Below, in pieces: positions 1 to 64,000 of a stretch of DNA of 64,000 bases. The stretch spans positions 1,856,001-1,920,000 of the forward strand of contig CAXXSR010000001.1 in NCBI GenBank assembly GCA_963662615.2. The letters run 5' to 3'. The notes beneath the pieces were generated by a model, which made no database searches, was not told the DNA's origin, and was given only the letters and a program-made list of their open reading frames with translations. The stretch comes from Dehalococcoidia bacterium. Lineage in GTDB: Bacteria; Chloroflexota; Dehalococcoidia; Bin125. The position numbers and the translations under genes are program-made. Position 1 is the first letter of the stretch; each line of letters starts with the position of its first letter.

Positions 1-972
1 CACCGCACCACCCCCTACCTCATGATCCCCAGCCCCGTGCAGCTGCTGACCTACTTCGCCGCCCGCACCGAGCGCGTGGACTTCGGCACCATGGTGATCG
101 TCCTGCCCTGGCACGATCCCGTGCAGGTCGCCGAAGAGATCGCCATGCTGGACAACATCCTCCAAGGCCGCCGCCTCACCCTCGGCTTCGGCCGCGGCGC
201 CTCCCGACGGGAGTTCGAAGCGCTGCGCGTCTCCATGAGCGAAACTCGCGGCCGCTTCGACGAGGCGCTCGAGATCATCCGCAAGGCCCTCACCCAGGAG
301 CGCTTCGCCCATGAGGGGACCTTCTACACCATCCCCGAGACCACCGTGCGACCCCGGCCGCGCTCGCTGGACCTCGTCGAGCGAATGCACATCGCCTGGA
401 TGAGCCCCGAGACCCTCCCCATCGGCGCCCAGGCCGGCCTGGGCATGCTCTTTACGAACTCCAAGTCGTGGGCCGAGTACGAAGACGACGTCAAGAACTT
501 CAACGCCATCCGTGCCCAGCGCCAGTGGCAACCCCTGCAACCCATCGTCGTCGCCTTCGTCTCCTGCGCCGAGACGGAACAGGAAGCCTGGGCGACGGCC
601 CTCAAGCACATGGGCGAGCAGCAGAACGCCGTCCGCCGCCACTACGAATTCGAAGAGCCGGAGCATTTCCGCCAAGCCGGCAGCTACGATCACTACGCTG
701 GACTCGCCCAGCGGATCGCCGGCAGCACCTACGATGAACTCAACGAGAACTACGCCCAAGCGCAGGTGTGGGGGACCCCGGAGCAGTGCTTCGAGAGGCT
801 CAAGGTGATCCAGGCCCAGACCAGCGCCGGCGAGTTCGTCTTGGTCTTCAACTACGGCAGCATGCCCTACGACGTTGCCGAAAAGAACATGCGCCTCTTC
901 GCCGCAGAGGTGCTGCCGCGCCTGCACTCCTTCGAGCCCAGCGCCTTCGCCGGAGTCGCCGCCGGCGACTGA
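1..972 (+). CDS. LLM-class flavin-dependent oxidoreductase (5' end outside window)
   Basis: Frame open from base 1 (HRTTPYLMIPSP); luciferase-like motifs 'AARTERVDFGTMVIVLPWHDPVQVAEEIAMLD', 'GFGRG', 'WGTPEQC', 'MRLFAAEVLP'. Confidence 0.92.
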   Translation, partial: HRTTPYLMIPSPVQLLTYFAARTERVDFGTMVIVLPWHDPVQVAEEIAMLDNILQGRRLTLGFGRGASRREFEALRVSMSETRGRFDEALEIIRKALTQERFAHEGTFYTIPETTVRPRPRSLDLVERMHIAWMSPETLPIGAQAGLGMLFTNSKSWAEYEDDVKNFNAIRAQRQWQPLQPIVVAFVSCAETEQEAWATALKHMGEQQNAVRRHYEFEEPEHFRQAGSYDHYAGLAQRIAGSTYDELNENYAQAQVWGTPEQCFERLKVIQAQTSAGEFVLVFNYGSMPYDVAEKNMRLFAAEVLPRLHSFEPSAFAGVAAGD

Positions 973-1188
973 GCGCGATCCGCCGCCGTGCTCTTTCGCA
1001 TCCGCCGTACCTGTCCCCCCAACGAATCTGGTGTGCCGCTCCTCGCCCCAGGATCGGGGCTCGCGTCAGCCGCGCGCGATCGGCCATCCACTCCGCGGTT
1101 CTGATCTCGCAAGGGCGCGGGACCAGACGGCCTCGCGCCGATCAGGCATCCTCAGGCGCTGCCTTCACTCCGCCGGCGCGTCACATCT

Positions 1189-2766
1189 TTGGCGGCGCGT
1201 TGGTCAATAGGACGGGGAGTGTGGCGAGTGCGCAAACGGGCGATCGGTGGCCGCGGCCTCGACGACGCCGCCGCGCGATCACTGCAGGCGGTGGACCGCA
1301 TCATCGCGGCCCGCCGGCGGCCCCCGCGCGCCGGCCCACCGGCGGCGCCCTCCGACCCGGAGCGCCTAGCCGATGCCGCCCTCGCGCTCACTGAGGCCTG
1401 GGAGAGCGCCCCCTCCGTCGACCCCGACGCCGTCTGGTCCCGCGTCGCTGCGGGCATCAGCGACCCCGCCGCTCAGCTGCCGCCTACCTCCGAGCCGGAG
1501 CGCCTGGCCCGCGCCGCCCTCGCGCTCACCGAGGCCTGGGAGAACGCCCCACCTGTCAACCCCGACGCGATCTGGGCCCAGATTGAAGCCGGCATCGACA
1601 GCAGCCCCCGCCGCCCGCGCTCGGCCCGCGCCCGCCTAACCACTCTCGTCCGTGGGCGGCCGGATCGCGGCCGCTGGATGGCCGGAGCCGCGGCTGCGGC
1701 CGTCGCGGCGACGGTCCTGGTCGGCGCCCTCCTCGTTCTGCCCGGAGAGCCCAGCGTCGGTCCAGACAACGGTCTGGCCGCTTCTCCTGCCGTCGCTTCG
1801 CCCCCTCCGGCTGAGGCCCCCGACGCCCAGCCACCGCCCACCGTCGCCGCCCCCGCCCCCGACCCCGAGCCGCCGCCCACCGACGCGGCCCCTGACCCCG
1901 GCCCGCCGCCCACCGTCGCGACCCCCGACCCGGAGCCGCCGCCCGCCGTCGCCGCCCCCGACCCCGAGCCGCCGCCCACCGACGCGGCCCCTGACCCCGG
2001 CCCGCCGCCCACCGTCGCGACCCCCGACCCGGAGCCGCCCCCCACCGTCGCCGCCCCCGATACCGAACCGCCCCCCATCGCGGAGAGCCCCCCTCCTGCC
2101 CAGGAGGACCTGCCCCCCGCCGCCGAGGGCCCACCTCCCGCCCCAGAGAGTCCGCCTCCCGCCGCCGAGCCGCCCCCGGTCCCCTTTGCAACCTCCATCG
2201 AGGAGCTGTCGAGCCTCGTCAATCAGGCGCTGGCCGACCAGCAACTCTCGCAGACAGAGGCAGGCGCCATCAATGATCGCCTTGCCGCGCTCGTGGCGGA
2301 CCTGCAAGCCGACGGCTCCGCCCTCCTCGCACTGACCCTCCCCGATCTGCACCTTGCCGCTGACACCCTAGAGAGCATGCGGGAGGAGCTGGCCCCGTTC
2401 GCACTGGAGCCATCCGATCCCATCGCGACAACGCTGGCGCCAACACTGGCGTCGCTCGACACGCTCTCGACGGCCGTCCAAGACGCCATCACCGCCCTGG
2501 AAGCGCAGACTCCGGCATCCCCACCGCCGGACTCCGAAGGGGAGTCAGAGACGGGCGCAACCGGCTCCGACCCACCCGCCTCCGACCCACACGCCTCCGA
2601 CGCACCCGCCGACAGCGCCGCCGGCGGCGCGAATCTCACCGACCTCCCTTCTTTCGACACCTTTGCGGAGCTGAATGCGGAAATGGAGTCTCGCGGCTAT
2701 CGCTACAACCCCACGCTCGGCAAATTTGAGCTGAAGCCGGGCGGGTCGGAAGCGCCGGCGCCATGA
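1189..2766 (+). CDS. Putative membrane-anchored anti-sigma factor (duplicated N-terminal motif, TM helix, Pro-rich linker, helical extracytoplasmic domain)
   Basis: TM segment 'AAAAAVAATVLVGALLVLP'; overlaps the ECF start by ATGA; N-terminal and helical regions resemble ORF 42774-43934. Start uncertain. Confidence 0.65.
   Translation: MAARWSIGRGVWRVRKRAIGGRGLDDAAARSLQAVDRIIAARRRPPRAGPPAAPSDPERLADAALALTEAWESAPSVDPDAVWSRVAAGISDPAAQLPPTSEPERLARAALALTEAWENAPPVNPDAIWAQIEAGIDSSPRRPRSARARLTTLVRGRPDRGRWMAGAAAAAVAATVLVGALLVLPGEPSVGPDNGLAASPAVASPPPAEAPDAQPPPTVAAPAPDPEPPPTDAAPDPGPPPTVATPDPEPPPAVAAPDPEPPPTDAAPDPGPPPTVATPDPEPPPTVAAPDTEPPPIAESPPPAQEDLPPAAEGPPPAPESPPPAAEPPPVPFATSIEELSSLVNQALADQQLSQTEAGAINDRLAALVADLQADGSALLALTLPDLHLAADTLESMREELAPFALEPSDPIATTLAPTLASLDTLSTAVQDAITALEAQTPASPPPDSEGESETGATGSDPPASDPHASDAPADSAAGGANLTDLPSFDTFAELNAEMESRGYRYNPTLGKFELKPGGSEAPAP
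1858..2056 (+). repeat. ~99-bp in-frame tandem duplication encoding Pro-rich linker
   Basis: PDPEPPPTDAAPDPGPPPTVATPDPEPPP occurs twice, near-identical at DNA level. Confidence 0.85.
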
Positions 2767-3359
2767 CCCCCCCGCGCGTCGCAACGGACGCAACCAACGG
2801 CGCCGCCACCGCGGAGATGGCGCGCGCCCCCTCGTCCGACCTCCTCGTCGCCAGCGCTCGCGCGGGCGACCGCGACGCCTTCGCCACGTTCTATTCCCAG
2901 CGCGTCGGCGCCGTCTCCCGCTACATCGGCGCGATCCTCCGCGACGTCGATCGCACCGAAGACGTCACGGCGCAGACTTTCTTGCGCGCCTGGAACGCTC
3001 TCCCCGCCCTGCGCAAGGTCAACCGCTTCGACGCCTGGCTGTTCCGGATCGCGCACAACGAGACCATGGTGGAACTGAACCGCCACGCCACCGCTCCCCT
3101 GGACGAAGTACCCGAACCTGCTGACGAGAGTCGCTTCAATTCCCCCAGCGACCGCCTGGAACAGAAGGACGAAGCTGAGCGCGTGAATCGCGCCTTGCTC
3201 CGCCTCCCGGACGAGCAACGGCAAGTGTTGGTCCTTCGCTACCTCCGCGAACTGTCGTACGAAGACGTGGCCAGACAGTTGGGAAAGACGGAAGGCGCGG
3301 TCTACACCCTCAAGTTCCGCGCCCTTAGACGGTTGCGCCAAGAGTGGGAGGCGGAATGA
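2763..3359 (+). CDS. ECF RNA polymerase sigma factor
   Basis: Region 2 'GDRDAFATFY..EDVTAQTFLRAW..FDAWLFRIAHN'; region 4 'LPDEQRQVLVLRYLRELSYEDVARQLGKTEGAV'. Confidence 0.95.
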   Translation: MTPPRVATDATNGAATAEMARAPSSDLLVASARAGDRDAFATFYSQRVGAVSRYIGAILRDVDRTEDVTAQTFLRAWNALPALRKVNRFDAWLFRIAHNETMVELNRHATAPLDEVPEPADESRFNSPSDRLEQKDEAERVNRALLRLPDEQRQVLVLRYLRELSYEDVARQLGKTEGAVYTLKFRALRRLRQEWEAE

Positions 3360-3427
3360 GGCCGCACGCGGGAGCGTCCCTCAGCCAAGCGTAGGACCAA
3401 CGCTCGGCGAGGACGGTTCAGCGGCTC

Positions 3428-4362
3428 TCACCATTGCTCCCAAACAGCGGCCTTGCGCAGATGCACCCAGACCGCTTGGCCCGTGACGAGACCATCGAGA
3501 TCGCTGAGAAAGCCCGGCGCGCCGGGACGGTAGACGCGGTACTGCTGCCGCCAGGCGTCGAACCCGTACACGGCGACCAGCGCATCGTCCAAGCCCCTCA
3601 CTGCCTCAGCCACGGGACGCCCGCTCCCGGTCCAGGCAACGAGGTTCCACCCGCTCTCAAGCCACACCACCCGAGGCCCTCGCGACGGCGGTCGCAGCCA
3701 CAAGAGGCCGCCCCCGTCCAGCTCACCAGATTCCACCCGGGGTACAGGTAGTACGGATCGAAGGCCGCGAAGTGGTTCGTGGACCGAAAGTCCATCCCCG
3801 CGTAGGCGTTGGCGCTCTTTGTCGCGGGTAGGTCCCACCCCTCCAGGGCATACCGTCCGGTCAAGGGGACGGTCGTGCGCAGCTCTCCGCCACCGGGCGT
3901 GGTATGGACGGCCAGGTGGAGGTGAGCCAGGCCGTGATTCTCGGTGGCCCCCGGCGGCGCCACCTGGCCCAGCTCTTGACCCCGACGCACCGTGGCGCCC
4001 AACTCCACGCCTCGATGCGGGAGAAGGTGGCAGAGCAGGACGGCGATCCTGGGGCTCGCCTCAATCGCCACGCAGCCTGAGGAGGCGACGGACACCGTCC
4101 CGGCCACCGGCGCAAGCACCGGCGTTCCGGCCGTGGGGCCGTCGCTGCGCACAATGTCCAGTGCGTGGGGATCAACGCCCGTGTGGCTTCCGGTGTTATA
4201 GCCCGATTCCACGGACCACACCGTCCCGGCGGGCGCGGGCAGTGGCAGCCCCGAGATCTCGGCCTGACCCGGTCTCGGCCAAATGATGGCGGCCCCCACG
4301 GCCGCCACTACAGCGCCCCCGAGGGCGAGCCGTTTTACAGGAGCCAATCGCACGCGTCTCAA
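3428..4362 (-). pseudogene. M23-family peptidase with C-terminal GWNLV-repeat domain, frameshifted/deleted near 3715
   Basis: Signal peptide, 'H...ALD' and 'HLH' M23 motifs in ORF 3598-4362; after 'YPGWNLVSWTG' the homologous C-terminus continues in another frame (ORF 3428-3838). Confidence 0.75.
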
Positions 4363-4675
4363 TATGGCGGGGGAGTACGGTGTGCACCATCAGGGTTGTC
4401 CCTGATCTTCCGCCACCGGGCGGGCGCTGCAAACCGAGACTGTCGACCAAGCAACGTCGTGCAGCCCCGCAACCGGGGTATCGACCGAAGGATCTCCCTC
4501 CCACTGGGGATGGCCGCCCAGACTCGACGTCCGGGTCACCCAGAGCCTCGCGGCTCCATCTGATCAACCGCTCTGATCATGCGGCGGAGTCTGCGTGCGC
4601 GCTGTAGCGGTGCGCCCATCGCCATTTGATAACCTGGAGATCCAGCGAGCGGCGGGACGTCCGGAGCGGTGGGCC

Positions 4676-6751
4676 ATGACGAACGACGCGCTTGCGCCTG
4701 TTTCCAACCTCGCCCGGGCCACTCCAACGGCGGGCGTCGTCTGGCTTGTCGTCCTCGCCATCGGCGCCGCCCTGACCCTCCTGGCGATCGAGGTCGCCGG
4801 CGATAACGTCCTCGACGCCGACCTCGACGTCGCCCGCTGGGCGCAAGGCATCGACTTCTTCGCCTGGCATGAAGTCCTCGACTCGGTCGAGTTCGCGACG
4901 GGCTCCCCGGGCGGCGTCTTCATCTGGCTCGCTCTCGTCGTCGGCTTCTGGGCTTTCGGCCGCCCCGTCGACGCCATCGTCATGAGCATCGCTCCCGCGA
5001 TCTGGCTGCCCAAGACGATCATCAAGGAGATCGTCGCCAGCCCTCGCCCTACCGACGATCTCGTCACCGTCACCGACATCGGCGCCGGCTTCGGCTTCCC
5101 CAGCGGCCACATGACCGGCGCCGTCGCCGTCTTCGGCATCCTGGCGATCATCCTCTTCGTCCGCCTCGGTCCCGGCCGAGCGCGGCTGATCTGGCCCGCT
5201 GCCTTCACCGCCCTGCTGATCCTCGCCTCCTTCGATCGTGTCACCTCGGGCGCCCACTGGCCCAGCGACGTGCTCGGGAGCCTCTTGCTCGGCGCCATCT
5301 GGCTCAGCGGGCTCACCGCCTTTTACCTCGGCCTCCGCCGCGATCAGATCATCTTGCCGGGCTGGTCGCTCCTGCGCTGGATCCGTCGGCGCCGCTCCAC
5401 ACCCCTGCCCACCGCCGGCCGCATTGCCGGCTCTATCGCTAGCACCGTCTACCTTGATGATGAGGCCGGCCTGGCGACCAAGGTCTACCGCCCTCCGCTG
5501 CCCGTCCGTCTGCTCTATTGGGCCGCCTTCCAATCGTCCTTCCCGTACTCCAGCCGCGAGGAGGCGCTCCGCACCGCCGCCGCTGTCCGCCGACTGACGG
5601 GCCTCCTCACCAAGCACTGGACCGGCCGGAACATGGTGGCCGCCGTCACCGAGATCAGCTGCCGGCAGGGCGAGTTTCACTTCGTCACCGAGTTGGTCCC
5701 GGGCGAGGAGCCGCGCGACAACGCGGAGATCGCGCCGCTCCTCCAACAGCTGCGCTTTCGCTTTGAAGACGCCGGCCTCCCCACCTGGCAGATCGATCCG
5801 GAGAACCCGCACGCCCACACCAACTTCATCCGCACCCCTGACGGCGACCTCAAAATCATCGATCTGGAGTCCACGCTCGTCCCCCTAATCCAACCCCTCA
5901 ACATGCTGCCCGGCATGCTCCGCACCGGCCGCGTCCCCACCTTCGACGACGTCGACTACCGCCGTCTGAACGCCTACGTCAACGAAAATGAGGCCGCGCT
6001 GCAAGAGTCGCTCGGCGACGCCGGCATCCGCGACCTCCGCGACGCCGTGGAGGAGGCGGAAGACTGCGCCCGCGCCTGGCGCAGCGCGGAGCCGAATATC
6101 TGGGGACGGGCTGGGCATCGGCTCTGGCACTGGATCGACTGGGACCGACGCTCGGGCCCTGTCCGCCGCAGCCTCGCCCGCTCCGAAGAGTTCGCCCTGG
6201 ACTTCGTCACGACCCCGCTTGAGCGCTGGGTGCAGCAGGGCCGCATCCCCGCCGCCGAGGCGGACGCCATCACCCGCTCGCTCCGTACCGACGAAGCCCG
6301 CTATGACCTGCGCTTCTTCGGCACGCTCGTCGCCGCCAGCTTCATCCCAGGACCACCGGGGACACGTAGCTTCATCCGCTTCGCCATCGTCCTCACCGCT
6401 CGCTCAAAGGCGGAGCGCGCCTTCGGCCGGGGACAGATTGGAGCGGAGGAGTACCAGCGGGCCATGCGCCTCCATACAATCCCCGTCGCCCTCTTCGCCC
6501 TCATTCCGGCGCTGGGCGCCGTCGCCTACCTGCTGGCGCCATCCATGCGCAGCTCTGCGCCGGTCCTCGGCGCCCTCGCCGTCGATCGTGCGGGCCACAA
6601 AGTGCCGTTTCGCCTCTATTACTGTCTCCGCGGCGACCGCCTCACCACCTGGCTTCTCAAGTGGGGTCGGGAAGAGCGCTCGGCGCAGCGGCGGGGCCTA
6701 CGCGGCTTGCCCTGTCACGCCCTCCAACACCTGCGTGGCCAGGAGCACTAG
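4676..6751 (+). CDS. PAP2 membrane phosphatase fused to protein-kinase-like domain
   Basis: PAP2 motifs K-x6-RP, FPSGH, R-x5-H-x3-D; then kinase-like 'ATKVY', 'FVTELVPG', 'HTNF', 'IIDLES'. Confidence 0.8.
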   Translation: MTNDALAPVSNLARATPTAGVVWLVVLAIGAALTLLAIEVAGDNVLDADLDVARWAQGIDFFAWHEVLDSVEFATGSPGGVFIWLALVVGFWAFGRPVDAIVMSIAPAIWLPKTIIKEIVASPRPTDDLVTVTDIGAGFGFPSGHMTGAVAVFGILAIILFVRLGPGRARLIWPAAFTALLILASFDRVTSGAHWPSDVLGSLLLGAIWLSGLTAFYLGLRRDQIILPGWSLLRWIRRRRSTPLPTAGRIAGSIASTVYLDDEAGLATKVYRPPLPVRLLYWAAFQSSFPYSSREEALRTAAAVRRLTGLLTKHWTGRNMVAAVTEISCRQGEFHFVTELVPGEEPRDNAEIAPLLQQLRFRFEDAGLPTWQIDPENPHAHTNFIRTPDGDLKIIDLESTLVPLIQPLNMLPGMLRTGRVPTFDDVDYRRLNAYVNENEAALQESLGDAGIRDLRDAVEEAEDCARAWRSAEPNIWGRAGHRLWHWIDWDRRSGPVRRSLARSEEFALDFVTTPLERWVQQGRIPAAEADAITRSLRTDEARYDLRFFGTLVAASFIPGPPGTRSFIRFAIVLTARSKAERAFGRGQIGAEEYQRAMRLHTIPVALFALIPALGAVAYLLAPSMRSSAPVLGALAVDRAGHKVPFRLYYCLRGDRLTTWLLKWGREERSAQRRGLRGLPCHALQHLRGQEH

Positions 6752-6907
6752 CCAGGAGCACGAACCGGCCCGCCTTCGCCGATCTCGTCAGCGTCGTTGG
6801 CCCGATCCTGATCGACGGTCCGCCGCTCCTCCTCGCCGCTGGAGGGATCACCCCGTCATCAGCGGCCACGCGAGCGACGCGCCCGCGCCGCAGACCACTC
6901 CCTCGCG

Positions 6908-7117
6908 CTACTCGGTCGCTCCCCCGCCTTGTGGGAAGTCCGGGAGATGCGCCCCAGATTTGTAATGCTGGAACCCGGGTGACTCGCGGACGATCACGTA
7001 AATGTATTCCCGGGGCGCGTCAATGGTTTCGGCCACCGCCGCCGTGATCCGCTCCACGAGATTGTGGACCTGCTCTCTCGTCCGTCCTTCGCGAATGTCG
7101 CACTGGATGATCGGCAT
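6908..7117 (-). CDS. 4-oxalocrotonate tautomerase family protein
   Basis: 69 aa starting MPIIQCDIREGRTREQ (Pro-1, GRT motif); GAGGAG RBS upstream. Confidence 0.9.
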   Translation of the reverse strand: MPIIQCDIREGRTREQVHNLVERITAAVAETIDAPREYIYVIVRESPGFQHYKSGAHLPDFPQGGGATE

Positions 7118-7575
7118 CGGCTCCTCCTCTCTCGGGGAGCACGGTGGCATGACGGCGACGATCCGCGCAACGACCGCGACCACGAGCGGCCGGGCAAGCA
7201 GCGCCCAACGCAAGCGACGCCGGCGCGCCCGGACGCATCCTCCGGCCGCCTCCCCTCTTTTGCCAGACCCTCCCGACGGACCGCCTCCGTACATAACTCC
7301 CGTGTGGATCTGAAGCGTGCGTAACGTTTGGCCCCCTCCGCCCTCTATTGGGCAGAGAGGGTCGGCTGTTGTCCCTGATTGGGCAGCGGCTCTCGACCAA
7401 ATCTCGACGGGAATGCGTCACAGCTCCCGCGGCAGTCGTCCACTGACCAGAAACGACTCGCCGCACAACCGCTCAGTCACCTGCCCGCCTGCTCGCGCAG
7501 ACTGAGGCGTTCGCAGGCGGTACGGTAGCCGCACGAAGGTGCTGGGCGGCGGTACCCGTTGAAACGGGGAACGCC

Positions 7576-8775
7576 ATGGACCGGCGATCCACCGCTTCTC
7601 CTTGGGGCCGCTCACGGACTGTCACGCTGCGCGCCGGGCGCGACGGCAACGGCAACGGCAACGCGTCGCTGCGCCGCCACGGTCGCCTCCGGCCCGCGAC
7701 GTTGCGCGCGCTGCCGCTCTCGACCTACCTGCCGGCGCTCCTCGTGGTGGTGTCCACTCTCGTCGTCGGACTGCTCGTCACCGCCACGCTCCCTGCCTCC
7801 GCCACCGGCCCTTCGACCCTCAACAGCGGCGCGCTGACCCTGGATCCGGAGGAGAAGCGCATCCTCACGGCGCTCAATCAGGAACGCGCGGCTCAATCCC
7901 TCCCGCCCCTGGCCCTCTCGCCCATCATCAATGCGGCGGCCGACTGGATGGTCCACGACCTCACCAACAACCGCCGCCTCTCCCACATCGATTCTCTCGG
8001 GCGCGGCCTTGGCGATCGACTGGCCGCCTTCGGCTATTCGTCAACGGCGACCGTGAGCGAGAACGTCGGCCGGGAGTTTTCATCGGGGAGTGAGTTTGTC
8101 GCCGCCGCGCTGGAGTCGCCCGCCCATCGCGCCAATCTCCTCTCTGCCAATGCCCGCGCCGTCGGCATCGCCCGCGCCTCGCTGCAAGACGGCAGCGGCC
8201 GCTGGTACTGGGTCACCGACTTCGGCTCCGCGCTGGACGCCGGCCCCCCACGCCGAACCACCAGGACCGCTCTGCTGCGCCCGGGCTGGAATCTCGTCTC
8301 CTGGCTCGGCATCGCCACCGCCACGGCGACGGCCACAGCGCCCCTCGGAAGCACGGTCGATCAGCTGTTGAGCTGGGACGCGGCCGCCGGGAACTGGCGC
8401 TGGTTCAGCCTGGCGGCCCGTCGCGGATCCCTCGCCACCCTCGACAACGGCGACGCCGTGTGGGTCCACGTCACCGCCGCTGCGCCACTGTATTGGCCCC
8501 AGGCCGTCCCGCGACCGCTGCCCCGCCTCCTCGACACGCCCCCGGGGTGGACCTTAACCGCCTGGACCGGCCCCGACGTCACCCCCTTGGTGAAAGCCGT
8601 GGCTTCGCTTGGCGATCGCGTCAGCGCGGTCGCCTCCTTCGACGCGGCCCAGCAGGAGTACCGCCTCTATCGGCCCGACCTCCCTTGGCTTGGCGCTGCG
8701 CCCATCCTCAGTCACGGAGACGCGTTCTGGATCCGCCTGCGCAGCGCGGGGACATGGGCGCAGGCTGCACCGTAA
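7576..8775 (+). CDS. CAP (SCP-like) domain secreted protein with two GWNLV-type repeats
   Basis: 'LNQERAAQSLPPL', 'SH', 'ENVG', 'SPAHRANLL', 'YWVTDFG'; C-terminal 'PGWNLVSW' and 'PGWTLTAWTG' repeats. Start may be later. Confidence 0.85.
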   Translation: MDRRSTASPWGRSRTVTLRAGRDGNGNGNASLRRHGRLRPATLRALPLSTYLPALLVVVSTLVVGLLVTATLPASATGPSTLNSGALTLDPEEKRILTALNQERAAQSLPPLALSPIINAAADWMVHDLTNNRRLSHIDSLGRGLGDRLAAFGYSSTATVSENVGREFSSGSEFVAAALESPAHRANLLSANARAVGIARASLQDGSGRWYWVTDFGSALDAGPPRRTTRTALLRPGWNLVSWLGIATATATATAPLGSTVDQLLSWDAAAGNWRWFSLAARRGSLATLDNGDAVWVHVTAAAPLYWPQAVPRPLPRLLDTPPGWTLTAWTGPDVTPLVKAVASLGDRVSAVASFDAAQQEYRLYRPDLPWLGAAPILSHGDAFWIRLRSAGTWAQAAP

Positions 8776-8947
8776 GCATCAAGGAGGGCGCCGGCGACCG
8801 CCGCTGCCACCGCCTCAAACCCCGCCTCAAACCCCGCCCAACGCCGCAGTGACTGCACCAACAGGATCGCCGTGGCGGGTGCGCTGACGCGCGCAGTTCG
8901 CAACGACCCCCGTCGCCGGCGGGCGGCCCACCGATCCCAATCAACGA

Positions 8948-10603
8948 TCAGACGGTGGCAAGATACTGCCAGAACATGGAGACGGCGGCATTGCCGTCGC
9001 CGGTTGCCGCCGCGACTCCGTGCTTCGTGCCGTTGCGTACGTCGCCCGCGGCGAAGATCCCCGGCACGTTCGTCTCCAGCAACAGCGGATCCCGTTTCAG
9101 CGGCCAGTGCAACGGGCGTTCGCCGTCCTTCACCAGATCAAGTCCGGTGAGGATGTGTCCGCTTTCCGTGCGCAGGACCAGGTCGGCCACGAAATCGCTC
9201 TGCGGTTTCTGGCCAATGAAGACGAAAATCGCCGCCGCCGGCACGGATCGGAGCTGCCCGCTCTGGTCGTTCTGCAAGACGACCTCGCGCAGCTTGTCCT
9301 CGCCGCGGGCCTCTACCAATTCCGTGTTGAAGAGCAGGGCAATCTTCTCGTCGGCCCGAATGGCGACGTCCAAATACTTGGACCACGTCGGCTCTGCCGC
9401 GCGGATCAGCACCGTGACCTGGCGCGCGTACTTGCTCAAGAACAGCATTCCCTGGGCCGCCGCGTTACCTGCGCCAATGACAATGACGTCCTCATCCCGG
9501 CAGTTGGCCGCCTCCGTGTGCGCCGCGCCGTAGTACACCCCTGCCCCATTCCACCGCTCGATGCCGGGCCGCTCCAGGAGCCGGAACCACGCGCCCGTCG
9601 CGATCAGCACGATCTTCGACGACAGCTCGGTGCCATCGGGCAGGGTGACGATCTTGATGTTGCCATCCGAGCGAAGGCCGGCGACCGCTTGCGCTGTGAG
9701 AATCTCGGCGCCGAAGCGCCTGGCCTGCGTCACCGCGCGGCGGGTGAGGTCGTTGCCCGAAATGCCGCTGGGAAAACCCAAGAAGTTCTCAATCTTGGGG
9801 CTGTTGCCTGCCTGGCCGCCGGGCGCGTGACGCTCGATCAAGAGCACGTTCAAGCCGTCGGCGCTGGCGTACACCGCCGCCGACAGCCCCCCCGGGCCGC
9901 TGCCAATGATGATCACGTCGTAGAACGGCAGTTCCGGCCGGGTCCGCAGGCCGGCCTTCTCGGCCACTTGCTGCAGGCTCGGCTGCACCAGGACGCTGCC
10001 GTCGGGAAAGAACAGCGTCGGCACCTTCAGCTCGCCGCCGGCGACCGACTCCAACAATCCCCGCGCCTCTTCATCACGTTCCACGTCCAGCCACCGATAC
10101 GGAATGGAGCTGCGCGCTAGAAAATCCTTTACCTCGTGAGACGCCGACGACCACATGTCGCCAACCACGCGGACGCCCTCAAACGGCAGCTCCACGTTGG
10201 ACTGCCACTCATCCAGCAAGCCGTCCAGGACCGGATAGAGGTGCTCCTCCGGCGGATCCCACGGTTTCAGCAGATAGTAGTCCAGGCCAACATTGTTGAT
10301 GGCGTTGATGGCGACGTCCTTGTCGGCGTAGGCCGTGAGAAGGACCGTGCGCGCGTCCGGGAAGAGCTGCGCCGCCTCCTTCAGAAACTCCACACCGGTC
10401 ATCTTCGGCATGCGCTGATCGACCACCAACAGGGCGACGGGCTCATTGCGCCGCTTGATCTCTCGCAGCGCATCGAGCGCCGCCGCACCGGATTCCGCCT
10501 TGACCAGGCGGTAGTCGCGGCCGTACTTCTGGCGCAGGTCACGCTCCACGGAGTTTAGGACCGCCAGATCGTCATCCACTGCAATGATGGTCGTCTTCGC
10601 CAT
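8948..10603 (-). CDS. Response-regulator receiver fused to thioredoxin-reductase-like FAD oxidoreductase
   Basis: REC motifs 'VDDD', 'DQRMP', 'LTAY', 'KPW'; then 'GSGPGG', 'GGQA', 'GAGNAA', 'ETNVPGIFAAGDV'; CxxC replaced by GAAHTE. Confidence 0.93.
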   Translation of the reverse strand: MAKTTIIAVDDDLAVLNSVERDLRQKYGRDYRLVKAESGAAALDALREIKRRNEPVALLVVDQRMPKMTGVEFLKEAAQLFPDARTVLLTAYADKDVAINAINNVGLDYYLLKPWDPPEEHLYPVLDGLLDEWQSNVELPFEGVRVVGDMWSSASHEVKDFLARSSIPYRWLDVERDEEARGLLESVAGGELKVPTLFFPDGSVLVQPSLQQVAEKAGLRTRPELPFYDVIIIGSGPGGLSAAVYASADGLNVLLIERHAPGGQAGNSPKIENFLGFPSGISGNDLTRRAVTQARRFGAEILTAQAVAGLRSDGNIKIVTLPDGTELSSKIVLIATGAWFRLLERPGIERWNGAGVYYGAAHTEAANCRDEDVIVIGAGNAAAQGMLFLSKYARQVTVLIRAAEPTWSKYLDVAIRADEKIALLFNTELVEARGEDKLREVVLQNDQSGQLRSVPAAAIFVFIGQKPQSDFVADLVLRTESGHILTGLDLVKDGERPLHWPLKRDPLLLETNVPGIFAAGDVRNGTKHGVAAATGDGNAAVSMFWQYLATV

Positions 10604-10769
10604 TTACACCGCACCTACGGATTGAACCCGGCGCCCGTGCCCCAGATTCCTCGGCGGCTTCCTCCGCCCGGAAGTGCGCTCCCTACGAGTTGCCCGCCGT
10701 CGCTCTTCCTCATCGTTTCCGCTCTCTCACCGCGATACGCCGGCGGGCGGGCCGCCGACGCCGCGTCCC

Positions 10770-13335
10770 CTATCCGGCGGCGCGCTGCGCCGGCTCCTCG
10801 GCGCCCGTGGCGGGCACTCGCGTGAGGGGCAGGCGCACCCAGAATCGCGTATCCCCCGGCTCCGAGCGGAACCCGATCTCGCCATGACAGCGGTCCCGGA
10901 CGATCCGCCGGGCGACGTCCAGGCCCAGCCCGCTCCCCTTCCCCACCTCCTTGGTCGTGAAGAACGGGTCAAAGACCTGAGGCTGAATCTCGGGCGCGAT
11001 GCCGCTGCCATTATCGCCGATCTCTACGACCACCCAGTCGTCCGACCGGAACGTGCGTACGCGAACCTGCCCGTCGGGGCCGGCCGCGTCGATCGCGTTA
11101 TCGATCAAGTTCGTCCATACCTGATTGAGCTCGCCGGCCGGAACGAGCAGCGAAGGCAGACTCCGATCGGATGCGCGCACAAGCTCGGTGCCCGCCTTGA
11201 GCTTGTGCGCCAAGATCCGCAACGTGCTTTCAAGGCCCTCGTGGACGTCCACCTCTTGTTCACGGGCCCGATCCATGGACGAGTAGCTTTTCACCGCCCC
11301 CACCAGCTCGGAGATGCTCGTGGTACTGACCGCAATCGTCTCCACCAGTTCATGAGCGCCCACCGACTGGCTCACCCACGCCAGCGCGTCCTGCCGGGCG
11401 GCAGCGGGGAGTTCCGACACGACCGCTTCCAGCCGTTCCATGCCCGCCGCCGCCAACGCCGGGGCCAGCGCCCACCCCTCGTCGATCCCCTGCGCGCTCA
11501 GCCAAGCAGCGACGGCCTCTTCACGATCGGCGCGCTCCAGGGGGCTGAGACCGCTCCCGCCTGCGGCGGCTGCGAGGATCTGCGCGCTCATGTCGCGGAG
11601 ACGAGCCCACTGCGCGTCGTCCAGGCCCAGCCCGCCCAGACGGACGGCTAATCGCTCCAGCTCCTCCAATCGCGCCTGTAGCTGTGCGGCGCTGCGCTGG
11701 GCGGCGGCCGCGGGGTTGTTAAGCTCGTGAGCCAGCCCGGCGGAGAGCTTGCCCAGGGCGGCCAACTTCTCGGCCTGCCGCAGATCTTCCTCCGCCCGCT
11801 TGCGCTCGCTCACGTCCACGAAGGTGACCACGCACCCCACCAACTCCCCCTCGCGCTCCACCGGGTACGACCAATACTCCGCCGGAAAGCTCGACCCATC
11901 CGCGCACCACATCACTTCGTCGTCGACGTGCGTCCCCTCGAACTCCCGAAACGCTCGGTAGATGCGGCACTCCTCCACCGGGTACGGTGCGCCGTTCGCG
12001 CGCGTGTGGTGCACCAGCGCGTGCATGTTCCGCCCCTGAAGCTCGCCGTCCCCCTTGAAGCCCAGCAGCTTCAGGCCGGCCGCATTCGCGAACGTGCAAC
12101 TCCCCTCCAGATCGATCCCGTAGATCCCCTCGCCCGTCGAGTTCAGCAGCGAACGGACCAGATCCTCGCTCTGGCGCAGCTCCTCGGCGCGCCGCTCGGC
12201 CTGGAGGTAGAGCTGCCGGTTCGCCTCGGTGCGCTCCTCCACCCGCCGCTCCAAGTCGATGTAGGACTCCTGCAGGGCATGGGTCATCGTGTCGAACTCC
12301 GTCGCCAGTCCCCGGAGCTCGTAATCGGTATCCGCCTCGATGCCGTGCTCGAAGTCTCCCCTGCCAACACGCTGGGCCGCGCGAGTCAGGCGCCGGATCG
12401 GTTCCAGGGCCCGCCCTACCGCAAAAAAGACGAAGCCGCCCGACACGATGCCGCCGATCACCAGCAAGATCAGGAGCAGCCGGCTGCGGTCGCGCACGGG
12501 CCCCACAATGTTGTCCCACGGCTCTTGGGTCACGACGCCCCAACTCGTGCCGGGCACGGGGGCGAATCCGGACACCACGCGCTCGCCGGTCACATCATCG
12601 GTGAGGAGCGCGTCCGTTCTCCCGGCGACCACCTCAGCCACCGGCGGCGAGGCGGTCAGGTCCGTGCCTAAGAGAGATGAGGTCGCGGTGGTGGATCGCC
12701 CGCCCATTGCCATCCACCAAGTAGGCGAAACCGCTGCGACCTGCCTTCAGCTCGAGGACCTCCGTGAAGAGGGCCCCCAGCAGCGAGAATCGCAACGTCG
12801 ACATGCCCGCCAACGTGCCCTCCATCGCACCATCGGCTCCCAGAATCGGGACGGCGACGACGATCACGTCTTCGCCGCTGATCGGGTCGTGAAGAATATT
12901 CGAGAAGGCCGGCCGCAGCGTGCGACCGATCTCATCGGCGATCCGATCGTCGGGCAGGCGCGTTCCCTCTCGCGGCGAATCGGGGGCATCCGACCAAATG
13001 GCGACGCCGCCGCGGTCGTAGATCACGACCCCCGCGTCGAAGACGAACAGCGGCGGGAGATCTGCTTCCAACGCCGTGCCAAGAGCGGCCGGCGCAAGGG
13101 GACGGCCGCCGATCTCGGTGGCGATCCCTTGCAGGACCGCTGCCTGCTCCTGCAGTCCGTCCGACAGCCGGGCGGCGGAGATGCGCGCGAGTTCGGAATC
13201 TCGCTGGGTGGCGGTGTCCCGCGCGGTGCTCTCGAGGGCTGACAGGCCAACGGTCGCGACGATCGTGAGGACCACCGCCATGGGGATGAGAGCGGCCAGA
13301 ACGCTCTTGACGCGCAGACTCTTTAGCAGAAACAC
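10770..13335 (-). pseudogene. Cache-HAMP-PAS sensor histidine kinase with frameshift near 12680
   Basis: ORF 12634-13335 (TM + Cache, 'AYLVDGNG..HHRD') continues in another frame as 'SSLLGTDL..' (ORF 10770-12713: TM, HAMP, PAS, H-box 'AHELNNP', N/G boxes). Confidence 0.8.
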
Positions 13336-13369
13336 GCCCGGTCGCCCTTGCTAACGCTGAGGCCCCGCT

Positions 13370-14431
13370 CTACCCCCTCGTGAGCTCTGCAGCCTCCAGC
13401 GCGATCTGAATCTCCTCGTGCGCTTCCGGCGTCACCCACAGTCGCCATCGCTCTTCGTAGTTGCGGAGGTAGAAGACACCTGCCTCCTCCCAGCCCTCGA
13501 TCATCTGCTCCTTGGCCCAGACCAACGTCTGGTTTAGTGGCTCCAGACCCACGTCCATCTTTTGCACCATCTCGAAGACGTCGGAGGCCTTCCCCTCCAA
13601 CCCGGAGTAGGCAAGCGCATCGATGGGGAGCGTGGCGTAGGCGCAGGCCTGGTCCGGCGCCGGGCTGGCGGCGTTCGCCGCGGCGACGACCTGCTGGTAG
13701 CAATCGGCGTCGTAGGTGGGCTCCTCCAGCACGTACCAGTCGTAGGCGGCGATGTAGGGGGAAGGAGACCAGTAGTACCCAAAGATGGGCTCGCCGCGCT
13801 CCTGCGCCCGGGCGAACGTTTCCTCCAGACCGGCATAGGAAGCCGGGGAGACCGGGTTGTAGTAGCGCGCGAGACCATACACCTCCAGCTTAACTTTGTT
13901 CACGTCCGCACATTGCGACCCGATGATGCAATTGAAGAACACGCCCTTGGACGGGTCCTGGGGGTCCCTGAAAAGCTCCCAGTGATCTTGCATATCGAAG
14001 ATCGTGCGAATCTCATACTGCTCCGCGACCCATTGCGGGATGATGAACACCTGAGCGCTGCCCTCATAAGTCGTACCCAAGTTGACGATCGTTCCCTTGG
14101 CGATCTCATCGCGATACCAGTCCGGGATGTTGTGCTGCCAGCCTTCCAGGTTCAGGTCGATCTCGCCCTGGGGAAGCCGCTCCTCCATCACGAAGGTCGT
14201 CGCCACCACCGCTTCCACCGGGTATCCGTACCCGTTCTCGATTATGAACGTGGCGATCGCGTTGTTGATCCAGAGCGTCTCCCACTGCCCGTCGTAGATG
14301 CGGATGATGGGCTTCTCACCGTCGCCCCCGCATCCGGCAGCCAACCAGGCGACGGCCAGGGCGAGCGTGCCGACGGCGAGCCGGCGACGGAGTCCATGCG
14401 AAGTGCCCTTCGGCCGAGTCCCCTCGCTCAT
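13370..14431 (-). CDS. Glycine betaine/proline ABC-type substrate-binding lipoprotein (ProX/OpuAC-like)
   Basis: Lipobox LAAGC; 'W.T..INNAIA..IIE.GYGYPVE', 'GEIDL.LEGW', 'GYYWSP'. Confidence 0.88.
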   Translation of the reverse strand: MSEGTRPKGTSHGLRRRLAVGTLALAVAWLAAGCGGDGEKPIIRIYDGQWETLWINNAIATFIIENGYGYPVEAVVATTFVMEERLPQGEIDLNLEGWQHNIPDWYRDEIAKGTIVNLGTTYEGSAQVFIIPQWVAEQYEIRTIFDMQDHWELFRDPQDPSKGVFFNCIIGSQCADVNKVKLEVYGLARYYNPVSPASYAGLEETFARAQERGEPIFGYYWSPSPYIAAYDWYVLEEPTYDADCYQQVVAAANAASPAPDQACAYATLPIDALAYSGLEGKASDVFEMVQKMDVGLEPLNQTLVWAKEQMIEGWEEAGVFYLRNYEERWRLWVTPEAHEEIQIALEAAELTRG

Positions 14432-14726
14432 GGCAGAGTCCCCCGCTCGCAGCGCCAGTGTGGCACAGGCGTGCCAGCCCGTCACCGAGGACGGGGAGCA
14501 CGCTCGATCGTCCCTTTGGGGGAGGCCCGCTCCGTCCGACGGCCGAGCACCGCCATTCACCATGCTGCCGCTGCGAGTTCACGCAAACGAGCGATGGCAA
14601 ACAGCGCTCCCGGTGCAATACGGAAACCGGCAACGACGGGCCTTGGCGGACTGGTCGCTCGCCCAAGGCCGTCGCACGACCGGCACACCAGATTGGTCCA
14701 GGAAGGATTCGCCGGCCGCTGCGCCT

Positions 14727-16349
14727 CTAGGCGACGTCGTACACGGCCAAGCGGCCGCGTTCCAGGGCGTCGCCCATCGCCTCCTGGATCGAGGCGAGCA
14801 CGTCCAGATCCCATTCGGCCACGAACGTGATGGCGCTCCCGGCCTGGCCCGCGCGACCGGTGCGGCCAATGCGGTGGACGTACTCATCCACGTTCTGGGG
14901 GAGGTCGAAGTTCACTACGTGCGTGACGTCCGGGATGTCGAGACCACGGGACGCCACGTTGGTGGCGACGAGGATCTGCAACTCGCCGCTGCGGAAGCGC
15001 TGCATCACCCGATCGCGCTTGCGCTGATCAAGGTCGCCGTGCGTCGCCTCGGCGGCGATCCCCCGCTCCTGCAGCCGGCGCACGAGCCGGTCCACGATGA
15101 CCTTCATGTTGCAGAAGATGAGCGTGCGCCCCTCCATATCGCCCATCAGCTCCATCAGCGCGTCCAGTTTGTCCCGTTCGGCAACTTCGTAATAACGCTG
15201 ACGGATGGCGGGGATGGTGCGCTCCTCCGGACGGATCTCGATATGCACCGGATCGCGCATGTAGCGCCAGATGATCGACTTAATCGCGGTGGGGATGGTG
15301 GCCGAGTAGAGAGCCGTCTGCCGATCGTTAGGGCAGCGGCTGAGGATGCGGCGGATGTCCGGCTCGAAGCCAATATCGAGCATGCGGTCCGCCTCGTCTA
15401 GAACGGCGATACGCACGCGCCGCAGGTTCAGCGTCCCGCGCCCCAGGTGGTCAATGATCCGGCCCGGCGTCCCTACCACGATCTGCGGACTCAGCGCCAA
15501 GGCGGCAAAGTCCTGATCCAAGCGGCGCCCGCCCATCAGCGCGACGGCGCTCATACCTCGCGCCCGGGCGAGGAAGGCGAACACGCTGTGCACCTGCTGC
15601 GCCAGCTCGCGCGTCGGCACCAGAATAATCGCCTGAACCTCCGGCCGGCCCGGATCCAGCCGCTCCATGATGGGCAGGCCAAAGGCGAGCGTCTTCCCCG
15701 TGCCGGTCTGCGCCTGGCCAACGAGGTCGCGGCCCGCGAGCAGCTCGGGAATCGCCTGCTCCTGAATCGGCGTCGGCTCCATCAGCCCCATCGCTGCCAG
15801 CACCGCCAGGCTCCGCTCATCCAAGCCCAGGTCGCGGAAGCCCGACGGATAATCCGCGGCATCCACCCCATCCACGACGTCCAGATCGGGCAACAGGTAG
15901 CCGCCGGCCACGAGCGCCGCGGCCGCCGCTGCGCTCCGCTGCTTCTCCCCGCCACCGCGACCGCCACCGCCGCGACGCTCCCGCGCCGCCCCACGCTTCG
16001 AGCCCCCGCTTCGATCGGCTCGCCCCTTCGGTTCGCCCACAACGGGCGGCTCGCCGGCAACGGGGCCACTGCTGGGGTCAACGCTGGGACCACCGCTGGG
16101 ACCACCGCCGCTGCGACGCCGCCCACGGCCACCACGGCGTCGGCGCCGGCCGCTGCGGCCGGGCGCGGCCGCGACACCCTCCACAGGGACCGCAGCGGCC
16201 TCCACGGGGACCGCAGCGCCCTCCACGGGGACCGCAGCGGCCTCCACGGGGACCGCAGCGTCGCTGCGGGTCGCAGCGGCGGAGCCGTCTGCAGGGGCGC
16301 TCTCGGGGCGCGCCTTCATCCTCTGGAAAATACGGTCGGTGAGTCCCAA
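14727..16349 (-). CDS. DEAD-box RNA helicase with disordered N-terminus
   Basis: Q motif PTPIQ, AQTGTGKT, PTRELA, TPGR, DEAD, SAT, RGLD, HRIGRTGRAG. Start uncertain. Confidence 0.95.
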   Translation of the reverse strand: MGLTDRIFQRMKARPESAPADGSAAATRSDAAVPVEAAAVPVEGAAVPVEAAAVPVEGVAAAPGRSGRRRRRGGRGRRRSGGGPSGGPSVDPSSGPVAGEPPVVGEPKGRADRSGGSKRGAARERRGGGGRGGGEKQRSAAAAAALVAGGYLLPDLDVVDGVDAADYPSGFRDLGLDERSLAVLAAMGLMEPTPIQEQAIPELLAGRDLVGQAQTGTGKTLAFGLPIMERLDPGRPEVQAIILVPTRELAQQVHSVFAFLARARGMSAVALMGGRRLDQDFAALALSPQIVVGTPGRIIDHLGRGTLNLRRVRIAVLDEADRMLDIGFEPDIRRILSRCPNDRQTALYSATIPTAIKSIIWRYMRDPVHIEIRPEERTIPAIRQRYYEVAERDKLDALMELMGDMEGRTLIFCNMKVIVDRLVRRLQERGIAAEATHGDLDQRKRDRVMQRFRSGELQILVATNVASRGLDIPDVTHVVNFDLPQNVDEYVHRIGRTGRAGQAGSAITFVAEWDLDVLASIQEAMGDALERGRLAVYDVA

Positions 16350-16464
16350 AACTTGCCGTTCGCTCCGCGACGCTGCAACTACGCGGTCAGCGGAGAACCG
16401 TTCGTCTGATACAAGGGTAGCATCAGCGTCCGCAACCGGCCAGGTCGCGGGCAGCGTCGGCAGG

Positions 16465-17736
16465 CTACGTCCCGGCGCCCGGCGCTGCCGCGTCGGCGGC
16501 CGCCAACAGGCTCTCCGCAAGGATCGCCAGCCCCCGCTCCAGCGCCTCGTCGCTGATCGTCAGGGGCGGCAGCAGCTTCACCACGTCGTTGTCGGGCCCG
16601 GAAGTCTCCAGCATGAGCCCGCGCTCAAAGGCGGCCCGGCACGTCGCTTCCGCCAGACCGGGGACGGCGCTGTGCAGTCCCTGGAACAGCCCCCGGCCGC
16701 GCGGCGTCGCCCGCGCTGCTTCCTGACCTTCGGCGATCTCCGCCAGAAACGCCCCCACTCGCTTCGCTTTGGCCCGCACGGCATTCTCCAGTTCGTCCGT
16801 CTGCCAATAGCGGAGCGCCTCGGCGCCCGTCACGAAGGCGGCGTTATTGCCCCGAAAGGTGCCGCTGTGTTCGCCGCGATCCCAGACGTCGAGTTCGCGT
16901 TTGAATATGGTCAGTGCCAGCGGCAGCCCGTAGCCGCTGATCGACTTGGAGATACAGACGATATCTGGCACGATCGCGGCCGGCTCAAAGCTGAAGAACG
17001 TGCCGGTGCGACCGCAGCCCGCCTGGATGTCGTCCACAATCAGCAGGACGGCGTGCGCGGCGCAGAGGTCGGCGAGTTGGCGCAGCCATTCGGGGCTGGC
17101 GGCGTGCAGGCCGCCCTCCCCTTGCACGGTCTCCACAATGATGGCGGCCGGCGCCCGATCTTCTCGCTCCGCCAGCCCCAGCGTCGCCTCAATAACGCCG
17201 ATCGAGTCCGCGTTCATCTCCGTTCCGTCGTCGTACGGCAGCGGCGCCACTGGCGATCGCGCCACGCCGGGAGCGCTCCGTCGCTGCTGATTGCCGCCCA
17301 CGGCCATTGCGCCCAGCGTCATGCCATGGAAGGCGTTGGCAAAGCCGTAGATCGGCTCCCGGCCGGTCGCCTTCCGCGCCAGCTTCAGCGCGGCCTCCAC
17401 GGCGTTGGTGCCCGTGGGACCGGGAAACTGAACCTTGTAGTCGTACCCGCGCGGACCCAAGATGATCGAGTCGAAGCGCTCCAGAAAAGTGCGTTTCGCG
17501 GCCGTCGCCATGTCGAGCCCGTGGATCAGCCCGTCGGCCTCCAGGTACTCCACCAGGCGACGCTTCATGGCGGGATCGTTATGGCCGTAGTTCAGGCTCC
17601 CCGCGCCACTGAAAAAATCGATGTACCGCTTGCCGGCCTCGTCCACCAGCGTCTCGCCCTGGGCGGCAACGAAGACCGTCGGCCACAAGCGCGAGTAGCT
17701 GCGCACTTCCGACTCGAGCCGCTCGAAGATGTCCAT
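16465..17736 (-). CDS. ectB: Diaminobutyrate-2-oxoglutarate transaminase
   Basis: 'MDIFERLESEVRSYSR', 'FFSGAGSLNYGHN', 'QFPGPTGTNAVEAALK', 'DDIQAGCGRTG', 'SKS', 'GEHSGTFRGN'. Confidence 0.92.
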   Translation of the reverse strand: MDIFERLESEVRSYSRLWPTVFVAAQGETLVDEAGKRYIDFFSGAGSLNYGHNDPAMKRRLVEYLEADGLIHGLDMATAAKRTFLERFDSIILGPRGYDYKVQFPGPTGTNAVEAALKLARKATGREPIYGFANAFHGMTLGAMAVGGNQQRRSAPGVARSPVAPLPYDDGTEMNADSIGVIEATLGLAEREDRAPAAIIVETVQGEGGLHAASPEWLRQLADLCAAHAVLLIVDDIQAGCGRTGTFFSFEPAAIVPDIVCISKSISGYGLPLALTIFKRELDVWDRGEHSGTFRGNNAAFVTGAEALRYWQTDELENAVRAKAKRVGAFLAEIAEGQEAARATPRGRGLFQGLHSAVPGLAEATCRAAFERGLMLETSGPDNDVVKLLPPLTISDEALERGLAILAESLLAAADAAAPGAGT

Positions 17737-18055
17737 CGGACTGACCTTGGCGCCGCCCTCCCCACTGGGCGACCGGCTCATGCCCGGAAGCTCGTGCCCC
17801 TTGAGGAGGGGGCGGCCACCATCGTACCCTCCGCGCGCCCCATCTTCTCCGCTTGCGAAAATGCCTCACCGCTCGCAGGTTTGCCTCTCGCTTGCGGAAT
17901 CCAACGCCGGGTCGTCCGCCTTTCTGGCGCACACGCGGCTATGAACGCTCTCACGATTGCCCGCACGGAGGCCCCGGCGGCTACACTGACCCTCCGGCGG
18001 TCAGTCCGCTGCCCGGGTCGCGCATCGGCGTTCCGCCGGACACCGTGAGGCACGA

Positions 18056-18134
18056 CAGCCGCACGGCCGCGAGCAGCCGCACGGCCGCGAGCAGCCGCAC
18101 GGCCGCGAGCAGCCGCACGGCCGCGAGCAGCCGC
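18056..18134. repeat. 18-bp tandem repeat x4.4 (cagccgcacggccgcgag)
   Basis: Perfect repeats directly upstream of the RBS of ORF 18152. Confidence 0.95.
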
Positions 18135-18151
18135 CGGCAAGGAGAGCAACC

Positions 18152-18958
18152 ATGGAAAAGAGCAAGACCGTGATTGCGGCCGGCGTCGTGGACTTCGCGC
18201 TGGACTACCGACAGGACATCCCCGACGACCAGGGCCTCTCCATCCAAGTCTACGCCGGCGACGACGACCGCAAGACCGAGATCTTGCGCATCGACTGCTT
18301 CGACCAAGACCCGCACTACCACTACGGGCCGGAACGGGAACGGGTGCGGCTTCCCCTCGACACCACTGCCGAAGGCAACGCCCTCGGCTGGGCGCTCCGC
18401 AACTTCCGCAGCAACCTGCCGGCAATGATTCGCCGCGCCGGATACCCGGACATCGCCACTGCCGTGGAAGCGCAGCCGGTCTCGCCATCCACCTTCGACG
18501 CCGTCGAGGCCAAGGCGCGCGAGTTGGCGCGCACGGGCCGTCGCGCCGTCATCCACGAGCGCGGCGATTTCATCTTCGAGGCCGGCAACGTCCGCTTCGG
18601 CCTGGAGTTCCGCGAACTCTCCGGCGACCGCGGCCTCGCCATTCACGTCCTCACCGACACCCTTGGCCAAGAGGTCGAGGTGCTCGCCTTCGACTGCTTT
18701 GAGAACCAGCCGCACTACCACTACGGGCCGCGCGAACAAGACGTGCGCATCTTCTGGGACAAGACCACCGCGGGCGATACGGTCCGCTGGACCTTCGATC
18801 GATTCAAGCAGGGACGGCTCAAGGCCATGATCGAGCGGGCCGGCTACCCCACCGTTGCCCGCGCCCTGGACGAAGCGCTCATCCAGTCGCTGTTGCCAAC
18901 GGTGGAAGCCAAGGCCCTGGCGCTCGTCGCGGACCACGCCCAACCCCCCTCGTCCTGA
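18152..18958 (+). CDS. Uncharacterised protein with two tandem DCF-x3-PHYHYGP domains
   Basis: AAGGAG RBS; halves 'EILRIDCFDQDPHYHYGP..LPAMIRRAGYP' and 'EVLAFDCFENQPHYHYGP..LKAMIERAGYP'. Confidence 0.85.
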   Translation: MEKSKTVIAAGVVDFALDYRQDIPDDQGLSIQVYAGDDDRKTEILRIDCFDQDPHYHYGPERERVRLPLDTTAEGNALGWALRNFRSNLPAMIRRAGYPDIATAVEAQPVSPSTFDAVEAKARELARTGRRAVIHERGDFIFEAGNVRFGLEFRELSGDRGLAIHVLTDTLGQEVEVLAFDCFENQPHYHYGPREQDVRIFWDKTTAGDTVRWTFDRFKQGRLKAMIERAGYPTVARALDEALIQSLLPTVEAKALALVADHAQPPSS

Positions 18959-19037
18959 CCGGTCCTTCCCTCCTGGGAAGGAGCCTGCCGCAGGTCCTTC
19001 TGCGACCGCAGGGAGCGGAAGGATCGAAGGGCGAACG
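18950..19037 (+). repeat. Palindromic repeat family A with both inserted hairpins
   Basis: cgtcctga-ccggtccttccctcctgggaagga-gcctgccg-caggtccttctgcgaccgcagggagcg-gaaggatcgaagggcgaacg. Confidence 0.85.
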
Positions 19038-19045
19038 CTCCCAAT

Positions 19046-19374
19046 ACCGCCCAGATCATCCACCCTAAGCGCGAGCGGCCACCAATGCGGCGAGAGCCCG
19101 GATGACCTGCGAGCGCGCGTCAAAAAAACCGCCCCGATCATCAACCCTCGGCGCGAGCGGCCACCAACGCGGCGCACCCGGACCAGCTGCGAGCGCGCGT
19201 CAAAAAAACCGCCCCGATCATCGACCCCCGGCGCGAGCGGCCACCAACGCGGCGCACATTCGGACCAGCTGCGAGCGCGCGTCAAAAAAACCGCCCCGAT
19301 CATCGACCCCCGGCGCGAGCGGCCACCAACGCGGCGCACATTCAGACCCGCTGCGAGCGCGCGTCAAAAAACCG
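19046..19374 (+). repeat. Tandem array of four 80-82-bp units (family B)
   Basis: Units start at 19046, 19128, 19208 and 19290; core ggcgcgagcggccaccaacgc..ctgcgagcgcgcgtcaaaaaa. Confidence 0.95.
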
Positions 19375-20166
19375 TTACACCACCGCCGCCATCCCCCCAT
19401 CGATGTTGACCGCCGTCCCGGTGATGTAACTCGCCCGCTCCGAAGCAAGGAAGCAGATCACATCGCCGGCTTCGTGCGCCTCGCCCACCCGCCCCAGCGG
19501 AACCCGCCGGCCCATCTCGTCGTACCACGCCTCGACCGTCAGCTCCGGCCGTTCCGCCTTCGCCCGCTCGAAGCGCCGCTCATGCTGCCCGCTCTTGAGC
19601 AGCCCCATGCACACCGTGTTCACCAGGATGCCGTGCTCCGCGGAGTCCTTCGACAGCGCCTTCGTCAGCGCAATGCCCGCGGCCCGCGACAGCGACGTGG
19701 GCAAGGAGCCGCCCGGCGCGGCCTTCCCGGCTGGGGTGGTGATATTCACGATCCGCCCCCAGCCCGCGGCGCGCATGTGCGGCAGCGACGCGCGAATGCA
19801 GTAGATCGCCCCATACACCTTGAGCTGAAGGTCGCCCGTCCACATCTCATCCGTCACGGCCTCAAAAGGCGCCGCGGCACTCGTCCCCGCGTTGTTCACC
19901 AGGATGTCCAGCCGTCCCCATTCGTCCACGACCCGTTGGACCAACCGTTGCACCGCGGCCTCCTCGCGGACGTCGCATTGCACCGCCAGGACCGACCCTC
20001 CCGTCGCCGACCGAATCTCGGCGGCCGCCCGCTCCAGCACCTCCAGCCGACGCGCGCACACGGCCACCCGAGCGCCCTCCGCGGCCAGCGACCGCGCCGC
20101 CGCTTTGCCGATCCCCTCACTGCCTCCCGTTACGATCGCGACCCGATCAGTCAAGCCCAAGTCCAT
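19375..20166 (-). CDS. SDR family oxidoreductase
   Basis: TGGSEGIG, LVNNAG, C-terminal 'ASYITGTAVNIDGG'; atypical catalytic motif (TSLSR). Confidence 0.92.
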   Translation of the reverse strand: MDLGLTDRVAIVTGGSEGIGKAAARSLAAEGARVAVCARRLEVLERAAAEIRSATGGSVLAVQCDVREEAAVQRLVQRVVDEWGRLDILVNNAGTSAAAPFEAVTDEMWTGDLQLKVYGAIYCIRASLPHMRAAGWGRIVNITTPAGKAAPGGSLPTSLSRAAGIALTKALSKDSAEHGILVNTVCMGLLKSGQHERRFERAKAERPELTVEAWYDEMGRRVPLGRVGEAHEAGDVICFLASERASYITGTAVNIDGGMAAVV

Positions 20167-20340
20167 TTCGCCTCCTCCCGGTCACCCCCGGCTCACGGCG
20201 CCGGGAGGTCGCTGTAGGGTATCGCTCTGCGCCACATCGCAGGCCCAGCCCCGATACTATCGACGGCGACTTGACCGACGGCGCAGCGCCGCCATGTCGC
20301 GGTCATCATTCGGCGCCGCCAGAACTCCCGGAGGGCTGCC

Positions 20341-21213
20341 ATGCCGCAGGCAACTGTGAACGGCCTCAAGATCACCTACGCCGAGACCGGCGCCGGCTTC
20401 CCCCTGGTCTGGTGCCACGAGTTCGCCGGCAGCATGGAGAGCTGGGCGCCTCAAGTCTCCTTCTTCTCCCCGCACTACCGCGTCATCACCTACAACGCGC
20501 GCGGCTACCCGCCCTCCCACGTCCCCACCGACCCCCACGCCTACAGCCAGGACCGCGCCGTGGAGGACCTCTACCAACTCCTCCGCTCCCTCGACATCCG
20601 GCAGGCCTACGTGGGCGGGCTCTCCATGGGCGGGTCCACCGCGCTGCACTTCGGGACCCAGCACCCGGACATCGCCCGCGCCCTGATCGTCGCGGCCACC
20701 GGTACCGGCAGCACCGATCCCGTCCTCTTTCGCCAGCAGTGCGAAGCGGTCGCCCGGCGCATCGAGAACGGCGGCATGGCGGCCATGCAGGAGTACGCCG
20801 CCGGCCCCACTCGCGTGCAGCTGCGGCGCAAGGACCCCGCCGCCTGGGAACAGTTCGCCCAGCGTTTCGCCGCCCACTCCCCCGTCGGTTCCGCCCTCAC
20901 CATGCGCGGCGTCCAGGCCCAGCGGCCGTCCATCTTCGACTGCCGCGACCAGCTCCGCGCCCTCGACCTGCCCACCCTGATCATGGCTGGCGACGAAGAC
21001 GAGCCCTGCTTGGAGCCCGCGCTCTTCCTCAAGCGCAACCTCCCGCGCGCCGGCCTCGTCCTCTTCCCGCAGAGCGGCCACGCCATCAACTTGGAGGAGC
21101 CTGACCGCTTCAACCGGGCCGTGCTTGACTTCCTCACGGCGGTGGAAGCGGGCGCCTGGGCCCAGCCAGAAGAGAGCAGCGGCGTGGGCTTCCTGACGTC
21201 CTCCCCGCCCTGA
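20341..21213 (+). CDS. Alpha/beta-fold hydrolase
   Basis: 'HEFAG', 'YNARGY', GLSMG nucleophile elbow, 'GDED', 'SGH'. Confidence 0.92.
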   Translation: MPQATVNGLKITYAETGAGFPLVWCHEFAGSMESWAPQVSFFSPHYRVITYNARGYPPSHVPTDPHAYSQDRAVEDLYQLLRSLDIRQAYVGGLSMGGSTALHFGTQHPDIARALIVAATGTGSTDPVLFRQQCEAVARRIENGGMAAMQEYAAGPTRVQLRRKDPAAWEQFAQRFAAHSPVGSALTMRGVQAQRPSIFDCRDQLRALDLPTLIMAGDEDEPCLEPALFLKRNLPRAGLVLFPQSGHAINLEEPDRFNRAVLDFLTAVEAGAWAQPEESSGVGFLTSSPP

Positions 21214-21325
21214 CCGGCGACCCCACAAGACTTCGGTCCAACATCGTCATGGCACGGCGGCTGAGGCGGCACCGCGGCTTAGGTGGCACCGCGGCAGCGG
21301 CGTCCCAAGGCGCCACCTCGCCCGC

Positions 21326-21331
21326 TATACT
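21326..21331 (+). promoter_or_regulatory. Possible -10 element (TATACT) for LLM gene
   Basis: AT-rich hexamer in GC-rich intergenic DNA 190 bp upstream of the start; no clear -35. Confidence 0.35.
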
Positions 21332-21352
21332 CGTGCCCCACGACGCCCCATC

Positions 21353-21456
21353 GTCGGGTGGGCGCGTGGGTCGGGGGCGGGCGTGGGTCGGGCGGTCGGG
21401 TGGGCGCGTGGGTCGGGCGGTCGGGTGGGCGCGTGGGTCGGGCGGTCGGGCGGTCG
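21353..21456 (+). repeat. G-rich ~25-bp tandem repeat with G-quadruplex potential
   Basis: About four copies of gtcgggtgggcgcgtgggtcgggcg with many GGG tracts. Confidence 0.85.
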
Positions 21457-21520
21457 CGCGATCCGGCGCCCCGCCCTGCAGCGATGCCGGCGCAACGCGC
21501 GCACAGGAAGGAGCCTGACC

Positions 21521-22912
21521 GTGCTTGAACTGGGAGTGTTTCACAACGGCGCCTCGGATCTGCCCACCGTGATGACGCCCGACGGGGTCGTCGTGAGCGA
21601 CGGCACCTTGGACGAGCTGCACGAGAGCGACCAGCGCGTGACTATCAACCAGGTGCGCCATGGCGTCCTCGCCGACCAGTTGGGCTTCAACTACTTCTTC
21701 ATGACGGAGCACCACTTCCAGCCGGAGGGGGTCGAGCTGAGCCCCAGTCCCATCCTCATGGAGACGGCCATCGCCGCTCGAACCAGTCGCATTCGCTTGG
21801 GGCAGTTGGCCAACATCCTCACTTGGTGGCACCCCATCCGGCTCGCCGAGCAGGCCGCCATGCTCGACGTCATCAGCGGCGGCCGCCTCGAATTCGGCAT
21901 GGGCCGTGGCTATCAGCCGCGCGAGACGGAAGTGCTGGGCGGCGTCATGGGCGCCACCGTCCAGGATCAGGAGCGCAACCGCGCCTACTTCGAAGAGGCC
22001 TACGAGATCATCATGAAAGCCTGGACGCAGCCGTCGTTCGGGCACCACGGCCAATTCTTCAACCTGCCCCCCAGCTACACCAGTTGGAATCACAAGCAGA
22101 CCATCGCCTACTTCAACCAGCCCAAGGTCGATCATGATGTCAATGACGTCCTCAGCTTCGGTCCACCGGACATGTACTCGCAGGGCAGCCCGGTCCTGGC
22201 CACCACCACCACGCTCAAAGAGATCAGCATCTTCCCGCGCCCGTTGCAGCGACCGCATCCTCCGCTCTGGCTGGCCGTCACCAGCAACCGCTCCATCGAC
22301 TGGGCCGCCAAGCGCGGCATGAACTGCTTCACCGTCGTGGAGCCCACCTCACGCATCAGGACGAACGTGGAACGCTACTACGAGTCCTGCGAGAAGGCGG
22401 GCTGGCCCGACCGGCTCGACCGTGGGCGCTTCAAGTTCGGCTGGGACGCCGAAAAACGACGCGGCTTCAACACCTGCCGCTATATCCACATCCTCCGGCC
22501 CGGCAAGGAGAAGGAAGACCTCCAGCGCTACAAGGCCGGCCTCGAGCTCCAATGGGACTATTACGGTCCCTTCGGCTTCTCCTCCGTGCTCGCCGAGGCG
22601 GACGAGGAGCTCTATCCCATGGACATGCGTGTCACCGCCGACTTGCTCATGGAGAAGGAAGTCGCCCTCGTCGGCACTGCGGAACAGGTCGTCGAGAAGA
22701 TCCTCAAGTTCAAGGAAGGCATTGGCTACGACGACTTTCTCTTCACCTGCTGGTTCGAGACCGGTGGCTACTCGGGTGACGAGACCGACGAACAGTTGCG
22801 CATGTTCGCCGCCGACTGCATGCCGGCCCTGGCCGACGCCTGCGGCGGCTTGGTGCAAAATCCCGCGGTCGGTGTGGACTTCGCCCCCAAAGGCGCCGCG
22901 CTGGTCTCCTAG
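21521..22912 (+). CDS. LLM-class flavin-dependent oxidoreductase
   Basis: AAGGAG RBS + GTG; 'MTEHHF', 'AARTSRIRLG', 'HPIRLAEQAAMLDVISGGRLEFGMGRGY', 'PLQRPHPP'. Confidence 0.93.
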   Translation: MLELGVFHNGASDLPTVMTPDGVVVSDGTLDELHESDQRVTINQVRHGVLADQLGFNYFFMTEHHFQPEGVELSPSPILMETAIAARTSRIRLGQLANILTWWHPIRLAEQAAMLDVISGGRLEFGMGRGYQPRETEVLGGVMGATVQDQERNRAYFEEAYEIIMKAWTQPSFGHHGQFFNLPPSYTSWNHKQTIAYFNQPKVDHDVNDVLSFGPPDMYSQGSPVLATTTTLKEISIFPRPLQRPHPPLWLAVTSNRSIDWAAKRGMNCFTVVEPTSRIRTNVERYYESCEKAGWPDRLDRGRFKFGWDAEKRRGFNTCRYIHILRPGKEKEDLQRYKAGLELQWDYYGPFGFSSVLAEADEELYPMDMRVTADLLMEKEVALVGTAEQVVEKILKFKEGIGYDDFLFTCWFETGGYSGDETDEQLRMFAADCMPALADACGGLVQNPAVGVDFAPKGAALVS

Positions 22913-23031
22913 GCCTTGGACAGGGAGCGGAGGTGGCGCAACCGATCGCCGCCTCCTCTCCCAGACCAGCGCCGCCTCATGACCGGCTCTGGCTCGGACA
23001 AATCCAACCAACGTCGAAGCCGGGCGGCGAA

Positions 23032-23880
23032 CTACACCGCTGCGTCAAGCAGTGCGTCCAGCGCCGGCGCCGGCTCTACGTCGCGATACTCCCGCAAGCG
23101 CGAATAGACTTCGCCCGCTGCCTCATGGAAGCCGCGCGGCATCCCGGCCGCCTCAAACGTCGCCGCGATCTCCTCCATCTCGCCCACAAATCGCCACGCC
23201 TTCGCGGCATTGTTCCGCACGCGCGTGACTGCGCCCTCCGCCAGCGCCGGCTGCGAGCGTGCCCACTCGGCCGCCAGCGCATCCTGCACCCCCTCCTGGC
23301 GGGCCACCCCCAGGATCGCCAACAGCAACGCCGCCGTGCCCTTCGTGTACGCCGCATACGCCATCTTCAACGCCGACGCCGCGCCCACGGCACCGCCCAC
23401 GGCACCGCCCAGGACGATCGGCTCCAGCCGCCCCTCGCGGAAGCCCGCGGCGACCTCATCAGCGCCCGCGCCGGACAAGTAAAGTCGCGTCGTCCCCGGC
23501 CGAATCGCCGGCGGACCAATGATGCCACCATCGACGAATCGAGCACCCGCCCCTTCGATCCGCCGCCCGATCCGACGCGCCCGTTCCGGCGCAATGGCAT
23601 TCGCGTCCACGTACACGCCGTCGAACCCCACACCCGCCACCTGCTCCGCCACGGCTTCGGCCGCGTCCGGCGGGCAGACGCTGATGATGATCCCGCTTCG
23701 CGCCGCCAGCGCCCCCACCGTGCCGACGTCCATCAAGCCCGCGGCGCCGGCGCGCTCCGCCGTCTGCTCGCTCCGGCCCTCGGATGCCCACAGCGCCGCG
23801 GCGCCACCCTCCGCTGCGTTCGCCCCCACCGTCACCCCCATCGCTCCCGGGTGCAGGACCCCAACCGTCACCTCAGTCAT
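23032..23880 (-). CDS. NAD(P)-dependent oxidoreductase (6PGD/HIBADH-like, DUF1932 C-terminus)
   Basis: 'LHPGAMG', 'SVCPP', 'VDANAIAP', 'VDGGIIGPP', 'ASALKM', 'KAWRFVGEMEEIA'. Confidence 0.88.
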   Translation of the reverse strand: MTEVTVGVLHPGAMGVTVGANAAEGGAAALWASEGRSEQTAERAGAAGLMDVGTVGALAARSGIIISVCPPDAAEAVAEQVAGVGFDGVYVDANAIAPERARRIGRRIEGAGARFVDGGIIGPPAIRPGTTRLYLSGAGADEVAAGFREGRLEPIVLGGAVGGAVGAASALKMAYAAYTKGTAALLLAILGVARQEGVQDALAAEWARSQPALAEGAVTRVRNNAAKAWRFVGEMEEIAATFEAAGMPRGFHEAAGEVYSRLREYRDVEPAPALDALLDAAV

Positions 23881-24117
23881 CACCGCCTCCTCACAGCCAG
23901 GACTATACGCGAACCCAGCTGCCCCACCTCCTCTCTCACAGCCGCGCCGCGGCCCTACCACGACTCGCCCTGCACCGTTGCCACACGCGCCGGCCCCGCC
24001 ACGCTCCAGGGGGCGCCCCCAGGCGGCGCGGCGGCTGGCGCGGCGCATCCACTAGGAGCGCATCACCGCCCGCTCACCGCAGCGACTATGGTGGCATGAA
24101 AGAAAAGGAGGACTGCC

Positions 24118-24543
24118 GTGACTTCCCAGACCATCCCCGCGACCGTCATCAAGCCTCCCTTCACCGAACAGACCGCCCCAGCCAAGGTGCAGGCCGCTGA
24201 AGACGCCTGGAACTCGCGCGATCCGGAGCGCGTCGCGCTCGCCTACACCGAAGACTCGCAGTGGCGCAACCGCGACGAGTTCTTCCGTGGGCGCGAGGCC
24301 ATCAAAGCGTTTCTGCGGCGGAAATGGGCCAAGGAGCTCGATTACACACTGATGAAGGAGCTATGGGCCTTCACGGGCAACCGCATCTCCGTGCGCTTTA
24401 AGTACGAATGGCACGACGCCGGCGGCCAGTGGTACCGCACGCACGGCAACGAGCACTGGGAGTACGACGACGACGGGCTCATGCGCCGGCGCGACATGAG
24501 CGCCAACGACGTCCCCATCGACGCGTCCGAACGCCGGCTCTAG
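24118..24543 (+). CDS. SnoaL-like/NTF2 protein (DUF1348)
   Basis: '[34 protein letters not shown]', 'KELWAF', 'GNEHWEY'. Confidence 0.92.
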
Positions 24544-24549
24544 CAGCCA

Positions 24550-24649
24550 CGAACGGTACCGTGACGGCGGCGTGAGGGATGAATTGAGGAGCGCGCTCAC
24601 CGCGACGCCTGGAACGTCGCCTCGCTGATCGCTGCCGTGAGGGCGGGCG
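24550..24649 (+). repeat. Direct repeat copy 1 (~100 bp)
   Basis: Ungapped match to 28284-28383, about 12 mismatches by eye. Confidence 0.9.
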
Positions 24650-24863
24650 TTGACCCCACGACCCTCCGCCCCACGGTGGTCTATTGCAGAGCGGTCTGCT
24701 GCATGGCGTTCTCCCTCCCCTTCGCTGTCGCACGGATCGGTGAGCAGAGACCGTCCGTCCGACCTACGATGGGCCCGGACGTGGAGATCCGCAACAATCG
24801 ATCGCCGCAATACCGTCGCATGACGGGGGAGAGCGGTCGCGAGTCCAACGAACGTCCGCAACC

Positions 24864-26681
24864 ATGATGGACACCACGTCTCCCTTGCGCCGAGAGATCG
24901 CCGCCGGCGCAGTCGCCGGCTTGATCGGGGGCGCCGTCTTCGCTCTGGCCATGCAGGAGCGGGGCCTGACGGCGGACGTGACGGGTCTCCTAGGCCTTTC
25001 CTCAAGCGCGGGGGGGCTGAGCCTCCATCTGCTGCTCGGAGCGCTGGCCGGGGCAGGCTTCGGCGCCATCTTTCGCTATCAGCCGCACAGCTACGCGACC
25101 ACAATGACCTCCGGCGTGGTCTACGGGCTCATCGTCTGGATCATCGGGCCACTGACCCTGCGACCCATCCTCGATGGCGTAAGCCCCACCTGGTCGGCCG
25201 ACGATGCCGTTGCCGCCTTCCCGAGCCTGATCGGCCATCTCATGTTCGGTGGTCTCACCGGGCTCGTCTTCCATCTCCTCGCAACGCTCGATCGCAGCCG
25301 CCGTCCGGCCGCAGAGGGGCAGCCGGTCGAAGCCCCGCCGCCCAGGCGCGTTGTGATCCTCGGCGGCGGTTTCGGTGGCCTTGGCACAGCACAGCGGCTC
25401 GAACAGCTGTATCGGCGAGATCCCAGTCTGGAAATCACGCTCGTAAGTAAGAGCAACTATCTGCTCTTCACGCCAATGCTTGCGGAGGTGGCCGCAGGCG
25501 GCCTAGAGGCACAACACATCAGCGCGCCCGTACGGGCAGCATGCCCGCGAACCGAATGCCGGCACGCCGAAGTCGATTCCATCGATGCCGGCGCCAAAGT
25601 CGTGCGACTGCGGACTCGCGGGTCGGTCCGGGCCGCGGCTCTCCCCTACGACCACCTGGTCCTCGCCCTTGGCGCCGTACCGAATTTCTACGGCTTGCCC
25701 GGGCTGCAGGAGCACGCGCTCACTCTGAAAACGCTGGAAGACGCCACGCGACTCCGCAATCACGTCATCGCTGCCTTGGAGCAGGCCGACGCGGAGCGGG
25801 ACGACGCCGAGCGGCGGCGCCTCCTCACGTTCGTCGTCGCCGGGGGAGGCTTCGCCGGAACGGAGACGATCGCCGAGCTGTTCGACCTCGCGCGAAGCGC
25901 GCGGCGCTACTACCCCCACGTGCAGCGCAACGACTTGCGCTTCGTCCTGATTCACTCGGGCGACCGCATCCTGCCGGAGCTCAGCCCGGAACTGGGGACC
26001 TACGCGCTGGACAAGTTGCGGGTACGGGGCATTGAGTTCTTGCTTGGACGCCGAGTCGCCGGCGCAACTGCCGCCGCCGTACTCCTGGACGACGGCAGCG
26101 AAGTGCCCACCCGCACTCTCGTCTGGACCGCTGGAAACCAGCCCAATCCGCTCCTCCAGACGCTTCCCTGCGAGCGCAGCCGTGGCGGGCAGGTCGTCGT
26201 CGACGGCACCCTGCGAGTCCAGGGCCTCAACGACGTCTGGGCCGTGGGGGATTGCGCCCAAATCCCGGACCCCGACTCGGAGGGCCGCTTCTATCCCCCC
26301 ACTGCCCAGCATGCGCTCCGCGAGGGCCGCGTGGTCGCGGAGAATATTTCTGCTGCCTTCGCCGGAAAAGCGTTCCAGGAGTTCCGCTTCCGCACCGTCG
26401 GCACCCTCGTCGCGCTGGGGCACCGCACGGCCGTGGCCGAGATCCGCGGCCGACGGTTCTCCGGCCAACTGGCCTGGCTCATGTGGCGCGCCACCTATCT
26501 CAGCAAGCTCCCCGGCATGGAGCAAAAAGTGCGCGTCGCCCTCGATTGGGCCCTCGATCTCGTTTTCCCGCGCGACATCGTCCTGACCGCGAACGTCTCA
26601 TCCCCCGAAGCGGCGGAACCGGCCGGTTCGATCCGGGCGCCCGAATCGACCGAAGCGCCCGTCGACCACGAGCCGCAGTAG
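24864..26681 (+). CDS. Type II NADH dehydrogenase-like flavoprotein with N-terminal 4-TM His-containing domain
   Basis: GGGFGG, 'FTPML', 'YDHLVLALG', 'GGGFAGTE', 'WTAG', 'GD', 'PPTAQHA'; N-terminal ~140 aa hydrophobic. Confidence 0.9.
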   Translation: MMDTTSPLRREIAAGAVAGLIGGAVFALAMQERGLTADVTGLLGLSSSAGGLSLHLLLGALAGAGFGAIFRYQPHSYATTMTSGVVYGLIVWIIGPLTLRPILDGVSPTWSADDAVAAFPSLIGHLMFGGLTGLVFHLLATLDRSRRPAAEGQPVEAPPPRRVVILGGGFGGLGTAQRLEQLYRRDPSLEITLVSKSNYLLFTPMLAEVAAGGLEAQHISAPVRAACPRTECRHAEVDSIDAGAKVVRLRTRGSVRAAALPYDHLVLALGAVPNFYGLPGLQEHALTLKTLEDATRLRNHVIAALEQADAERDDAERRRLLTFVVAGGGFAGTETIAELFDLARSARRYYPHVQRNDLRFVLIHSGDRILPELSPELGTYALDKLRVRGIEFLLGRRVAGATAAAVLLDDGSEVPTRTLVWTAGNQPNPLLQTLPCERSRGGQVVVDGTLRVQGLNDVWAVGDCAQIPDPDSEGRFYPPTAQHALREGRVVAENISAAFAGKAFQEFRFRTVGTLVALGHRTAVAEIRGRRFSGQLAWLMWRATYLSKLPGMEQKVRVALDWALDLVFPRDIVLTANVSSPEAAEPAGSIRAPESTEAPVDHEPQ

Positions 26682-26685
26682 CGAC

Positions 26686-28167
26686 GTGCGCTACCCCCTG
26701 ATCCGCTCGGACGGCCTGGTCGCTTGGCTCCTCTCCGGTGCCCTGGCGGGGCAGGTCGGCGCTCTCGTCTTCGGCCTCGCCATGTGGGAGCTGGACGACC
26801 TCGATTCGGTCGCGTCGGTGGCCCGCGCCGACGACTCCTTTCTCATAGCCGTCCCGGTCCACTTGGCCATCGCCGCCGTCGTCGGCGCCGGTTTCGGGGC
26901 GTTGGTTTGGCATCAGCGTAGTGGCACGGGCGAGACCTTGCTCTGGGGCCTCACCTACGGCGCCCTCTGGTGGTTTATCGGGCCGCTGACCTTGCGGCCG
27001 CTCTTGGAGGGGAACGCCTTGGGCTGGGATGTGCCCTCAGCGCAGGCGGCCTTCGCTCCCTTCCTCGGACACCTGCTTTACGGCGCGGCCACCGGGCTGG
27101 CGCTCCTGGCGCTGCGCCGGCAGCGCCTCCGCTGGCCAACGATCGGGGCGCTCACACGGGCTGCGATTGCAGGACTCATCGCCCTGTCGATCGTCGGGGC
27201 GCTGCTGAGCGCCCAGGACCGGCTGCACCTTTTTCCCGCAATGTCGCCGGACGCCCAGAACGGGCTTGCCTGGCTGGCCACGCTCGCCATCGGTGGAATC
27301 AGCGGCATCGCGTTCGCCCTGCTCGTCCCGCGCCCGTCGGAGAGCGCCGGCGCCGGGCTCATTCGTGGCGCCATGTACGGCTTCCTGCTCTGGACCGCGC
27401 TCAACCGGACGATCCTCCCGCTGATCGCCGGCGATGGCTTGACCTGGTCGGCGAATGAGGCGCGCGCGGATTTCGCCGCCCTGTTCGCATATCTGCTCTT
27501 CGGCGGCGCCCTGGGGCTCGCCTACCAGTGGCTCGACTCCGCCTGGCGGAACCTTCTCGCCGACGACGTCGGCAACGACGACGAGGAAGGGCCGGGAACG
27601 CGGGGCCTGCGCGCCATTGGGCGGGGCGCGATCGCCGGTGTGGTCGGTGGCCTGATCTTTACCTACGTGATGGTGGAGATCCGCGGACTCGACGACGTCG
27701 CCGACATCGTTCGGGCCGACTCCGAGGCCGCCGGCCTCGCGGTTCACTTCCTGATCGCGGTCATCTGGGGCGTCACCTACGGCCTCTTCTTCCGGCGCCA
27801 AACCTACGACCGTGGCTCCGCCATCGGCTGGGGCGTTTCCTACGGGTTCTTTGTTTGGGTGCTCGGTCCCAACACCCTGATGCCGATCTTGCTCGGATCC
27901 ACGCCTGATTGGACTGCCGACAGCGCCGCCGGCCTGACCGCCAGTCTCGTCGGCCATCTCGCCTACGGCGCCGCTCTGGGCATCACGTTTCACCACTTCG
28001 AAGCACAGCACAGCCCCTGGTGGATGCCGTACCGGGTGGCTGCGGCAGCCCGTGTGGCTCAGAGGCGGGAGCAAGTGCTCACGTCGGCGCCTGCGCTCTG
28101 GGCTCTCGTGGTGATCGTCGGCCTGACCTTGCCGGTCCTGCTCAGCACCGCCGCTCCCGCCGATTAG
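26686..28167 (+). CDS. Polytopic membrane protein of three repeats of the same 4-TM domain
   Basis: Repeated 'GA.AG..G', 'G..YG...W..GP.TL.P', 'GHL.YG..LG'; 4 nt after the upstream stop. Confidence 0.85.
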   Translation: MRYPLIRSDGLVAWLLSGALAGQVGALVFGLAMWELDDLDSVASVARADDSFLIAVPVHLAIAAVVGAGFGALVWHQRSGTGETLLWGLTYGALWWFIGPLTLRPLLEGNALGWDVPSAQAAFAPFLGHLLYGAATGLALLALRRQRLRWPTIGALTRAAIAGLIALSIVGALLSAQDRLHLFPAMSPDAQNGLAWLATLAIGGISGIAFALLVPRPSESAGAGLIRGAMYGFLLWTALNRTILPLIAGDGLTWSANEARADFAALFAYLLFGGALGLAYQWLDSAWRNLLADDVGNDDEEGPGTRGLRAIGRGAIAGVVGGLIFTYVMVEIRGLDDVADIVRADSEAAGLAVHFLIAVIWGVTYGLFFRRQTYDRGSAIGWGVSYGFFVWVLGPNTLMPILLGSTPDWTADSAAGLTASLVGHLAYGAALGITFHHFEAQHSPWWMPYRVAAAARVAQRREQVLTSAPALWALVVIVGLTLPVLLSTAAPAD

Positions 28168-28283
28168 TGCAACGACCGCCGCCAGCACCAAGCCCGCCAC
28201 CGCCACCGCCACCGCCACCGTCAACGCCTCGGGTTGCTCGCGCCGGGATGGGCTCCACCGTGCTCCCCACATTCCCCGCGCCG

Positions 28284-28383
28284 CGAACGGTACCATGACG
28301 CTGGAGTGAGGGATCAACCGAGGATCGCGCTCACCGCGACGGCTGGAACGTCGCCTCGCTGATCGCAGCCGTGACGGAGGGCG
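28284..28383 (+). repeat. Direct repeat copy 2 (~100 bp)
   Basis: Matches 24550-24649. Confidence 0.9.
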
Positions 28384-28469
28384 CGCGTCCGCTCATGGCC
28401 ATGGCGCCAATCGTGAGCGGCGCTTCCAGTTCGCCCTCCTCACGGCCGCCCGAACCTGGAGGTCGAAGA

Positions 28470-30329
28470 GTGGCGACGCAATCGAAGCAACCGCAGGGTG
28501 CGCCCAGCCAAGACAGCGCCGGCGCGCAGGCGTACAAACCCATCGAAAATTACGGCGTCATCGGCGACCTGCATACCGTCGCGCTCGTTGGCATTGACGG
28601 TTCCATCGACTGGTGCTGCCTCCCCCACTTTGATTCACCCAGCGTCTTCGCTTCCATTCTGGATGCCCGCATCGGCGGCTTCTTCAAGATCGCCCCCGTC
28701 GCTCCCACCGTCCAAAAGCAGATGTACCTCCCCGAGACCAACGCCCTCACCACCCGCTTCCTCGGTCGCGACGGCGTGGGAGAGATCATCGACTTAATGC
28801 CCATCGGGAGCGATGCCGCGGAGCCTGCCTAAGGCCGCCAGATCCTGCGCCGAGTCCGCGTCGTGCGAGGAGCCCTGCGCTTCAAGATCGAGTGCCGTCC
28901 CGCCTTCGATTACGCGCGGGCCAAGCACACTCTGACGCTGCAAACGGACGGCGCGATCTTTAGCTGGGACGGCGGACGCCTGGGCCTCACCTCCCCCCGG
29001 CCGCTCACCGCCCGCGGCGACGGCGTGGAGGCGGAGTTCGTCCTCCAGGGCGGGGAGAGCCTCACCTTCCTCCTCCGACATGCGCTGCCCGGCAGCGACG
29101 TCCCTCCGATCGATCCCGCCTTCAACAGCGACCAGGCGCTCGAGGACACCGACCGCTTCTGGCGCCGCTGGCTCTCCGGCGTCCGCTACCAGGGTCGCTG
29201 GCGTGAAACGGTCGCGCGCTCTGCCCTGACGCTGAAGTTGCTGACCTTCGCCCCCTCCGGCGCCATCGTCGCCGCGCCAACGACGAGCCTCCCCGAGGAG
29301 ATCGGCGGCGTGCGCAATTGGGACTACCGCTATACCTGGATTCGGGACGCGGCCTTCACCGTCTACGGCTTCATTCGCCTCGGACTCACGCGCGAGGCGG
29401 ACCAGTTCATGCACTGGATCGACGCCCGCGCCCAGGAAGAAGCCTCCGACGGCTCTCTCCAGACCATGTACCGCATCACCGGCGACCACGAACTCGCCGA
29501 AGAGCATCTCGACCACCTAGAGGGCTACCGTGGCTCCTCGCCGGTCCGGATTGGCAATGCCGCCTCCCAGCAGTTGCAACTCGACATCTACGGGGAATTG
29601 ATGGACGCCGTCTACCTGTCTAACAAATACGGCAGGCCGATCTCGCACGACCTCTGGCAGCACCTGCGCCGCCTGCTAGACCACGTCGTTCACAACTGGA
29701 GCCGGAAGGATGACGGGATTTGGGAAGTCAGAGGGGGACGGCAGCACTTCGTCTATTCGAAATTGATGTGCTGGGTCGCTCTGGACCGCGGCATCCGGCT
29801 CACCGACAAGCGCAGCTTCCCTGGGGATCGCGATCTGTGGCGGAGGGCACGCGACGCCATCTATGAGGAGATCATGGTGAAGGGCTAGCACGAAGAGAAA
29901 CGGCGCTTCGTCCAGCACTATGACACCGACGCTCTCGACGCGAGCAACCTGATGATGCCGTTGACCTTTTTCATCTCACCCACGGATCCGCGTATGCTCG
30001 CCACTCTTGACGCCACCCTCGACACCCTCGTCTCGGACAGCCTCGTCTACCGCTATCAGATCGGGACCGGCGCATCGGACGGACTGACCGGCCAAGAGGG
30101 AACGTTCTCCATGTGTACCTTCTGGCTCATTGAGGCGCTGACGCGCAGCGGACGGTTGGAGGAGGCAAGGCAGATGTTCGAAAATATCCTCACCTACGCC
30201 AACCATCTCGGTCTGTACGCGGAAGAGATCGGCCCCAGCGGCGAGGCCCTCGGCAACTTTCCCCAAGCGTTCACCCACATGGGTTTGATTAGTGCCGCCT
30301 TCAACCTGGATCGCGCCCTCGACGGCTGA
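28470..30329 (+). pseudogene. Glycoside hydrolase family 15 (glucoamylase/trehalase-like) with two in-frame stops
   Basis: Three same-frame ORFs separated by TAA (28830-28832) and TAG (29886-29888); motifs '[22 protein letters not shown]', 'QLDIYGE', 'GIWEVRG', 'GNFPQAFTH'. Confidence 0.9.
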
Positions 30330-30519
30330 GCGCTCGCCGCGCCGCCAGCCTCCCTTCGGCCACGTGGCCGGGCACGCTACCCTCCCCTCACTCTGTCTCC
30401 AGGCGCCGCTACGGCCGCGATGAACTTCGCACCGGATCGCCCCCTGAGGAGGGCCCATAATGCAGATCGCCCCACACGGTCCCCACCTGGGGGGCGGGGG
30501 ATGATCCACGACGAACGAG

Positions 30520-31108
30520 GTGATCCCCGTGCCCTCCTTCAGTGTTGACTTCTCCCATCAAGTGATCCTGGTGACCGGAGCCACGGGCCGCCTCGGGCAG
30601 GCCGTCACCCGCTCCCTCCTGCAGGCCGGCGCCGAGGTCGTCCCGGTCGTCCGCAACGCCGACTCCCTGCGCGGCGCCTTCCCTCAACTCTCGCGCGACG
30701 GCCACTACCTCGCCGAGAGCGTCGATGTGACCGACCCCGACTCCTTTGACGTCGCGATCCAAGGCACGCTCGATCGATTCGGCCAGATCGATGGCCTCAT
30801 GCACACGGTCGGCGGCTACCACGCCGATCACCTCGTCCACGAAACCCCCCTGGACGATTGGGACGCCATGCACACACGCAACGCCCGCTCCACCTTCGTG
30901 GCCTGCCGGGGGGTGTTGCCACCCATGCTGGCGCGCGGCTCCGGCAAGATCGTCTGCGTCGCCGCCCGCTCCGCGCTGCAGGCGGACGGCCGCGAATCCC
31001 GGGCGCTGGGTGCCGCCCGAACAGATCGCCGACGTCATGCTCTTTCTCGCCTCCGACGCGGCACGAGCGATCAACGGCGCCGCAATCCCCGTCTACGGGC
31101 GGACGTAG
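30520..31108 (+). pseudogene. SDR oxidoreductase with internal deletion/frameshift near 30990
   Basis: TGATGRLG N-terminus; after 'AARSALQA' the YxxxK segment is missing and the tail 'WVPPEQIADVMLFLASDAARAINGAAIPVYG' is in another frame. Confidence 0.85.
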
Positions 31109-31120
31109 CGCCAGAGGAAG

Positions 31121-31345
31121 CCGTTCGCCCTGACCTGTCCTTCACGCAGCGAAGGAGCCTGCCCGTCCGGATCCTGTCGAAGGGTCGAGCGCGAACCGCC
31201 TCTGCCCCTCTCCATCCTTCCCCTGGAAGGAGAGAGAGGGGGCCTGAGCCCAGCCCCGCGCTCCAACGACGAACACCGGTGACCGCCACCCGGCCCCATC
31301 GCCCAGGGCGGGTGGGTGGGACAAAAAACAAGGGGCGGGGGGAGG
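31121..31345 (+). repeat. Composite repeat cluster (families A, C-like, D)
   Basis: ccgttcgccctgacctgtccttc..gaaggagcctg; ccctctc..gagaggg hairpin; gggtgggacaaaaaacaagggg. Confidence 0.75.
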
Positions 31346-31368
31346 CCGTTCCTCGCGCGCCCGCGCCT

Positions 31369-32442
31369 TCAGGAGCGGCCCTCGCCCGCCACCGAGCCGG
31401 CGCTCGATGTTCCTTCTGGCGAAGCGCCGCGGCGGAGGGGAGCGCCCATCGCGTGCAGGAAGCGCAGGATGTCGGCGTACGTGCGGAGCAGACTGCTCTC
31501 CCGGTACTCGACCCCCCGCGCCTCGCAGAACGGACGCACCAGCTCGCGTGCCTCCCGCAGCTTGTTGCGAGGCATCGACGGGAACAGGTGATGCTCAATC
31601 TGATAGTTCAGACCACCGAGGACGAAGTCCGTCACCGGATGAGGGGTGACGTTGCGGGTCGTGCTGACTTGGCGGCGCACGAAATCGACGTCGGGCTGGC
31701 CCGTCAGCGTGGGCATTCCCTTGTGGTTCGTGGCGAAGGTGGAGCCCATGTACAGGCCGAAGAGCGCTTGGTGGATGGCCAAGAACGCGAGCGCCTCCCA
31801 GACGCTCAAGAAGACGAAGAGGAGGCTCAAGTACAGCGCCAGATGCGCCAGCAGCAGCGCCACTTGCAGGCGCCGTCGCCGCACGCGCGCGCTCCGCAGG
31901 TGGCCAATTGTGTGCATGCGCATATTCACAATGCCAAACGTGAACAGCGGCACAATGAAAAACGCTTGGTGCTTGACGACGAACCGCGGCACCGCGCCCC
32001 GGATGCGCCGCGCCTGCAGCGGTGAAAAGGCGAAGATCGGAAACTGCACATCAGGATCGGAGTCCAGATCGTTGGGGTTCCGATGGTGAGCGTTATGCTT
32101 GCTCACCCACCAGCTCGCGCTCACCCCCAGCAACAGATTGCCGATCCCCAGGTTGAGGACCTCGTTCATCCGCGCCCCGCGTCCCACCTGCCGATGCCCG
32201 GCGTCATGGCCCAGGAACCCCAGCTGCGTGGACACGAAGGCGAAAAAGGCCGCGTTGATGATCTGCACCCACCACTGATCCACCATCACGACAATCGCCA
32301 CGCCGGTCGCCGCCAAGGCCAAGGTGGAGACGAATTTAAACGCGTAATAGCGCGGCTGCGACTCCAGCAAGCCGCGCTCGCGGACAGCCTCGCGCAAGGC
32401 AGCGAAGTCCGGAATCGCTGCCGCCGCCGTCGCTGATGTCAT
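31369..32442 (-). CDS. Membrane fatty acid (acyl-lipid/acyl-CoA) desaturase
   Basis: His boxes HDAGH, HNAHH, QIEHH (front-end-type third box). Confidence 0.95.
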   Translation of the reverse strand: MTSATAAAAIPDFAALREAVRERGLLESQPRYYAFKFVSTLALAATGVAIVVMVDQWWVQIINAAFFAFVSTQLGFLGHDAGHRQVGRGARMNEVLNLGIGNLLLGVSASWWVSKHNAHHRNPNDLDSDPDVQFPIFAFSPLQARRIRGAVPRFVVKHQAFFIVPLFTFGIVNMRMHTIGHLRSARVRRRRLQVALLLAHLALYLSLLFVFLSVWEALAFLAIHQALFGLYMGSTFATNHKGMPTLTGQPDVDFVRRQVSTTRNVTPHPVTDFVLGGLNYQIEHHLFPSMPRNKLREARELVRPFCEARGVEYRESSLLRTYADILRFLHAMGAPLRRGASPEGTSSAGSVAGEGRS

Positions 32443-32454
32443 GCGGCGCCCCCT

Positions 32455-32700
32455 CCGCTCACCCTGACCCTGCCTGTCCTGACCAGTCCTTCCGTCCTCG
32501 GAAGGAGCTTGCCGAAGGGCCCCAGGGTCCTGCCCAGCCTACCTGTCCTGACCGGCCCTTGCCTTCCTGGGAAGGAGCCTGCCGAAGGGCCCGTCCGGAT
32601 CTCAGCGCAACGGTCCCAGGACCAACGGCATCAACCACCGGCCACCCCGTCCGCCCAGGGCGGACGGGTGGGACCAAAGACAAGGAGTGGCGGGAGGCGG
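32455..32700 (+). repeat. Degenerate composite repeat cluster (families A, D)
   Basis: ccgctcaccctga.., tccttcc..ggaaggagcttgccgaaggg, gggtgggaccaaagacaagg. Confidence 0.7.
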
Positions 32701-33104
32701 CGCCGGGTCCCCACTCGCTCTTCGCCCACCGCATGCCGCTCTTCTTCCCCGCCTCGGCGACCGCCTTCACGGTCGGTTCGGAGCCGGACCTGGCCGGGGC
32801 CCTCCCGATTCTTCGGAGAACGGTACGCGGTGGACTGGGTACGCTCAACGGCGCGGCCCGCCATCGACGCCATCCATCCCCTCGCGGCGGGAGCCCCGAC
32901 GTTGGCGCCGCCACGGTCGCGAATAATCACCTGGGAGTTGGTCGAAATGGCCTCAACTCGGAACGCCCTGGGCGCATTACCGTCCGGCACATCGCTCCGA
33001 ATGGGCGCCCAGATCGACGCCCAGATTCACGCCCAGATGGACCCGATGCCACCCAGTTCATCGCTCCGCTCCGGCCTGGATACGCCCCTGACCCCGTCTC
33101 GATC

Positions 33105-33472
33105 GCGCCCCGCCCCCGTTCGTCCTGACCTGTCCTTCCCTTCGCGGAAGGAGCCTGCCGCAGGTCCTTCTGCGACCGCAGGGAGCCGAAGGATCGAAGG
33201 GCGAACCGTGAACGGCGCCCCGCCCCCGTTCGTCCTGACCTGTCCTTCCCTTCGCGGAAGGAGCCTGCCGCAGGTCCTTCTGCGACCGCAGGGAGCCGAA
33301 GGATCGAAGGGCGAACCGTGAACGGCGCCCCGCCCCCGTTCGTCCTGAGCTTGCCGAAGGACGACCCCCCGCGAACCCCGGCCCGTTCGTCCTGACCTGT
33401 CCTTCCCTTTGCGGAAGGAGCCTGCCGCAGGTCCTTCTGCGACCGCAGGGATCCGAAGGATCGAAGGGTCGA
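33105..33472 (+). repeat. Family A array with 110-bp period showing long and short forms
   Basis: Two identical 110-bp units, one insert-free core (33335-33365) and a fourth long copy. Confidence 0.95.
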
Positions 33473-33663
33473 TGGGCCAAGGACCAGCGGGGAGCCTATC
33501 GGGGGCCACGCCAGGAACGGGCGCGATCACGCGGACGCGCGCCGCCGGGACCACTGTCGTGAAAATGAAGAAGACCGGCCTGCATTGGCTCCCGCCAGGC
33601 CGGTCCCTACCTCAGGTCTGTTGGGCTGCGCTCAGAGGACCGCAGCCCGCCGGACGTTCCATC

Positions 33664-33975
33664 CTACCAGCGACGACCGCCGCCGCCACCACCGCCCCCA
33701 CCGCCACCGCCACCGCCACCACCACGGTCCTCCCGCGGTCGTGCCTCATTTACCCGCAGGGCACGCCCCTGCATCTCGTGTCCGTTTAACCCATCAATCG
33801 CCTTGGTGGCGTCACCGGGCTGCATCTCAACGAAGCCGAAGCCCCGCGGTCGACCGGTGTCCCGGTCTGTTGGGAGCGCGCACGAAAGCACTTCGCCGTA
33901 TGCCGCAAATAGCGCCCGCACCTCTTCATCCGTGGCGGTGAAGGGTAAATTGCCTACGTAAATCTTCTGAACCAA
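33664..33975 (-). CDS. RRM RNA-binding protein with Gly-rich tail
   Basis: RNP2 IYVGNL, RNP1 RGFGFVEM, 'LRVNEARPRE', poly-Gly. Start 33975 (TTG) or 33993. Confidence 0.95.
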   Translation of the reverse strand: MVQKIYVGNLPFTATDEEVRALFAAYGEVLSCALPTDRDTGRPRGFGFVEMQPGDATKAIDGLNGHEMQGRALRVNEARPREDRGGGGGGGGGGGGGGGGRRW

Positions 33976-34180
33976 CTTCTGACTCTCTCTCACCGGCTCG
34001 CACCGGCGCCTCTAGCTGCGAGAATCGCAGCTCCATACTGGTACCGCAGAGTCGGCTGCGAGTCGTGCGGGAGAAGACGGCCGCGGTCGAGCCTGGGGCT
34101 GCGCTCATGGCTGAGCGTGCTCTCAGGGTAGCACGATGGCAACCGCCCACGCTCCACGGCCGGTCGCGGACCGCCATCAT

Positions 34181-34653
34181 CCGTTCGTCCTGACCTGTCC
34201 TTCCCACCTGGGAAGGCACCTGTCAAAGGGTCGAGGGACGAACGCGACATCGCCTAGACCATGAACCCTCGGCGCGAGCGGCCACGAACGTCGCGCTCCT
34301 TCGCACCCGCTGCGAGCGCGCGTGGAAAAAACCGTTCGTCCTGACCTGTCCTTCCCTCTTGGGAAGGAGCCCGTCGAAGTACGAACCCCCTTCTCCACTC
34401 CCTCATCCCCCTCTCCATCGCTCGCCCATCGAGAGGGGGTCAGGGGGTGAGGTGCCCAACCCGCTCACCCTGAACTTGCCTGTCCTGAGCCTGCCGAAGG
34501 GTCGAAGGGTCACCCTGACCTGTCCTTCCCTCCTGGGAAGGAGCCTGTCGAAGGACGAACGCCGACATCGCCCGGAGCATGAACCCTCGGCGCGAGCGGC
34601 CACCAACGTCGCGCTCCTTCACACCCGCCGCGAGCGCGCGTGGAAAAAAACCG
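34181..34653 (+). repeat. Composite repeat cluster (A-B-A-C-A-A-B)
   Basis: Family A cores at ~34181, 34332, 34461, 34510; family B at ~34262 and 34579; family C at ~34407. Confidence 0.9.
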
Positions 34654-34768
34654 CGCTCCCCGCGGATGCGCCCTCTACCTCCGCGCCGTATCATGCCATC
34701 GCTTCATCAGCAGCAGCTTCACCGGCAGCTGCTGCATCAGCAGCAAAGTTCCGGAAGGGTGTGAGGCC

Positions 34769-35968
34769 ATGGCGAGCAACAGAGGCGTTGCCTACATCAA
34801 GCCTGGTGTCGTGGAGGTCCGCGACATCGACGAGCCGGCGCTGACGCTCGGCGATCGCACCTGTGAGCACGGCGTGATCCTCAAGGTCATCTCCACCAAC
34901 ATCTGTGGATCGGATCAGCATATGGTTCGGGGACGGACCACCGCCCCCGAAGGGCTGATCCTGGGACACGAGATCACCGGCGAAGTGATCCAGCGCGGCC
35001 GCGACGTGGAGTTCATCAACGTCGGCGATCTCGTCTCCGTGCCTTTCAACATCGCCTGCGGTCGCTGCCGCAACTGCAAAGAACGGCTGACGGGCGTCTG
35101 CCTCAACGTCAACCCCGCCCGCCCCGGCGCCGCCTACGGCTACGTCGACATGGGCGGCTGGATCGGTGGGCAGGCCAACTACGTCATGGTCCCCTACGCG
35201 GACTTCAACCTGCTCAAGCTGCCGCCCAAAGACGAGACCATGGCCAAGATCCTGGATCTGACCTTGCTGTCGGACATCCTCCCAACCGGATTCCACGGCG
35301 CTTACAAGGCGGGCGTCGGTCCCGGCTCTACCGTCTACGTCGCCGGCGCCGGTCCCGTCGGCCTCGCCTGTGCGGCGTCCTGCCAGCTCATGGGCGCGGC
35401 CGTCGTCATCGTCGGCGATCTGATCGACGAGCGCTTGGCCCAGGCCCGCAGCTTCGGCTGCGCCACCGTCGACCTCAAGCAACCTGCCACCCTCGCCGAA
35501 CAGATCGATCAGATCCTCGGCCTGCCCGAAGTCGACTCCGCCGTCGACTGCGTCGGCTTCGAAGCGCGCGGGCACGGCGCCCAGGCCCAGGAAGAGCACC
35601 CCGCCACCGTCCTCAACTCCCTCATGGAAGTCACCCGCGCCGGCGGCGGCGTCGGCATCCCCGGCCTCTACGTCACCGGGGACCCGGGCGCCGCCACCGA
35701 GGCCGCCAGGGAAGGGCGGCTCGTCATCCGCATCGGCCTGGGCTGGGCCAGGAGCCATTCCTTCTACACCGGACAGTGCCCCGTCATGAGCTGCAACCGC
35801 CAGCTCATGCAGGCCATCCTCCACGACAGGATCCAGATCGCGAAGGCGGTCAACGCCACCGTCATCTCGCTGGACGCAGCGCCCGCCGGCTATCAAGACT
35901 TCGACCGCGGCGCCGCCAAAAAATACGTCCTCGACCCCCACGGCGACGTGGCCAAAGCGGTCGCCTAA
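34769..35968 (+). CDS. fdhA: Glutathione-independent formaldehyde dehydrogenase
   Basis: 'NRGVAY', 'TNICGSDQHMVRGRT', GHE, C-GRC-RNC zinc site, 'GAAYGYVDMG', 'LSDILPTG', 'GIPGLYV', 'GQCPV'. Confidence 0.95.
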   Translation: MASNRGVAYIKPGVVEVRDIDEPALTLGDRTCEHGVILKVISTNICGSDQHMVRGRTTAPEGLILGHEITGEVIQRGRDVEFINVGDLVSVPFNIACGRCRNCKERLTGVCLNVNPARPGAAYGYVDMGGWIGGQANYVMVPYADFNLLKLPPKDETMAKILDLTLLSDILPTGFHGAYKAGVGPGSTVYVAGAGPVGLACAASCQLMGAAVVIVGDLIDERLAQARSFGCATVDLKQPATLAEQIDQILGLPEVDSAVDCVGFEARGHGAQAQEEHPATVLNSLMEVTRAGGGVGIPGLYVTGDPGAATEAAREGRLVIRIGLGWARSHSFYTGQCPVMSCNRQLMQAILHDRIQIAKAVNATVISLDAAPAGYQDFDRGAAKKYVLDPHGDVAKAVA

Positions 35969-35981
35969 ACACGCGCCTGCA

Positions 35982-36068
35982 TCCGCTCACCCTGAGCCCG
36001 CCGAAGGGCGAGGCTTCCTCCTCCCCCTCTCCATCGCTCACCGATGGAGAGGGGGAGGGGGGTGAGGT
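35982..36068 (+). repeat. Family A + family C hairpins between convergent genes (possible terminator)
   Basis: ccgctcaccctgagcccgccgaaggg; ctccccctctccatcg-ctcac-cgatggagagggggag. Confidence 0.8.
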
Positions 36069-36125
36069 GCACAAACCACTCGCCCTGCCACTCTTCGCAG
36101 CGTCACTCTTCGGAGGGCTGCCGCC

Positions 36126-37130
36126 TCACACCTTGGCCAACTTGATGTAGCGACCCCCAATCAGCCACTCCGACACATAGAGGTTCCCCTCGGCGTCCGC
36201 CGCCAGCGCGTGCGGGCCGTTGAACTTCCCCGGCCTCAGCCGATTCGTGCGCATGGGAACGCCGTCCCCATCCAGCATGTTCGGCCACCCTGGCTCGTCG
36301 CCCACTTCGTGATTGTCGCCCAGGTACATGACCAGCTTGTCGTCCAAGTCCAGCACCGCCAGCCGGGCGTGCAGCTCCGCCACCACCAGATGCTCGCCGA
36401 CGCGCGCGAAGGCCGTGGGGCTGATCAGGAAATCCGAACCGAAGCTGCGCTTGTAACGGCCCTCCAGGTCGTAGACCTGGATGCGCGCGTTCGATCGATC
36501 GGCGATGTACAACTCCGGCTCCGCCTTCCGCGTGTCGATCCAGATCGCGTGGGGGCAAGCGAACGCGCCCGCCTTACCCTCGTCGCCGTTGATGCTGGCG
36601 ACGTACTCGCCACCCTTTGTGAACCGATGAATGTGGTTCTGCCCGTAGCCGTCGGTGACCCACACGTCATCGTCGCCCCCGTCCCCCGACGCATACACCG
36701 CCACCTGCGTCGGCGAATACGTGCCCGGCTTGTAGATCGGCAGCTCCGGCAGCACCAGCTCCATCTCGGTCGTCCCATCCAGCGCCGTCTTGATCACATG
36801 GCCGGCCTTCGGGCCCCAGTTGAAGTCGTACCCCTGATCGGGGTCCCGCTTGCGTCCAATGTCCGCAACCCACAGGCACTCCTTGGATCCGTCGCTGCAG
36901 ATCGTGATCCCGTGCGCCTCGCGGATCGGCAGATCCCAGCGCCGCAGCAGCGCACCGTCCCTACTCAGCTCCAGCACCGTGGGATTGGCGGGATGGAACG
37001 TCACCAGGGTCCCGCTCGCGGTCAGCGCCATGCCGTGGTGCGCCCAACCCCGCTTCGCCGCCTCTCGATCCGGGATCTCGGCGAAATCCTCAATCCATTC
37101 GTAGGTGAACTCTCCGCTGCCAATTCGCAT
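36126..37130 (-). CDS. NHL-repeat beta-propeller protein
   Basis: 'VTDGYG..IHRF', 'F.CPHAI', 'YIADRSN.RIQV', 'FNGPHALA.D..GNLYV.EW'. Confidence 0.88.
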   Translation of the reverse strand: MRIGSGEFTYEWIEDFAEIPDREAAKRGWAHHGMALTASGTLVTFHPANPTVLELSRDGALLRRWDLPIREAHGITICSDGSKECLWVADIGRKRDPDQGYDFNWGPKAGHVIKTALDGTTEMELVLPELPIYKPGTYSPTQVAVYASGDGGDDDVWVTDGYGQNHIHRFTKGGEYVASINGDEGKAGAFACPHAIWIDTRKAEPELYIADRSNARIQVYDLEGRYKRSFGSDFLISPTAFARVGEHLVVAELHARLAVLDLDDKLVMYLGDNHEVGDEPGWPNMLDGDGVPMRTNRLRPGKFNGPHALAADAEGNLYVSEWLIGGRYIKLAKV

Positions 37131-37267
37131 CGCTCCATCCTTCCAGCCAATGCAGCGCCATGTCTCGGCGCACCCGGATCAATGAGGGCCACAACCGCCA
37201 TCACCGCCCCATGAAAGCGCCACCGGCCCATGAAACCACCGCCCCATGAAACCACAGCGGCGGCCAT

Positions 37268-38146
37268 TCATCGACGGCCGGCCAGCCGCAGGCCTTCCTC
37301 CAGCGCTGACGTGTCGCGCACCGGCGGCGCCATGATGATCCGGAAGCCCTGCTCCAGTCGCATCGCCACATCATCCACTGTCGCGCCCACGGCACACGGA
37401 ACATCAAACTCCTGGCATGCGGCCAGGATCTGCAGCAGGCTCGCTTGCACCTCGGGATGTCGCGAGTCGCCGCGAAAGCCCATCTCCACCGACAGGTCGC
37501 CCGGCCCGGCCCAGATCGCGCCAATGCCCCGGACCTCTCGCAAAATCTCGCGAAGATTGCGGATCCCCTCCGGATCTTCCACGATTCCCATCAGCAGCAC
37601 GTTGCCATCGGGATCCAGCGGCCACAGGTCCGCGGCGTCGTAGTACTCCTGCGTCGTCAGCCCCCAGTACCGATGCGCGCTGCGCGACCACCACCCGCGC
37701 TGGCCCGCCGGCTCAAAGTCCGCCACCCCGGGGACCTGCGGATACCGCGCCGCCACCGCCGCCGCGCGCGCATCCTCCACCGTGCTCACGTGGGGCACCA
37801 CCAGCCCGTACGCGCCGGCGTCCAACGTCTGCTTGATGATCCACTGGTTCTGCTCCCGAGCGTTCGGGGGCACTCGCACCATCGGGATCACGTCCGGCTG
37901 CACGCTCCCCTTCTCCGCGATCCGCTTCCGATTCAGCAGGTACTGGAGCGAGACGCGAAGCGTGGGGAAGCTCAGCCCTTCATGCTCCATCTCAATGATC
38001 GCCATGTCATAGCGGGACTCCGCCAGCAACATCAGCTCGTCCAGGTCGCCGTTCCGGACGATCTCGGAGCTGAACACCGGCTTGCCCTGCTCCAGCAGCT
38101 CGATCACCTTGTTGTAGCGAATCTTGCCGGGCATCGTCTTCACCAT
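37268..38146 (-). CDS. HpcH/HpaI aldolase family protein
   Basis: 'EMEH', 'PMVRVP', 'LDAGAYG..VPHV', 'E', 'GPGDLS'. Start 38146 or 38134. Confidence 0.9.
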   Translation of the reverse strand: MVKTMPGKIRYNKVIELLEQGKPVFSSEIVRNGDLDELMLLAESRYDMAIIEMEHEGLSFPTLRVSLQYLLNRKRIAEKGSVQPDVIPMVRVPPNAREQNQWIIKQTLDAGAYGLVVPHVSTVEDARAAAVAARYPQVPGVADFEPAGQRGWWSRSAHRYWGLTTQEYYDAADLWPLDPDGNVLLMGIVEDPEGIRNLREILREVRGIGAIWAGPGDLSVEMGFRGDSRHPEVQASLLQILAACQEFDVPCAVGATVDDVAMRLEQGFRIIMAPPVRDTSALEEGLRLAGRR

Positions 38147-38427
38147 CCGTCTCGGCGCACGGGCGTCCCCCACCTCGCGACGGTCCCTGTCCGCCTCCGT
38201 CCCCATGGCGGCCGGCGACGGCGCCGTAGTCCCCCGCGATCATGGGGAAGGACCGTGGGGAGGCTAGCCTCCACGCTGCCGCTATGCCAATCGCAGCCGC
38301 AGCCACAGCAACCACAGCCGCAGCCACTACCTCCTGGCCTACCTGCGATAGCCGCTGACTTGCACCCGATCACCAAGCGCCGAGATCGCCATCGCGACGC
38401 GGGGGAGTTCGCGGCATCAAGCGCCCA

Positions 38428-38456
38428 TTGAGTCAGGGCGAAGCCCGACCTATACT
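38428..38456 (+). promoter_or_regulatory. Sigma70-type promoter for cyclase gene
   Basis: TTGAGT-N17-TATACT, 52 bp upstream of the ATG with AAAGGA RBS. Confidence 0.6.
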
Positions 38457-38508
38457 CCCGCCCTCGCCACATCCGGACAGAGAAAGCCAGCAGAGAAAGG
38501 AATGGGTC

Positions 38509-39450
38509 ATGGTCCAAGCGACCCCCACCTTCACCACAGCCGACTTGGACGCCATGGCGCAGCAAGTCTCGAACTGGGGCCGCTGGGGCGCCGACGACGA
38601 GCGCGGCGCCCTCAACCTCATCACTGACGCCAAGCGCGCCGCCGCCGCCGCCCTCGTCACTGAGGGCGTGGCCGTGAGCTGCGCCCTCCCCCTCGCCGTG
38701 ACGCCCGCGCCGGATAATCCGACCCCGGTGGCGCACCTCATGGTCAAGACCGGCGACGCGACCGAACACGCCGCCATTCCCGGCCTCTTGTCAACGGGCG
38801 ACTACTTCGCCATGGCGCCCCACGGCATTGCCAATACCCACCTGGACGCGCTCTGTCATATCGTCGTTGCCGGCAAGATCTACAACGGCTTCGACGTCGC
38901 AGAGGTGCGCAGCAACGGCGCCCACCGCAACAGCATCATGGCCGCCAAGGACGGCATCGTCAGCCGCGGCGTGCTCCTCGACATCCCCGGCCTCCGCGGC
39001 GTCGACTGGCTCGAGCCGAGCGAGCGCATCGCCCGTGGCGAGCTGGAGGCCGCCGAGGATCGCCAGGGCGTGCGCGTGGAGGCCGGCGACGTCCTCCTCA
39101 TCGCGACCGGGCGCGACGCCCGCCGCGACGCGCATGGCCACTGGGGCATGCTCGACGGCATGGCCGGCCTCGGCGCCGACTGCATCCCCTGGCTGCGCGA
39201 GCGCGACGTCGCCGTCTTAGGCTGCGACGGCGTCTCCGACGCCGTCCTCAACGACACCGAGGGCTGGCCCATGCCCGTCCATCAGATCGTCATCCCCTAC
39301 CTCGGCGTCCACCTGATCGACAACCTGCAGCTGGGCCGGCTCTCGGCGGCCTGCCGCGAGCGCAACCGCTGGGCGTTCCTGTTCACACTCGCGCCCTTGC
39401 GTCTGGAGCGGGGCACCGCCTCGCCCGTCAATCCCATCGCAATGTTTTAG
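38509..39450 (+). CDS. Cyclase family metal-dependent hydrolase (kynurenine formamidase-like)
   Basis: 'SNWGRWG.DDERGALN', 'HG..NTHLDALCH', 'RGVLLDI', 'GTASPVNPIA'. Confidence 0.92.
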   Translation: MVQATPTFTTADLDAMAQQVSNWGRWGADDERGALNLITDAKRAAAAALVTEGVAVSCALPLAVTPAPDNPTPVAHLMVKTGDATEHAAIPGLLSTGDYFAMAPHGIANTHLDALCHIVVAGKIYNGFDVAEVRSNGAHRNSIMAAKDGIVSRGVLLDIPGLRGVDWLEPSERIARGELEAAEDRQGVRVEAGDVLLIATGRDARRDAHGHWGMLDGMAGLGADCIPWLRERDVAVLGCDGVSDAVLNDTEGWPMPVHQIVIPYLGVHLIDNLQLGRLSAACRERNRWAFLFTLAPLRLERGTASPVNPIAMF

Positions 39451-39462
39451 AAGCGCCCCCAA

Positions 39463-39753
39463 CCCGCTCACCCTGACCAGTCCTTCCCTCCTAGGAAGGA
39501 GCCTATCGAAGGGCGCACCTTCCGTTCGTCCTGAGCTTGCCGAAGGACGAACCCTCCCGCCACTTCCTCCTCCCCCTCTCCATCGCCCACCGATGGAGAG
39601 GGGGCTAGGGGGTGAGGTTCCCTGTCCGTCCTGAGCTTGCCCAAGGGTCGAAGGACGAACGCCGCCGACATCGCCCCAAGCGTCAACCCTCAGCGCGAGC
39701 CGCCACCAACGCCGCGCGACCCCGCATGACCCGCGAGCGCGCGTCAAAAAAAG
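39463..39753 (+). repeat. Composite repeat cluster (A-A-C-A-B)
   Basis: Same modules as 34181-34653, between convergent genes. Confidence 0.9.
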
Positions 39754-39781
39754 GCGCCACGCATTCCGACGATTCGCCGCG

Positions 39782-40357
39782 TCAGGATCCCCGCCGACGG
39801 ACCACCGACCGGAACGTCCCTCCCCGCTTGCTGGCTGTGCCGTCCATCGCCTGGCGCATCCGCTTCAGTCCCCGCTGCTGCAGCGCCCGCACCGCCTGTT
39901 CCGACTTCCCCATCTGGCGGGCGACTTGCGCGTGCGAGAGCTGCTCAAAGTAGCGAAGGACCAGCACCTGCCGCTGCGTCTCCGGCAGCACCAGCAGCGC
40001 GCTGCGGAGACGCTCGGCATCGATCTTGCCTTCCAGCAAGGCAACGGGGTTCCCGTACCTGCTCCCCTCGGCCCGCTCAGGAACGTCCGCCAGCGGCGCC
40101 ACCGGCCGCCGTCTCAACTCGCGCACGACTTGGTGATGCGCAATGCGAAAAAGCCACGCGTCGAACCGTCCCACCTGCCGCAGCTGGCGCAGGTCCCTCC
40201 ACGCAAGCAGGAACGTCTCCGCCACCACGTCCTGCGAGCGATCGACGTCCCGCAAGATCGAGCCAACGTAGCGCGACACGGCCCCTGCGCGCGCGCGGTA
40301 GAGCGCCGCGAACGCTTCGCGGTCGCCTCCCTTCGCACGGGCGACCAACTCTTCCAC
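39782..40357 (-). CDS. ECF RNA polymerase sigma factor (paralog of 2763-3359)
   Basis: 'GDREAFAALY..GAVSRYVGSILRDVDR..FDAWLFRIAH', 'LPETQRQVLVLRY..VARQMGKSE.AV'. Confidence 0.95.
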   Translation of the reverse strand: MEELVARAKGGDREAFAALYRARAGAVSRYVGSILRDVDRSQDVVAETFLLAWRDLRQLRQVGRFDAWLFRIAHHQVVRELRRRPVAPLADVPERAEGSRYGNPVALLEGKIDAERLRSALLVLPETQRQVLVLRYFEQLSHAQVARQMGKSEQAVRALQQRGLKRMRQAMDGTASKRGGTFRSVVRRRGS

Positions 40358-40541
40358 TGGACTTTCGTGCCCTGCCTTTACGCCGCCTTCGTTGCCAGTG
40401 GCGCTAGCGTGCCTTCTCGTTTCGGTTCGATCCGGTGACGACGCTCTCCTCCCCGAAGCCGCCGCACGACCGTCCGCTCAACCGTAACAAGACGGACGGG
40501 GCCCTTGGGCCCCGCCCCTCGATCGCTAATCGATAGCCGCG

Positions 40542-42716
40542 CTAGTCGTCGTCGTCGTCCTCCTCATTCTCGTCCTCGTCCTCCTCATCGTCGGCGTTGT
40601 CATCCAAGGCCAAGGCCTCGGGGCCGTCCGAATCCTCCTCACCGTCCTCCTCGATCTCGATTTGCATCTCACCATCTTCGATCTCGATCTCAATCTCCAT
40701 CCCACCGACGTGGATCTCCATCTCGAATTCGATCTCGCCGTCGCTGAGCGCTCCCGCTCCCGGGTCGATCCCCAGAGCGTCGAGGAGACTGCGCACGAAA
40801 GCCAGGATGTCGGCCGCCCCCAGGCTAGAGATGACGGGGCCGTCGTTGTCGAGGTTGGTGACCGCAACGTTGGCCGGGTTGATCCCGTCGAACGTGCCGT
40901 CCCCACTCACGGCCGCATCGGTGACAACCGTGTAGGCGATGTTGCCATCGTCCACCGCATCAGCAACACCGGTGACAGTGACCGTCTGCGGCGTCGAAAA
41001 GTTGACCGCAGTAAAGGTCAGGCTCGTCGGCGAGACCGTTCCCTCCGTCGTGTCATCGGAGGAGATACCGATCGTCACGTCCGCCGTCGGCTCGGACGTC
41101 AGGACCACGGTGAAGGTGTCCGTACCACCGCCCTCGGTCGTCTCCAAGCCCGTCGTGGGGGTCACCGTGATTCCGGCCCCCTCCACGATGGCCGTGACGG
41201 TGACCGTGCCCGACGTTGCCGGACCCGTACCGCTGGACAGGGCGCTCTGCTTGACAGTGACGTCCAGGGTGCGGTTCGCGTCGAAGTCCGTCCCATCGTA
41301 TTCCAGGGTGATCCTCGCCCGGGTATTACCGAGGCGGGTGACCGTCTCGATCGTCGTGCCCGGCACGGTGCCGCCAACGGCGAAATCGCCCGTAGCGAGC
41401 GCGGCGTCAAACGTGCCGCCGTCTATCTCGACCCTGACCGTCGCTCCGTCCAGGTCGTCCTCGCGCAGCGAGGCCGGGTTGGTCGATAAGATCGTTGCCG
41501 TCAACGCGCCTACTGCTGCCACATTGAAGGCGCTGCTGATGGCCGCTGTGAGCACGGGCGACGACGTGAACTTGAGCGTGTAGCCGGTCCCTGGGGTGTC
41601 AACCTCCAGGTTCGTGAACGTCACCACGCCGTTCACGGCCTCTACCGTCAGCGTGCCGCCCTCGGGGTTGGTCTCGATCGCCGCCGTCACTTCGGTAGTC
41701 GAGTCCGACGTCACGACGCTGCCGAACTGGTCCTGGATTGCAATGACCGGCTGTGGCGACAACGCCAACCCTGCGATGCCGTTGCCCGGTTGCGTCTGAA
41801 TTCCAAGCTGGGTAGCCGTCCCCGCCGACACGTTGAAGGGGCCGCTCGTGGCCGGCACCAGGCCCGTAGCCGTGAAATCCAGCGTGTAGCCGTCCCCGGC
41901 CTTGTCGATCTCCAGGTTCGTGAACGTCGCCACGCCGTCCGATACCATTACCGTCTGTGTCCCGCCCAGGACGCCCGTGCCCGGGTTGTTGTTGATCGCC
42001 GCCGTTACGTCAGTGGTCGAGTCCGAGGTCACGACGTTGCCGAACTGGTCCTGGATCTCAACGACCGGCTGTGCCGTGAAAGCGGTGCCGCCCGTCGCCC
42101 CGGCGGGTTGCGTCTGCACGGCGAGCTGTGTAGCCGCTCCATGCGTGACGGTGATGTTCGAGATACCGCTATTGATCTCCAGAACAGGAGCGCCCGCCGT
42201 TCCGGTCGCGGTGATCTCGCCCCCCTGCGCTCCCGGATTTGCTCCATTCGTCGGCTGGAGCAGGCTCGGCGTCCCGCCTCCGACGGTGATGGTGAGGGCG
42301 CCCGCTGCGCCCGCGCCGGTGAAGGTAATGACAACATCGCCGGAAACAATTGCTGCACTCGCGGCGGCAGTACCTACGCCTGCGCCCCCGACGACCACAT
42401 CAGGTGCCGGAGTGACAAAGACGAGGCCTGTTGGTGGATTCAGTACGACCGTCTCGCCGTCCCCGACCTCCGTGCCGTCCGCGAACGTGATGACGAGGTC
42501 CTGTGAGTTCGCGGCATTCAGATCCGTCGCCGCCGGAGACGTTGCGTCCTCGGCGGTATCGACGCTGATGGTGACGTCCCCAAAGCCCGTAGTGAGAGCG
42601 CCACCGGCATCAGCGATGACGATCATCACGAACAGCGCGACCGCCAGCGCGGCCACGCTGGCAGCCAGCGTCGCGATCAGCGGCGCCCTGAAGAGTCTCC
42701 GTCCTCGTGCTTCCAT
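40542..42716 (-). CDS. Large surface protein with Ig-like repeats, Calx-beta-like domain and acidic C-terminus
   Basis: N-terminal signal/TM; two 'ATQL..QTQP..QPV..IQDQFG.VVTSDSTT' repeats; 'TTEGGGTDTFTVVLTSEPTADVTI'; E/D-rich tail. Confidence 0.85.
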   Translation of the reverse strand: MEARGRRLFRAPLIATLAASVAALAVALFVMIVIADAGGALTTGFGDVTISVDTAEDATSPAATDLNAANSQDLVITFADGTEVGDGETVVLNPPTGLVFVTPAPDVVVGGAGVGTAAASAAIVSGDVVITFTGAGAAGALTITVGGGTPSLLQPTNGANPGAQGGEITATGTAGAPVLEINSGISNITVTHGAATQLAVQTQPAGATGGTAFTAQPVVEIQDQFGNVVTSDSTTDVTAAINNNPGTGVLGGTQTVMVSDGVATFTNLEIDKAGDGYTLDFTATGLVPATSGPFNVSAGTATQLGIQTQPGNGIAGLALSPQPVIAIQDQFGSVVTSDSTTEVTAAIETNPEGGTLTVEAVNGVVTFTNLEVDTPGTGYTLKFTSSPVLTAAISSAFNVAAVGALTATILSTNPASLREDDLDGATVRVEIDGGTFDAALATGDFAVGGTVPGTTIETVTRLGNTRARITLEYDGTDFDANRTLDVTVKQSALSSGTGPATSGTVTVTAIVEGAGITVTPTTGLETTEGGGTDTFTVVLTSEPTADVTIGISSDDTTEGTVSPTSLTFTAVNFSTPQTVTVTGVADAVDDGNIAYTVVTDAAVSGDGTFDGINPANVAVTNLDNDGPVISSLGAADILAFVRSLLDALGIDPGAGALSDGEIEFEMEIHVGGMEIEIEIEDGEMQIEIEEDGEEDSDGPEALALDDNADDEEDEDENEEDDDDD

Positions 42717-42773
42717 TGCGGTTCCGTCCTTTCCGCGCAGACACGCTGCCAATGAGGCCAGGGGGAGTGCGCT

Positions 42774-43934
42774 CTAGTCGCCGTCTTCGCCGTCGTCCTC
42801 ACTTTGCACGCCGGCCCCATCCAGGGCCTCCTCACACGCCTCTTCCGCCTCCTCGTCGTCCAGTTCGTCGCACGCCTCCCTGAGCGCGTGGTACTCAGCC
42901 TTCGCCCCCTTCTCGACGTCATCGATCGCCTCTTCGCAGGCGCCCAGCTCCTCCTCGCTGCTGATTCCGCTGCACAGCTCCCCCACAAGCGGCAGCGGCG
43001 CCGTGGAGCCGGCCTCGCCCGCGGCGCCGGAATCCGCCGAGTTGAGCTGCGCCTCGACCGCCTCTTCAAGGTCGTCCAGGGTGTCTTGGCAAGCCTCCAG
43101 CGCGTCTCTGCTTGTCACCTCACTGCAGCTCTGCGCCACGATCTCAACCAGCTCCTCCACGTAGGCCTCTTCCACGCTGTTCACCACGGAGCCCAACGTC
43201 TCCAGTGAGGCGCCCAGCGAGTCCGAAAGGGTGGGCGCAGCCGTCACGGAGGCGCTCTCTCCAGGATCCGCGGCAGGCGGCGTGTCGGGCTTCGTTCCCG
43301 TTTCTGGTTCCGCTTCCGCCTCTCGCTCTGTCCCCTCCACCCCCGGGACCGACGCCAGCGAGCCCTGCACCTCGGCCAGGGTCGCCGCCACGCTCTTCAG
43401 ATCGTCAAGCGCAAGCTCGGAAAGGACGCCCCCGTCGTCGTCAAGCGCCGCTGCCAGCGCCCCCGCGCGCTCGTGCACCTCGGCACGCTCCGCCGCGGAG
43501 ATCTGCGCATCCAAAACGATCGCGTCGGTGAGCCGCGCCAGATCCTCAACGTCCCTGAAGAACTCGGCGCTGGCGTCGTCCTTCGGTATGAGCAGGAGCA
43601 CCGCGCTAACGGCCACGCCGATCAACACTGCGGCCGCCACCGCGGACGCGACCCGAGGCACCACCGCGGCGAAGGCGGGCAAGGGCGGCCCCCAGCCTGC
43701 CCATCCACGCTGCCGGGTCCGCTCAATGCCAGGCTCCACCTTGTCCCAAATGGCATCGACGTCAAGGCACGGACCGCTCGCAGCGAACTCCTCGATCGCC
43801 AGCGCTGCATCGGCCAGAGGGTCACGCTCCGCGTCCGCGGGGAGCGCCTCCCCCTGCCGACGCGCGGCGATCCGCCGCTCCACCGCGTCTAGGTCGTCTG
43901 CGTCCACGTCGGCGGCGTTGGGCTTGTCTGCCAT
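42774..43934 (-). CDS. Putative membrane-anchored anti-sigma factor (paralog of 1189-2766)
   Basis: 'LDAVERRIAARR..LADAALA..DVDAIW..VEPGI', TM helix, helical domain, Cys-containing acidic tail. Confidence 0.7.
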   Translation of the reverse strand: MADKPNAADVDADDLDAVERRIAARRQGEALPADAERDPLADAALAIEEFAASGPCLDVDAIWDKVEPGIERTRQRGWAGWGPPLPAFAAVVPRVASAVAAAVLIGVAVSAVLLLIPKDDASAEFFRDVEDLARLTDAIVLDAQISAAERAEVHERAGALAAALDDDGGVLSELALDDLKSVAATLAEVQGSLASVPGVEGTEREAEAEPETGTKPDTPPAADPGESASVTAAPTLSDSLGASLETLGSVVNSVEEAYVEELVEIVAQSCSEVTSRDALEACQDTLDDLEEAVEAQLNSADSGAAGEAGSTAPLPLVGELCSGISSEEELGACEEAIDDVEKGAKAEYHALREACDELDDEEAEEACEEALDGAGVQSEDDGEDGD

Positions 43935-43995
43935 GTAGCCGGACCCCCGGCCCGCACCCTCTCTGCGACGGAGCGCTGGAGAGAGGAGGGCCTCC

Positions 43996-44330
43996 CCTGA
44001 CCGCTCCTTCCCTCCTGGGAAGGAGCCTGTCGAAGGGCCGAAGGAGCGAGCAGCGCTTGAGACTCGTCCCCTTTAACTGGTCCGGCGGAGCGGAGTTCGT
44101 GACGATCGATCAGGGGCGGCTTCTGTTAACCGCTTGACATCCATGACCGTCGCGCGACCCCGGATGACACACGAGCGCGCGTCCAATAACCGCTCACCCT
44201 GAGCCTGTCGAAGGGTCGAAGGGCGCCGACGTCGTCCTGATCATCAAGCCCCAGCGCGAGCGGTCACGAACGGCGCGCTGGCCCAGACGAGTCGCGAGCG
44301 CGGGCGAAAAAGTCGAAGGACGAACGCCGA
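43996..44330 (+). repeat. Composite repeat cluster (A, partial B, A, B)
   Basis: cctgaccgctccttccctcctgggaaggagcctgtcgaaggg; ccgctcaccctgagcctgtcgaaggg; gcgcgagcggtcacgaac..cgagcgcgggcgaaaaa. Confidence 0.75.
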
Positions 44331-44629
44331 TGGCGGGCAGGGAGCGGACTTGAGCCCACTTCGATCTGCTCATTCCCGGCCAGCGCTCCTTCGGCCCACG
44401 TCGCAATATCGTTGAAGTGGGCGGCCAGGTGCGGGCTCTCGTAGTCTCTCGACTGCAGGAGGCCGGCGATGGCGACCTCCCGGATCGAGCGCAGCGCCTC
44501 CAGCATCCCCTCGGAGGCGCTGCCGTCCATTCTTGCCGCGGACGGTGACAATCCCTCCTCAATGTCGTGCAGCCCTCGCAAGAGCCGGTCGCGCCATTCG
44601 ACGTACGGCGTCAGTGTGCGATTACGCAT
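44264..44629 (-). CDS. Small hypothetical helical protein
   Basis: AAGGAG RBS before ATG; globular-looking sequence; C-terminus runs into repeat DNA. Confidence 0.6.
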   Translation of the reverse strand: MRNRTLTPYVEWRDRLLRGLHDIEEGLSPSAARMDGSASEGMLEALRSIREVAIAGLLQSRDYESPHLAAHFNDIATWAEGALAGNEQIEVGSSPLPARHRRSSFDFFARARDSSGPARRS

Positions 44630-45137
44630 CGTTGGGCTCCTTCCCATCCCTATTCAAGCTCTGTCGTTCGCTCCTCGACTCCTGAACACGCTCGACCTGT
44701 CCCGCCTATAGCGCGGCGGCGCTTCCGCCTTCGGCCCCAGCGCGCTGCGCCGTCTGCGAATCCGCGAAGAAAGGTCTGGCCACGGGCGCCGGCCCGCCGC
44801 CGTGGAGAGGGCACGACCGCGGAGCGCCCTCTGCCGTGGCTCGAGCCACGCGGCAGCGAGCGCCCACCACGCGCCGTCGAGGGCCGGTTGCCGGACGCTG
44901 TGGAACCGGTTCTGTCGAACACAAAAGAAGGCAACCATCCGCGAAACGCCTCCTTGCGTAACGCGGCGCTGCCTTCTGCGTCTGTCTGTTGACAGCCGGC
45001 GCTCGGTACCTTCGCTGCCCCTTGACACGCGGGGAGGGGTCAGCGGAACGTCGGCTCGTCTATCTTCGCCCGCAGCCTAACGGCGCCTCCAGCCGTTATC
45101 AAAGGCGTGGACGCGGCGCTGCCCCGCCACTCCCCGC

Positions 45138-45716
45138 TCGCCCTGGGGCAGGTGGGTGGGACAAAAACCAAGGGCGGGGGGCGGGCATCCGCTCACCGTT
45201 CGCTGGCCTGTCCTGCGCTTGCCTGTCCTGAGCCTGTCGAAGGACCGAAGGATCGAAGAGCCTGCCCTGAGCTTGTCGAAGGGGCGAAGCGCCTCCTCCT
45301 CCCTCCCCACCTCCTCCCCCTCTCCATCGCTCGCCGATGGAGAGGGGCCGGGGGTGAGGTTCCCCCTCCGCCCTGCGCCTGCCTGCCCTAACCTGTCCTT
45401 CCCTCCTGGGAAGGAGCTTGCCGAAGGGTCGAAGCGCGCACCTTCCGTTCGTCCTGACCTGTCCTTCCCTCCTGGGAAGGAGCCTGTCGAAGGACGAACG
45501 CCGCCGACATCGCCCCGAGCATGAACCCTCGGCGCGAGCCGCCACCAACGCCGCGATCCTTAGCACCCGCTGCGAGCGCACGTGGAAAAAACCGTTCGTC
45601 CTGAGCCTGTCGAAGGACGAACGCCGCCGACATCGCCCAAAGCATGAACCCTCGGCGCGAGCGGCCACCAACGCCGCGATCCATCGCACCCGCTGCGAGC
45701 GCACGTGGAAAAGCCG
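45138..45716 (+). repeat. Composite repeat cluster (D-A-A-C-A-A-B-A-B)
   Basis: About 580 bp built almost entirely from the four modules, downstream of folE. Confidence 0.9.
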
Positions 45717-45725
45717 CCCCGATGC

Positions 45726-46358
45726 CTAGGGGTGGATCCCGCCCCCGTCGATGCGGTTGAAGAACTCCGCCCGCGTTTTCGCGTCGTCCCGAAACGCACC
45801 CAACAGGGCGCTGGTTCGCATCCGCGCATTGGCCTTCTTGGCTCCCCGCATCGCCACGCACATGTGCAGCGCGTCCACCACCACGCCCACGCCCTGCGGC
45901 TTGATCAGCTCGTCCAGCAACTTCGCGATCTGATTGGTCATCCGCTCCTGCACCTGCATCCGACGCGCGAACGCATCCACCACCCGCGGAATCTTTGACA
46001 GCCCCACAACCGTCTTGTCGGGCACATAGGCCACGTGCGCCTCGCCAATGATGGGCAGGAGGTGATGCTCGCATAGGCTGTAGAACTCAATCTGGCTCAC
46101 CACCACCATCTGCTCATACTCTTCCACAAAAAGCGCGTTATTGAGCAGCGCCACGGGATCCACCGTGTAGCCCGCCAGCAATTCGTCGAACATGCGCGCC
46201 ACGCGCTCAGGCGTGCCCCGCAAGCCCTCGCGCTCAGGATCTTCGCCCACGCTGTCCAGGATGTGCAGCACCGAATTGGCGACCTCGCGTTTGCAGTCCG
46301 CTGCCAGCACCGGTCCATCCGTCAGCCGCGCCGAAAGTTCATCCGAAATGGTGTGCAC
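45726..46358 (-). CDS. folE: GTP cyclohydrolase I
   Basis: 'GEDPEREGL.GTP.RVA', 'SLCEHH', 'GLSKIPR', 'QVQER', 'HMCVAMRG'; GGAGG RBS + GTG. Confidence 0.97.
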   Translation of the reverse strand: MHTISDELSARLTDGPVLAADCKREVANSVLHILDSVGEDPEREGLRGTPERVARMFDELLAGYTVDPVALLNNALFVEEYEQMVVVSQIEFYSLCEHHLLPIIGEAHVAYVPDKTVVGLSKIPRVVDAFARRMQVQERMTNQIAKLLDELIKPQGVGVVVDALHMCVAMRGAKKANARMRTSALLGAFRDDAKTRAEFFNRIDGGGIHP

Positions 46359-46705
46359 TGCGATCCTCCATCTATCAACGCTCAGCTGGACGACCCCCCG
46401 CCGTGCGGGCAATCGCTGGAGACCATGTCCCCCAGCTCCCCGCGCGCGGTTGCAGAGTAGCCAAAAGCACGCCGACGGTGTGAGGCGCGATAGCAGCCTC
46501 TAAGCAGCCGGCATTTGGGAACGTGGAGACCGCAGCGAGGCGCCTGCCCGCTGCCTGGGACACCGCGCCGATGTCGACACCGCCGCCACGACGACACCGT
46601 CATCACACAGCGAACCGCGCAACGCCCCGGGCCGGCGATGATCGAAACCACGCAGGCTGCCCTCGCCCAGGCGATGCCGGGCTCCCCGGCGCCCGGGCGA
46701 GCTGC

Positions 46706-48082
46706 TTACTCCAGCAAGCGCACCACCGGGTCACCGCCGGGAATGACGTAGTTCACGAACTCGATCGCAATGTTCCCCGAGCCGGAAAGGTCGAACGTAT
46801 CGACGATGATCTGGACGGGCCCCAAGTTCCCGCTGCCGGACATCGCGAGCTCTGCGCCGGGGAGGTAGATGACACCGCCCAAGCTGTCGCCGCTGCCCTC
46901 CAGCGTCATGCTCTTGTCGCAAGCGATGTCCTGCCAAAAGACAATGTCCGTATAGGGCCCGCTGGCCGGACCCGTGAAGACATTGTTCCCCGAGCCGCGG
47001 AGATCGATCCGTTGGCAGCGCGCCGGGCTCGCCGGATTACCTTGGGGGACGTACGGGTCGTTGGTGTTGTAGATCATCACCCCGTTCCCGTTGAGGTCGC
47101 CCGATCCGCTGTACACGAAACCGCCGCCCGCCATCACGTAGATCCCGGAGGCAAAGACCAGATTGCCGCTGGCGGACATCTGGATGCCGCCGTAGTACAC
47201 GCCGGGCTGGATGACGGTCGGGCCCGAACCGGTGATATGGAGAGTCGCTGGGGACTCGGCGGTGCCGCCGGAGTCGGGCGAGATGCTGGCCGGCGACGTG
47301 CCCGGCGGCGTCAGGCTCGCAAGCGGATCGGGCACGCGCGCGCCGTACGGCTCCGGCCAGGGCGTGTAGACGCCCGACCCGCTGAGCGTCTCCGTCCCCT
47401 CGTAGTAGTAGTGGATCATCGACGCCTGCACGTCGCCGCTGCCCACGCCGTTCAAGGCCCCGTTCGACGGGTTGTTGCAGGCGGAATTCACCATGATGCC
47501 GCCGCCTTGAATGTCCAGAAGGCCGCTGCCGGACTTGTCGTAGGAGCGGCACTCGTCCTCATTCAACGTCAAGAGCGCGTAGCCGCCGCTCCCCCCTGGA
47601 ACGCTGCGCGCCACCGCGCGCGCGCTGCGATTCCCAAAGTCGTGAATCACGTACGACGGCGGCGCCGTCACCGTGACCTCAACGGCCATCGCGTCGCCCT
47701 GGTACGGCGTCACCACGGTCACGGGCGCGCCGTCCACACCGTCCCCGAAGCCGTTCCCCTCCGCATAATCCTGTGCCACCGCCGTCGCCAGCGAAGCGTT
47801 CGGGAGGTCCTGGGCCGCAGCGAGAGAGGCTGCATCGGCCGCGTTCTGCAACTCGCGCCGCGTGCTCAGCGCCATGCCGCCATCAATGACGATGCCCATG
47901 AACACAAGGAGGAGGGGAAACAGCAGCGCGACAAGGATGAGAGTCAGGCCCTGCTCATCGCCCCACAATCGCCCACGCCGGCAGACACGGAGATGCGCGC
48001 TCCCCCAGCGGCCTGCGGCCGCCAACGCCCGGCGCCAACGCCCCACTGGACGAGCTGACAATCGCGGTGGCCGAGCTGTCAT
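46706..48082 (-). CDS. TadG-like (Tad/Flp pilus-associated) protein
   Basis: 'DEQG..LILVALL..GIVIDGG..RRELQNAADAASLAAA'; Gly/Ser-rich beta C-terminus ending 'VRLLE'. Confidence 0.88.
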   Translation of the reverse strand: MTARPPRLSARPVGRWRRALAAAGRWGSAHLRVCRRGRLWGDEQGLTLILVALLFPLLLVFMGIVIDGGMALSTRRELQNAADAASLAAAQDLPNASLATAVAQDYAEGNGFGDGVDGAPVTVVTPYQGDAMAVEVTVTAPPSYVIHDFGNRSARAVARSVPGGSGGYALLTLNEDECRSYDKSGSGLLDIQGGGIMVNSACNNPSNGALNGVGSGDVQASMIHYYYEGTETLSGSGVYTPWPEPYGARVPDPLASLTPPGTSPASISPDSGGTAESPATLHITGSGPTVIQPGVYYGGIQMSASGNLVFASGIYVMAGGGFVYSGSGDLNGNGVMIYNTNDPYVPQGNPASPARCQRIDLRGSGNNVFTGPASGPYTDIVFWQDIACDKSMTLEGSGDSLGGVIYLPGAELAMSGSGNLGPVQIIVDTFDLSGSGNIAIEFVNYVIPGGDPVVRLLE

Positions 48083-48532
48083 TCTCGCTCTCGATCGATA
48101 CGAGGACGCCGGCGCACTGACCCTGGATGGGTCGCGCGCAGGCGCGGGGCCGCGAACCCGCCGCCCTCCATATCAATGGTCGGCGCCCGGCACGCCTCCT
48201 TGAGCCAACGCGTCCTTAAGCCAACGCCTCCTTGAACCGACGCCACCACGCGTTGCTCCACGCGCAGCGGTCCTACGACTCTCGACACGAGCCAAACGCG
48301 AACACCGTCCGCCAAGGGGCCAGGGGCGGCCCGCCACCTCGCCCACGCGGGCAGCCTCCGGCGCGCCCGGCGAAGGGGTGAGGTCCTTACTTGGTCAGTC
48401 TGGAAATGCGCGATTCCCACCGCGATCGCCCGCGGAGTTTTGCCGGACGCGCCCGCACCCGCCGATGCGCCCGCACCCGCCGAAGCGCCAGCCGCGACCG
48501 GCGCCCGGGCGCTGTCCTGGCGGCGGACGGCC

Positions 48533-48751
48533 CTACCGCCGGTGGACGGCCTCCAAAATCGTGCTCAAGTGTCCAATGGCGCTGCGTTGCAGCAGGCGCA
48601 CATCCGCCACACTGCGCCCCAGCCGCGTCGCAATCGTCTCGGAGGAGAGCCCCTCAAACATGCGCAGCTCCACCACCACCCGCTCCCAGCGCGGCAGCGC
48701 AGAGAGCCCGCTCCCAAGGTCGGTCTCAGTCCAGGTCGTCACGGTCCCCAT
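48533..48751 (-). CDS. Stand-alone sigma-70 region 4 domain protein (72 aa)
   Basis: GGAGAGG RBS; 'LSALPRWERVVVELRMFEGLSSETIATRLGRS..VRLLQRSAI..L'. Confidence 0.7.
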   Translation of the reverse strand: MGTVTTWTETDLGSGLSALPRWERVVVELRMFEGLSSETIATRLGRSVADVRLLQRSAIGHLSTILEAVHRR

Positions 48752-48909
48752 CCCCTCTCCCTGGCACGTGCGCCTCCCGGCGCGGCTGCCCATCCCGACG
48801 GCGCATCGACGCCGCCTCGCTGTGCCCATCCATCTGTAAGACGCAGCCGCGCCCAGATCCTTACAATCGCACCGCCACGCCGCCCCACCGCCCTGCACGC
48901 CGCCACCCC

Positions 48910-49430
48910 CCGCTCACCCTGAGCTTGTCGAGGGGTCACCCTGAGCCTGTCCTTCCCCCCGCCGAAGGAGCCCGTCAAGGGCCTCCCCTGAGATTGTCGA
49001 AGGGCGAACGGCGGCTCCTAACCGTTCGTCCTGAGCCTGTCGAAGGGGCGAACGGCACTCCCCCTTTCCAGCGGTTTCCGGTGGAGAGGGGGTTAGGCGT
49101 GACGTGCAGAACCCGCTCACCCTGAGCTTGTCGAAGGGTCACCCTGACCTGTCCTTCCCTTTGCGGAAGGAGCCCGTCAAAGAGCCTGCCCTGAGCTTCC
49201 CGAAGGGGCGAAAGCCGCCGACATTGCCGCGAGCATCAACCCTTAGCGCGAGCGGCCGCCAACGCCGCGCTCCTTCGCACCCGCTGCGAGCGCGCATGGA
49301 AGAACCCGTTCGTCCTGAGCTTGTCGAAGGGGCGAACGGCACTCCCCCCCTCTCCACCAGCTTGCGGTGGACAGGGGCGACGCGGTGAGGTCATCCCCCC
49401 GTTCGTCCTGAGCCTGTCGACGGACGAACA
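48910..49430 (+). repeat. Composite repeat cluster (many A, C-like, B)
   Basis: About eight family A cores plus family B at ~49236-49308. Confidence 0.9.
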
Positions 49431-49569
49431 CTGGTCACCACCGGAACTCCCAGAGTGAGTGGGGCGGAAAAAACGGCGGGCGGGGGCGGCCCGTGCTGCA
49501 GTCGTACTGCAGTGACACGGCTAACCGAGGGGGCTGTTGTTCCGATTGCTCTCTCGCGGATAAGCGCAA

Positions 49570-50421
49570 CTAGCGCCTGCGTAAATCGTCACGCCAGAAC
49601 CGCATGCTGATATTCAAGCCAATCGAGTTGTACGCAGACTCCATCAGATTCACTGCCGGCTGGAACGGCCATCCAAATAACGTAACTTGCTCCCAGGCAG
49701 CCCGACTCAACCATGCGACCGAGCTGCCTACCAAGAACTCAATCGCTTCCCGCGTAACGATCTTCTCGATGAATCGTCCGTCTTTCCCGGTCCGTCTGCT
49801 CCCAAGACCCAGATATCCCCACGTCTCACCGTGAGACATCGCCGGGAGAAGCCTGTACGCACCTCCCGCGTTCAACGCAAGCCTCGCCAACTCAATGCGG
49901 GGTGGAGCCTTCTTCAGCGTAAGTCCGCGATGCTCCGCGATCTCCCGGATTTTACGGATACGAACCCTTGCATCGTCCTCCGCCCGATCGTCCTTGCTCT
50001 CCTTGTAGAATTTCGTTTGCTCCGTGACGTCGTGGTAACGAAAGCTCAGGCCTCTCAGCACCCGATCATCTACATCGATTGAGCGGTCGAGTAGATAGAC
50101 CACGCGCGATGCGTTCTCGAGGACCCCTCGAGCGCAACTCCAACTACTCGAGACGAGCGGAGGTTCCGCCAAACTTCGGTGCAAGCCGAAAATGTGGTCG
50201 CCTGCGACCTCTTGAGCTATCGCGGCCTGGCTATATGCAGTTTGTACGGCATCGGCATTGCCGTACTGCCGGAGCTCGGCCTCAGCCCGCGATCCTGGCT
50301 GAGGCTCGTAGCCGCATGTCTTGAGGTACGCTCCTAGCTCTTCTGGATAGCGTTTCAGCACACCCAGCAGCGTGTCGAAGTGTTCCTTGTTTATCTGCGA
50401 GAAAGGCTGCTGGTCGGCCAC
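49570..50421 (-). CDS. Hypothetical helical protein, possibly DUF5677/HEPN-like; lower GC
   Basis: Long ORF with atypical codon usage; 'ARGVLE' and 'YRLLPAMSHG' motifs. Start uncertain. Confidence 0.65.
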   Translation of the reverse strand: MADQQPFSQINKEHFDTLLGVLKRYPEELGAYLKTCGYEPQPGSRAEAELRQYGNADAVQTAYSQAAIAQEVAGDHIFGLHRSLAEPPLVSSSWSCARGVLENASRVVYLLDRSIDVDDRVLRGLSFRYHDVTEQTKFYKESKDDRAEDDARVRIRKIREIAEHRGLTLKKAPPRIELARLALNAGGAYRLLPAMSHGETWGYLGLGSRRTGKDGRFIEKIVTREAIEFLVGSSVAWLSRAAWEQVTLFGWPFQPAVNLMESAYNSIGLNISMRFWRDDLRRR

Positions 50422-50586
50422 GCCACCACCTCTAGAACCGAGAACAGTCGTTCGCATGGCAAACTGCCACAGCGGGTTTTCGCGCCCCCTTCCCCTCCCT
50501 TCCCCCCCTGTAACCCCCAACACACTCTTATGTCGCCTCTACTCTGGACCAAGACCGCGTACAGCGTTTATAACCCGCACTCCGCG

Positions 50587-50595
50587 TGCTATACT
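50587..50595 (+). promoter_or_regulatory. Extended -10 (TGcTATACT), probable leaderless transcript
   Basis: Ends 5 nt before ATG 50601; no SD sequence. Confidence 0.5.
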
Positions 50596-50600
50596 GAACC

Positions 50601-51209
50601 ATGACCACCTCCACCCCTCTCCCCACCGCCCCCACCTCGCCCAACGGACAGACCCCCACCCTCGCCGCTGGACCCCCGCTTGCGGGCTCGTCGGCACACC
50701 CCGCGGTCGCGCCGGGCGGCACACCACCGCCTGTGCGAGATAGCCCCAAGCGCGACAGGTTGAGTGTCCGCGTCCGCCTCCCCCAAGTCCGCGACCTCGC
50801 CGCCCGGGGCCACACCCGCGCCCAGATCGCCCGCACCCTCGGCGTCTCCCCCCGCACCGTCACCGCCGACGTCGCCCGCCTCGCCACGCTCCAGGAGCAA
50901 GAGTTCGCCCGACGCGTCGGCCGCGACGGCCGCCTCCACGCCCTCGACGTCCACCGCCTCCTCCAGGCCTCCGCCTGGAAGGCCGTCGACGCCATCCTCG
51001 ACAACCAGACCGACGCCTACCGCAACCTCGCTCCCCTCCTCCGCACCATCGCCCTCTCCCAGCACGCCATGGACGGCCACCACACCGCCCAGCGCGACGA
51101 CGACAAAAACGCCGCCAGGATGCGCGACTGGCGGCGGACCAAGCGGCAACTCGACCAGGACACGCAGCGCCTCACCCGCGCCCTCACCGGCATCGACAAG
51201 CGCCTCTGA
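50601..51209 (+). CDS. Helix-turn-helix protein
   Basis: 'VRDLAARGHTRAQIARTLGVSPRTVTADV' followed by a helical region. Confidence 0.75.
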   Translation: MTTSTPLPTAPTSPNGQTPTLAAGPPLAGSSAHPAVAPGGTPPPVRDSPKRDRLSVRVRLPQVRDLAARGHTRAQIARTLGVSPRTVTADVARLATLQEQEFARRVGRDGRLHALDVHRLLQASAWKAVDAILDNQTDAYRNLAPLLRTIALSQHAMDGHHTAQRDDDKNAARMRDWRRTKRQLDQDTQRLTRALTGIDKRL

Positions 51210-51272
51210 CGCCAATGGCGCCCACCGCTCCGACCACGCTCAGTGTCTCGGGATGAACGGAGCTCGCGCCGC

Positions 51273-52334
51273 CTAGACCGGCACGTCCAGCGCCATGCCC
51301 AGAAGCACCGCCGTCACGATCCGGCGCTCCGAGTACAGCCGCTCGGCTCGGTCGAACGAGCCCTCACACGTGACCAGCGTCAGCATCGACGTCGTCGTCG
51401 ACTGCAGGAATCGTCCTCCATCGGGATCGTCGTGCGGCACCGACAGCGTCTGCGTCACCAGGTACACGTGCGTCACGCCCGCCTCCCGATCGACAACCAG
51501 GATCTGATCGCCCAGCGCCACCTCCGGCAGCGCCCACGCCACCCCCAACCCCACGTTGCCATCCACATCCGTGTAGTCCCGGTGCCCGTCCAGCAGCACG
51601 TTGCCCGGCTCGCCCGGCATCGGACCGTCCTGCCACCAGCCAATCACATCCGGATTGTCCGGCGCGCCGAATGCCCCGTTCGGCAGCACCCCCAACCCAA
51701 CCACGTCCGCCCGCAGCTTTGCCGCTGGGATGATGACCTCCCACGCCGTCCGATTGTCCACGGACGGAAAGATCCCTGAGCCGCGCAGGTTCGACCCAGC
51801 CTCGCCGCTCCCGCCGTGGATCAGCGCATCGACGTCGAACTCCGGCAGCGCCACGATCGGAGGCCGCCAAGGCGTCGCCGCCGACGCCTCCACTCCCGTG
51901 GCCGCGTCGGAGCTGCGCTCCTGCGCGACGACGGGCAACGTCGCCGCGGTCGCCTCCCCCTTGATCGTCGATGGAGTCGCACCGTCACCAGCACCGTCGC
52001 CCGCACCGTCACCGTCGTAAAGAACCATCAGCAGCAGGACCGCCACGATTGCAGCGGCGAGCCCCCCCACCACGGATGCCGCCACCATCCGGCCTGCCCA
52101 TTTGGCGGTCGCTGCCGGCAGCCCGCGAGCGCTCTTGTGCGGGCCTCGCGCCGTGCGCAACGTCTCGACCGCGTCGCTCGGCACGCGATAGATCGGTCCC
52201 CACGGCCCCACGTCGCTCTCCGAGCGCAGACGCCCCTCTTCGATCCAACGGGTGACGTCGTCACTCGTGACGCCCAGACGGGCAGCCGCCTCTCGAACCG
52301 TCAGCTGCTCCGGCGAAGACGTTTCCTCGTGCAT
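51273..52334 (-). CDS. Class F sortase with N-terminal excisionase/MerR-type HTH and TM helix
   Basis: HTH 'LTVREAAARLGVT...VTRWIEEGRL'; TM; 'GWW..GPMPGEPGNVLLDGHRD', 'LTLVTC', 'YSERRIV'. Confidence 0.9.
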   Translation of the reverse strand: MHEETSSPEQLTVREAAARLGVTSDDVTRWIEEGRLRSESDVGPWGPIYRVPSDAVETLRTARGPHKSARGLPAATAKWAGRMVAASVVGGLAAAIVAVLLLMVLYDGDGAGDGAGDGATPSTIKGEATAATLPVVAQERSSDAATGVEASAATPWRPPIVALPEFDVDALIHGGSGEAGSNLRGSGIFPSVDNRTAWEVIIPAAKLRADVVGLGVLPNGAFGAPDNPDVIGWWQDGPMPGEPGNVLLDGHRDYTDVDGNVGLGVAWALPEVALGDQILVVDREAGVTHVYLVTQTLSVPHDDPDGGRFLQSTTTSMLTLVTCEGSFDRAERLYSERRIVTAVLLGMALDVPV

Positions 52335-52443
52335 CGCTTAGGCCTGACTTGCCGCTTCCCTGCGTCCCAGTCGCTATCCTCGGGCGCGCCCACGCGGTGG
52401 CCCGCGGGAGACCTGCTCCCCCTCAACAGTAGACTCGCACGAC

Positions 52444-52495
52444 CCACCGCTCGTTACGGCCACCGCTCGTTACGGCCACCGCTCGTTACGGCCAC
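52444..52495. repeat. 16-bp tandem repeat x3 (ccaccgctcgttacgg)
   Basis: Perfect repeats in the intergenic region upstream of the HTH-sortase gene. Confidence 0.9.
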
Positions 52496-52522
52496 GGCCC
52501 GGAAGCGGACACGCCGGCTCCC

Positions 52523-53479
52523 TCAGCCCGCGTCCCCATTCGCTCGAAGCCACTCCAGAAGGCGTCGAACGCTTGCCGTCGCGACGGCCACGTAGGTGTC
52601 CGCGGCCCCATAGTAAAGACGCAACGTGTCGCCATCCGGCCCCACGGTCGCGCCGCATGCGAAGACCACGTTCCCCACGTCGCCCATTCGCTCATACGAC
52701 GCCTCCGGAGCAAAGATCCATTCTCGCCCACGTCGCAGGCAGCGGTCGGGCTGCTCCAAATCCAAGAGCGCGAGCCCCAACCGGTACTGCGGCCCCCCAG
52801 CCACCATCCGCACTCCGTGATAGATCAGAAGCCAGCCCTCGGGCGTTTCCAGCGGCGGCGGGCCAATGCCGATCTTCGTGGAATCCCACCACGGTCCCCT
52901 GCGCCGCGACATCACCTGGCGATGGCCACCCCAATCCTCCAGGTCAACGGAGGACGCGATCCAAACGTTACCCTCGTCACCGGGCATAGCCCGATGAAGG
53001 AGTGCCCAGCGGTCGCCGAAGCGTCTCGGGAGCAAGGCGCCGTTCTTGTTGGGCGGCGCCAGCAAGCCGCCCCGACGCTCGAAATGGCGAAAGTCCTCCG
53101 TCAGCGCCAGCGCCAGCGTCGGCCCCGCGGCGGAATAGGCCGTATACAGCACGGCGAACCGGCCCAGTTCAGGAACGTAGACGACCCGCGGATCTTCCAG
53201 GCCGAACTCCTCCTCCCTGCGCTCCGGATCCGGCGCCAGCGTGGGCGCGGGATCGATCTCCCAGCCGTCAATGCCGTTCGCGGAGCGGGCCACGGTGAGA
53301 TGCGAGACCCCGCGTCGGTCCTCTACACGGCAAAGGAGGCACGTCGTGCCGTCCGGCAGCGTCGCCGCCGCCGGATTGAAGACCGCCGCGACGGGGTACG
53401 GCCAATCCGCCGGGCTCAGGATGGGATTGTCAGGATGCCGCTCGAACAGCTCGCACCGCTCCAGCAGTTCCGCCATCAC
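52523..53479 (-). CDS. GH130-family mannoside phosphorylase/glycosidase
   Basis: 'NPIL', 'VFNPAA', 'GLEDPR', 'NKNGALLP', 'GWLLIYHGV', 'GDVGNVVF', 'YYGAAD'. Confidence 0.92.
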   Translation of the reverse strand: MMAELLERCELFERHPDNPILSPADWPYPVAAVFNPAAATLPDGTTCLLCRVEDRRGVSHLTVARSANGIDGWEIDPAPTLAPDPERREEEFGLEDPRVVYVPELGRFAVLYTAYSAAGPTLALALTEDFRHFERRGGLLAPPNKNGALLPRRFGDRWALLHRAMPGDEGNVWIASSVDLEDWGGHRQVMSRRRGPWWDSTKIGIGPPPLETPEGWLLIYHGVRMVAGGPQYRLGLALLDLEQPDRCLRRGREWIFAPEASYERMGDVGNVVFACGATVGPDGDTLRLYYGAADTYVAVATASVRRLLEWLRANGDAG

Positions 53480-53663
53480 CGCGCCTCCTCATCTCGATCC
53501 TTACGAACGGAGCGCCGCTCACCTCAACACCACCCGCCATCGATCGCCACGCCCCAATCATCATCGCCCGTAGCGCTCGACCGCTCGCGGACGGATCCGC
53601 GGCGTTCATCTGCCGCGCCGCTCGCAATGATCGAGGTGTCGCACGTCGGACGGTCCAGCAGTA

Positions 53664-54341
53664 TCAGTTGCTGACCTCGGCCGCGGCCCGCAGATGCGAA
53701 GCCGTTACGTGTGCCAGATCGCCAATGGACTCTAGTGTGAGATCGGCTTCTGGAAAATCGTGGTGCGCGGGGTCGGCGGCGTAGTGTCCCTGGCAGACCA
53801 TCACCGTCGTCACCAGGTCGCCCAGGATCGCCTTCATTGCCGCGTGGATACGCGCCTTGTCGTCCACGACGACGTAGTGGGCAGCCGGGTACCGTCCGCG
53901 GATGTCGTCCGTGCTCTGCTCCTTGTGGACGTACACCAGGACGCGGCCGTCAACCGCCGCCTCCAGACCCGCGCTGCGAATCTTGTAGCGCTGGAAGAGC
54001 TGATCGCCGTCGGTCAGGATGACCGGCAGCCCCAACGACTTCACATGTTCGATCGCTTGCAACGCTTGCGGGTAGAGGCACGCGGCGAAGCGGAAATCAT
54101 AGAGGATCGAACTCAGCCGGCCCAGGCACTCCATCTCGTCACATTCCCGGCCGAACCGCTCCACCGCCTCCGGAAAATCGACATGGTCAAGCTCCTCGCG
54201 AACCGCCTCGTAGATCTCCCAGAACCGCGCGGCCCGGCGCGGTCCAACACCGTCCACGACCGCCGCTTCCAGCTCCACTCTCACGCGGTCGTTGTCCAGC
54301 AGCGTGTTGTCCACATCCAGCAGGACCACCATGTCATGCAT
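53664..54341 (-). CDS. HAD-family hydrolase
   Basis: 'LLDVDNTLLDND', 'LTDGD..FQ..KI', 'YVHKE', 'VDDK'. Confidence 0.9.
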   Translation of the reverse strand: MHDMVVLLDVDNTLLDNDRVRVELEAAVVDGVGPRRAARFWEIYEAVREELDHVDFPEAVERFGRECDEMECLGRLSSILYDFRFAACLYPQALQAIEHVKSLGLPVILTDGDQLFQRYKIRSAGLEAAVDGRVLVYVHKEQSTDDIRGRYPAAHYVVVDDKARIHAAMKAILGDLVTTVMVCQGHYAADPAHHDFPEADLTLESIGDLAHVTASHLRAAAEVSN

Positions 54342-54749
54342 GACTGATCACCTCCCTCGCGTCGTGAGGTTGTGTCCAGAGCTTCTCGCGCCGCCCCTCT
54401 CCGCACGCCGGCAACGGTTCGATACCGCCGGAATCGACGCGGCGCTTCCAAGCGCAGCCCCGCCCGCTCTGGCCATGGAGCCCCAGCGGCGCGAGTCTAC
54501 TCCGTCCGACCGATTCGACGCCCCTGCGGGCGAATCGTGCCTTTGGTTCCGCGGCGCGCCCCACGACGAATCGACCACTCAAGCGGAGTCCTCTGAGCGC
54601 TCTGCGCCGCCCTGCTGGATCATCAATGAGCCCGGCGCAGCTTGCGAGGGCAGAGACAGCTCGTGCTCCGCCGCGGATGGGAGACTTGCAGGGCGTAGTG
54701 GTGGCAGCCTACCCTCGCCGGACCCCCGCCTCGGAAGGAGGCGAGCCCC

Positions 54750-56768
54750 ATGGCGACCCAGCCCTTGGACCAGCTCTGCATCAATACCATTCGCACCTTG
54801 GCCATGGACGCCGTTCAGAAGGCGAATTCAGGCCATCCCGGCACGCCCATGGGCGCGGCGGCCATCGCCTACACGATCTGGACTCGCTTTCTGCGTCACA
54901 ATCCCGCCAACCCGCGCTGGCCCGACCGCGATCGATTCGTGCTCTCGCCGGGTCATGCCTCCATGCTGCTCTACAGCCTCCTCGCCCTGACCGGATACGA
55001 CCTGCCAATGGAGGAGCTGCAGCGCTTCCGCCAATGGGGGAGCAAGACGCCCGGACACCCGGAATACGGTCTCACCCCGGGCGTCGAGCTTACGACCGGA
55101 CCGCTCGGCGCTGGCTTCGCCATGGGCATCGGCATGGCCGTTGTCGAACGCTTCCTGGCCGAGCACTTCAACCGGCCGGGGCACGAGATTGTGGACCACT
55201 ACGTGTAAGGCATCGTCAGCGACGGCGACCTCATGGAGGGCGTCGCGGCCGAGGCGGCCTCCCTCGCCGGCACTCTGCGCCTCGGCAAGCTCATCTATCT
55301 GTACGACGACAACGAGATCTCCATCGAAGGCAGCACCGACATCGCCTTCACCGAGCAGGTGGGCCGGCGCTTCGAAGCGTACGACTGGCACGTCCAGCGC
55401 GTTGACGGCAACGACGTGGACGCCGTCGCCACGGCCATCAACACAGCCCGCGCCCACGCCGAGCGGCCCTCCCTGATCATGGCGCGGACGGTGATCGGAT
55501 TCGGCAGTCCCCATGCGGCTGGGACGGCCCAGGTGCACGGCGCTCCGCTGGGTGAGGAGGAGATTCGCCTAACCAAGCGGGCCCTGGGCTGGCCGGAGCA
55601 GCCACCGTTCCACGTGCCGGACGAAGCGCTCGGAGAGTTCCGCAAGGCGCTCAACCGTGGTCGCGCCTGGGAAGAGGAGTGGAACGGGCGCTTCGCGTCA
55701 TACGAAGCGGCCTTCCCGGATGACGCCCGGCTGTGGCGCGTCGTCTCGGCCGGCGACCTCCCTGAGAACTGGGACGCAGCGGTACCAACATTCACCTCCG
55801 CCGACGGCCCCATGGCGACCCGCCAGGCGTCCGGCAAGGTGCTCAACGGCCTCATTGAGGGGCTGCCCACATTGCTGGGCGGATCGGCGGACTTGGCTCC
55901 GTCCACGAACACCTATCTCAAGGGCTACGGCGATCTCGGCTTCGACGAATGGTGCGGACACAACATGCATTTCGGCGTCCGCGAGCATGCCATGGGCAAC
56001 ATTGCGAACGGCATGGCCCTGCATGGCGGTGTCATCCCCTACACTGCCACATTTCTGGTCTTTTCGGACTACATGCGGCCGGCGCTGCGGCTCGCCGCGC
56101 TACAGCGCGCCCACGTCATCTTCATCTTCACCCACGACAGCATCGGCATGGGCGAGGACGGGCCGACCCACCAGCCCGTCGAGCACCTGGCGTCCCTGCG
56201 AGCGATGCCCGACTTCACGCTCTTCCGCCCAGCCGACGCCAATGAGACCGCCGAGTGCTGGCGCCTCGCGGTCGCCCGTCCGGGTCCGGCAGCCATCGTC
56301 CTGAGCCGCCAGAGTTTGCCCGTCTTTGACGACATTAAGCGGATTCGCGACGGCGTCCGCCGCGGCGCCTACGTCTTCGCCGATGCGGATGCCGCTTCGC
56401 CCGATCTCGTCCTGCTCGCGAGCGGATCCGAAGTCTCGCTGGTTCTCGCCGCCCGCACTCTCCTCGGCGAGCGCGGGATTCAGGCACGGGTGGTCAGCAT
56501 GCCGAGTTGGGATCTGTTTGAGGAGCAGCCCCAGGCGTACAAGAACGCGGTGATCCCGTCCGGCGTACGTGCCCGTCTGGCCGTCGAGGCGGCCTCCCCC
56601 CTGGGCTGGCACCGGTACGTGGGCGACGCGGGCGATATCGTGGCCCTCGCTCACTTCGGCGCATCGGCGCCCGCGGATCAACTGTTCCAGGCGTTCGGCT
56701 TCACACCGGAGCAGGTGGCGGATCGCGCCGCGGCGCTGGTGGGACAGCCGGCCCGGCAGGGCGCCTAG
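54750..56768 (+). pseudogene. tkt: Transketolase with in-frame TAA at 55206-55208
   Basis: 'SGHPG', 'DRFVLSPGH', then '[15 protein letters not shown]' in one frame; 'FGVREH', 'GEDGPTHQP'. Confidence 0.92.
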
Positions 56769-56770
56769 CC

Positions 56771-57229
56771 ATGCGCATCGCCGTCGGCGCGGACCACGCG
56801 GGGTTCCCCTTGAAAGGGCAGCTCATCGCTGAGCTGCAGCGGCTCGGTCACGAAGTCGTCGACGTGGGGACCCACAGCACGGACCCGGTTGACTATCCTG
56901 ACGTTGCTGAGGCGGTGGGGAAAGCCGTCATTGGTGGCGAGGCGCACCGAGGCCTGCTCGTGTGCGGTAGTGGCGTCGGCGCGGCCGTGGCCGCGAATAA
57001 GATTCCCGGAATCCGTGCAAGCGTCTGCCACGACACCTTTTCCGCGCATCAAGGTGTGGAGGACGACGACATGAACGTCCTCTGCCTGGGCGCACGCGTC
57101 GTGGGACCGCAGCTCGCCGCGGAGATCGTGCGGACATGGCAGCAGGTGTCCTTCTCCCACGCCGAGCGCCACGTTCGCCGCCTGAGCAAGGTCTTGGCGT
57201 TAGAGAAGCGGTACCAGCAAGGAGTCTGA
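56771..57229 (+). CDS. rpiB: Ribose-5-phosphate isomerase B
   Basis: 'GADHAG', 'DYPD', '[10 protein letters not shown]', 'NVLCLGARV', 'RH.RR'. Confidence 0.95.
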
Positions 57230-57232
57230 GCC

Positions 57233-59863
57233 GTGCCCACAGCCATTGAGGAACTTCGCCAGGCAGGACAGAGCGTCTGGCTCGACTTCATTCGGCGCGG
57301 CTTCCTGCGCTCCGGCGGATTGGAGCGCTATGTCCGCGAAGGCTTGGTAAGCGGCGTGACCTCCAACCCATCGATCTTTGCGAAAGCCGTGTCCGGCTCT
57401 CCCGATTACGACGACGCTCTGCACGAAATCGCCCAGGCAGGCAAAGCGGAACCGTACGACGCGTTCGTGCAGCTTGCCGTGGACGACATTCAGCTGGCAG
57501 CGGACATTCTGCGCCCGGTCTACGACAGTACCGGCGGCGCCGACGGATACGTCTCGCTGGAGGTGGCGCCAGGAATTGAGGACGACACCGCCCGCACCGT
57601 CGCCGAGGCGACGCGCTTGTATCGATTGGTGGACCGGCCCAACGCGATGATCAAGGTCCCGGGAACGGGCGCTGGGATCCGAGCGCTGGAGGATCTCATC
57701 GCCGCCGGGATCAACATCAACGTCACGCTGCTGTTCAACGTGGCCGTGTACGAGGAGGTCGCGCGTGGGTACATGGCCGGCCTGGAGCGGCGCCTGGAGC
57801 AGGGCCAACTGCTCGCCGGTCTCGCCAGCGTCGCCTCCTTTTTCGTGTCGCGAATTGACACCGCCGTCGAGACGCGCCTGCCCGCCGATTCCCCTCTGCG
57901 CGGCGCCGTCGCGGTTGCCAACGCACGGGTCGCCTACGGGCGTTTTCGGGAGATCTTCAGCGGGCAGCGATGGGAGCGGCTCGCCGGTGCGGGGGCGCGG
58001 GTGCAGCGCCCGCTCTGGGCCTCTACCAGCACGAAGAACAAGGCGTACTCGGACGTCCTCTACGTCGAAGCGCTCATCGCACCCGACACGGTCAACACGA
58101 TGCCGGAAACAACGTTGGCGGCGTTCGCGGACCATGGCCGTGTCAATCCAGGCGCAGTGGAGGACGGGATTGAAGCGGCGGCGGAAACGCTGAGAGGTGT
58201 CCGCTCTGCCGGCATTGACTTTGAAGCCGTCACGGATCGGTTGTTGCAGGAGGGCCTCGCCTCATTCGGCGCCGATTTCGACAACTTGCTTCACTGCGTC
58301 AGTGATTCGTTGGCAGCGGTACCGGCCGGCAGAGCGCGTCACTCCGCGAACCTGGGCGAACTGGCTCCGCAGCTGGAAGCGCGATTGCAGACACTGGAGC
58401 AGAACGACGTCGTGGGACGGCTCTGGGCCGGGGACTATACGTTGTGGAAGCCGGAACCGGGGCAGATCCCGGACCGGCTGGGGTGGCTCACCGTGGTCGA
58501 TGAGATGCTCGACCAGGTCCCTCTCCTCGAGCGGTTTGCGGCGGAGGCGGCTGACGATGGCTACGACACGGCCGTCCTCCTGGGCATGGGCGGCTCCAGC
58601 CTTGCGCCCGAGGTGTTGCAGGCCACCAGCGGCACGACCGCCGGCGCGCTGCGGTTGGAGGTGCTGGATACCACCTTGCCCGCGAGCATCCTTGCTCTCG
58701 AGCAGCGAATCGATCCGCAACGCACGCTGTTCATCGTTGCGAGCAAGTCCGGCACCACCATCGAACCGCTCTCGCACCTCGCCTATTTCTTTGAAAAGAT
58801 CCCGAACAGTCGGCAATTCATCGCCATCACCGATCCCGGAACTCCGCTGGCGGACGAGGCGCGCGCCCGACAGTTTCGGCAGCTCTTTCTGAACCGGACC
58901 GATATCGGCGGGCGCTATTCCGCCTTGTCCCACTTCGGCTTGGTGCCGACTGCCCTGATTGGCGCGGACATCCGCGGCCTGTTGAATCGCGCACTTGAGA
59001 TGCTCCACGCGAGCCACGCCTGCGTGCCCGTGCACGACAATCCGGGGGCGTGGCTCGGCGCCGTCCTCGGCGCGGCGGCACTGGCCGGGCGCGACAAGCT
59101 CACCCTCGTCCTACCAGAGTCGATTGCGACGTTCGGATACTGGGTGGAGCAGCTCATCGCCGAATCGACCGGGAAAGAGGGCACCGGCATCTTGCCGGTG
59201 GAGGGCGAAGCGCTGGGGTCGCCGGACGTGTACGGCGACGACCGGATCTTCGTCGCGCTCGGTGACGACGACGCGGTGGCGCCTCTTGAAGCGGCGGGCC
59301 ATCCCGTGGTCCGCCTCCCCTATAGCGAGCCGTCCCAGATCGGCGGTGAGTTCTTCCGCTGGGAGTTTGCGACAGCCGTGGCGGGCTACCTCCTCGGGAT
59401 CGACCCTTTTGACCAGCCCAACGTCCAGGAAGCCAAAGAGGCCACGGCGCGCATCCTCGCGGGCGGGGCGGAGACGCCCGAGACTCCCGCCCTGGCCGAC
59501 GTCCTCTCCCAGATCCGCCCCGGCGACTACATTGCGATCCAGGCCTACCTCCCCAAGACGCAAGGGACGGAGGCGGAGCTGCAGGCCGTGCGCCACGCCC
59601 TGCGCGATCGCTTCCATGTGGCCACGACGATCGGGTACGGGCCGCGCTTCCTGCACTCCACCGGGCAGTACCACAAGGGCGGCCGCAACAACGGCATCTT
59701 CATCCAAGTCGTCGGTGAGGACAGCGTGGACGTGCCCATCCCGGGACAGCACTACACCTTTGGCGAGCTTTCCCGCGCCCAAGCCCTGGGCGACCTCCAG
59801 TCATTGCAAGCGCACGACCGGCGGGTCACGCGCGTCGCACTGGATGAATTGAAAGGGCTGTAG
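57233..59863 (+). CDS. tal: Bifunctional transaldolase / phosphoglucose isomerase
   Basis: 'GQSVWLD', 'GVTSNP', 'MIKVP', 'NVTLLF', 'LWASTS'; then 'GMGGS', 'SKSGTT', 'GGRYS', 'EQLIAESTGK', 'DQPNV'. Confidence 0.93.
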   Translation: MPTAIEELRQAGQSVWLDFIRRGFLRSGGLERYVREGLVSGVTSNPSIFAKAVSGSPDYDDALHEIAQAGKAEPYDAFVQLAVDDIQLAADILRPVYDSTGGADGYVSLEVAPGIEDDTARTVAEATRLYRLVDRPNAMIKVPGTGAGIRALEDLIAAGININVTLLFNVAVYEEVARGYMAGLERRLEQGQLLAGLASVASFFVSRIDTAVETRLPADSPLRGAVAVANARVAYGRFREIFSGQRWERLAGAGARVQRPLWASTSTKNKAYSDVLYVEALIAPDTVNTMPETTLAAFADHGRVNPGAVEDGIEAAAETLRGVRSAGIDFEAVTDRLLQEGLASFGADFDNLLHCVSDSLAAVPAGRARHSANLGELAPQLEARLQTLEQNDVVGRLWAGDYTLWKPEPGQIPDRLGWLTVVDEMLDQVPLLERFAAEAADDGYDTAVLLGMGGSSLAPEVLQATSGTTAGALRLEVLDTTLPASILALEQRIDPQRTLFIVASKSGTTIEPLSHLAYFFEKIPNSRQFIAITDPGTPLADEARARQFRQLFLNRTDIGGRYSALSHFGLVPTALIGADIRGLLNRALEMLHASHACVPVHDNPGAWLGAVLGAAALAGRDKLTLVLPESIATFGYWVEQLIAESTGKEGTGILPVEGEALGSPDVYGDDRIFVALGDDDAVAPLEAAGHPVVRLPYSEPSQIGGEFFRWEFATAVAGYLLGIDPFDQPNVQEAKEATARILAGGAETPETPALADVLSQIRPGDYIAIQAYLPKTQGTEAELQAVRHALRDRFHVATTIGYGPRFLHSTGQYHKGGRNNGIFIQVVGEDSVDVPIPGQHYTFGELSRAQALGDLQSLQAHDRRVTRVALDELKGL

Positions 59864-59866
59864 GTC

Positions 59867-60736
59867 ATGAAAATCGGAATCGTCGGATTGGGACGGATGG
59901 GCGCCGGGATCGCCGAGCGGTTGCGCCGCCACGGGCATGAGGTGGTGGGATACGACCGCAACCCTGCCGTCACCGAAGTGGCGTCATACCAAGAGCTTCT
60001 GGAGGCGCTCTCGCCACCCCGCGTGGTCTGGCTGATGGTGCCCTCGGGCGACGCCACCGAGGCGACGATCAACGACCTGAGCCCGCTGCTCTCGCGCAGG
60101 GACATCATCGTTGAGGGCGGCAACAGCTACTACAAGGACTCGATCCGGCGCGCCTCGGAGCAGGCGGAGCGAGGTCTGGAGTTCCTTGATGTGGGAACGT
60201 CCGGCGGCGTCTGGGGACTGGAGGTCGGCTTCTGCCTGATGGTCGGCGGTTCGCCTGCAGTCTTCGAGACTGTGGAGCCGATCTTCAAAGCGCTCGCGCC
60301 TGAGGGAGGCTACGCCCACGTGGGGCCGGCCGGGGCGGGCCATTACACGAAGATGGTCCACAACGGTGTCGAGTACGGGATGCTCCAGGCCTACGCCGAG
60401 GGCTTCGAGCTCCTGCGCCAATCCGCCTTCGACATTGACCTGCCCCAGGTGGCCGCGCTCTGGAACCACGGCAGCGTGGTGCGCTCCTGGCTGCTGGAGC
60501 TGGCAGAGGACGCGTTCGCCAAGGACCCGAAACTCGAAAAGCTGCGCGGCTACGTGGAGGACTCGGGTGAAGGACGTTGGATCGTCCTGGAGGCGGTGGA
60601 ACGGGGAGTCCCCGCCGGAGTGATCGCACATTCGCTCTTCAGTCCCTTCGAATCGCGTAACGCCGATCCGTTCGCCATGCGCTTCATCGCGGCGCTTCGC
60701 AACGAGTTCGGCGGGCACCCGGTCAAGCAGTCGTGA
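59867..60736 (+). CDS. gnd: Decarboxylating 6-phosphogluconate dehydrogenase (short type)
   Basis: 'GLGRMG', 'GGNS', 'GTSGG', 'KMVHNGVEYG', 'DSGEGRW', 'RNEFGGH'. Confidence 0.95.
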   Translation: MKIGIVGLGRMGAGIAERLRRHGHEVVGYDRNPAVTEVASYQELLEALSPPRVVWLMVPSGDATEATINDLSPLLSRRDIIVEGGNSYYKDSIRRASEQAERGLEFLDVGTSGGVWGLEVGFCLMVGGSPAVFETVEPIFKALAPEGGYAHVGPAGAGHYTKMVHNGVEYGMLQAYAEGFELLRQSAFDIDLPQVAALWNHGSVVRSWLLELAEDAFAKDPKLEKLRGYVEDSGEGRWIVLEAVERGVPAGVIAHSLFSPFESRNADPFAMRFIAALRNEFGGHPVKQS

Positions 60737-61023
60737 GCCTCGCGGCGCCGGAACCGCAAGATCTGCTGCTGGTCGGCGCCACGGGTTACCTCGCCCGCCG
60801 CAAACTATTGCCGGCATTAAATGAGCTGGGGCAGGATGGACTGCTCCCCCGGGAAGGCCGAATCATTGAATACGGCCGTACCGATTACTCCGACGACCAA
60901 TTCCGCAGTCTCGCCGGCGAAGCGGTGCGCGCAGCCGGCAGCAGTACAGCCGGCGACGCCAGGGCGCGATTCGCCGAGCGCCAAACAGGTACACGTGAGA
61001 GTGATCGTCATCAGCTGAATTGA
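60733..61023 (+). pseudogene. zwf: Truncated glucose-6-phosphate dehydrogenase
   Basis: 'GATGYLARRKLLPAL' (consensus GATGDLA); only ~96 codons, remainder absent. Confidence 0.85.
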
Positions 61024-61324
61024 GGCTGCCAAGATCGTCGAAGAGTGGGGGACACTCAGTTGCGAGTAGGCTGGGCAATCAGCGCTGGCGCCCACAACGC
61101 CACTCGCGCGCGCCAACCTCACGCACCGCCCAGCAAGAGCAGAAAGACGCCTTCCCGACGTCATGCGCCTGGGCCCGCGGATCACGCTGTCGCTGCACGG
61201 CGAGGAAACACGCCGGCTCCGTTCGGGGGTGCATCTGCAGGCCCCAGGAAGTACGCTTGCCCGTGAACTTGGAGGATGCATTGGGCCCGCGATCGACGCG
61301 GTGTCGGCGGAACGGGGACGGCAC

Positions 61325-61570
61325 ATGACGCGCATCTACGTGGGCAACCTGCCGTTCGAGATGAGTGACGAAGAGTTGCGAGAGTTCTTTGTGCCCTACG
61401 GAGAGATCACCACCTGCGACGTGGTGGCGGACCGCGATACGGGTCGGTCGCGCGGCTTCGGGTTCGTGGAAATGAACGGTGCAGACGCGGCCCGCGCCAT
61501 CGAGGCGCTGGACGGCCAAGATGCGGGCGGGAGGGCGTTGCGCGTCAACGAAGCGCACGAACGCCGCTAG
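61325..61570 (+). CDS. RRM RNA-binding protein
   Basis: IYVGNL, 'DRDTGRSRGFGFVEM', 'LRVNEA'. Confidence 0.95.
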   Translation: MTRIYVGNLPFEMSDEELREFFVPYGEITTCDVVADRDTGRSRGFGFVEMNGADAARAIEALDGQDAGGRALRVNEAHERR

Positions 61571-61666
61571 GGAAGCCACGAACGCCACGATCCGCCGCCT
61601 CAGCCGGCTCCGTTCGCGAGCACGAGCCCACACTCCTCAGCGACCTTTGAGATGAGGTGACAGAGC

Positions 61667-62860
61667 GTGTCCGTCCGGATCCGCCCCGTGCCGCTTGGTC
61701 GGGGGGCTCAGCCCTTCATTGATGTCATGTGGCGCGTATACCGTGCGGACTCGCAGTGGATTCCACCGCTGCGTCGGCAACTGACGGCGCTGTTCGATTC
61801 TCGACACAACCCCTTCCTCCGCTACGGGCAAGCGCAACTCTTCGTCGCCGAGCGTGACGGGGAGGTGGTTGGGCGCATCTCCGCCCACATCAACCCCGAC
61901 CACGACGGCTACCATCGCGAGCGCGGCGGCTTCTTTGGGTTTTTCGAGTGCACCGACGACGAAGCGGCTTCCAAAGCACTGCTCGAGTCCGCGGAAGACT
62001 GGCTGCAGGGGCACGCCGTGGACTGGATCCGCGGCCCTGTCTCCTTCACGATGAATCAAGAGGCTGGCACCCTCGTCGACGGTTTCGACACGCCGCCGAT
62101 GGTGGCGATGCCGCACGGGCGGCCCTATTACGACCGCCTTCTCACAGCGGCGGGCTACGCCAAGGCCAAAGATCTCCTGGCGTGGCAATACCCCGTTGTC
62201 CAGCTCCACCCCCGCGCCCAGGCAGCGTACGCCCGCATCCGCGCGATGGACGGCGTCACGGTGCGGGAGTTCGAGCGCAACCATTTCCGTCGCGATGTCG
62301 GCCTTGCCATTGAGATCTTCAACGACGCCTGGGCGGACAACTGGGGTTTCGTTCCCGTGCGGGCCGAGGAGGCCGACCAGCTCGCGGCCGACCTCGACCA
62401 ATTCGCCGATCCCGACCTCACGGCGCTCGTCTTCGTCGACGGCGAACCCGCAGCGATGGTCGTGGCGATTCCAAACCTGAACGAGGCCGCCCGCGACGCG
62501 AATGGCCGCCTGTTCCCCTGGGGTGGCCTCAAGATCAAGTGGCGCTTATGGCGCGGCGTCCGCACCGGACGCGTGATCCTCCTTGGTATCAAACAGGCGT
62601 ATCGCACGCGCGCGTACAACGGGCTCTTTCTCCTGCTCTTCGCGGAGGTCCACCTGCGCGGGGAGCGACGCGGTTACGACTGGGCGGAGCTCGGCTGGGT
62701 GCTGGAAGACAACGCCCGTCTGAACGTGGCGTTGCCCCGCATGGGCGCGCGCGTCTACAAGACATACCGGCTCTACCAGAAATCCGCTACCGCCGGCGAG
62801 AATGTGCCCCAGCCCCGGGCTGCCGACATCGCCCCGCCGGCCGACATCGCCCCAGACTGA
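61667..62860 (+). CDS. GNAT-type N-acetyltransferase (YghO-like)
   Basis: 'W.PPL..NPF', 'GRISA', 'FFGFFE', 'AW..NWGFVP', 'WVLEDN', 'KTYRLY'. Confidence 0.85.
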   Translation: MSVRIRPVPLGRGAQPFIDVMWRVYRADSQWIPPLRRQLTALFDSRHNPFLRYGQAQLFVAERDGEVVGRISAHINPDHDGYHRERGGFFGFFECTDDEAASKALLESAEDWLQGHAVDWIRGPVSFTMNQEAGTLVDGFDTPPMVAMPHGRPYYDRLLTAAGYAKAKDLLAWQYPVVQLHPRAQAAYARIRAMDGVTVREFERNHFRRDVGLAIEIFNDAWADNWGFVPVRAEEADQLAADLDQFADPDLTALVFVDGEPAAMVVAIPNLNEAARDANGRLFPWGGLKIKWRLWRGVRTGRVILLGIKQAYRTRAYNGLFLLLFAEVHLRGERRGYDWAELGWVLEDNARLNVALPRMGARVYKTYRLYQKSATAGENVPQPRAADIAPPADIAPD

Positions 62861-62944
62861 AGATCGCGTCCAGGTCACGCTCCCGGGGGGGGGGGGGGGG
62901 CGAAGCTCGCACGGCCGATACCCGACAACGCGGGCGCGGGCCAG

Positions 62945-63075
62945 AACCTGATCAGTACGGCATCTGCCGGTGCGAACGGCTGGGTGGCGCTTGTGGTGAT
63001 GCCGCTGAGCGTGTTCATGGTGTTCGTGGACGGGACGGTGATGCAGACGGCGCTTCCGCCGATCTCACGCGACAG
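62945..63075 (+). pseudogene. N-terminal remnant of DHA2 (EmrB/QacA-like) MFS transporter
   Basis: Frame from 62981 reads WVALVVMPLSVFMVFVDGTVMQTALPPISRD, matching the TM1 motif D.T....ALP.I..D; nothing follows. Confidence 0.65.
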
Positions 63076-63108
63076 CCAGACGCCGACACCGATTCGGAGC
63101 AAGGCGTC

Positions 63109-63999
63109 TCAGAGCCCGAGCAGCTGAGGCTCCGCTAACGCACGCACTGTGTACACGAGCCCGATAGTGATCAGAACGAGCGCGCCGCCGAGCGGAAGAA
63201 TCCGCAGCAGCCGTCCGTCGAGGCTCACCGTCAAGAAAGGCAGCCAGGCCGTCGCGGGGGAGATCCACGTTCCCCGTGCGGAGCCGAGCCAGTCCAGGAG
63301 CCGACGGACGTAGACGACTATCAGCGCCATGAACGTGAGAACGGCGGCGAGGCCGATGCTAAAGGCCAGGATCAGGAGCAGTCCTAGGCCAATGCGGTTG
63401 AGCGAGATGGCAGCCACGAGCACCACCAATGTGGAAGGGCTGGGAACCATCCCGTCAATCAGACCGATGGCGAACAGGCTCTTGCGGGAGGGGACCGTTA
63501 CAGCGGCCGTGGTCGTTGAGCCGGGGACGTGTCGGTGGGCATGGTGGTGCGGGTGCAGATGACGGAGTCGATGGTCCAGCAAGCCGGCGAGGCCCTGGAA
63601 TCCGCCCACCCGCGCGAGGAAGAGTCGGATGCCCACGGCAACCACCAACAATCCCGCAACGAGGGTGAGCCACGGATAGAGGTGTTCCGGCAGGATGTAG
63701 CGTGAGCCAAAGAGGACAACCAAGCCGATCACGAAGACGCCAACGGTGTGGCTCACCGCGACCACGAAGCCCAGCAACATTGCGTGCCGGACCGATCCAC
63801 CGGCGCCCACGAAATAGGCGGCAACGAACACCTTGCCGTGACCGGGCTCCAGGGCGTGCAGAGCGTCGAAGCCCAGCGCGACGAAGAACGAGATCAGGAT
63901 CACGGCCAGACTGACGTTTTCGACGTTGACGAGGGACGCAAATGCGTTGCCGGGCCGTGGCGGGGCCACGTCCAGCGCGGCGACTTGGGCTGGTTCCAG
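63109..63999 (-). CDS. RcnA/HoxN-type nickel/cobalt transporter (5' end outside window)
   Basis: 'LHALEPGHGK', 'SHT.GV', His-rich loop, 'G..DGMVPSP', 'FSIGLA'. Confidence 0.9.
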   Translation of the reverse strand: MEPAQVAALDVAPPRPGNAFASLVNVENVSLAVILISFFVALGFDALHALEPGHGKVFVAAYFVGAGGSVRHAMLLGFVVAVSHTVGVFVIGLVVLFGSRYILPEHLYPWLTLVAGLLVVAVGIRLFLARVGGFQGLAGLLDHRLRHLHPHHHAHRHVPGSTTTAAVTVPSRKSLFAIGLIDGMVPSPSTLVVLVAAISLNRIGLGLLLILAFSIGLAAVLTFMALIVVYVRRLLDWLGSARGTWISPATAWLPFLTVSLDGRLLRILPLGGALVLITIGLVYTVRALAEPQLLGL

Positions 64000-64000
64000 C

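Follow-up and report, generated by a model that had tools for sequence, protein, structure and literature searches.

A putative ECF sigma/anti-sigma module in a Dehalococcoidia bacterium, with a surface-protein gene between the partners

RsbN of Streptomyces venezuelae, which acts on sigma-BldN, represents the class III anti-sigma domain, and the pair belongs to ECF121 (PMC6101532). RsbN is described there as a single-pass anti-sigma with a three-helix cytoplasmic domain, of which residues 1–91 are enough for sigma binding, and with a large extracytoplasmic part; it is said to lack similarity to other anti-sigmas (PMC6101532). Its gene is reported to be a direct target of sigma-BldN, whose regulon is made up of the chaplins and rodlins, secreted proteins of the cell surface (PMC6101532).

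The locus described here lies in a 64,000-nucleotide stretch of DNA from a Dehalococcoidia bacterium (hereafter the window). The initial annotation described an operon of an anti-sigma-like gene, a surface-protein gene and an ECF sigma gene (copy B), and a second module elsewhere in the window (copy A). The genes of both are indeed present; the three open reading frames of copy B are all on the minus strand, at the coordinates of the ORF list:

42774..43934, minus strand: predicted anti-sigma gene of copy B, 386 aa, single-pass membrane protein
40542..42752, minus strand: surface-protein gene, 736 aa from a TTG start, 724 aa with the ATG at 42716 as start
39782..40357, minus strand: ECF sigma factor gene of copy B (sigma B), 191 aa, Pfam r2 and r4, TIGR02937 above cut-off
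1228..2766 (alternative start 1189), plus strand: anti-sigma-like gene of copy A, from tblastn and alignment A1
2763..3359, plus strand: ECF sigma gene of copy A, ATG at 2763, alternative start 2817

Sigma B matches Sigma70_r2 (E 1.6e-10) and r4_2 (E 5.5e-15) in Pfam and the NCBIfam model TIGR02937 (80 bits against a cut-off of 42.9); its clade is small, with 92 proteins at E ≤ 1e-20. The copy A sigma is 55% identical to it, and its ATG overlaps the stop of the preceding gene (ATGA). The anti-sigma-like protein of copy A, the top match of the family profile in its own genome (E 4.8e-93), has duplicated N-terminal helices and a Pro-rich spacer; it has no Cys, and no surface gene accompanies it.

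The likeness to RsbN lies in the predicted architecture, a single-pass protein whose short cytoplasmic domain is helical and binds sigma and whose ectodomain is large, and in the probable targets proposed below, the anti-sigma's own gene and a gene for a secreted surface protein. The BldN model TIGR02952 is also among the top three NCBIfam matches for both sigmas here, which at 87.5 and 93.7 bits stay far under its cut-off of 206.45. Unlike in the RsbN system, the anti-sigma-like gene stands upstream of the sigma gene, and the lineage differs, the named relatives here being Chloroflexi and Dehalococcoidia MAGs. No sequence similarity to RsbN was found: searched against the PDB, the family profile returned nothing at E ≤ 10 except three unrelated chains.

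The 386-aa protein can be divided into the following parts:

43707..43934, minus strand: cytoplasmic N-terminal domain, aa 1–76, three helices, predicted sigma binders
43587..43679, minus strand: single transmembrane segment, about aa 86–116, from hydrophobicity
43350..43577, minus strand: extracytoplasmic three-helix bundle, aa 120–195, family-defining
42774..43229, minus strand: variable C-terminal module, aa 236–386, helical hairpins, three CX11C pairs, poly-acidic tail

The helices of the N-terminal domain span residues 12–26, 37–53 and 59–72 in the predicted structure, with pLDDT block means of 93–97 over residues 11–40 and of 78–90 thereafter. The transmembrane segment, the sole hydrophobic stretch of the protein (KD exceeds 1.6 in the 19-mers that begin at residues 85–103), was modelled at low confidence. 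The bundle (helices 121–142, 147–166 and 176–194; pLDDT 85–97) is the best conserved region of the family in alignments A1 and A2, and a fold search with it gave generic three-helix-bundle matches only (Z 8–9). The Cys-spaced helical repeats noticed in the initial annotation are borne out, as the six ectodomain cysteines form three pairs 12 positions apart (CX11C; 270/282, 321/333 and 355/367), each flanking a predicted helix-turn-helix. Such pairs occur in 24 of the 90 family members that are at least 250 aa long, and the commonest Cys-Cys spacings in the family are 11 and 12. The sole cytoplasmic cysteine, C56, is replaced by Arg in a 98% identical ortholog, and the HxxxCxxC motif is absent from the protein. 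Its C-terminal 140 residues contain 44 D+E against 4 K+R.

The family of this protein is small and without a name in the databases searched. A profile built from four members recovered 119 representatives at E ≤ 0.001, and 77 at ≤ 1e-10, among 1,835,955,588 proteins. No Pfam family matched more than two of 104 family members and none was covered, and none of the 27 cluster members listed is named. A family member lies immediately upstream of a sigma gene, on the same strand, in copy A, G009, G210, G290 (twice), L039, L040 and L041, and these sigmas are 47–57% identical to sigma B; copy B is the exception, with its surface gene between the two. The pairing holds at all nine loci with enough DNA (a tenth, G016, is outside this count, its DNA ending inside the gene), and start and stop codons overlap in copy A, L018, L020 and L041. 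No family member was found upstream of less related sigmas (≤39% identity) in 77 other genome loci, or upstream of a sigma in 80 metagenome loci. Co-divergence of sigma and anti-sigma over the nine pairs is weak (Mantel r 0.32, with 196 of 5000 permutations as high).

Classical anti-sigmas of the same phylum, of the DUF5667 or small single-pass type, have the same short helical N-terminus, which closes with a conserved '..VW..V...L' segment and is followed by basic residues and one TM helix. Some are weak matches of the family profile through its N-terminal part (E 7e-8 to 6e-6 per genome); all six adjoin an ECF sigma gene, directly downstream of it, and one has DUF5667 (PF18915). This is the placement of classical anti-sigmas and so supports the anti-sigma reading; the gene order is opposite to that found here. 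PF18915 was found in none of 104 family members, hhalign related the family to the DUF5667 type over residues 35–79 only (probability 45%), and the sigmas of the classical pairs are 27–37% identical to sigma B in four full-length alignments. The nearest clusters of the protein atlas include DUF5667 and zf-HC2 (scores 0.83–0.84), which are to be taken as leads only. The NCBIfam model NF052375, 'antisigma', matches other anti-sigmas in the genome, not those of copy A or copy B.

When sigma B was co-folded with anti-sigma residues 1–85, the score was 0.82 (runs 0.81, 0.82 and 0.82), against 0.01 for the best of three controls; of 157 solved complexes 116 attain the mark applied to this score, and of 215 mismatched pairs 2 do. 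The score is a model confidence, obtained from alignments made for this analysis, and since ECF sigma/anti-sigma complexes of other families are already solved, part of it may stem from general likeness. At least 81% of contacts are common to the runs, with partner pLDDT of at least 67. Anti-sigma residues 14–22 and 39–76 contact sigma residues 9–58 and 113–171, an arrangement in which sigma domains 2 and 4 are both contacted and the three N-terminal helices lie between them. The modelled insertion and the membrane tether would be those of the class I anti-sigmas (RseA, RsiW, RslA, ChrR; zf-HC2); however, class I has four helices against three modelled here, and neither zf-HC2 nor any other Pfam family matches. 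From co-fold, synteny and gene overlap, which points to translational coupling, the identification of the 386-aa protein, a single-pass membrane protein, as the anti-sigma proposed in the initial annotation is well supported; it most likely holds sigma B inactive.

An autoregulated ECF promoter before both modules had also been envisaged. A strict match was found for copy B, while copy A has a weaker site that lacks the CCAK element:

44077..44103, minus strand: candidate ECF-type promoter, GTCACG-N17-CCAG, 169 nt before the start of the anti-sigma gene
43935..44076, minus strand: long 5' leader with an intergenic repeat of REP-like type, its 12-mer core at 44034
1180..1206, plus strand: weaker promoter-like site of copy A, GTCACA at −48, no CCAK, fails the strict pattern

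The pattern GTMACR-N17-CCAK has a single match in the 64-kb window, both strands taken together, where 0.63 are expected. G016, G210, L039 and L041 also have it before their anti-sigma-like gene, which with copy B makes five of the nine loci with upstream DNA; the count is made on loci on which the motif was itself partly refined (L039 and L041 were looked at after the −35-like hexamer was fixed). CCAK is absent from the other four, and the −35-like hexamer itself lies at −48 to −81 in eight of nine. The greater distance in copy B is due to the REP-like insert, the core of which has 57 copies in the genome and seven in the window. The full pattern also precedes the G210 surface gene, and has only seven matches in 77 unrelated genome loci of ~12 kb each. 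When shared 6-mers were counted without bias, the motif did not stand out (GTCACG in four of seven regions), and 594 of 1000 resamples contained some 6-mer in at least five regions. Within single genomes, the promoter-like dyad TGTAACG-N13-CGTGTC is common to the anti-sigma and surface genes of G009, as is GTCACG-N13-CGCGCCAT to those of G210.

The second gene of copy B is predicted from its sequence to encode a secreted or anchored surface protein, with an N-terminal hydrophobic signal or anchor (aa 20–58). Its further features, and that which follows the gene, are:

41517..42149, minus strand: two tandem Ig-like domains, aa 202–412 (736-aa form), pLDDT 90–98
40833..41174, minus strand: Calx-beta-like domain, aa 527–640, by transitive similarity only
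40545..40817, minus strand: C-terminus with a helix, three amphipathic Glu/Ile strands and a poly-Asp/Glu tail
40494..40517, minus strand: GC-rich hairpin directly behind the surface gene, resembling a terminator, attenuator or stabiliser

A close strain keeps a 99% identical ortholog; the 801 homologs were matched via the Ig repeats only, with a coverage of 24–59% among the 119 non-self proteins listed. The first reading had named Ig and Calx-beta domains. Ig holds at the level of the fold, as Foldseek matched the pair to intimin D0-D1, the S-layer proteins SbsC and Sap, and the invasins InvD/InvE (E 6e-6 to 4e-5), with BbgIII as the top row (2.5e-7). Calx-beta is supported transitively: the region has no Pfam match of its own and its predicted structure is not confident, but it shares 39% identity with a 95-aa stretch (E 3e-11) of the surface protein of G210, which matches PF03160 Calx-beta (E 4e-13) in three stretches. 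The EIEFEMEI..EIEIEIE stretch (then ..MQIEIE) was confirmed, and the predicted structure gives it three beta strands (664–670, 673–680 and 683–690 in the 724-aa numbering) after a helix (634–647), at pLDDT 64–78. A surface gene is linked to the module at three of the nine readable loci, copy B, G009 and G210, and at the other six it is not; in G009 and G210 it lies downstream of the sigma gene, unlike in copy B. The three proteins differ in kind (Ig plus Calx-like; three Calx-beta; DUF11) and are not orthologous throughout.

As for the operon, the 21-nt spacing between the anti-sigma and surface genes agrees with it, while the hairpin and the ~135 nt from there to the sigma B start leave its extension to the third gene less certain. 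The stem has 10 pairs, nine of them GC, and is followed by GTCTTGTT; the 76-nt region folds at −39.1 kcal/mol (z −3.06), and none of 200 shuffles was as stable. Transcription could end at this hairpin, 3' of the surface gene. No convincing sigma B promoter was found in the 135-nt gap, which contains only a GTCACC site without a −10-like part.

The C-termini of the two adjacent proteins are indeed very acidic. When the 7,834 stop-to-stop ORFs of the whole genome that reach 150 aa are ordered by D+E in their final 40 residues, these two take the top two places (26 and 19; next 15), that of the surface protein being the most acidic C-terminus of the genome. In the final 60 residues, 27 D+E stand against 3 K+R in the 386-aa protein, and 34 against 0 in the surface protein. 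Tail composition is alike within each genome in all three anti-sigma/surface pairs: D/E, almost without R, in copy B; D (38/24%), R (28/28%) and G (15/19%) in G210; and D/E/R with Cys in G009. No extended DNA identity was found between the tails of a pair.

How the three proteins relate can be read in several ways. It is very improbable that the 386-aa protein is an envelope protein of the sigma's regulon, with the sigma controlled otherwise. It does match no known anti-sigma family model, finds generic helical bundles only in fold searches and has an unusual gene order; against this stand the co-fold (0.82 versus 0.01, both sigma domains contacted), the strict pairing with overlapping stops and starts, and the N-terminal profile, which recovers classical sigma-adjacent anti-sigmas in six cases of six. 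That the surface gene is a passenger inserted by chance, functionally unconnected and with the hairpin closing an independent transcript, I regard as quite unlikely. The rarity and diversity of the linked surface genes, the strong hairpin and the very widespread family of the Ig repeats would fit such an origin; the gene is, however, only 21 nt from the anti-sigma gene without a promoter-like site between, the Calx-like domain is common to the copy B and G210 partners, the tails are matched, and the shared dyad precedes the surface genes that stand apart in G009 and G210.

Calx-beta domains are Ca2+ binders in other proteins. The initial annotation had proposed a three-component surface-sensing system, perhaps responsive to cations/Ca2+ or to contact, with the surface protein as either co-sensor or main target. 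As a co-sensor it might set the switch by binding the ectodomain of the anti-sigma, acidic tails bridged by cations being one conceivable means. The adjacency of the genome's two most acidic tails, their co-variation in three of three genome pairs, the position of the copy B surface gene between its partners and the Calx-beta domains of the G210 partner all favour this; yet like-charged disordered tails offer no obvious interface, six of nine loci have no linked surface gene, and a downstream gene with its own promoter-like dyad, as in G009 and G210, is the layout of a target. I consider a co-sensor unlikely. That these surface genes carry the dyad of the anti-sigma gene favours the main target, and together the linkage at three of nine loci, the motif copies of the surface genes and the matched tails make the surface protein more likely an output of the module than a co-sensor.

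The locus is thus probably an ECF sigma/anti-sigma switch with the anti-sigma first, the surface gene between the partners and the surface protein as main output. In the co-fold model, the cytoplasmic helices of the anti-sigma would sit between sigma domains 2 and 4 and tether the sigma to the membrane. Judging by architecture, the outer part, a conserved bundle plus a lineage-variable module (in copy B, disulfide-stapled helical hairpins and the poly-acidic tail), may receive an envelope signal, upon which the sigma would be freed. Free sigma would then read GT(C/A)AC(G/A)-N17-CCA(T/G) upstream of its own operon and, as the conserved motif suggests, the copy of this promoter before the standalone surface genes of other genomes. 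The copy B surface gene would be co-transcribed with the anti-sigma gene, and fewer transcripts would extend past the hairpin into the sigma gene. Both proteins may share an envelope partner or an ion environment, as the matched and extreme charge of their tails suggests.

The three genes initially annotated as an anti-sigma candidate, an Ig/Calx-beta surface protein and an ECF sigma factor are present as three co-oriented ORFs on the minus strand (hereafter copy B), and a paralogous pair on the plus strand (copy A), also proposed initially, does exist. The source genome is 2.66 Mb, in two contigs. The genes of both modules are as follows:

42774–43934, minus strand: ORF for the 386-aa anti-sigma-like protein of copy B
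40542–42752, minus strand: ORF for the surface protein of copy B, 736 aa (724 aa from the ATG at 42716)
39782–40357, minus strand: ECF sigma factor gene of copy B (sigma B), 191 aa, with Pfam Sigma70_r2 and r4 and TIGR02937 matches
1228–2766, plus strand: anti-sigma-like gene of copy A, paralogue of the 386-aa protein gene
2763–3359, plus strand: sigma gene of copy A (sigma A), 55% identical to sigma B

In copy A no gene separates the two partners. In copy B, 21 nt separate the anti-sigma and surface genes, and a strong hairpin (40494–40517; −39.1 kcal/mol, z −3.06) lies 3′ of the surface gene, ∼135 nt before the start of sigma B. Sigma B would be supplied either by partial read-through, so that less of it is made than of its inhibitor, or from an unrecognised promoter of its own. 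Copy B is flanked by NHL, aldolase, cyclase, GTP cyclohydrolase and Tad genes. The last of these encodes a Tad/TadE-like pilus assembly protein (46706–48082, minus strand), ∼2.8 kb upstream of the module, and an M23 peptidase gene (3598–4362, minus strand) is convergent with the copy A sigma gene; neither showed a link to the modules. A REP-like intergenic repeat occurs in the window at 43935–44260 and 44900–45700, and also at 34552 and 49044, with its 12-base core found 57 times in the genome and seven times in the window. Several copies are grouped between copy B and the gene for GTP cyclohydrolase I, and one lies within the 5′ leader of the module.

Sigma B is an ECF (group IV) sigma-70 factor of 191 residues, comprising domains 2 and 4 only (PF04542, E 1.6e-10; PF08281, E 5.5e-15), and it passes the TIGR02937 cut-off (80 bits, against 42.9). 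The named relatives in its clade are from Chloroflexi and Dehalococcoidia MAGs. Signalling of the FecI/FecR/FecA type was considered and rejected, as neither upstream protein matches the FecR or TonB-receptor families.

The anti-sigma reading of the 386-aa protein is supported both by strict gene pairing and by co-folding. The protein belongs to a small unnamed family, and at all nine loci where the DNA extends far enough to be read, a family member lies directly upstream of, and co-oriented with, a gene for a sigma factor 47–57% identical to sigma B, with overlapping stop and start codons in four of the nine. A search with the sigma alignment returned 80 genome loci: the three with a sigma identity of at least 47% all possess the family upstream (3/3), and none of the 77 at or below 39% does. 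The family is likewise upstream of the sigma gene in none of 80 metagenome loci, where the sigmas are at most 46% identical (at most 41% for full-length matches). In six further genomes of the phylum, the family profile also gives a weak match to the N-terminal part of a small membrane protein; each of the six is encoded immediately 3′ of an ECF sigma gene, and one contains DUF5667.

Co-folding of sigma B with residues 1–85 of the 386-aa protein scored 0.82 over three runs, and the best of three controls scored 0.01. Of the solved complexes, 116 of 157 attain the mark used for such co-folds, as do 2 of 215 mismatched pairs. At least 81% of the contacts agree between runs, the pLDDT of the partner is at least 67, and the three helices of the partner contact both domain 2 (residues 9–58) and domain 4 (residues 113–171) of the sigma factor. 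As a prediction built on alignments made for this analysis, the co-fold favours binding of sigma B; since solved complexes exist for other anti-sigma families, I take it as support for binding, short of proof. Co-divergence of the two partners is weak (mirror-tree Mantel r 0.32, with 196 of 5000 permutations as high). The 386-aa protein is most likely an anti-sigma factor of an unnamed family.

Neither the 386-aa protein nor the surface protein has a Pfam or NCBIfam match above threshold, and a word-indexed homologue search with the former returned only its own cluster. The family is visible only by exhaustive search with a profile (A1) built from four members, namely copies A and B and two relatives; of 1.84 billion proteins covered, it retrieved 119 representatives (E ≤ 0.001). 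All 27 of the listed cluster members are unnamed, and literature searches found no published description of the family. No single Pfam family occurs in more than two of 104 members. The two exceptions, P0176 and P0207, show sigma region 2 at their C-terminus (residues ∼395–500), which suggests gene calls merged with the neighbouring sigma gene across an overlapping stop and start codon; alternatively, these may be true anti-sigma/sigma fusions. The NF052375 "antisigma" model was discarded as evidence: it matches 6 of 104 members weakly, but in this genome it identifies other anti-sigma factors and misses copies A and B. One such classical anti-sigma factor, just beyond the end of the window (G000:C1:1923579–1924241, minus strand), scores above its cut-off (135.6 bits).

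The AlphaFold model of the 386-aa protein (mean pLDDT 73) begins with three helices (block-mean pLDDT 93–97 over residues 11–40, down to 78 by residue 70), followed by one transmembrane segment, a conserved three-helix ectodomain bundle (pLDDT 85–97), and Cys hairpins. The latter correspond to the Cys-spaced helical repeats noted initially: the six cysteines of the ectodomain are arranged as three CX11C pairs (270/282, 321/333 and 355/367), each bracketing a predicted helix-turn-helix. This C-terminal module varies between members. Cys pairs are found in 24 of the 90 members that are 250 aa or longer, and a beta repeat of ∼65 residues in another 25, with no protein carrying both; 23 of the 90 end in an acidic tail. 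Foldseek returned no match to the model at E ≤ 0.001, and VIA-align only generic three-helix bundles with Z of 8–9, a level common for helical models. In the copy A protein (1228–2766, plus strand), cytoplasmic helices 2 and 3 are duplicated as two near-identical ∼45-residue segments, and a long Pro-rich repeat lies between the TM helix and the ectodomain bundle; this protein possesses no cysteines and no strongly acidic tail.

Several known anti-sigma types were compared to this family. A class I zf-HC2 (PF13490) identity was rejected, as the 386-aa protein has neither the Pfam match nor the HxxxCxxC motif, and its sole N-terminal cysteine, C56, is an arginine in a 98% identical orthologue. 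Membership of DUF5667 (PF18915) was also rejected, with no model match at E ≤ 0.01 in any of the 104 family members; a direct hhalign comparison to one DUF5667 protein aligned only the cytoplasmic residues 35–79, at a probability of 45%. The nearest functional parallel to copy B is RsbN/BldN of Streptomyces. In its published account, RsbN is described as a single-pass anti-sigma factor that binds through a three-helix domain and lacks relatives beyond its genus, encoded by a gene that is a target of its own sigma factor, and the BldN regulon as consisting of secreted surface proteins (PMC6101532). No sequence relationship to that system was found for the copy B family: a profile search of all PDB chain sequences at E ≤ 10 identified three unrelated chains and not RsbN. 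Both sigma factors also fall far under the equivalog cut-off of the BldN family (TIGR02952; ECF121), with 87.5 bits for sigma B and 93.7 for sigma A against 206.45, and were not assigned to it. As for an RsbN-type fold, three confident N-terminal helices are modelled; the matches in the fold search were taken up by the ectodomain, and the N-terminus was barely sampled.

The Ig part of the Ig/Calx-beta label given to the surface protein stands at the fold level. Two tandem Ig-like beta-sandwich domains are modelled at residues 190–400 (724-aa numbering) with pLDDT of 90–98, and Foldseek matches them to intimin D0-D1, SbsC d5-6, Sap d4-5 and InvD/InvE (E 6e-6 to 4e-5, probability 1.00). Homologues of the protein align through these repeats only. 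The Calx-beta part has no direct match: PF03160 is not detected at E ≤ 10 in the whole protein or in residues 527–645 alone. That stretch aligns, however, to the partner surface protein of another genome, G210 (39% over 95 aa, E 3e-11); similarity to this partner spans residues 527–678, and the partner itself matches PF03160 (E 4e-13). A Calx-beta-like domain may therefore be present by transitive similarity, in a region of low model confidence. An amphi-Trp domain (TIGR04354) at residues 643–701 was rejected (15.8 bits against a cut-off of 31, E 0.013), and no tryptophan is present there. The protein begins with a long hydrophobic stretch, either a signal or an anchor, and its surface location is inferred.

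The Glu/Ile alternating stretch of the initial annotation is found at the C-terminus of the surface protein, where the model shows, with moderate confidence, one helix and then three strands. The three consecutive strands (40545–40700, minus strand) alternate Glu with Ile, Met or Phe, so that one face of the predicted sheet would be all carboxylate and the other all hydrophobic. Designed peptides of such a pattern assemble once their charge is neutralised, and by analogy this sheet would suit cation- or pH-dependent self-association. A domain common to this C-terminus and the beta-repeat ectodomains of the anti-sigma family, suggested by a BLASTP match to one member (E 1e-4 in a 120-sequence database), was rejected: an HMM of the beta repeat (50 units from 27 proteins) gave −0.8 bits for the surface protein (best domain 3.1), which was not among the top ORFs of the genome.

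Both upstream proteins had been noted for very acidic C-termini, and this is borne out by residue counts and by their rank in the genome. The last 60 residues contain 27 D+E and 3 K+R in the 386-aa protein, and 34 D+E and no K+R in the surface protein. Among the 7,834 stop-to-stop ORFs that reach 150 aa, these two adjacent genes encode the two most acidic C-termini, with 26 and 19 D+E in the last 40 residues against 15 for the next ORF. In the three genomes where an anti-sigma and a surface tail can be paired, the tails are alike in composition within each genome, and unlike between genomes: D/E only in copy B, D/E/R with Cys in the genome G009, and Asp/Arg/Gly-rich in G210 (locus L018, 4208–5839 and 6519–7970, minus strand; D 38/24%, R 28/28%), where each tail ends in a Trp-containing Gly/Arg stretch. 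No extended DNA identity was found between paired tails, so recent gene conversion is not indicated; a sample of three pairs makes the co-variation no more than suggestive. One reading, which I regard as unlikely, is a product-sensing feedback in which the anti-sigma tail and the tail of the surface protein under its control share one envelope site or cation pool, either competing for it or reporting on it. If true, the switch would gauge the amount of its own surface product that has been installed and adjust production, and in each genome the two tails would co-evolve in their "code", be it pure D/E, D/R/G, or D/E/R with Cys.

A promoter-like motif is shared by copy B and other anti-sigma-like genes. 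Aligned upstream regions contain a hexamer GT(C/A)AC(G/A). Relative to the start codon it lies at −48 to −81 in eight loci, and at −169 in copy B, where a REP-like repeat lies within the leader. Loci L039 (at −75) and L041 (at −72), examined only after its definition, both carry the hexamer. A CCA(T/G) element lies 17 nt past the hexamer; this −10-like part was refined after those loci had been viewed, and is absent from four loci. Counted by IUPAC pattern search, the strict pattern GTMACR-N17-CCAK has a single match in the 64-kb window, at 44077–44103 (minus strand), where 0.63 are expected by chance, and seven in the 77 unrelated genome loci. In G016, G210, L039 and L041 it closely precedes the anti-sigma-like gene, and in G210 it closely precedes the surface gene as well, ending six bases ahead of the first start codon of the longest ORF, so that the true start is probably later. 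An unbiased count of shared 6-mers over seven upstream regions was not significant, and a first guess at the −10 element, CGnnnC at N13, was replaced, having 88 genome matches and no clear enrichment. GT(C/A)AC(G/A)-N17-CCA(T/G) is proposed, from sequence comparison, as a candidate cognate promoter of the module.

The initial annotation further proposed that the surface protein is a co-sensor, or else the main target of the system. Linkage of a surface gene to the module holds in three of the nine loci; the other six have unrelated neighbours. It lies between the two partners in copy B and downstream of the sigma gene in the other two, as a DUF11 protein in G009 and a triple Calx-beta protein in G210. 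In both of these genomes, the surface and anti-sigma genes share a dyad with the same spacing, TGTAACG-N13-CGTGTC in G009 and GTCACG-N13-CGCGCCAT in G210. Shared dyads and matched tails argue that the link is functional where present. This layout, that of a regulon member, would fit a main target better than a co-sensor, and I favour the former for the surface gene.

ECF sigma/anti-sigma pairs are a main route of envelope sensing in bacteria, and many anti-sigma families are still without names. The copy B module is real and coherent, and varies the ECF sigma/anti-sigma design by combining a hitherto undescribed anti-sigma family, a reversed gene order, a candidate promoter and, in some genomes, a linked surface protein with a matched charged tail. 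It defines one such unnamed family by a clear signature: a predicted sigma-binding head of three helices, a single TM helix and a conserved ectodomain bundle, again of three helices, after which come interchangeable Cys-hairpin or beta-repeat modules. The reversed gene order and the candidate cognate promoter are also part of this signature, which opens the regulon to testing.
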